64,000 nt of DNA from the human T2T-CHM13v2.0 reference genome, Homo sapiens. The DNA lies in the NCBI RefSeq assembly GCF_009914755.1, contig NC_060941.1; one strand, given 5' to 3'. The position numbers were made by a program, and so were the translations under genes. Numbering within the stretch: the stretch's first letter is position 1; each line of letters begins with the position of its first letter. Below, in pieces: positions 1 to 64,000 of the stretch. Under the pieces are notes generated by a model. The model was given only the letters and a program-made list of their open reading frames with translations. It searched no databases and had not been told where the DNA came from.

Positions 1-333
1 AAAATGATGGGATCCCTGCGCGTGCCCCCACGTCACAGAGTGGTAGGGGTCCAGGGGCATTCTAATTATAAACGGGGCTCAATCACACCCCAAAATTCTA
101 AACGCCTCCACCCCTAACCTGCAGGTGCAAACAGCACCCCTATTTCATTGCCGGCAGCTACTTTGTACTTTCGTACTGATAGACAAAGATAGTGACAACA
201 AAGACGGAAAGAAACAAGCATCGAAAGCTACATGAAGGGGGTGCAGCGCTGTTCTAAAACACAAAATGCCGAGCCCCGTTTTCCCTTTCCCTCCCCGCTC
301 GGTCCTGCGCCCACCCCGTCCCGCGCTGGCCAC

Positions 334-1071
<738 letters not shown>

Positions 1072-1123
1072 TCAGCTGCGTGGGGAGCTTCCCCAGGGCA
1101 TATTTCTCCTTTTAAAAGAAATA

Positions 1124-1129
1124 TTTATT
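1124..1129 (-). terminator. Candidate polyadenylation signal (AATAAA) for the distal NLRP1 last exon
   Basis: tttatt on + at 1124-1129, about 420 nt downstream of the TAG at 1553-1551. Confidence 0.55.
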
Positions 1130-1550
1130 GTGTGGTCTGTTTTAAATTTTAATCTTAATGCGTGAAAAAGCTAACACATCATCTTTGTAGAAAACTAGAA
1201 ATTGAGAAAACAGTGTAGGCAAAATCAGTAGTAAAATAAAGCCTCCCACAATCCCAAGGTCCAGAGATAATACAGCTCAAGAATTGGTGCATTTCTCTGC
1301 CTTCTTCCTTTTTTTTCTCTGTCTCTCCATCTGCATCTGTATGTGTACAACCTGTTTTCTCTTCTTGCTCTTCACCCACAAAAGCAGGCATCCAGCCTTT
1401 TGAGCATCTCGCATATGATTAAGAACAAATCCTTCAAAGACCTGCCTCACCTAAGCCCATTTCTCAGACCCACCTGCGGTCTACTCAGGCCTCCTTGTCA
1501 TCCACCAAGCCCTCTCTGGCTTCATTGGTACTGCCGCAGGCTGCTGGGCA

Positions 1551-1609
1551 CTAGTATCTCCTGGCGTCTCTGTTGCACCTGAGGTTCCACGGCTGGCTGG
1601 TGTTCCTTC
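1551..1609 (-). CDS. NLRP1: NLRP1 alternative distal last exon (CARD-less isoform; tail GRNTSQPWNLRCNRDARRY*)
   Basis: Acceptor ctccattccAG at 1611-1610; phase 1, compatible with the exon 15 donor (CCA G|GA AGG AAC...TAC TAG). The peptide matches my recollection of the NLRP1 isoform 5 C-terminus. Confidence 0.85.
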
Positions 1610-2014
1610 CTGGAATGGAGGGAGAACAATCACTTGGATTTATTTGAGTCCCAGTAGATTGGAGAGGTCCACTGGCCGGCTTTGTTAGTTGCAGCAAATC
1701 CAACTCAAACTGCCATCAGAGAACTCCCTGCCTCCTGCAAGTGAAAGGCCCCGGGGTCAACCAAGGCCAGGATGCTGAAACGCTGTAACCAGGGTGCTGT
1801 TCCTCTCTATCCTACAGCGTTGCCAGGGACTTCTTGCATGGCCAGAGCCTACTAGGTAGTGGTAGGTACTCAGGTTTTTGCTGAATGAATGATGCAGTGA
1901 ATAACGGCAGCAGCAAACTCTGGTTCTCACAGCTTAACCACCTCAGCTAAAAGGGCTTCCAGTTGGCTGGATGAGGAGAAGATGGAACCCTCATCCGTGA
2001 TGTTGAGAATGTAA

Positions 2015-2327
<313 letters not shown>

Positions 2328-2329
2328 GG

Positions 2330-2990
2330 TGGAAGTATATGCAGGGTGAAATTGAAAGGTGTGGAGGGTGGAATGGAAGGATGGTTTAGGTGGAGTGAAA
2401 GAATGTGAAGAATGGAATGGAAGGTTGCAGAAGGCAGAATGGAAGGACATGGAAGGACCAGAGAGTGAAAAGTGGAATGAGAGGATGTTAAGGGTGGCAC
2501 GGAAGAGCTTGAAGGATGTCATGGAGGGGTGTGAAGGGTGGAATTGAAGGGTGTGAAGGGTGAAATGGGAGGTTGCTTAGGGTGAAATGGAAGATGTGAA
2601 GAGAGAAACGGAAGGACATGTAGTGGACTGGAAGAGTGTCAAGGGTGGAATATAAGGTGTGTAAGGTGGAGTGGAAGAATATGAAGGTTGTAATGGAATG
2701 GTGTGAAGAATGGAATGAAATGGTGTGAATGAATAATGGACTGGAAGGGTGTGAAGGGTGAAATGGAATTGTGTGATGCATGAATGGAAGGATGTGAGGC
2801 TAGAATGAAAGGGTGTGTAGGGTGCAATGGGAGGGTTTTCAAGGTGGAATGGAAGGGTGTGAAGGGTGAAATGGAATTGTGTGATGGATGATTGGAAGGA
2901 TGTGAGGCTAGAATGAAAGGGTGTGTAGGGTGCAATGAGAGGGTTTTCAAGGTGGAATGGAAGGGTGTGTAGAGTGGGATGGAAGAGCTT
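2330..2990. repeat. Degenerate purine-rich tandem repeat (GAAGGGTGT/GGAAT units) with a 108-bp higher-order duplication
   Basis: tggaagggtgtg recurs at 2742, 2850 and 2958; the two full 108-bp units are near-identical. Confidence 0.85.
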
Positions 2991-4040
2991 TATGTAAGGC
3001 TGTGGCATTGAGAAAGTCACCCAAACCTACCTATGCAGCTTAAGTGGGAGTAGGTAGTGGGGAAGTCTCAGTAACCAAGAGGGTCTCGGGCAGAACCATG
3101 CAAAGGCTTATTGGGGAGGAGCTGGGTGTCAGTGAGGAGTGCAGGTGTTAAAAATGCTTTAGTAACTGCAGGGTCCTTTGCATATTGAGAAGATGTGAGG
3201 CTAAATCCAGAGCTCAGACAGCAGAGGCCCAGGTGTCTCTAGGACACCTTATTATTTTTTACCTGGTCTACCTGTACAGAAATGAATATATCACAAAACA
3301 GTGCTGGTCCCAGCCCAGGTGACCCCTGGGGGCTCTGTCAGGAATTGAGAGAGCTTGGCTGACTCCATGGCCTCATCCTGGTGCAAGCTATGCCTATGCC
3401 CAGCAACAAGAGCTAACTTCGTCCCAGCCCAGGGACTTCAGGACCACTAGACATCCCTGACAGGACAGATACTGGAAGATCCCAAGCTACAACTTCACAC
3501 TCTGCTCGACACCACAGTGTTCCAGGAAAAACCTCATGAGTCCAGGGCCTGGAGCCAGAATCCACCAAAAAAAACCCTGAATGGACAAAGGCTACCTTTA
3601 GCTCCTGCTTCTGGGACCTGCCCAGAGTACATACCCCTCTCAGAGGTGAGAGAGGCCTCTTCTAGGGGGATCTTTTCTCCGGTGCTATACTTTGATAGGT
3701 TTCCTTCATCCATTTAGGGGTATTTGCCTCTGGAAGAAAGATACACTGTCTGAGTCAATAGGAATCAGAGATTTGAGTCTGCCAGGCCAAAGCCTGGATC
3801 TGGACAATGGCCAGTTGATCATGTTGGTGACCCCCTCTATGAGGAATCCTAGGACACACATGGATGATAGCAGCAGCAGCAGCAGCAGCCAATCACTGGC
3901 CACCGACTGTGTGCTGGGAACTGTGCTCAACATTTCTGCAGAGATGGTCTCACTTAATTTTCATGACCCCCTAAATTAGGCACCAGTATTTTCTCCAATG
4001 TTCCAATGAGGAAACTGAGGCTGAGAGGTGAAGGAATCTA

Positions 4041-4494
<454 letters not shown>

Positions 4495-4899
4495 TCACCA
4501 TCAAAGACTGTGCCCTGTTAGCCTTTCCCAGGCCGCATTCTGGGCCTCACCCTGCAGCAAAACAGACTTGTTCCCTTTAGAATGTGTACACAGAGCAAGA
4601 GGCAAAATTCACAAAGGCCACTTTTAGCTCGAAGTGTTCATGCCCAGCTGAGGAAACAGGCTTTGGTGGTGGTGGTGGTGGTGGGGTGTATGTGTCAGTG
4701 GGTGGGTGGGAGAGAAGGACCTTCTGGGAATCTCTGCTGCCTGGGCTATAGCTATTTGTTATCCTGGAAACCATGGCTGCCGAATTCCTCTCCTGCCAAC
4801 TTCTAATTTATGTGCGTGCCCTGGCTGGGAGAAGGGAAGTCAAGCCAGGAATCTCCCCTTTCCACAGGTCCTCTACCCAAACCCACAGTTGATGGGAAA

Positions 4900-5413
4900 C
4901 CTGCAAGTGTATTGCAACCTCTACACTAGGATGTGCCTGGATAAGCCTAGTCACCTGCTGAAGGTGCTGTGGCACTTCTAGCCCAATGCAGGGTCAGCTG
5001 CCTGCCCCACCCTGAGAGGCTTCTGGGAGCTCACATCCAATGCTGATCATCCCCATGCTCCACTCAGTCCCCTGCTGGGGTTAGGGGTAGCAATGGTTGC
5101 TGAGCAAGGCAGAGAAGGGGAGGCTGAGTAAAGCCTGGGGCTCCACGGGGCAGACAGTGGGAAGCTAAGAACCTGTCTGGGGGCTGTGAGGTGGCACCTG
5201 GCAGGTGGGATTCCACATGAGCTGTGGCTCCAAGCCCCCCTACCCTCCCTTCCTGCCCCTATGCATGCTCCAGGTCCCATCAAACTTCACTTACAAAGCA
5301 CAAATTCAAAGATACAATTATTAAGAGTTTCAAGGCAGTGACTGCCACGCATTAAACCCCAAGCATGGGGGCCTACTGCCATTGCACAGGTTGCACTTCC
5401 AGGAAGCTGGCCC
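4900..5413 (-). mobile_element. MER45B/C-like hAT-Tip100 DNA transposon
   Basis: Reverse complement resembles MER45 (gggtttaatg...cttgaaactcttaataattgtatctttgaatttgtg...). Left boundary is approximate. Confidence 0.6.
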
Positions 5414-5721
5414 TACTCACACCCTATCGCAGGCCCAGTTTAGCCTAGCTGGGCACTGATTGCTTCTTCCTGGTCATTGGTGAGGTTCTACATCAAATGA
5501 TTAGCTTTCCACAGTGGTTTTTCTCCCACTAGAGAGAACTTAGCGCTTCCAGCATCTCAGCTTCATTCCAGGGCCTAGCAGAGCTCACCACTCTGGACAT
5601 TTTCATCCTCTTCCCCGTTTTCTTTCACACACACAGACCTCTGCTCTCTACATATGATCTTCCTCAGAGAGAATAGATTTGGTTACTTTTGTTCTGTCCT
5701 CTTCTCTTTGTGCCGCTCCTA

Positions 5722-6040
<319 letters not shown>

Positions 6041-6137
6041 TCATCAAACAGCCAATTCAGCAACATCATTCTTGTCCTTCCATTACTCTATCCACCCAGA
6101 AGCTGACCCACACTAAATGGTTAAGAACTGTGAGGAT

Positions 6138-7010
<873 letters not shown>

Positions 7011-7148
7011 TGAGGACATTTTGTTCTCCCTCAAACTGTCTTCAAATAAATTAAATTAATTAAATTAAATTAAATTAAAGGTCTTCAAATTAAGGCCTTC
7101 TAAAATCAAAAGAAAACAAAAACCAGCCATTAAAGAATCAAGAAATTC

Positions 7149-8187
<1,039 letters not shown>

Positions 8188-9324
8188 ATGAGGGAAGCTA
8201 TTGCAAAATATAGAAAGTCATGAGACTATTTATGCCCTTTGATACAATCATCCTATCCCTTAGTATTGACTTCAAGACAGTGATCTAAAGGATAACGAAA
8301 AGCTCTCTGCAGAAAGACGTGTATTGCAGTACTGCTTATTGTGGCAAAAAATTGGAAGCAAACTCAATGTCAGAACAAGAGGAGAATAGTTAAGTAAATG
8401 ATATATCTACTGCAAGGAGTCATGCAGGGGAAGATTATCCTGAAAACTCTTAAGTAGCTTGAGGGATGCTTGTGATGATCTAAATCAAAGTCAAAAAAAC
8501 AAGGTTTAAAACCCCATGTACTAGGATGATAACAAGATGAAAATGTGTTCCTGCAGAGAAAGACTGGAATGGAAAGAGGAAAGACAGAATTTTTGTATTG
8601 TTTGGATAATGAGATCATGGGGTGACTTCTTTCTCATTTGACCAGAACTTGTGCACCATGGTTATATTAGTTTCTGTGCAACAAGGCCAAAAAAATCTAA
8701 GTAATGGACCCAGTGGCCATTTTCAGGATTAACAATACTCTGTGATGGTCTGATTCATGCCCACGCAGACAAAGGTCCTTACCTAACTGCCTAGATGGCC
8801 CCGCATTGCCTAGCAACTACCTGCTTAACAGCAGTTGCTAGGAAACCAAGAACACAGCAGGACTCCTGACCAATAGCACAGCGTCCATACTACTGCTAGC
8901 CTTCCCTTCAAGTTCTCTCCAACAGTCATGCTCCTGTCTAGCCTTTCCTCTTCTTCTCCTATTCTCCTCCTTCTCATTCCTACCTGCCTGGGGCTAACCT
9001 GTGAGTAGCACTCAATGGGGTCCCCACAATCATACAACCTGACACAACACAGGTAATCACAGGTTCCAGAGGACCTCCTTCCTTCCCCTGCTTCCTTCTT
9101 GCTCCAGGACTGGGGCCTGGACCAGAGTGTGTGCATGGCTCAAAGTTTAAATCTGTAGTTATCCCACCATTGAGACAAGTATTGCTCATGGCCTCTATCG
9201 GATTCTAGCACCTGGCAAATCCTACTCCTTGGGAGAGTGACTCCTTCAAGAAAGGCATTAAGCTCAGCCCAGGGCTCCCACCATCCATCAGAGTGCCTGG
9301 TGGAAGCATTCCATGATTCTTCCG

Positions 9325-10560
<1,236 letters not shown>

Positions 10561-10899
10561 GGTGCGTATTTCGTATCTCCTTGCCACTAGAATATAAATT
10601 GCTTGAGAATAGATACTCTGGCCTCTGTTATCACTGGCACCTACAACAGCCTCAGGCTCAAAGAAGCTAAGATTTACTGTCTGCCTAGTGTTGTGTACCA
10701 GCTCGCCCAGAACAACTTCCCACTCATGAGCTCACCTAGTCAAACAACCGTTTGACTCAAGCTTTGCTATTCCCTTCTTACACATCTGAAAACCTGTTTC
10801 AAGATCACACATCTAATGGGTGGTAGAGCCAAGAATTTGATTCCCAGCTCACTGCCTGTCCCTCAGAATTCTAGCTGTTGCTATTAGAATCCAGATCCA

Positions 10900-11340
<441 letters not shown>

Positions 11341-11478
11341 TTAGGAATACATTTCCTAGGCTTCCGGCAACTAACGTGAGGACTTGCTGGGATGAGGGAC
11401 GGGGAGGTCTGCAGAAGGAGGCGGGGCATGCGGGGGTTGCGGGGCTTAGAGGGTTGGCGGAGCCCCTCCTCGCGTAGG

Positions 11479-11655
11479 TCCTTCCTTCTTTCCCTCCCTC
11501 CCTCCCTTTCTCTTTTCTTTTTCTTTCTCTTTTTCTTTCTTCTTTCTTTCTCTTTCCTTTCTCTCTTTCCTTCCTTCCTTCCTCTTTTTCTTCATTCCTT
11601 CCTCTTCCTCTTTCTCTTCCTTTTTCTCTCTCTTCTTTCTTTCTTCTTTCTCTCT
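11479..11655. repeat. TC-rich low-complexity tract (probable decayed poly-A of the ZCCHC9 retrocopy)
   Basis: Pure pyrimidine run directly 3' (minus strand) of the retrocopy. Confidence 0.7.
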
Positions 11656-12293
11656 GTTGAAAATTGTTTTTGACCACAGCCAGATCATACTGATATTTAC
11701 AGTATAGTCCTGGCTACAAGGGAGCCCAACTGTAACTTGTGAAGTGGGCCTGGTTTAGAAAGTAACAATGAGGTGGTAACTAATGACAGTACTAGTTGTT
11801 ATCAAAAATTAACACCTTTAGATATTTTTGTTTTGGGTTTTTGTGGTTTTGGTGCATCCACAATGTCTTCATAGTCTGCACTTATTCCCTTTGCCCACAG
11901 ACCAACTGTGGCCATTCGATCTGAATTCTCACTTTCAGGGCAATCTTTCTTTAAATGTTCCACAGAGCCATGAAGTTGGCAACCACTACCATCAGCATAG
12001 AGTCCTTTGGGATTATCAGGACAAGATCTAGACAGGTGCCCCATTTCTCCACAGACAAAACATTTTGCAAAAGGACATTCGCCAAGAGGCGGGTCTACTT
12101 TAGCCTTACACTTGGTTATTTCGTGCTCTGTGGACCCACACTTGTAACATCTTCTAGTGCCCATATCTTGATTTTCAAGGGCGGCAGGGCAATCCGCAAT
12201 TCCACGACCAGGTTTTCTACAATGGAAACACACCATTGCATTTTTCTTTGCCCCTTGTCTTTTAAATCTTCTTACTTCCCATTGACTGTCCTC
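11656..12293 (-). pseudogene. 5'-truncated processed copy of ZCCHC9 (four CCHC zinc knuckles, C-terminus and 3'UTR)
   Basis: Intronless frame ...KKNAMVCFHCRKPGRGIADCPAALENQDMGT...KPQKPKTKISKGVNF* matches my recollection of the ZCCHC9 C-terminal half; A-rich tail follows on the minus strand. Confidence 0.85.
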
Positions 12294-12563
12294 TTGGAGG
12301 AAGGGTTGTGTGGAGAGTGGAGGTCTGCATGTGGTAAAGGAGATGGGTGGGTGGGGCATGAAGGACCCGAAAGACAAGGCCAGTCTCATGGGTGTGTGAC
12401 CTGTGCGGTCACACAGAGCCCTGAGCTCAGCAGGGCCTGGCGCTTGATTTCATGTTCTGTTGTCACCGTCTTGACATTCTTAATCATTTTTGAACGAGGG
12501 GCCCTGTGTTTCCATTTTGCACTGGGTCCCACAACTGCTGGAGCTGGTCCTACAGGAGGGTGA
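12290..12563 (+). repeat. Local duplication, copy B (direct copy of 26326-26593) including MER45A (12375-12552)
   Basis: ctcttggaggaagggttgtgtggagag...gagctggtcctacaggagggtga aligns throughout with 26326-26593, including flanks outside the transposon. Confidence 0.85.
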
Positions 12564-12722
12564 AAATTAGCATATAATGAGCAGTGAGGACAACCAGGAG
12601 TCCCTTTCATTGCCATCTTGGCTTTGGTGGGCTTTGGCCAGCTTCTTTACCGCATCTTATCAGTGGAGTCTTTGTGACCTGCATCTTGTGAAGCCAGTCC
12701 TGCCCACCTCCTGTGTCACCCC
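12563..12722 (-). mobile_element. MER41-family LTR fragment (inverted relative to 13493-14162)
   Basis: Reverse complement of 13501-13647 (aaaattagcatataatgagcag...ccagtcctgcc). Confidence 0.75.
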
Positions 12723-13492
12723 CAGCTTAGAGATCTGCATACAGTAAAATTACTACTAGCTTTCTCCTGAGGCCCTGCAAGCTAAAGCTTATACCTTGTG
12801 ATACAGGCGTGTCAGATTGCCACCACTTTCCTGCTTTATAACTAAAGATGCTTTTGAGTCTAATACCTGGATAGACTGTGTCCAGCATTAACCTTTTTTT
12901 CTTCTGTTCTCATAAAAATCTCTCTTATTAAAAATCTGTTTGGCTTTGTATTTCAGACAACAGAAGACTAGTTTTCCAGCCTATTCACTTAGATTCCAAA
13001 TGGCATCTGATCTCTTATTTTTTTCTTTCTTATTTTTTTAAAGAGACAAAGTCTATGTTGCCCGGGCTAGTCTCAAAAGCCTGAGCTCAAGTGATCCTCC
13101 TGCCTTGGCCTCCCAAAGTGTTAAGATTACATGCATGAGCCACCATGCTTGGCTTTGATCTCTTCTTTAAAACTGGGCTTAAGTATTTTATGAATTATCA
13201 CTAGGTGCTATTTGATTTTAAAAATATTTGTTATATTCATCAGGTGTTCGGACGGTTCAAGTTTATGTCTTCCAGGCTACAACAGTTTCAGAGAAAAATA
13301 ATTAGTCCAGTGTTCCAGCCTGTGCCACTGCAGAAAAGATGGAGTCCCTATAAGTCATTCGATCAGGTACGAAGACATTTCTATGCCTCCAGAGCAGGTA
13401 GGGATGATGGCCCCTGTTCAGCATGAAGCAGTGACAGAAGATAGATCTCTGTCCTTCTACAACCTCTTAAGATTAAGGACGAGTATGTAATG
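12723..13492. mobile_element. Probable ERV1 (MER4/MER41-group) internal fragment, with an antisense Alu monomer at 13015-13153
   Basis: Lies between the two MER41 LTR pieces; the Alu monomer is clear, the ERV-internal call is contextual. Confidence 0.4.
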
Positions 13493-13758
13493 TCTGAGGT
13501 GGGGATAAGATAGGAGGTTGGCAGGACTGGTTTCACAAAGACTCCTCGTATAAAACAGGATGTGGTAAAGAAGCCAAAACCCATCAAACCAAGATGGTGA
13601 TGAAAGGGACCTCCGGTTGTCCTCGCTGCTCATTATATGCTAATTTTAATACATTAGCATACTAAAAGACATTCCCACCAGCGCCATGACAGTTTACGAA
13701 CGCCATGGCAGCATCTGGAAGTTTCCCTAAGTAGTCTGAAAGGGGGAAGAACCTTCAG

Positions 13759-13788
13759 TTCCAGGAATTCCCACCCCTTTCTCTGGAA
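13759..13788. promoter_or_regulatory. GAS motif TTCCAGGAA (13759-13767) and N4-spaced TTCTCTGGAA (13779-13788) inside MER41
   Basis: Direct match to TTC-N3-GAA and TTC-N4-GAA at the position of the MER41 tandem STAT sites. Confidence 0.6.
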
Positions 13789-13971
13789 AACTCATGAATA
13801 ATCCACTCCTTGTTTAGCACACGATCAAGAAATAACCACAAAAATAGCCAACCAGCAGCCAGTCGGGACTGCTGTGCCTATGGAGTAGGTAACTTCTTAT
13901 TCCTTTATTTTCATTTTTTCTTTTTTGTATTTTTTTAATTCTTAAATTTAAGTAAAAAATTTTTAATTTAT

Positions 13972-14032
13972 AGGGGTTTTCTGGTAAAAACTGGAAAGCC
14001 TGCTAGACAAATTCTAAAAGAGCTGTGATACT
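13972..14032 (-). pseudogene. U7 snRNA retrocopy
   Basis: Minus strand reads AGTATCACAGCTCTTTTAGAATTTGTCTAGCAGGCTTTCCAGTTTTTACCAGAAAACCCCT, followed by an A-rich tail (13913-13971); 12-bp TSD tcctttattttc at 13901-13912 and 14032-14043. Confidence 0.9.
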
Positions 14033-14034
14033 CC

Positions 14035-14040
14035 TTTATT
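14035..14040 (-). terminator. Candidate NLRP1 polyadenylation signal (second copy at 13904-13909)
   Basis: First minus-strand AATAAA I find downstream of the CARD-exon stop codon; both copies lie in the U7 TSD. Confidence 0.6.
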
Positions 14041-14516
14041 TTCTGAATAAACTTCCTTCCACTTTACTCTGTTGGCTTGCTCTTGTAGATCTTCCTGTAC
14101 AAAGCCAAGAATCCACGTGGCCTCCCACGCTGAACCCCAATTTTGGGGCTCACCCTGTGACACAGCCAGAGGCAAATGGTTCCATGTCCCTCCTATTCCT
14201 CTTTGCGCCTGGATGGGATCCGGAGGGCTCTAGGCTTGGCTGCTGTGGCCACCAGATGAGGCTCTATGAGGTCTGCAGGGGTCTTGCCAGCTCCAGATGG
14301 ACATTCCCTGAGATGCTGTTAGGCCACCTGGACTGGGGCCCCCTGTGGCATCCCTGGCATGGACACATAATGCCCAGCAAAGGCATCATCAAAGTTCCAT
14401 TACTTTAGTGCTGGAAGGCAAACCAGATGGCAACTTGTTTGCAGAGAAAGAAACTGAGACCCAAAGAAGGGTCAGCCAAAGCCAGGACTCAAGGGTCAAG
14501 GGCTGGTGTTGATACT

Positions 14517-14891
<375 letters not shown>

Positions 14892-15235
14892 TCAGTGCTT
14901 TCCTCTCTCATCTCTGCATCCCTCGCTTCCTTCTGCCTCCAGAAATGCACCTGTGTCCTCCCTCATGGCAGCATCTAGCTTGGCATTCTGCCAGAGTGGG
15001 GATCGGGAGTGGGGTTCCTGCTGGGCACATTGGAGGCTGTCAGATAAGGAATTCTAGGGTCTCTGTGGATAGGACAAGGGGGTATGGGGAGCGACCATGC
15101 ACCGCTCTCCAGGGCCTGACTCTTTGTGAGGTTTGCAGTGATGAGTCCCTTCCTTTCTCTCTTCCCTTCCCCCAGAACCAGACAGTACCCCAGAACTGCC
15201 ACCGCCTCCTGTGGTCTCTGAGAGCTGTTACTGAC

Positions 15236-15280
15236 CTATGCGGGCTGGAGGGATCAGAGTAGTTGCAGGCATGAGATCTC
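15236..15280 (-). CDS. NLRP1: NLRP1 exon 16 (45 nt, UPA-CARD linker GDLMPATTLIPPARI)
   Basis: tttcctccAG...ATAG|GTcag; phase 1-1. Confidence 0.95.
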
Positions 15281-17037
15281 CTGGAGGAAAACAGAGATGA
15301 AGATGCATCTGAAACAGTGCTAAGTTATTAACACACATGGTACACCTCCAAGCTCCCACTCACTTCTGAGATTCTTTGATTTAGAAAAAAGCCACAGACA
15401 AATTCTGGTAGAATCTGGAGTAAGAGCTGGAAGGGTCCTTAGAGGTTATTTAGGTGAATCCCTTCCTTATGCATATGGGGAAACTGAGGCTCAGAAGCTG
15501 TGATCATACAGTAATAGAAGACATCCAAATGAGCGATAGCAATTTCTCCTATAACATCCCAGACTTGGTTTTAATCCCGTGTTGGCCTGAATTGTATCCC
15601 TGGTGAACTAACCAAACCCCTTGCTAGATAGCTTGAACTATTTAGCACCTCCTTGTCTGAGCAGAAATCTACTTCCTTGTTCTTGTTTAGCCTTCTAGAC
15701 TGGCACCAACCAAAGGTGTATGTTCTGGATTTGGATGTCAGAATCTAGAATCAAGATCAAGCAATCTTAGGACATGGGAATAACAAATTAATTTTAACAG
15801 AAAAAACAGACAACGACAAAAATGAAGGGACTTAAAAATTGCTTTGCAAAGGAGAGAAAGGGGAAGTTCACAGCAGCTCGCATGTACAAGGCCTGAGAGT
15901 CTGAGCAGGCTCTAAGTTCAGTGTGATCTCACAGTTCAGGGAGGTGGGCACAGGGGAGGGAGTTCAGGTTGTGGTACCAGGAGCACCGGGTCCATGTAGG
16001 TGGAGAAAGGAGGGTGTTTACATGCTCTCTGCTGACTGGACAGTCCAGGGGTCAATTCTGACTCATTCCCACACTGGAGCATCTACTGAGGGAGGTGACT
16101 GGATGGCAAAGAATTTACAAACCAAAATAGAAGAGGAATGATGGAAGGAGCTGAGATGTCTAACTTGCATAACAAGAGTCATCAGGAATGCTATGACCAC
16201 AGTCTTTGAGAATCTAAATGGCTTTTTAGATTTAAGGGGAAGGAGATAGACTTTTTCTATGAGTTCCAAGGGACAGAATTAAGACTGATAAGAGGCAGAG
16301 ATTGGCTTAACATGAGGAAAAAGATAACATTGCTACGATTTGTTAAGGATTACTGCATGAGGCATGTATAGACATCGCTTTGTTTAATCTTTCCAGCATT
16401 CCTACAAATTAGTCATTATGATCCTCTTTTTACAGACGAGGGACTCAAATGAATTAAGTAATTTTCCCAAGGTCACTCAGCAAGTAAGTGCCAGAGTGGG
16501 ATTTGAATCCAGGTCTGAAGCTGGGGCTGGTTAGTTCTCCATCTGTGGTTGCACCCAAGCCAGGATTCAGTAAAGCCCATCCTCTTTCCACTACACTGTG
16601 AAGCCAGCTTGTTGCAGCTCAGAGGTAGATTCACCATTTTTTGAGAGCTGACTAGGGATGGTTGTCCTAGAAGGACTGTTTGGGGGTTTGGGTTCTTAGA
16701 TTGTTGGTACTAGACTAAGAGTCCATAAATTTTCTCTATCCCAGAAAATTTATTATTTGATTTCCTCTTGTCTACCTCAAAAATACTGAGCGATACAGGG
16801 GAGAGTATCTGAAATTGCCAAATCGGTTTAACCCATACGACCATATGACTATCTAGGTCTTATTCTTCCACCTCACACCCAAACTATCATGAGAAACTTA
16901 GCTAAAAGCTTTGTGTATGTCGACATCTGTTAATTCAAGGGCACTGTGAAGACACCATTGTGCATGGGAGAGAACATAAATTTTAGAGGGTCAGATTGAG
17001 TCAAGTTTAAATTCTAGTCATAACAACTGTTATGTAA

Positions 17038-17684
<647 letters not shown>

Positions 17685-17899
17685 TCATCTTGCATGGAAG
17701 GTCTTTCCCCACCTGACACCTTCTTGGCCCTGCTTGGCTCCATAAGGACACTCTGATGATCCCTGTACTGAAATCAACCATCACCTTCAGACATTGCTCT
17801 TTTCCCAATTTTCCACAGAAGGATGAGGACACAACTGAGTACCTCACGGGTAAGTCAGGGCTTGTCCTTAAACGTAGTGCTCATAATCCTAAGCCAGAT

Positions 17900-20260
<2,361 letters not shown>

Positions 20261-20537
20261 TTTCAAACACCCTTTACTGAGACACCCCATGGTTCCCCAT
20301 AATATGTGTTCTGCCACTGCAATGATTAATAAAGCCAGTATGTTCAACTACAGGTTTGTTCCTGGTGGTCTGGACTGAAGGACATTGATGACCTATAGCC
20401 CAAACACTTCCCAGTGCCCCCAAGTCAAACCCCATCATCCTTCACATCCTGCATGTGATCCTCCCTCCTCCGAACTTTCTTTCTCCTAGTCTTGGAAGCA
20501 TTCCCACTTTCTCTAAATCCCACTCACTTTCTGTTCA

Positions 20538-20777
<240 letters not shown>

Positions 20778-21093
20778 CTACAGAACATAGGGAACAATGA
20801 TTAAGGGAGGCTTCTGCCCCGTGGAATGTGGTTTGAATAGGGGGGATGGTGCATCTGTGTGTTTGTGTGGACAGAGTGGGGCTATATCACCCCTGCCTCC
20901 CTCCCCCCATGCACTGCTACAGAGACAGCCCGCACTTGGTCTTTGATGTCTTCAGGATAGGAATAGGGTTATTGTTAGGGAAGTTAGAATGAGGAAAGGC
21001 TACAGTTTTAGGCATGGAGGACTCCAATCCTTTGATTCCTGGACAGGGGCCGTAAGAAACTGTCCAAAGATCAGTGATTGATCAATGAACCTA

Positions 21094-22349
<1,256 letters not shown>

Positions 22350-24607
22350 CCCAGCATGGGGAAGAGGGCATTTCTAGGCCTGGGGCCTTTGGAGGCTGTG
22401 GGAAATTGTGCCACCAGGTGGGAGCACTTAGCAGTGCTGAACTCCTAAGTGGAGCTCAAGGATCACCCTTGAGCCAAACTTATACGCAAACCCAGCCCCT
22501 GGCCCTGGAGCTGGGAAAGATATAGAACCTCTAGTTGCCTGTGCTGGTGTGGATTCTCTATGAGAGACCATTGAGTGATGCTGGAAGGTTTGACTAGGCA
22601 GGTAGAGAACAAGGAGGAGGAAGGGGCAGTAGGAACATAGAGTGACCAAGGTGTTTGGCCACTCACTATTCAAACTCTTCTTTTTAGGAAGAGCCTCCTC
22701 CTCCAGCACTGTGTGGGTCTTGGCAGGAGGCAAGCCAAGCCCCCCACTCAGGATGCTACTACTCCCTGGCAGCAAGGACACAGGTGTGTGACCAAGACTT
22801 GACTAAGTGGTTGTCTCTAACTGGGACCTCAAGTCTAGAGGGGTGAAACAGATGCAGAGAGAGAGAATTCTGGCAGTAGCAGTTGGGTGAAGAGTCCAGT
22901 GAGAGGCAGGTGTGGTGGTGCACACTCATAATTCCAGCTACTTAGGAGGCTGAGGTGGGCGGATCACTTGAACCCAGAAGTTCAAGGTTGCAATGAGCTA
23001 TGAGTGTGCTGCTGCATTCTAGCCTGGGTGACAGAGTGAGACCCTGTCTCAAAAACAAAAAACAAAAAACAAAAAACAAAATACCAGAAAGAAAGAAAAA
23101 GAGCCCAGTGGCTCCTGGGCAGGAGGGTCCTACAGTAGCTGTCTCCGTATTTTCTGCCGCCTGTCTCCGTATTTTCCTGATGTGACCTTGGCTCTGCCCT
23201 TGGTTTCTCTGAGTCATTGGGTCACTATCTTCCCCCCCGCTTAGATTTGTTGCATAACCTTTTGCTAAGTCTATGAGTTAGTCAATAACCTTTCAATGTA
23301 TCCCTTTTCTGCTTAAATCAGCCAGAATTGGTACCTTTGATTGCAGTCTCTGACCAGCGCCAGGCAAGGACATTGAAGTTACAAGAGAGCTTGAGGGATG
23401 AATACTGGTAATGGGAGAGACACTGGCCTAGGGATCAGAGGTCCCAGCTCCATCCCTGCATTGCCTGGTAACTGCTGCAATGCAAGTGGTTTCTGGGCAA
23501 CAAGGCATCCAGCAAGCTGGACAAAGCCCTTAGTCAGATGTCAATCCCAGAAGGGTCCATGAAGACCATTACTTAAGTTTTGTCATTTAACTGCGTTTTT
23601 GGGATGAAAATAAAGTCACAGTGGTATCTATCATCTGAAAAAATGAGGAAGAATTCACCTATGAATCTTACCAATCAAACAATACAACTATTCTTTTTTT
23701 ATTTTTGACACGGAGTCTAGCTCTGTCACCGAGGCTGGAGTACAGTGGTGTGATCTTGGCTCACCACAGCCTCCGCCTCCTGGGTTGAAGTGATTCTCAT
23801 GCCTCAGCCTCCCGAGTAGCTGGGACTACAGGCATGCACCACTGCGCCTGGCTTTTTAGTAGAGATGGGGTTTCACCATGTTGGCCAGGCTGGTCTTGAA
23901 CTCCTGACCTTAGGTGATCCACCTGCCTCGGCCTCCCAGACCGCGCCTGGCCACAGTATAACTATTCTTAGCATGGGACGCCTGCATTACAGTCTTTCTC
24001 TGCGGCAACACCTTTTCCTATTTTTATTGTAGTCCATGATACTTTGTCTCTTGTTTCCTGTGACAGTTTAACTTGCTGCAAGGATGTCAGACCATTTAAT
24101 TACCACAGTATATGATCCCTGCTAGTGGATGCACCACCCTGTGATTCAGCCTGTTTCTCATTTCAGTGTTGAGTTTGCTTCCAACTTTTCACCATGATAA
24201 ATAGCACCTGCAATGCACATATTCTGCAGAAAGCTTCTATTTCCCTTGTGTTATTGCCTTGAAATCAATCAGTACCAAGGGATGAGGAAAGCGTGTGAGA
24301 TGGTATGACCTCCTTCACTCCCCAGTTGCTTCTCCAAGAGGCGATGCTGGTTTGCGTTGCCATCACTGGCACTAAATGGATGGTCTCATCCTGACCTCCA
24401 AAGCACTGGAATGTCTTCACATGTCAGTTGAGGGAGCTGAAATCCTGGGAGGAAAGTGCTTTTTCCAAGGCCACACAACCAGCCATGGTCCTAGGACCAG
24501 ATCCCAGGATTCTGACCACAGTCTGGAGCACTAACAGACGCTCGGTGCCACTTGAATTTTTGCTGAATTCCAGAAGGTGCTGGGTGTCTCCAACTTACCT
24601 TCTTGCT

Positions 24608-24692
24608 AGGGTGACCAACTGTCCATGCTTGCCCAGGACCGAGAGGGCTCCTGGGGGTGCAGGACTGTCAGTGTTAAGATGAGCTGGTCACC
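24608..24692. mobile_element. MER94/MER81-like hAT-Blackjack MITE
   Basis: Terminal inverted repeats agggtgacca...tggtcaccc. Confidence 0.6.
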
Positions 24693-25744
24693 CCCCTTCT
24701 TGCACATACTGCCCTTTCCATAGATTGTGGTAGAGTCACCTCATCCAAACCTGACAGTATATTTGTGCTGATAGATTGGAGAGAGAAGGGAAGCAATGGG
24801 GAAGACTGTGGTCTGAAGGAGAAGAAGGTTGAGTGTTGACTGGAGGAAGTCTCACTGGCAGAAAGACCTACGCTGCCTTTGGCTGGTTGCACCAGAAAAA
24901 TTTAGAAAAAGCTATCATGAGGTAGGCATGTTTCTGTGGGTCTGGGGTCCAGGGCTTTGCATCTGCTTATTACACAAAAGCTTACTGAGTACGGACAATG
25001 TGCCAGCCCCTGTGGATGTAGCTGTGAACAGGAAAGACATGGGCACTGCAATTCCAGAGCTTGTGGCCCAATGGGGAATACAGACAGCAAATAGAACAAT
25101 GGCTCAAAGCATGACAAGTGCTCCGCCAATGGAAGCCTGTCAGCTCCTTCCTCCTTTCCCAGCCGCATGCCCGGTGTTTGCCTTGGGACATTGCTGCTCC
25201 TGCTGTCCAGGAGCCTGGGGACTCTCCCTCCTTTAGATGCTGCCCTTGGGCCTGTGGCCTGATGCCTGGCCGTGCCCTTCCTGCTGAGTGTGTGTGGTCA
25301 GCACCTTCCAGGCTCAGGTGAGCTGTTGAGGGGCACAGTGGCTCTCCTACTCAAGCAGGGACAGTGGGACCCACATCACATGAAGGTAGGGCACTAGAGG
25401 GTTGTCTAGCAGAGCAGCTAAATGATAGGGACTGCCTGGCTTTGACTCCCAGCAAGGGTTCTTACCAACTGTGGGACTCTGAGCAGATTACTTGCCCTCT
25501 CTGTGCATCATCTGTAAAGTGGGGCTGATAACAGCATCCCCCTCCCGGTGTCACTGTGCAGATTGACTGGGTTTGTGTCTATAAAGCCCTGGGGATAATA
25601 AGGACCACTTGCTCGTATTACAGATAAAATGCAGCTTGACCAATCTATCCACCTGGCTGTGGTGGTTCCTTCTGTTTCTTCCTCAAACAACTCGGCCCAG
25701 TCCTCTTGGTAACTCTTGGGGTCTGGGAAGAAAAAGCTACTAAA

Positions 25745-26043
25745 TTTTTTTTTTTTTTTGAGACAGAGTCTTGCTCTGTCACCCAGGCTGGAGTGCAGTG
25801 CACGATCATGACTCACTGTAGCCTTGACCTTCCAGGCTCAAGTGCTCCTCTCACCTCAGCCTCCTGAGTAGTTGGAACTACAGGTGCGCACCACCATGCC
25901 TGGCTAATTCTTCAATATTTTTTTGTGGAGATGGGGTCTCACTATGTTGCCCAGGCTTGTCTCAGACTCCTGGGCTCAAGTCATCCTCCCGTTTCTGCCT
26001 CCCAAAGTGTTGGAATTACAGGTGTGAGCCACTGCACCCAGCC
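25745..26043 (-). mobile_element. AluJ-like
   Basis: Diverged reverse-complement dimer. Confidence 0.85.
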
Positions 26044-26149
26044 ACTAAGGTATTTTGAATATCCATTTTGCTTAATCTGAGTTTTGGGACTCTATATTGT
26101 TATACGATTCAGTAAGTGTTGGTTCCAGGAAGACAACAGTTTTGAGGCC

Positions 26150-27990
26150 TGAGGGATACCACTGTGGTTTCCAGCCATCTCATCTGGTTGAACTCCTGAG
26201 TAGGTGGGCAGGGGGAGGGAGTGGGAATGGGGCGAGACCCCACTCAGGTGTCTGTGTGAAGTGTTCTTGTTCCCACAGGCAGCACAGAGAGGAGCAAGTG
26301 TGACAAAAATGAGGGAACTCACTTCCTCTTGGAGGGAGGGTTGTGTGGAGAGCAGAGGTCTGTGTGTGCTGAAGGAGATGGGTGGGTGGGGGAACGAAGG
26401 ACCCGAAGGACAAGGCCAGCTTCATGGATGTGTGGCCTGTGCAGTCACACAGGGTCCTGAGCTCAGCAGGGCTTGGTGCTTGGTTTCATGTTTGGTGGTC
26501 TTGACATTCTTAATCATTTTTGAATGAAGAGCTCCGCGCTTTCATTTTGTGCTGGGCCCTATGACTGCTGGAGCTGGTCCTGCAGGAGGGTGAGAATGCC
26601 CATTGCCACGGTGATGAAGCTGAGAGGCTGAAAGCCTCAAGCTCTAGCTATAGTGGGAGAAAACTCACCATGGAAAGTTAATGACTCATCACCCGTTCAG
26701 CGACGACAGTGATGAAGCACCAGTGCCCAAGTCCTAAATCAGACCCTGTGTCAGGCAGTGAGGTCATCGTTTCCAGGGCAATGAACAGCTGCAGCCCAGA
26801 CAGCAGGCAGCAAGCATTTCTGGAAGGGGCCCTGCCCGGCCCCAGGGATTGGTTTCCTGGCTGGTCACAGCTAGCTAAAAGCAGCCTCTGTGCATTTTGC
26901 CTCTTGTTCTGTGGCAGGGGTGTCCAATCTTTTGGCTTCCCTGGGTCACATTGGAAGAAGAAGAATTGTCTTGGGCCACACATGTAAAATATACTAACAC
27001 TAATGATAGCTGGTGAGCTTTAAAAAATTCGCAAGAAAGTCTCATAATGTTTTAAGAAAGTTTACGAATTCACGTTGGGCTTCATCGAAAGCCATCCTGG
27101 GCCGCATGTGGCCCACAGGCCGCAGGTTGTACAAGCTTGTGTACGGAGTCCAAAGGGAGTAAATCCTATCTGGCCACAAGGTGAGGCTCAGAATTTGGTC
27201 TAGAGAAGGCTAGTGGGACATGGGCTTGGGCAGGACTGGGGAGGGGTAGGGGTGTAGCTCTTAGCCTGGGATAAACAGGACTTGGGATAGAATCCCAACT
27301 CTGGAAGAGGGTCTTCACCTCTCTCGGCTTCAGTTTCCTCACTGGTACACCAAGGGAAAACTGTAGTGCCTAATTTCCCGGTTCATTATGAAAAAAGAGA
27401 TGATATTAATATATACGGAACTACCTTGCATGGTTCCAGGCACAGGATGCTCAGTTATTGTTCACAGTTCTTATTGGCCAAGTTCCAGTGCCACAAAGGA
27501 CAGTGCCACAAGCACAGTGAATTCATTCCTATTCTGATTTGGCTGTCAGCCTGGCAGGCTTCAGCTAGATGCCTGTGCACTCGGAGGGTCACCCAATTCC
27601 TTGGACAAATCCCGTCTCCCAGGCCCACTTGATGCACGCAGGAGACTGAGCAGGGCATGGCCTGGGAGTCCTCACAATGGGGAGGGCCAGCTCATCCACC
27701 TCTGAGAGTGGGGAATGAGGGGGCGCTGGAGCAGGACCTGAAGGCAGACTTTGTCCCCTCGGGCCCTGGTGGTACATTCTGGCTCCAGACCTTAGCTGCA
27801 TGAGGTTTCTCCTGGAATACCCTGGTTAGAGCAGGGAGTGGTGGTGCAGCCCTGAGCATCCCAGGTTGGGGCAAGCCAAGTTCTTTTGCTGCTGGTCATG
27901 GGCAGAGCTACGACAGAGCTGAGCCCACTGACTCTATTAGCCAGGCCCCTCTCTTCTTGATAGAGTACCTGGGGATCCCTGGCCACGGTC
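26150..27990 (-). repeat. Ancient local duplication, copy C (NLRP1 intron 12), carrying MER45A (26411-26582) and MER30 (26915-27139)
   Basis: Colinear with the reverse complement of 3310-6140 and directly with 12290-12563. Confidence 0.8.
26915..27139 (+). mobile_element. MER30 hAT-Charlie DNA transposon
   Basis: caggggtgtccaatcttttggcttccctggg...ggttgtacaagcttg. Confidence 0.85.
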
Positions 27991-28849
27991 TCACTTGTGG
28001 AAGAGGCAGGCTGGTTGTGGTAGTGGCTGTGTTCATTACTCTATAGATTGCCCGGTGGGAACAAGTAACTTGTCCCAGCTTCTTGTTTCAGCCATCAGTT
28101 TCCTCTCCTCAATCTCTTCCTTTCTAAATGGACCTCTACAATTCCAGAGCTGTCTTGCACCTCTTCCCTCTATTCTGTTTTAGTCTGGGACCTTCCCTAG
28201 GGAATGCCCATATGACCCTGACTGTTCAACCAGGTGCCCCAGGGATCCTGAGGCCCCCGGGACTCTATTTCCCTGCCCCATGCTCTCCTCCTGGTGTGCA
28301 GCTTGAATTGTTTACTGAACTTTTGTGGCCTCAACAAACAAGACTTTCCTGGTTCTGGGTACTGAGCAGTTCCCTGCTTTTTATTTTTCTCATTTGATTT
28401 TTCTCTTTCTACTAGCTTCTAAATAATTTTTCTTATATATATGCCTTGATTACCTTAATATATGCATACTGTAAAGTTAATACCTTTATTTTGAGGTGAT
28501 ACTAAAAATACATTGAACTACTGGGATGATACTACAACATATCAACTAACAAATGAGAAATTAAAAATAAATTCTCATTTACCTCTATTCCTGGGAAATA
28601 AAGAAATTAAGACAAGAAAAAATATTAAAAACCCATTTAATATCTAGCTAAACTGTACAAATCATAAAAGTGCTTATAACTGATGTAAGCTATAACATAA
28701 ATTGTTTATCAAATCATTTTATCAGCAATTAAATGAAGCTTCTATTGGAGTCATGATTTGACATGGGGACACATCAGATTCTTCTAACTTGCTCACTAAA
28801 TTGACAGACATTGGCTGGGCACAGTGGCTCACACCTATAACCCTTTCTT

Positions 28850-29750
<901 letters not shown>

Positions 29751-30185
29751 ACTATCTTCTATGGGAAGCCCCTGTTTCATGGCTCCAGCTCTCAGATGGC
29801 GTCTGATGACACTGTTTCTTCTCCCTGCCTGTAGGAGTAGTGATGGCTTCCTATTGTTGCTAGTCCCTGTTGCCCCAACATTCTTCGTTAGTTCACTTAG
29901 CCTTACTTTGTAAATGGTCCTGTCTTTGAAAAGCTTCTTCAAAAATCTCAACTGAGCATATCATCTCTTTCCTGCTGGGACCTTGAGTGATACAGTCTAT
30001 ATAAATGACACTTAATAAAAACTTTCAAGTAAGTTTAGGCAGATATAATTATGAGGCTGGGAGATGTGTTTCAAAAAGATAAGTCCAGAGAAGAGTGGAA
30101 TGCAGGAAAATCTTAGTCCCCATCTCCATAACCCCCCCTCGGCCCCTCTAAGGAAGCCACAACACCCTCTCCCAGGAGATTATCA

Positions 30186-30656
<471 letters not shown>

Positions 30657-30904
30657 TCATTTAACCTTCCTGTTTTTGGTTTCCTCATCTGTAAGTAGGA
30701 GTAATTATAGCTCCCATCTCCTAGTTACGAGAATAAGTGACTTAATGCATGCTCACAGCTTAGTACACGCCTGGGAGCTGTGAACTGTTTCTACTATGTT
30801 GATGATGGCAATGATGGTAATGATGAAATAACAAGTGTTCGTATATGTAAGGGGCCTATTTAGCAATAATTAATAACAATATATGTGCTAAGATTATCTG
30901 TCTT

Positions 30905-30943
30905 GTCTTGTCTGTCTATCTATCTATCTATCTAATCTATCTA

Positions 30944-31000
<57 letters not shown>

Positions 31001-31292
31001 ATCTATGGAAATATGGTCTCACTCTGTTGCCCAGGCTGGAGCGCAGTGGCCCGATCTTGGTTCACTGCAGCCTCGAAATCCCTGGCTTAGGCAATTCTTC
31101 CACCTCAGCTCCCTGAGTAGCTAGGACTACAGGTACATGTCACCACGTCCAGCTAATTTTTTTGGTAATTTTTGTAGACACAAGGTTTTGCCATGTTGTC
31201 CAGGCTGGCCTTGAACTCCTGGACTCAAGTGATCCTCCTGCCTCGGTCTCTTAAAGTGCTGGGATTATAGGCATGAGCCACTATGCCTGGCC
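30905..31292 (-). mobile_element. AluJ-like with a (TCTA)n microsatellite tail (30905-31006)
   Basis: About 20 TCTA units abut the reverse Alu. Confidence 0.85.
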
Positions 31293-31658
31293 GTATGTGC
31301 TAATATTAATGCTAAACCCTTAGAATTGGAAACAACACTTTTATAGAGATCAGAAGTGATTTTCCCAAGGCTCCTCAGGTGGGTTAATAGTGGGTCCCGG
31401 GATGCCCCAGCTTCTGTAGGTGTGAGCTGGGAGTGACGCTGTCTCCTGGTTGAGATGATGTCTGTGGCAGTGTTTGGTGAGTGGTAACATGTTATATAAG
31501 AGATCGTGAGTATGACTATAGAGAATTACTACTAGTGCGACTGTAAGCCCTGGGAGGGCAGGGCTGCCATATTCATCTTAGGGTCCCCAGCTACTAGTAC
31601 AGTCCTTAGCTCATTAGTGGCTGTTAATAAAACAGGAGCATACAGATTAAGAGAGTTA

Positions 31659-32061
<403 letters not shown>

Positions 32062-32594
32062 CTATAAGAACATGTTTTAGACAATTGAGCAATTTGAATA
32101 TGGATTGGGGAGTAGATGAAATGAAAGACTTACTGCCAGCTTTGTCAGATGTGATATTGGCATTGTAGTTATGTTATGGAAGAAAAGGTTTTTATTTTTG
32201 TTTTTTGAGATGCGTAATGAAATATTTAAGGGTAAAATCACCCGATGTCTTGGATTTAAAATACTGTAACAATAACAAAGAGGGGGAAAGTGAACAGCTG
32301 AAACGAATTTGGCAAAACAGTGGCTGAAGCTGGGTGATGGGTACATGGAAGCTCCTTGTACTATTTTTGTATATGTTTGAAAATTTTAAGTTTCATAAGA
32401 AAACATCTTTTTCCATATGAAAAGCAGACACCCAGTGTCTCAGCCCTGTCTCTGCCTGTTGTCTTGGCAAGAGGAGGGGACCCAGTGGTGAGTGTGAGTT
32501 GGGGGTAGGGGGTGGCGCTGACTGTCTGTGGGGACCCAGGATGGGCAGTGGGGTGCGGGAGGCCAGCCTGGGACCAGCAGAGCCCCCTCACTCA

Positions 32595-33839
<1,245 letters not shown>

Positions 33840-33852
33840 TCAACTCCTCCTC

Positions 33853-34291
<439 letters not shown>

Positions 34292-34655
34292 CTAAGAGCT
34301 GATCACCTTGACAACACCTCTCAAATAGCTCTTCTTTCTATTGTCTTCTCTCCACCTCCATGACCTCCACCTGAGTCCCAGGCCCTGGCCTCTGTGGCCC
34401 GCACCACTGCAGCATCCTCTGAAAGGTCTCCCTGCTTCTGCTCGGGTCCCTCTGCCGCCCATTTTCTACACAGCAGCCAATCTTGAAATAGGAACCTGAC
34501 CCATCACTTGGCTGCTGCAACCCTGTAATGTCGCTTCATTGCTTCTGGGGGAAAATGGAAAGTTTTTAACATAGTCCAAAAGGGCTTGCCAGGGCCTCTG
34601 TCACCCTCCAATGTCACCTGGGCCACTTTTTCCTGGCTCACTGACCTCTAGTCCA

Positions 34656-35145
<490 letters not shown>

Positions 35146-35909
35146 TCCTGACGCCTGGCCTCCCATTCCTCCAGGAGGCTAAACTCTTTTCTCTCTCAGA
35201 GCCTCTACTTCTGCCTGGACTCCACCCCTTCTTGGGCCCAGCCAACCTGTCCTGTCTTTCAGACCTCAGCCCAGATCCTCTTGACCAGGTCAAATAGGCC
35301 CATAGGTGCACTCACACTGACCCCAGGTGCATTTGCGCAGACACTTCTGGGATAACCTGTGCCTGTCTCCCTGCTGGACTAAGCTCCTGGAGGTTGGGTT
35401 GTGTCTTTCTTGTTCACTGCTGTGTCCTTAGATCCCCAAACAGTGCCCGACACATAGTGGGTCTGCAGGGAATGTTTGTTCAATGAATAAATGGCTCCTC
35501 TTAAGCCTAGGAGCTGTTTTCCTTCCATTTCAGGTGAGCCACAGCAGCCAGGAACCTGGGGACAGATGAGCTTCATGGTCAGGTGGAAATGCACCCAACT
35601 GGGAGAATGTGGGAGCTGCAGCAGATTCCTCGGGGAAGGGAAGATGGACTTTCCTGGCCCCGGGGCTTGCCCCTCAAGTCAGGGGTGTGTGTGGTGGTGG
35701 TGGTGAGGGTGGTGGGTGACGGTGATGGCGAGGATGGTCTTTTTCCCAGGGCACAGGCGCTCTCTCTCTCTGTCTTTATCTCCCTCTTGTGATCATCGCT
35801 TTCATTGTTCCAAACCTTCTCTGTTCTTCATGGAAGGATTCCTGGACTAGAGGCCATTTGGTATCATGCTGTGCTGGGTCCAGGGGATTCGCTGGCTCAC
35901 CCACCCACT

Positions 35910-36400
<491 letters not shown>

Positions 36401-36624
36401 CCACTTACTTTTTCATGTTTTCCTTTCCTTGTTTGTCTAACGTTAAGAGTTGAAGCAAGGGGGGATTTGATTCTACTTGCACTGACAAGTGCACCTCACT
36501 CTGGCTGCTGTGGTGTCTGGGTTTCTCCCTGGCTGTGTTTGTCTCTCACCCCATGGCTCTTTCCCTGTCTCCTGCTCAGCCCTGGGCCTGGGTCAGCCAG
36601 AGGGAGTTCTGGGTCCCCCCTTAC

Positions 36625-36714
36625 CGTCTGCTGAAGATGAGCAGCTGAGGTTTCTCCTGCTCCAGGGCCCTCAGTTCCTGCCTCATCTCATCACTCAGAG
36701 TTGTCTGGTCCAGC
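36625..36714 (-). CDS. NLRP1: NLRP1 exon 8 (90 nt, last LRR/cap; skippable in frame)
   Basis: gctttcAG|GCTGGAC...AGACG|GTaag; [29 protein letters not shown]. Confidence 0.95.
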
Positions 36715-39187
36715 CTGAAAGCACAAAGGGAGCCGGGTCCTCCTGGGATCCCCCATGTGGTCCCCAGGTCCCCAGGGCCCAGAATCCTGGGACCTGTCAC
36801 CTTCTGAGGCAGCGGCCGCAGGGTGGGTTCCCTGGAAGCCAGGCTCTGAGGAGGAGGGTACAGTGAGGAGATTCATTAGGGTGTGTTCTTGGGTCAATGC
36901 CAGGGCAAGGGAAGGGAGGGAATCGGGGAGACGTGGGCTGTGAGGCAGTCTCCAATGGAGGCCTCAGCCAACTCTGGGAGATGATCCTTTAGAGCTGTTT
37001 AAAGGAGTTGGGTTGAGGGGCTGGGCCTTTCTACCCCAACATTGGCCAGTCATCGGATGTGGGCCTCCCCAGGAAGGAGATGTGGCCTTGGGTGAGGTGG
37101 CTCTCACTGGCAGAGGCTGTCTCTACAGCCGGCTGCCAGGGATTTCCCCATGGCCTCAAAATGACCACCTCAGGCCTGGGTCCTGGGATTTTCTTCCCAG
37201 TGGTCGGAAGTTTTGCTGGGAAGAGAGAGTCCTGGTTCCATCCTCCCAGGCCTTGTGGTCTGGGGTTTCTGCCAGATGTGAGATGCTGATTGTCTTCTCT
37301 GGGTCTCTGTGTCCTCCATCTACCACGTAGGATGAATCAATCCTGCCCTGCCTGTTCTGAGGCCCAGACAAGGAGGCGGTGAAAAGACCCTGTCTTCTGC
37401 GAAGGGCTCTGCATTCATTCCCCTACTGCTGTTAGAGCTGTTCTGCCCCTGGGGAGGAGCGCAGACCTTGAAGTAGAAGGTTATTCTTCTCAACTAAGTC
37501 CCGGCTCCAGGAGGGAAGGAGGTGGAAACCTACTCGGGACTCTAGAGAGCAAACCCCCTCAGAAGCAGCCCAGGTTTGACAGGTAAGTGTTGAGCTGGGG
37601 CCTGAAGCCATATCTGCCTGCCATGGCCAAGCTCTGGGGAAAGGCTCTTCAGCATAAGGGAGGTAGTGATAGCCAAAAATACTCAGTGGGGAGCAGCAGG
37701 CTGGGGTGCAAAGGTGCTGCCCCCTTGGGATGGAGTTCCCATGGTTGTAGATAGCCAGTGTCAGCTACAGGAGAACCCAAATGTAGACTATTTATTTCTG
37801 TTATTCTGCCTTGACCACTTCTTTAGGTTTGGGAGGCCTGGCTGAGGAAAGCCCGAGGCCCAGGCTTCCCGGACCCCCTCTGAGAAGGCTCTGGATGTGG
37901 GGGTTTGGAGCCCCTGTCTGCTCCCTGAGATGTGGCAGGGCCCCTGGCAGGAGCCGTGGGTAAGTGTCAAGACAGAAGCCACTCATGGGCTTGCTCCCAG
38001 GGAGGTGGAGGGGAGCAGAAGTGGCCCAGAGATAGTGTGGGGGTGGCTCCTCGGGGAAGGGCAAGAATCTCTGGGGCCTACGGGATGGGAAATGAGGGCT
38101 GGGGGCTCACTCCACTCAGGGTCCTTCAGTTCTCCGGGGCTCAAGTGCCTCTTTGTTCTGGGCCTTTCCCCACACCATCCCTAGGCCTAGAATACTCTCC
38201 CCAACTTGGCCTGGGTACCTATTCCTCCTTCAGACCTCAGCCTGACGTCACTGTCTCAGGGAAGTCCTCCCTGGCCCTTTGATCAAATCCCATCCTCCCT
38301 CAATATTACATTCTCATAATACCCTGTACTTTCCTTTCACTCCACAGAGCTCATAAATATAGACTTGTGCATTTACAGGTGACCAGTGTCCGTCTCTTCC
38401 CCACTAGAGTAGAAGCTTCAGTAGGGCAGGGCCCATGTCTGTTTGGTCACTATTGTACCCCAAGGCCTGGTCTGGTGCTTACACACGGGAGGCACTCAGT
38501 GAATGAATGAATGAGTAAATGAATGAATGAAGCGCTGCCCTGGAGTGAGGGGAACCTGAGCGTCCCCTAGAGCATGCAGCCTCAGTAATAGTTATCATTT
38601 GATCATGCCCGACTCTCTTCCCAGCACTGTCCTTGTTTTTATTTTATTTGTTTAATTAATTAATTAATTTTTGAGACTGAGTCTCACTCTGTTGCCCAGG
38701 ATGGAGTGCAGTGCTGTGATCTAAGCTCACTGCAACCTCTGCCTCCCAGGCTCAAGTGATTCTCCCTGCAAGTAGCTGGGATTACAGGTGCACACCACCA
38801 TGCCCAGCTAGTTTTTATATTTTTAGTAGAGATGGGGTTTCAGCATGTTGGCCAGGCTGGTCTCTAACTCCTGACCTCAAGTGATCCACCCGCCTCGGCC
38901 TCCCAAAGTGCTGGGATTACAGGCGTGAGCCACCACGCCCTGCCTGTCCTTGTTTTTATATACATTTTATTTCATTACAATCCATGAAGTGGGTATGATA
39001 CTCCCATTCCACAGATGAGGAAACAGAGTCCCAGAGAATTCAGCGACTTGTCCAAGTCACACAGTGTAAGTGGTAGAGCTGGTAAGAAACTTGGGTTGGC
39101 TATGCATTTATCAGTCCTTTTTCCATCCCCTGTCCGATACCCCCCCAACCCTCTTCCCTCTGCCCAGAAGGGACCCACAGGGCCTTA

Positions 39188-39439
<252 letters not shown>

Positions 39440-41629
39440 TCAGCATCTGTGGCCTTTTGAGGGTCTGGGATGACATGCAGAGAAGATACAAACTTTCCTG
39501 GCTTGCGGTAACCTGAGAGATTTTCACTTTCCTCTTGCAGCCACGGAACCCCTCAGGATGCCAGCACCTACCCTTTCTCAATCCTGTGTGATTCACACTG
39601 ATCCAGTCCCCTCACTCTGTCCACATTGATGAGTAACTTACTCAATGTCCCACTTGTACACCTGGGTCTATCTGTTTTCTCTTTTTCTTTTTTCTTTTGA
39701 GACGAGTTCTCACTCTGTGTCCCAGGCCTCCCAAAGTACTGGGATTACAGGGGTGAGCCACCGTGCCCGGCCGGTAGGGCCTTTTTAGAGGGCAAAATTA
39801 GCAACATATCGTTTTCCCAGCAGTTCCATTTTTCGGAAGTTAAGCTACAGATAATATGCTGGGTCTCAGGACGCACTGGGGGATGTTAACTGCTGCCCTG
39901 TTTACAGCAAACACTGGAGACAATCTGGCTGCTCATAATAGGCGATGGATAAAAACATGATGGTAAGTCCATGTAGTGAAATTCCATGCTGTGATTAAAA
40001 AGAATGATGTGACTTTGTACGTACGGATGTGGGACCATCTCCAAGATATATTTTAACTGATAAAGCAAAGTGCAGGGCAGAGTTTGTGCTGTGCTACCAT
40101 TTATGCCAGAAAAGGGCTATGTACCTGCTGTATGTTGTATATATGTAGGCTCTCTCTGGGGGTTCTCCTGTCTGGGGATCCTCTGCTCTTGGGGTCTCAG
40201 CCCTGCTTCTAGAACTGTTGGCTCTCCCAGCTGGGTCTGCTCAGACCCAGCTGCAGTCCAAGCTTGTAAATGTCACAAAGCATTCCAGGGCCTTCGCTAA
40301 GAGAGGGAACAGGGAGAATGGAAAACCAGGCTTTGAGGTCAGACCTGGCTTCAAATCCTGGTGCAGCTACTTCCTGGCTATGTGGCCTTGGGAAAATAAT
40401 GAATCTCTCCGAGATCCAATCTTGTCTTCTGTAGATGTAGCGAGGATTAAATCTGACAAGTGTTACCGACTTCCTAGCCGACCAGGGATCGCCGACCCCT
40501 GATACTAGGAGAGGATCCTCGTTGTCTCCCCTTCCCATGCCCCCTTCCCATCAACTCTTGATCAGGATTACTGAATGGGGAAGCAGGCAATAGCCTTGGG
40601 AAGGGCAGAGGTTTGGCCTTGGGAAGAAGGAAGGGACGTGTGATGTGTGAACAAAGATCTCGCAAGGTGTAAACAAGGATATTTCAGGGCTTGGGCAGAA
40701 ACAAAAGAAGACCCTGAAGGCAGCCCCCTGAGCGGGTGCACAGAGGGGTGTGTATAACTTTGTGCATCAAGGGAGGAGGCCCAGCAGGACCAGGGAGAGG
40801 TAACTATGCACTCTTGTTTCTTTTCTTTTCTTTTTTAAGAAGGAGTCTCGCTCTGTTGCCCAGGCTGGAGTGTAATGAGGTGATTTCAGCTCACTGCAAT
40901 GCCTACCTTCTGTGTTCAAGCAATTCTCCTGCCTCAGGCTCCCTGAGTAGCTGGGATTACAGGTGCCCACCATCACGCCTGGCTACTTTGTGTAGTTTTA
41001 GTAGAGACAAGGTTTCACCATGTTGGCTAGGCTGGTCTGGAACTCCTGACCTCAAGTGATCTGCCTGCCTCGACCTCCCAAAGTGCTGGGATGACAGGCA
41101 TGAGCCAGGGCGCCTCACTTGTTTCTACATGGTGGCGGGGGGGATGGCTCTGTCCCCTCGGATGAGATAGTAAATCGAACTAAGTGGACACCAGTGATTT
41201 CAGCTCTCCATGGCAGAACCCCATGCCAAGTAAGAGGACCTGTTACTAGGCAGATCACAGCTCGTGGGAACAGGAGAAGAATAGAAAAACACTGCTGCAA
41301 TCCTCATAGCTCTATGAAGTGGGCACGATTATCATCATCCTCTGTGGTAGTCTGTGAAAATGGCCACAAATTCTGCCCCCTGTCCCCACCTTGCATTCAC
41401 GTCCCTTGACTCGACTTGGCTTCTCTTGCTGTATTTGGAGCCTGGAGGCCCCCTCCCTCTGTCCAAGGGTGGATGAGCTTCCTCCTGAGCCTCTACTGCC
41501 TGGCTGAGATCCTGTAGGCTCCTCCCACTCCCACAAAGCAGGTCTCACCTTCTCTCTGCTCTTACCCTCTGCCTGCCTCATGGTGGCAGGCAGTTCCCTC
41601 CACCTCCCCCTGCCCACCAAGAACAATTA

Positions 41630-41827
<198 letters not shown>

Positions 41828-42483
41828 TCAGGTTACTCACCTGTTGATTCAACAGACACCCATAAGCAACCATTAATCACCTACTATGCACCAGGCCTGT
41901 GGGCCAGGCAGAGGTCTAGAAAACCCTCCCAGGCCCCAGAAATGCACATGGTACTTGGGGATAGACATAGAAACACATAATAGTTAGTTTTTTGATCCTT
42001 TTTGATTAAAACCCTCCAATGTTTTCCCACATTACTCAGAATACAATTCACGGTCCTTTTCCTGGTCTACAGGGCTCTGGGGACTTGGATCCTCATCATC
42101 TCTGTCCTCATCTCTAATCTCTTTTAGGTCCATAGTCACTGCCCTTCTCTCTCTTCCTTCCTCACCCCAGGCACAGTTCCACCTAAGGTCTCTGCACCTG
42201 CTGCTTCTGCTGCTTCTTCTGCCTGGAACAATCTTCTGGTGCTGACACCTCATGGGGTGCTCCTCCACTTGCGTCAGGTCTTTGCTCAGAAGGAAGTCGC
42301 TTTGGTGACATCTTGCCTCGTCTCTCCACTTAAAATTGCACACCCATCCCCAGACTCCCTGCTCCTTTCTGCTTTACTTTTCTCTATAGCTCATGTCACT
42401 CACAATATATTTTACTTACTTATTTGGCTTCTTGTCCTCCCTCCCAACTAGAATGTAAGCTCCTTGAGGAAGGAATTTTGCCC

Positions 42484-42903
42484 ATTTCCCTCCCTCCCTC
42501 CCTCCCTCTCCTTCCTTCCTTCCTTCCTTTCCTCTTTCTCCTTCCTTCCTCCCTCCCTCCCTCCTTTCTTTCTCTCTCCTTCCTCCCTCCCTCCTTCCCT
42601 CCCTCCCTTCCTTCTTTCTGTGAGATGGAGTCTCGCTCTTTCACCCAGGCTGGAGTGCAGTGGCGTGATCTCGGCTCACTGCAACCTCCGCGCCCTGGGT
42701 TCAAGTGATTCTCCTGCCTCAGCCTCCTGAGTAGCTGGGATTACAGGTGCCTGCCACCATGCCCGGCTAATTTTTGTATTTTTAGTAGAGACGGGGTTTC
42801 GCCATGTTGGCCAGGCTGGTCTTCAACCCCTGACCTCAGGTGATCCACCCACCTCAGCCTCCCAAAGTGTTAGGATTACAGGCGTGAGCCACCGTGCCCA
42901 GCC
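42484..42903 (-). mobile_element. Alu with a (CCTT/CCCT)n tail, inside an L2 fragment
   Basis: Pyrimidine repeat 42484-42620, then a reverse Alu; TSD ccattt. Confidence 0.8.
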
Positions 42904-43654
42904 CCATTTTCATTACTAGTCATATCCCAGTGCCCAGAGCAGGGTCTAGCATACAGTAGGTGCTTAGTAAGTATGTAGTAAATAAATGAATGAAATAGCC
43001 TCAAAAGAGGGGCAAGTCAGGTGCAGCTGAAGGCAGAGGAATGAGTGATTGCCAAGGCAGGGTGGAAACGGTGAAACTTAAATGAGTGATTCACTGAGGT
43101 GAGGGCGGAGGCAGGGGCACGCGTGGCTGGTAGGGCAGATGTGAAATCACAGCACGCGGTTAGTATAGTGATGTTAGCGTAAAGGCTACCCAGGTAGAGA
43201 GAAAGTCTGAGGGTAAAGCTAGAAAATATCAAGATAGTAGTAGGTCTTGGATGTCATTATAAGATGTTTAGACCTATTTCCCTGTGGCAGTGATGAGCCC
43301 ATGAAAGTTCCTGAGGCCAGCAGTGATGTGGTCTCTGCATTGCTTTAGAAAGATCCCTGAGGGAGGTTGTAGTGAGCTGAGATCATGCCACTGCACTCCA
43401 GCCTGGGTGACAGAGCAGGACTCCATCTCAAATAAAAAAAAAAAAAATGCAAGATCCCTGAGGAAGTGGAGGTGGCTGGGTGGGGAAAGGCAGGAGGCAA
43501 GGGGTCTGTGGGGGAGGATGAGCAACTGTCAGAGCAGCGACTTCGGGAGATGTTTGGAGCAGACCCTGTGGCACTCAGTGGAGTCCAGGGAGGCCTCAAG
43601 GTTGGATTCAGAGTAGAAGCTGCTGTCACTTACTGAGAAAGCAGATGTTAGAAG

Positions 43655-44557
43655 AGTGTCAGTTTCATTGGTGTACAACCAGGGTGGTTGCACAGGGCCC
43701 CGTGCTCAGAAGGACCCGGAACTGGCAGGGGTGTGAGAAGGACCCTTCTAGATTGGGGGGGTTAATGCTCTGTGGTGGCCATCTTGAATTTCTTAATAAT
43801 TTTGTCTTTAAATTTGTGTTTTGTAGGTGAAGTCTGATGGGACCATGGAGCCTCAGCTCATAGGTGATGCCATCTCCTGCCACCTCCCTCCCTCCCTCTA
43901 GGGGAAATAGTTCTTGGTCATCCTGCATTTGAGTGTTGTGGGGCCCCCACTCAACCTCAGCCCAGTGATTATTGCCACGCTTTATCTCTGGTGGGGGCCT
44001 GGATCAGGCATGGGTAGGTTGGGGTGGGGCATCTTGGGGTAGGGCAGGTGGCAGCCTTTCTCGATTTGGGCTGGCAGCATCATGGCACATTTGGTGATTT
44101 GGTGGGGGCAAATCTCCCCCACCACTGATCTAGATACCTAATGCATCCTGGCAATACCCTGGAGGGTCTCCCATCTGCTTTAGGCTGGGGTGGTGGCCCA
44201 TGGGAAGGAGACATGTCTGGCTTGACATTTTACCCACTCTGGGGCATGGTGCCTGGATCTGGTGACTTGTGGGAGAGGCACCCTGCATCTGGTGCACCAT
44301 GTGCACATGCTGAGCTGTGGAGAGGCCTCCGAGCACCTTTGAGGGTCTGGACAAACACTGCTAGTGTCCCAGTGCCCAAGGGAATGCATTGTTAAATAGC
44401 AAATAAAATACACTGTGATAGGTTGAGAGAGAAACTATGGAAGAAAGAAAAAGCTCTGTATCGTAGTACCTTTAACAGCACTTTCATCCTGACTTTTGAG
44501 CTAGGACACTGCATTTTCATTTTGTATTGGGTCCTGAAAATGATGCAGTTGGTTCTG
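43655..44557 (+). mobile_element. MER45B-like hAT-Tip100 element
   Basis: gcacagggccccgtgctcagaagg, ttaatgctctgtggtggccatcttgaa and a terminal cattttcattttgtattgggtcctg. Confidence 0.65.
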
Positions 44558-45095
44558 AGAGGAGGAACAGTTTGTTTTTAGTTAGGGAGGATAGTCTAGG
44601 TAAGAATAGGCTGAATTTCAGGAGCCTCTGGGACACCTCAGAGGAGGGTGTTGGGTTTGGGTCTGGAGCTGCAGATGCAGGGTTGGCAGACACTGTGGGA
44701 GCGGCCATCTGATATGATTATGGGAGCGGCTGTGTGTGAGGGGGAAGGAGGCTGAAGGTGGGGCCTGGTTATCCTTCTGGTTGGACTCAAATACCACTCT
44801 CCATCCTCTCCAAAAATCTCTGTCTTTCCTTGCTCTCATAAGACCTACTTTTCCCCTTTGTTTTTCTCTGGCTTCCTTCTGGACTTTCCTATCCAGCCAG
44901 GAATTTAAGGTCAGCTGCATTAAACACACATCCTGGCAAGGTGTGGTGACTCCTGCCTGTAATCCCCACACTTTTGGAGGCCGAGGTGGGAGGATGGCTC
45001 GTATCCAGGAGTTTGAGGCTGCATTGAGTCATGATCACACCACTGCACTCCAGCTTAGGTGACAGAGCGAAACCCCAATTCCCCCTGTCTCTCTT

Positions 45096-45342
45096 ACACA
45101 CAGACACACAGACACACACACACACACACACAGACACCCACACAGACACAGACACCCACACACAGACACACACGGATACACACACACATACACAGACATA
45201 CACAGAGACACACACTTTGACACACAGACACACATACAGACACACACACAGACACACACACACAGACACACAGACACACACACACATACACACACAGACA
45301 CAGACACAGACACACACACAGACACACACAGACACACACACA
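45096..45342. repeat. Compound (CA)n/(CAGA) microsatellite following an Alu monomer (44934-45075)
   Basis: About 250 bp of interrupted CA repeat. Confidence 0.95.
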
Positions 45343-46880
45343 CGACTCAGTATGTGGCATTGTAGAGCACTTGGATTTTAGAGTGCACCAGGCCCTCGGT
45401 AACGTCTCCCTGGACAATCACTGTCTTCCTTCTCTGCTTCCAACCCTGAGCTGCAGAGTGTGGCCCAAGAAAGTCCAGACGCAGCTGGCAGATGTGGCTC
45501 TGTGCTCACTGCCTGTGGCTGGCATCTCACAGCTGAGGGCCTACTTCCCAGATGGCTGTCTCCTGCCAGCCCACTCTCTCCCTGGGTGGTCGGTTCTACC
45601 CACCTGGCTTATCTGATTTCCTGCTTGTTGACAAGCTCATTTTCACTAGGCATGTTCCTGCCCCCAGGACTCATCTCAGCATAAACAAATGTGCCTCTCT
45701 TGGGGCTTTATTTATTTTTAAACAACTTACCATTACAAGCTGTGCTGTGTGGACTTCCCTCCTCCAATCCTACCCACTCCCAAGCCCCAGTGAAGACACT
45801 TGGTATTGGACCTCTGTGAGGAGGCTGAGGCCATCTGACCTTGGGCAGCAGTGACCCCAGTGGGCAGGTGAAGGGCACAGGCTTTGGGGCTAGACAGAGA
45901 TGGATTCAAATCTTGCCTCTGTCAGTTACAAGTTGAAGACTATGGCAGATGTCTTTACCAAGTTTCAGTTCACTCATCAGTATCATGGATCTGCCATGTC
46001 TATTGTACCAGCTGGCTGCAAGATCCAAGGAGATCATGTATGCCATGTTCTTAGGGAAGCCCCTGGCAGAAGGTTAGTGCTTAAAGGATGCTGCTGCTGT
46101 GGAAACCAAAACCCTCAATGTCCCTCCACCTCTCCGTCCTCAGCTGCCTGTGTCATCACATAGTCCTTTCTCTTCTGTTCCAGAGGAGGCCAAGGGTCCA
46201 CCCTCATGTGTCTTCGATTCCACACCCTCTGTCTGGTCTCTCCCCTGACCTTGCTCTTTCCGGCATTCCTTTTTTGAGCTCTCCAACCCCACTCCCGCCA
46301 ATTTCTCCTTTGTCTGCGTAATGTGCTCAATTTTACAGGCCATTAGTGACAAAACCCCAGAATTCCTGACACCAGCTTATTCAATGCATTTCAAGATAAA
46401 TCCAAAAGTGAAATAAGCCAGACATAGAAAGAAAAACACTACATGGTCTCACTTGTGGGTGAAATATTAAAAAAGCAAAATACATACAAAGAAAGAATAA
46501 ATGGTGGTTATCAGGGGCGAGGAGGGGGAGGAAATGAGGAGATGTAGGTAAATAAAAAAAGAGAAATACAATAGTTAGGACTTTGCTTGCGGGTCTTGGG
46601 TAGTCTGGCATCCAAGCGTGTGTAAGGCTGTACACTCTTCCATATGGAGATGTTTTTATTGTGGGAAATATTCACATTTGCCTGATCCAGATTTTCTTTC
46701 TTTTTATGGTGCTACCCCCAGTGAGCCAGAATTAATCAGGCCCCGGCTTACCTGATACAGAGGAGGTAGGTGTTGGTGCTGGGTCTTGCCCTCACTGAGT
46801 TGTGTCCAGCTCTCCCACTGCTAACTATGTGAATTTGGCAAGTCGTTAATTTCTCTGAGCCTCTTAGGACAACTTAGGCA

Positions 46881-47086
46881 CTAAATACATAGCATACATG
46901 ACCCTAAATACACATCATACATGAACCTAAGTACATAGCATACATGGTCCTAAGTACATAGCATACATGACCCTAAATACATAGCATACATGACCCTAAG
47001 TACATAGCATACATGTCCTAAGTACACAGCATACATAACCCTAAATACATAGCACACATGACCCTAAGTACATAGCATACATGATC
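46881..47086. repeat. Minisatellite, 9 copies of a 23-bp unit CTAARTACATAGCATACATGACC
   Basis: Units counted directly; one copy is 22 bp. Confidence 0.92.
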
Positions 47087-48699
47087 TCCTTTGACTTTGC
47101 AGCCACCTTGTGCAACAGACATGGTGAATCCATGTTATTAATGAGTAAACTGAAACTTGCTAAAGAAACCTACCCATAGTTTTCAATCTGTAACCGTTAG
47201 AGGCAAGATTTGAACCTGTGTGTGTCTGGCTCCAGGGAATGTCCTTCCCCAGCCCATTTCTTTATATATGGAAAATGGAAATAGTTGTCCCTGCTCTGCC
47301 ATTTTTGCAGGGTGTTTTTTGGAAGGCCCAAGGAATTAACAGATATGGAGTTGTTTGGGTTTGAGATAGTGAAATTTTATGCCAATGTAAAAAGAGTACA
47401 TTGAAGATTGGTGTCTTCCTACTGGGGTGTGAAGTTTGAGGTAGAACCAGGATTCCTTAGTCCTGCTCAAAAGCATTTTTACTGGACTCTGGTGGTTCTC
47501 CTTGGATAGGTCTTAGGAGTGGGTAGAGCAGCCTCATAAGGATACAGAAAGTCACAGCACGAGGCTGGGCTTGCCTCCTTACTCTGCCTGCTCAACTTCT
47601 CCCACTGTAACTCCTTTTTAATGAACAATCTCTTGATTGCTTTCCTTTCTTACAATCTCCTTTCTTTCAATCTCTTATCACTTTCTTTTCTTCAATTTCC
47701 TTGGAATGTAGGTTAGATTCCATGATCCTTCATTGGCAGTATCCTGAATTTCTTACCCTCTGACCTTCCATCACATTCCTCTGGCTAACCCTGAATTCTG
47801 CTATCTTTCCACTCTCCACCCAAACTCCCACCTGTGCAACAGGGTAGGTGGCTGCCATCTTGAATCATGACCACGACCCTCACATGGGCCACAGCAATGC
47901 CTGACTGGCAGAGATCTCACACTCTACTATGGCCATTTGAAGATCTTGCCTTTTCCAAACATCCAACACCTCAACCCTCACACTCACTCCTAGCAAACAA
48001 CTCAATTCCTATTTCTCAGAGAAAAATGAAGCCATCAGATGGGAACCTCTCAGCTTCTCAGAGTGAAACCTATGTTCCTACCTCTCTCTTCCCTGTCCTC
48101 ATCTCCCCTCCTGTTACAGTAAAGGAGACATTTCCTCCCTCTTCCAAGGCCAATCTTTCTCCTCCCTCCTCCCTCTGAGGATAGAGAGCCATCAATGACT
48201 CCTTCTCCTTCTTGTGTCTTTTATCACTCCTCCTCACTGATTCTCAAACTGAGATCTTTTCCTTCTTAAATGCAAGTAAGCAGATGGACAGACACACACA
48301 TTTACTCAGCCCACCATCCCCTCTGCTTTAGTGCTTTCCTCCTTTTCACTATCAAAGTCTTTGAAGAAAGTATATTTGTGGTCTCATTTTTTACCTCCTT
48401 CTCCCTCTTTAATGCACTCCAGTCTGCATTCTCGCCTCTTCATGCCACATAAGGTACTTCTGCTGAGGTTATTCATGACTTTCCTATCACTAATCCAATG
48501 GACAAATTTCAGTCCTTATCTTGACCTCCCAGCAGCAGTAGTCCCTGCTGACCTCCTTGAGACCCTCTGCTCTGTTGGGTTCCATGACACCTCTCTCTCC
48601 TGGTGTCCCTTTCATCTATGTGGCCCCTCCTTCTCAGGCTTGTTTGTTGGCTCTTCTTTGGCCATTAAATACTGGGGTGGGGGTGTTCCCCAGGCTTGA

Positions 48700-52190
<3,491 letters not shown>

Positions 52191-53157
52191 CTTTGGATAG
52201 AGCTTTATTTGAAACCTATTTGGCAGGTCCAGTTGGATACCTTGAAAGGATCTTGAAACCAGCAAGCACGAGATCACACTCATGACATTCCACCCCCCAA
52301 TCACTTTTCTTTTAGTATTCCCCATCTTGATGAAGATGCCACTATCCCATGAGTTGCTTTGGTCAGAAACCTAAAATCATCCTTGATATCTTCCTCTTCC
52401 TTTTTTTCCTAAATTCAATCCATTACTGAGCCCAGTTGATTTTACTTTTATAGCTCTCTTACATCTAGCCACTTTGTTCCATATCCATTGCCAATACCAT
52501 AGTCCAAGCTATGACTATCTGTGACATTTAAAAGTACTATAATTTTCCTTAGTCCAAACTATTACCATCTTTGCAGGGACTACTGCAATTTTCTTACTAA
52601 TTGGTTTCCCAGCCTCTACTTTTGCACTCTTCCAATCCATTTTTCATGTTGCAGCCAGTTTCTATTTTGAAAATGTACTGATCTTGTCAACCTTCTGCTT
52701 AAAATTCCACACCATCAGGAAAAGACCCAAATCCAACATGGTGCACAAGCCTGGCATAGTCTACTTCCTGTTGGTATCTGTAGCCTTATCTCAACCCTTT
52801 GCTATCTGCCCTCCAGCCACACTGGCCTGCTTTCAGTTTCTTGACTGCCTCCTCCTGCCTTCTCCACAGAGCCTTTGTACATGCTATTCTCTTTTCCTGG
52901 AACTTTTTCCTTCCTGCTTTGCTTAGTTAAATCCTCTGTATTCTTCAGACCTCCCTCAAACCTCACTTCATGAAGGAATTTTTTTTTTTTATGAGCAAAA
53001 AATCCTATCTGTGTTTGTTTACTAAAGTCATCCCGGCCAGAGAAGGCCTCAACGAATATTTGATAAATACAAAGACAAATCCCTCAGCCCAGACTCAGCT
53101 TCTGCCTTGGATCTCTTCCCCATCCCTGCTTCAGAACAGAACCCAGGCCAGACTCAC

Positions 53158-53328
53158 CGCAGGGTCTCCAGGAGGCAGCGAGGGCGTCTCAGGGTCTTAC
53201 AAAGACTCTTCACTGCAGAGTGGCTCAGCGAGTTTCCACTTAGGTCCAGCTCCTTCAGGTTTCTGGTGACCTTGAGGACGGAGAAGAGAATCTGCCAATA
53301 GGCATCTGTGACTGGGACCCACCTGAAC
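53158..53328 (-). CDS. NLRP1: NLRP1 exon 5 (171-nt LRR exon, F787-R843)
   Basis: cccctcAG|GTTCAGG...CTGCG|GTgag; [34 protein letters not shown]. Confidence 0.97.
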
Positions 53329-54509
53329 CTGAGGGGGAGAGAGAAGGACAGGAGAGATGTGATGTGTCTGGCAGGGGTTTGAGGTGCCCAGCCCTGCACA
53401 ACACAGTTGGGCTTTGTCCCCCTGAGCACCAGGCCACAGCGGGTAGTGCCATCTCCAGTACTGACCAGCCCTCCCTGCCTGTCTGCCCGTCACCCAGGGC
53501 TAGGTCCCTCTCCTCCATGTGGCTCCTCATTCTACAGCCCTTACCATAGCACACTGAAGTGTTCACCTTGTGTGTCTGTTTCTGCCTCAGTCTGGGAGTT
53601 CCTTGAGGGCAGGGACAGACATTTGTCTTTTTTTTTTTTTTTTAAAATCTGCACTGCTCAGCATAGGGCCTGGCCTCGGTGCTGAGCACTGCAGATAAGA
53701 AAAAAATTTTTTAAAAAAATTTGACAATTTTAATTTAAAAAAAATTTGACAGCCTTCCTCCCTTTGATGCAGACACACCTGTGTTCCTTTGGCACAGACA
53801 TTCTGGAGTCCCAGTGCCCAGGAAAGAAGACGGGAGGCAGTAGCAGAGCCTGGGAGAGATGGCCTGAGGATGTTGTGATGGAAGACTGTATATGATCATA
53901 TGCACTGCTGTCCAGGTTGGCTCACATGGGACCCTATCCCCTTCCCAGGATAACAAGAGGGTCTGCAGGAGAGGGATGGCTGTGGGGAGTGCCCTAGGAG
54001 AGAATATTTGCAGCCTGAGGGGAAGAGATGACGGGCTTTGTCTGAGGGTGTTAGAGTAGACTCCGACTCATGGAATTTCCACCCATTTAATCTGTTTTCA
54101 CACACTACTTTAGTGACCTCATCTACCTCCAAGGCTTCAACTACTCAAATCTCTATTCCAAGTTTCAGACTGAGTTTTCTATTTTCTGGTTGGATATCCC
54201 CACCTTGACATCCCAGTAATTCTTTGATCTAATTTGTCCCAACAAGTCCCCAACCTGAATTCATCTTTTCCCCTAAGTCTGCAGAGCCATGTGGGGGCAA
54301 GAAGCAGAGGCAAGGAGCTGCCTGCATGTGGGCTCTGCTTCTCTATCCCTCACTCCGTCTCCTCCGCTGCAAAAAGAGGACAGCAATAGCACCTGCTGCA
54401 GAGGGGTATGTGAGAATTAAAAGCTACTAAAGAGTATCCCAAAAGTCCTAGAGCAGTTTTAAGTTTTAATAACTGTGAAAGTACAAGTACTACAAACATA
54501 TAAAAAAAG

Positions 54510-57075
<2,566 letters not shown>

Positions 57076-58109
57076 CTACATATCTTTTTTTTTTTCCTAT
57101 AATGAACATGAATTTTATTGTGAGAAAAAGTTTTAAAAATATAAATATGAAGGCCCACATCAAACATTTCTTCCTCTGAGAATCTTTATTACCCACTCGT
57201 GTGATCACTCCCTTCCTTGGGCCACCACAGTACCTTGTCCATACCTCTACTGTTGTAGACATCACACTCTGTTGTCATTAAATGAATGTTTGTCTTCTCC
57301 CCTATTTTTTGAGCTCCTTAAGGCACGTATTGTGCTTTTTAATCTGTGATCTGTAGGGCCTGGCATAGAATCAGTGCTTAATAAATACTTATGGAATGAA
57401 TCATCTAAAGCAGGACATAGACACATACCAATAGCATGTGATCGATACCACGACAGAGGTCGGGGAACCGGGATGGGGAAGTTCTCAGTACTGCCGGGCT
57501 GGAGAATGGTTGGAGGAAGCTATTCTTGCACAGCCAGAGAGTGGGTTTCAGGTTGAGTGCGTGGGGCAATGGTGGCACCACGGTCACAAATAATTATGAA
57601 GTCAGTTTTGCAGGGAAAAATAGGAAACTCTTTTTGAGAGCTGATGGGGAAGATCTCAGGGCCAATGTCGTTGTCATGGAAAGGGTTCCTGAAGCAGCTG
57701 GAGGAGCAATTTCTCCGAGAGAATGAATGCCCAGAGAGAGGAGCAGGGGTAGGGGGGCTGCCTGATCCTTGGGGAGTGTGGGGGTAGCTAAGGTCAGCAG
57801 GAAGGTGGGAGCACGTCCAGGAGAGAAGATGGACGGTCATTCTAAGGGTAGGAGGAGAGGTGGCAGACACGGCAGGGCCCAGTGGCCTCTCCAGAAGCAA
57901 GCAGGGCCTGCCCCACAGCCGGGCACTGCAGAGGAGCTTAGGTAGACAGAGCATGGTGGTCAGATTGGGCAGTTAGAAGTCACTGGAGACCCTGATCCTT
58001 TAGCCACCCCCACCCCCGGCCAGGCTCAGTGAGCATGCCTCTGGTGCTCAGGTCACTCGGGCTTATGGACTGACAGAGGAGCTGCAGACATGGGTGGTTT
58101 GGGTACTCA

Positions 58110-59867
<1,758 letters not shown>

Positions 59868-60818
59868 TTAATTAATTAAACAACTGTTTTAGGCACCTAC
59901 TCCAAGCCACACACTGCGCTGTCTGCAGACACTGGTATGTTCTTGCCATGCGGCGGAAGGACATGTGCTTTGGGGTAGAATATCCCAGTTCAAGTCTTGA
60001 CTCAACTAAGTCACACTCCCTGAATGACTTTCCTTCACTGAATATTTATCAAGGGCTTACTCTGTGCCAGGTGCTGCTATAGGGGTTGGGGATAAAGAGT
60101 GAACAAAACAGACACAACTCTCAGTCCTCACTAAGCTTATGATGCTGGCCATTAGCCCCTATGAGCCTCAGTTTTCTCATCTGTAAGCTGGGGGTTGTAG
60201 GTCATGGAGGACTGGAGGAGACACTGGAGTGTGTAGCAGATGCTGACAGCATCCCAAGCACCTGCTATTGCAGTACCTGCCAATGGTGTCCCTCGGCAAC
60301 AGCTGTGGTCATCTGTCTGAGGGCTCTTTCTCTGCCTGTAAGCCGGGTGGGCCAGAAATACTGGAGGATAGTTCTCCAGTCCAGGAGGTGCCCTTAGTGG
60401 ATGACAGGTGGGGTCCCTTGCCCCCAGGACAGATAACACTCAGGCATGTTCTCACCGTCTCCCAGACAACCGCAGCAGCATGGAGCCTCAGTTGCTCACA
60501 AGGTAACCTGTTCCATAATCTACCTTTCCTGGGTTTCCCCGCCTCACCATTCTCTCTTGTTGATGAGTCCAAGAAATCACCTCCCCAGTAAGCCACCTGC
60601 AACCAAATCCGGTCTCAGGCTTCCGGGCGAGCCCGACCTGAGACTGATGGAAGATACCTCATGACCTGTGAGAAGCTGAGGTTATATACACCATTGTTTC
60701 CCAGGGAGGGACCTCAGGCTCCTATCTTAGTCAGATTCCAAATAGAACAACAGTTACAACCTCTTCTGTTCTTTTCTTCACAATATGTTCAGTGCCTCTC
60801 CCTTCTCTCCTTAGGTGA

Positions 60819-61125
<307 letters not shown>

Positions 61126-61197
61126 CTACTATCTTGTCTTTTACTCAAACAAGTTTTCCTACCTTTGCTCTTGATAGATCAAAAAGCATGCCATGTG

Positions 61198-61503
<306 letters not shown>

Positions 61504-61554
61504 CCATGTGGTTTTTATACTTGCCATGAAACTGTTCTTTGGGATATTATTTTG

Positions 61555-63790
61555 TTCAGGTTCCCCACTTGGACAGCAGAGGGGGTGACTCTGCCCATCC
61601 CTGCCACTGGTAGCCAGGCGGGCAATGTCTGCTAGCAGTCTGCTTCTGTCTGAACTCAGCCAGCAGAGGCAAACTCCCGGTTCCCCGAGAAACACTCTGA
61701 AGGCAGGGTGGGTGACTCCACCCACCACCGCCTCTCCTAGCCATGCAGGCCATGTCTGCTAGAGCTTCCAGCGCAGTGGTCCTAATTCTGTCTGAATCCG
61801 GCTGAGGGGTGCAGCCTCCTGTTACTGCCCAGGGAAACACCCAGATGGCAGGGTGGGTGACTCCAACCACCTCTGCCTGTGGTAGCCAGATGGGCCACAC
61901 CTGCTAGAGCTTCCAGCCCAGCAGTCCCGCTACTCTGTGGGTGGGTGCCATCCCCTGTTCCTCTGGGAAGCACCCAGACAGCTGATTACGTGACCCCACC
62001 CACTTCTGCAGATCCTAGCTGAGCAGGACTTGCTGGTTTGGACAATGCCCAAGCAGGGAAGAGCCCTCATTCTCTTATCACTGACAGAGGTGAGATGTCC
62101 GAGTTTGTAGGCTGGTGGAGGAGTGAGGTGGAGGAGGTATGCCTCTCTCTGCAGGGCGGACCCAGCAAGGATACGGCCTGTCTGCCAACCACGGCCCCTG
62201 CCTGAAGGAACCCCGTTTACCAGAACACCCAACAAAAGAAATGCAGGTGTGGAGCCAGTAATCAGAAGGGTCTTGTCTAAGGCCCAGGAGTGGACTAAGT
62301 GAGAAGGTCACCCCCCTGTCCCCAACACACACAGAACACTACTGCCAACTGTACTGAAACATGAAGAACCACGCAGCAGAGTAAGAGTGTATCTCCTGGT
62401 GATCACTCTTAAGCACTGCCTACTGGATGGCGGCCCCAAAATACAACACCAAAATGTTTTGCAGTATTCAGTGCCATGAAAACTAAGGCAAAGGCTCCCA
62501 CCAGTGCCCTGCCCCAGCCAACACACACGCACCCTGCCATGCCACTGTGGCTGGTGCCATGTGTGAGTGAGCACAGATCCTGCTGGCACTGCCACAAGGA
62601 AGCACTTTGGCCTGCACCCCCACTGGACTGTTGAGGCCAGCGGACTGGGAACACCTTGGCCCCTCTAATGCAGCAGGTTCTGAACCCCAGGAGGCCAGAG
62701 GAAAAGGCTGGGGACCCAGTACCAGCCTTCTAGAGTTAGAGCAGGCAGCTCAGGAGTGCTGAGCTGAGCCTTGGCCACCTGAAATCTTCCAGAATCGAAG
62801 CCAGTTGACTGAACCCACCTTATACGACAATCAAACCCCCAAGGGCTTCAAACAAGATAAAAACAAAACAAAAAAAACCCCATCCAAAGGAAGACAACTT
62901 CAAAGATTAAAGGAACATCAGCCCACACACACGAGAAAGAACCAGCTCAAGAGCTCTGGTAACTCAAAAAGCCACAGTGTCTTCCTATCTCCAGATGTGT
63001 GCACTAGTGCCTCAGCAATGGTATTTTAACAGGCTGAAATGGCTGAAATGACAGACATAGAATTCAGAATATGAGTAGGAATGAAGATCATTGAGATTCA
63101 GGAGAAAGTCAAAATCCAGTCCAAGCAATCTAAGGAATATGATAAAATGATACAGGAGCTGAAAGACGAAATGGTCATTTTAGGAAAGAACCAAACTGAT
63201 CTGATAGAGCTGGAAATCTCACTACAAGAATTTCATAATACAATAGCAAGTATTAACAACAGGATAGACCAAGCTGAGGAAAGAATCTCAGAGCCTGAAG
63301 ACTGGTTCTCCAAATTAACTCAGTCAGACAAAAATAAAAAAGAATGAAAACAAATGAACAACACCTCTGAGGAATATGGGATTTTGGAAAGAGACCAAAT
63401 CTATGACTCGCTGGCATCCCTGAAAGAGCATGAGAAAGCCAGCAACTTGGAAAACGTATTTGAAGATATTGTCCACAAAAGTTTCCCCAACCTCCCTAGA
63501 GAAGCCAACATTTAAATTCAGGAAATGCAAAGAATCCTTGTGAGATACTATACAAGACAATCATCCCTAAAACACATAGTTCTCAGATTCCCCAAGTCCT
63601 CAGATTCTCCAAGGCCAACATGAAAGAAAAAACAATGAAGGCAGCTAGAGACAGAAGGGGCAGGTCACCTAAAAAGGGAACCTCATCAGGCTAACAGTGA
63701 ACTTTTCAGCAGAAGCCCTGCAAGGCAGAAGAGATTGGGGGCCTATATTCAGCATCCTTAAAGAAAAGAAATTCCAGCCAATAATTTCTT
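61555..63790 (+). mobile_element. Old primate L1 5'UTR and disrupted ORF1
   Basis: GC-rich UTR with repeated monomers, then ORF1 coiled coil (EFHNTIASINNRIDQAEERISE) with stops and frameshifts. Confidence 0.85.
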
Positions 63791-64000
63791 TTCTTTTTTA
63801 AAATTTTAAAATTATTTTTTAAAAATTTTGTGGGTATGTAGTAGGTGTATGTATTTATGGGGATACATGAGATGGTTTGATACAAGTAAGCACTGTAAAA
63901 TAAGCACATCATGGAGAATGGGGTATGCAGCTCCTCAAACATTTAACCTTTGAGTTACAAACAATCCAACTATATTCTTTGTTATTAAAAAGTATACAAT
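63790..64000 (-). mobile_element. L1MA-like 3' end
   Basis: T-rich tail then ttttgtgggtatgtagtaggtgtat...catcatggagaatggggtat. Confidence 0.75.

What the first reader, a model, noticed from the sequence alone, without database searches (positions are those of the whole stretch)
13901..14043. U7 retrocopy duplicates the NLRP1 poly(A) signal and puts an Sm site in the 3'UTR
Seen: the 12-bp TSD reads GAAAATAAAGGA on the NLRP1 strand, so the insertion made two AATAAA signals 131 nt apart. Between them is a sense U7 copy with an intact U7-type Sm site (AATTTGTCTAG) and the CTCTTT histone-downstream-element pairing core, but a weakened terminal hairpin. Inference: the 3' end of the CARD-containing mRNA is transposon-built, and poly(A) choice decides whether the U7 module is included. 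The A-rich tail could also cause oligo-dT mispriming artefacts.
Basis: partly seen in the sequence, partly recalled or inferred. Interest (0 to 1): 0.7.

Follow-up and report, generated by a model that had tools for sequence, protein, structure and literature searches.

The report
U7 retrocopy duplicating NLRP1 poly(A) signal
A decayed copy of the small nuclear RNA U7 was pasted by the LINE-1 machinery exactly onto the poly(A) signal of the immune sensor gene NLRP1, doubling that signal, and the signal itself sits in an older retroviral-type repeat; this is a tidy but ordinary case of mobile DNA building a gene's 3' end.

Summary
Window 13972-14033 (-) is a full-length U7 snRNA copy (Rfam U7, 63 bits against a cut-off of 34). 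It is followed by a 59-nt degenerate A-rich tail and flanked by an exact 12-nt duplication, GAAAATAAAGGA, at 14043-14032 and 13912-13901. This gives two AATAAA hexamers 131 nt apart on the NLRP1 strand.

The RefSeq mRNA ends at 13881, 23 nt after the distal hexamer, so the annotated 3'UTR contains the U7 copy.

New here: the insertion sits inside a roughly 530-bp LTR-like interspersed repeat lying in NLRP1 sense. Thirty-two paralogous copies act as empty sites, and none carries U7. Most read AGTAAA at the site (21 of 32), so this copy gained AATAAA before U7 arrived. The repeat also supplies the cleavage site and the GU/U-rich downstream element. Alu elements hit the same nick site in two paralogues.

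The U7 part looks like a passenger. Its Sm site is exact, but so is that of 53 of 65 genomic U7 copies. Its hairpin is nearly gone (-3.7 against -18.2 kcal/mol, rank 61 of 65).

Use of the proximal signal remains untested. The case is ordinary: an annotated pseudogene (RNU7-31P) in a transposon-derived poly(A) region.

The parts
13972..14033 (-). U7 snRNA processed pseudogene (annotated RNU7-31P), full length, sense to NLRP1
   Evidence: Rfam RF00066 at 63 bits against a gathering score of 34, model 1-62 of 62. It differs at 8 of 62 positions from the RNU7-1 locus L002.
14003..14013 (-). U7-type Sm site AATTTGTCTAG, exact
   Evidence: The same 11-mer is exact in 53 of 65 genomic U7 copies.
14017..14022 (-). 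CTCTTT core of the U7 5' region that pairs with the histone downstream element
   Evidence: Present in 56 of 65 copies. Predicted to pair locally with the proximal copy of the target duplication.
13975..14000 (-). Remnant of the U7 3' hairpin, 3 of 11 pairs broken
   Evidence: non-canonical pairs marked.: -3.7 kcal/mol against -18.2 for RNU7-1, median -11.9, rank 61 of 65.
13913..13971 (-). Degenerate A-rich tail of the retrocopy (59 nt, 63% A, 31% T) with two ATTAAA hexamers (13967-13962, 13939-13934)
   Evidence: 17 of 20 bases are A at 13933-13914.
14032..14043 (-). Upstream copy of the 12-nt target-site duplication, holding the proximal AATAAA (14040-14035)
13901..13912 (-). Downstream copy of the 12-nt target-site duplication, holding the distal AATAAA (13909-13904)
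   Evidence: The annotated mRNA end lies 23 nt downstream.
13881..13881 (-). Annotated 3' end of NM_033004.4 (last base, the A of a CA)
   Evidence: Hub gene table (exon 13881-14836). Sequence read.
13826..13854 (-). GU/U-rich stretch 27-55 nt past the annotated end, the likely downstream element of the distal site; it is part of the LTR-like repeat and is kept in the paralogues
14044..14162 (-). 5' part of the LTR-like interspersed repeat (sense to NLRP1), upstream of the insertion
   Evidence: query 439-572; pieces reaching window 14070-14162 in 8 of 8 loci. Alignment.
13503..13900 (-). 3' part of the same LTR-like repeat, downstream of the insertion
   Evidence: 79-84% identity to 40 or more genomic copies. 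Alignments.
13759..13767 (-). GAS-like motif TTCCTGGAA inside the repeat; the partner motif 21 nt upstream is broken by a 1-nt insertion
   Evidence: 14 of 32 paralogues keep both motifs, 16 keep one, 2 keep none.

Best explanation
Three layers of mobile DNA make this 3' end. (1) An LTR-like repeat of about 530 bp (probably of the MER41 kind; name unverified) lies in sense orientation across the end of the NLRP1 last exon. It provides the poly(A) hexamer, the CA cleavage site and the GU/U-rich downstream element. (2) In this copy the family's usual AGTAAA became AATAAA. (3) Later the LINE-1 machinery nicked the bottom strand just 5' of GAAAATAAAGGA and reverse-transcribed a U7 snRNA with an A-rich tail. 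Repair duplicated the 12-nt target, giving two AATAAA hexamers 131 nt apart. The distal hexamer kept the native cleavage site and downstream element and is the annotated signal. The mRNA therefore gained 131 nt of 3'UTR: U7, the tail and one copy of the target duplication. The U7 segment has since decayed as a passenger, losing its hairpin partly through CpG-type transitions in both arms. Shown: the anatomy, the clean insertion, the order of events and the state of the paralogues. Inferred: LINE-1 as the agent, that the distal site dominates in cells, and that the U7 segment is neutral.
For: The U7 match is strong (63 bits) and the 12-nt duplication is exact and unique in the window.

The locus has the family anatomy. 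Among 65 genomic U7 hits, 23 have flanking duplications scoring 12 or more, against 0 of 65 in a control with mismatched flanks. 37 of 64 have 20 or more A in the 40 nt after U7. The real gene L002 has neither feature. Marz et al. 2008 (PMC5054213, passages and Table 1) count 91 human and 95 macaque U7 pseudogene loci and call such loci retrogenes with poly-A tails.

The empty site is documented. In 8 of 8 paralogous repeat copies the two flanks are contiguous with a 12-15 nt overlap. None of 32 aligned paralogues carries U7.

The order of events follows from the hexamer counts. The paralogues read AGTAAA 21, AGTGAA 3, AGCAAA 3, AATAAA 2, ATTAAA 1, AGGAAA 1 and AGTAAT 1 of 32. Both window copies read AATAAA.

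The LINE-1 endonuclease target is used repeatedly. Alu elements sit at the same nick site with their own duplications in L066 and L068.

The distal site fits the annotation: the mRNA end at 13881 is 23 nt after the distal hexamer, at a CA, with the GU/U-rich stretch at +27 to +55.

The U7 part looks decayed. The hairpin scores -3.7 against -18.2 kcal/mol (rank 61 of 65), 8 of 62 positions are changed against a family median of 7, and the Sm site is exact in 53 of 65 copies, so its intactness is uninformative.

Poly(A) sites derived from transposons are common: about 8% of human sites, of which 639 are LTR-associated with a plus-strand bias (PMC2553571, passages).
Against: I saw no 3'-end sequencing data, so use of the distal rather than the proximal hexamer rests on RefSeq annotation alone.

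The proximal AATAAA is followed by a CA 11 nt downstream and then by U-rich U7 sequence (45% U over 40 nt, including the UUUGUCU of the Sm site). That could serve as a downstream element, so appreciable proximal use is not excluded.

The Sm site and the 5' pairing region are intact, so a function cannot be ruled out from sequence.

The tail (63% A, 31% T, 59 nt) is longer and less pure than in most copies. Part of it could be something other than a decayed poly(A).

The nick site (TTTC/TG on the bottom strand) only approximates the LINE-1 endonuclease consensus as I recall it.

The repeat could not be named. The window copy gave no significant match to the tandem-GAS element upstream of AIM2; only paralogues did.
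Confidence: 0.8

Rival explanations
1. The duplication created a working tandem poly(A) pair. A substantial share of NLRP1 mRNAs end at the proximal site, inside the first third of U7, and lack the U7 body and A-rich tail. The choice differs between cell types and changes mRNA stability or translation.
For: The proximal hexamer is canonical, has a CA 11 nt downstream and 45% U in the next 40 nt. A long-read immune-cell atlas reports cell-type-specific NLRP1 isoforms and a general role for alternative 3'UTRs (PMC11133395, passages), though it says nothing about this site.
Against: The hub's RefSeq table lists no exon ending near the proximal site. The native downstream element stayed with the distal copy. 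The last four bases of the proximal hexamer are predicted to sit in a 9-bp stem with the U7 CUCUUUU region (-9.6 kcal/mol, z -3.37, 1 of 200 shuffles as stable), which would hinder recognition. The two isoforms would differ by only about 140 nt of non-conserved sequence.
Confidence: 0.12
2. The embedded U7 module is a functional cis-element. Its Sm site recruits Sm/LSm10/LSm11 or the SMN complex to the NLRP1 mRNA, or its 5' region pairs with histone-downstream-element-like sequences, altering the fate of the mRNA.
For: The Sm site and the CTCTTT core are exact.
Against: The same Sm site is exact in 53 of 65 copies and CTCTTT in 56 of 65, so this is the default state of U7 pseudogenes. The hairpin next to the Sm site has decayed to -3.7 kcal/mol, rank 61 of 65; as I recall, U7 and other Sm-class RNAs need that hairpin for assembly. 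In a fold of the last 400 nt of the mRNA, the Sm site is only about half unpaired (0.48).
Confidence: 0.03
3. The copy is an independently transcribed variant U7 gene rather than a retrocopy.
For: It is full length. Marz et al. mention variant U7 sequences reported from HeLa cells (PMC5054213).
Against: Its flanks are a target duplication and an A-rich tail, not the sequence seen after the real gene L002. It lies inside an mRNA exon. The hairpin is lost. I made no formal search for snRNA promoter elements; the upstream sequence is the LTR-like repeat.
Confidence: 0.01

Closest known systems
Human U7 snRNA processed pseudogenes (RNU7-nP series)
   Same: Full-length U7 with no gene flanks, an A-rich tail and a target-site duplication. 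The divergence is typical: 8 of 62 positions against a median of 7. The locus is already annotated as RNU7-31P (hub table). 91 such loci were counted in human (PMC5054213).
   Different: It lies in sense orientation inside the 3'UTR of a protein-coding mRNA, and its target duplication contains that gene's poly(A) hexamer. The tail is unusually long and impure (59 nt) and the hairpin is among the most decayed (rank 61 of 65).
Transposon-derived poly(A) sites (Lee, Ji and Tian 2008, PMC2553571)
   Same: The hexamer, cleavage site and downstream element all lie in an LTR-like repeat in sense orientation. This matches their class of LTR sites that hold the whole core region, with a plus-strand bias.
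   Different: The hexamer is about 120 nt from the repeat's 5' end and is AGTAAA in most copies. It looks like a weak internal motif sharpened by mutation, not the element's own terminal signal. A second retroelement then split and doubled it.
MER41 LTRs with tandem STAT1 (GAS) sites near inflammasome genes such as AIM2
   Same: The repeat family carries two GAS-like motifs 21 nt apart in 14 of 32 copies. The only tandem-GAS element in 20 kb upstream of the AIM2 HIN exons aligns with paralogues of the repeat (147 of 235 identical, E 5e-11). A review places two tandem GAS sites of a MER41 LTR 220 nt upstream of the AIM2 start (PMC7663688, passage).
   Different: The window copy itself gave no significant match to the AIM2 element. 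It keeps only one motif. It lies at the 3' end of its gene, not at a promoter. No repeat library was available to name it.
LINE-1-mediated mobilisation of small nuclear RNAs (U6/L1 chimeras and others)
   Same: Target duplication, A-rich 3' end and an A-rich nick site that Alu insertions use repeatedly.
   Different: No LINE-1 sequence is recognisably attached to the U7. I did not compare the tail with LINE-1 3' ends. The papers on U6 (PMC4476161, PMC6789731) were seen only in search listings.

Membership tests
U7 snRNA (Rfam RF00066), as a sequence family | Covariance-model score at or above the gathering score over the full model | tested here: met
   63.0 bits against 34, positions 1-62 of 62.
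Functional U7 snRNA gene | Stable 3' terminal hairpin next to the Sm site | tested here: not met
   -3.7 kcal/mol against -18.2 for the RNU7-1 locus. 3 of 11 pairs are broken, and the hairpin is absent from the MFE fold of the 62-mer.
Functional U7 snRNA gene | Gene-type flanks: snRNA promoter elements upstream and a 3' box downstream, rather than a duplication plus A tail | tested here: not met
   The flanks are a 12-nt duplication and a 59-nt A-rich tail. The upstream sequence is LTR-like repeat. No motif search for promoter elements was run.
Functional U7 snRNA gene | U7-type Sm site and the 5' region that pairs with the histone downstream element | tested here: met
   AATTTGTCTAG and ACAGCTCTTTTAG are exact. 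They are also exact in 53 and 38 of 65 copies, so this does not discriminate.
LINE-1-mediated processed pseudogene | Target-site duplication flanking the copy plus its tail | tested here: met
   12 of 12 nt, unique pair in 64 kb, 0 expected. Score 12, against 0 of 65 controls reaching 12.
LINE-1-mediated processed pseudogene | A-rich 3' tail | tested here: met
   59 nt, 63% A, degenerate.
LINE-1-mediated processed pseudogene | Clean insertion relative to an empty site | tested here: met
   Tested with paralogous copies of the host repeat, not orthologues. 8 of 8 are contiguous with a 12-15 nt overlap, and 0 of 32 carry U7.
LINE-1-mediated processed pseudogene | Endonuclease-type nick site (T-rich/A-rich on the bottom strand) | tested here: inconclusive
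   The bottom strand reads TTTC/TG, close to the recalled TTTT/AA consensus but not identical. The same site took Alu insertions in L066 and L068.
Transposon-derived poly(A) site | Hexamer, cleavage site and downstream element inside a recognisable interspersed repeat | tested here: met
   The repeat spans about 14162-13503 at 79-84% identity to 40 or more copies. The annotated end 13881 lies inside it.
MER41 LTR | Sequence match to a named MER41 copy or library model | tested here: inconclusive
   Paralogues match the AIM2-upstream tandem-GAS element at 63-74% over 68-235 nt (E down to 5e-11). The window copy gave no hit. No repeat library was on hand.
Regulated tandem alternative polyadenylation | Measured use of both sites | not testable with these tools
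   No 3'-end read data. RefSeq lists only the distal end (hub table).

The most novel reading that the evidence does not exclude
The U7 retrocopy is not inert. Its 5' region (GCUCUUUUA), which in real U7 pairs with purine-rich histone downstream elements, pairs with the purine-rich duplicated target (UAAAGGAGU) and hides part of the proximal AAUAAA. The retrocopy would thus silence the extra poly(A) signal that its own insertion created. Melting of this stem, or binding of Sm/LSm proteins next to it, would switch NLRP1 between 3' ends. That would make a snRNA pseudogene a cis-regulator of an inflammasome sensor.
Probability: 0.05. Interest if true: 0.6.

Novelty: new member of a known kind. 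Interest (0 to 1): 0.22.

Why it matters
The value is mainly for annotation and method. The last roughly 280 nt of the main human NLRP1 mRNA are lineage-specific mobile DNA: an LTR-like repeat plus a U7 retrocopy. The 3'UTR end therefore cannot be compared with rodent Nlrp1 genes. Anyone mapping NLRP1 3' ends with oligo-dT should expect false ends around 13914-13936. The case also shows cleanly that A-rich poly(A) signal regions attract the LINE-1 endonuclease: the same nick site was hit three separate times among 33 copies of one repeat. The resulting target duplication can double a gene's poly(A) signal without harm when the distal copy keeps the downstream element. None of this changes what is known about NLRP1 function.

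Tried and rejected
- **The repeat finder:** it returned an error when given a minus-strand region. I used an exact-pattern search with shuffles instead.
- **Paper searches:** 'RNU7-31P' found 0 papers. 'U7 snRNA' + pseudogenes + LINE-1 found 1 paper, unrelated by abstract. NLRP1 + 'polyadenylation signal' found 18 papers, 15 listed; none concerns this site by title or abstract, and I read passages of only one, PMC11133395. MER41 + NLRP1 found 2 papers; I read a passage of one, which ties MER41 to AIM2 and GSDMD, not to NLRP1. Three searches failed on term format. Two were rephrased. The look-up of U7 in PMC4476161 was dropped.
- **Orthologue or paralogue of the whole 3'UTR as an empty site:** the own-genome search found only the locus itself plus copies of the repeat. 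No other primate genome is held, so presence or absence across primates was not tested.
- **Naming the repeat through AIM2:** located AIM2 through its HIN and PYRIN domains, fetched 20 kb upstream of the HIN exons in two calls and compared. Default BLAST found only Alu matches. A sensitive BLAST linked paralogues, but not the window copy, to the one tandem-GAS element there. Result: 'MER41-like', unproven.
- **Dating:** 8 of 62 differences and 79-84% pairwise identity of the repeat say 'tens of millions of years' at best. I give no date.
- **Rejected readings:** a chance direct repeat, and a live U7 gene.

Full report
**What is there**

On the minus strand, which is the NLRP1 strand, the sequence reads in this order:
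- repeat-derived 3'UTR;
- GAAAATAAAGGA at 14043-14032;
- a 62-nt U7 copy at 14033-13972, sharing its first two bases with the end of the 12-mer;
- a 59-nt A/T-rich tail at 13971-13913 (63% A, 31% T);
- GAAAATAAAGGA again at 13912-13901;
- 20 more nucleotides to the annotated mRNA end at 13881.

Rfam's U7 model matches end to end at 63 bits against a gathering score of 34. The 12-mer occurs only at these two places in 64 kb, with none expected in 100 shuffles. AATAAA therefore occurs at 14040-14035 and 13909-13904, 131 nt apart.

**The U7 family in this genome**

A search of the window's own assembly with the U7 model scored 65 places. The tool calls this a lower bound. The NLRP1 copy ranks 52nd. 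One place, on contig 12 (L002), has no A-rich tail and no flanking duplication. It lies on the chromosome and near the coordinate that Marz et al. list for the human gene (PMC5054213, Table 1). I take it as RNU7-1.

I extracted all 65 copies; L042 needed a relaxed anchor.
- 23 of 65 have flanking duplications scoring 12 or more. A control that pairs each upstream flank with another copy's downstream flank gave 0 of 65.
- 37 of 64 copies other than the window's have 20 or more A in the 40 nt after U7.

The NLRP1 copy is thus an ordinary member of a known class. Marz et al. counted 91 human and 95 macaque loci and describe such loci as retrogenes with poly-A tails. The hub table already names it RNU7-31P.

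**State of the U7 copy**

- It differs from RNU7-1 at 8 of 62 positions. The family median distance to the majority sequence is 7.
- The Sm site is exact, but so is it in 53 of 65 copies. CTCTTT is present in 56 of 65. Intactness is therefore the default and says nothing about selection.
- The hairpin has three broken pairs of eleven. Two of them are at positions where other copies and the gene have CCGG or CTGG and this copy has CCAG in both arms, the pattern expected from CpG decay.
- Predicted stability is -3.7 kcal/mol, against -18.2 for RNU7-1 and a median of -11.9, rank 61 of 65.

From recalled knowledge, not tested here, Sm-core assembly on U7 depends on that hairpin. Binding of Sm/LSm proteins to this mRNA segment is therefore unlikely.

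**What the insertion landed in**

This part is new relative to the finding. Searching 1.1 kb around the site against the genome returned the locus itself plus many places at 79-84% identity. These match the stretch that begins exactly at the distal 12-mer (window 13912 down to about 13503). Some also gave a second piece matching window 14162-14029.

In 8 of 8 such loci the two pieces abut in the other genomic copy and overlap by 12-15 nt, which is the single target site. I aligned 32 paralogous copies with the two window flanks entered as separate rows. Both window 12-mers fell on the same columns, and no paralogue has U7.

The host element is about 530 bp without the insertion and lies in NLRP1 sense. 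Most copies begin with TG, and the window's subgroup (with L066, L071, L072) ends in CA where their flanks diverge from each other. I call it LTR-like. It contains the hexamer, the cleavage site and the GU/U-rich stretch at 13854-13826, which the paralogues also keep.

'Transposon-built 3' end' is therefore true, but chiefly because of this older element. [quoted passage not shown] The situation is common.

**Order of events**

At the hexamer position the 32 paralogues read AGTAAA 21, AGTGAA 3, AGCAAA 3, AATAAA 2, ATTAAA 1, AGGAAA 1 and AGTAAT 1. The window's nearest relatives L071, L072 and L091 read AGTAAA, as does the upstream duplicate in L066. Both window copies read AATAAA. The simplest history is a G-to-A change in this copy before the U7 insertion, which then duplicated an already canonical signal.

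**A repeatedly used nick site**

- In L066 an Alu of about 283 bp, and in L068 about 608 bp of Alu sequence, are inserted at the same position. Their A tails abut the site and they have their own duplications starting at the same G.
- Three further copies (L079, L083, L088) have A runs abutting the site. I did not follow these up.
- Among the 65 U7 copies, 5 have a canonical hexamer inside both duplicates (L024, L025, L051, L052 and the window).

A-rich signal-like motifs are thus ordinary targets. What is special here is only that the motif was a gene's working signal.

**Which signal is used**

The annotated end at 13881 is a CA 23 nt after the distal hexamer. The repeat's GU/U-rich stretch lies 27-55 nt further on. 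The hub's RefSeq table lists no exon ending near the proximal site.

The proximal hexamer lost the native downstream element, but it is followed by a CA at +11 and by U7 sequence that is 45% U. It cannot be dismissed on sequence alone.

One feature may disfavour it. The 39-mer around it folds into a 9-bp stem between UAAAGGAGU, which includes the last four bases of the hexamer, and the U7 GCUCUUUUA. The fold scores -9.6 kcal/mol, z -3.37, with 1 of 200 shuffles as stable. The same stem appears in the fold of the last 400 nt of the mRNA. This is a prediction only.

The tail adds two ATTAAA hexamers and has 17 A in 20 nt at 13933-13914. Some 3'-end heterogeneity and oligo-dT internal priming 33-52 nt upstream of the true end are both plausible.

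**Name of the repeat**

14 of 32 paralogues carry two GAS-like motifs 21 nt apart, 16 carry one and 2 carry none. The window keeps one, at 13767-13759. A review states that two tandem GAS sites of a MER41 LTR lie 220 nt upstream of the AIM2 start (PMC7663688, passage).

I located AIM2 by its HIN and PYRIN exons and fetched 20 kb upstream of the HIN exons. That region has one tandem pair of such motifs. It aligns with paralogues of the repeat at 63-74% over 68-235 nt, with E down to 5e-11, but not significantly with the window copy. The repeat is therefore probably of the MER41 kind or a relative. This needs a repeat library.

**Verdict**

The finding is a new, well-documented instance of known processes, of low to moderate interest.

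**Not checked**

- Other primate genomes.
- Any 3'-end or CLIP data.
- Supplements of the cited papers, which I did not open. Supplementary tables of PMC2553571 or PMC11133395 might already list this site.

Noticed in passing
L066 (G000:C20, about 16269486-16270170) and L068 (G000:C18, about 46352040-46352660): In two paralogous copies of the LTR-like repeat, Alu elements are inserted at exactly the nick site used by U7 in the window, each with its own target duplication starting at the same G. Three more copies (L079, L083, L088) have A runs abutting the site.
   Followed up: partly
window 13759-13790 (-): One intact GAS-like motif (TTCCTGGAA) lies 114 nt past the NLRP1 poly(A) site, inside the repeat. 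Its partner 21 nt upstream is broken by a 1-nt insertion. 14 of 32 paralogues keep both motifs. This may be a remnant of an interferon-responsive LTR enhancer next to an inflammasome gene.
   Followed up: partly
window 12565-12718: A partial copy of about 150 bp of the same LTR-like repeat lies in the opposite orientation, about 800 bp beyond the main copy.
   Followed up: no
window 13041-13153 (-): A weak Metazoa_SRP match (41 bits, below the gathering score of 70), which is an Alu-type fragment between the two repeat pieces.
   Followed up: no
L005, L016, L025, L034, L037, L038, L041, L044, L045, L052: 10 of 64 genomic U7 retrocopies have a C-rich stretch (9 or more C in 16 nt) between the U7 3' end and the A-rich tail. 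It is not present after the real gene and remains unexplained. It may reflect 3'-extended or tailed U7 templates.
   Followed up: no
L011, L018, L021, L023 and others: A subgroup of U7 retrocopies has T...A instead of C...G at one hairpin pair (GGTTTTC...GAAAACC), a compensated pair that suggests more than one source sequence over time. The window copy has the mixed state C...A.
   Followed up: no
L024 (G000:C1:27985987-27986048): Another U7 retrocopy whose target duplication (17 of 21 nt scored) contains AATAAA. I did not check whether that site is also a gene's poly(A) signal.
   Followed up: no
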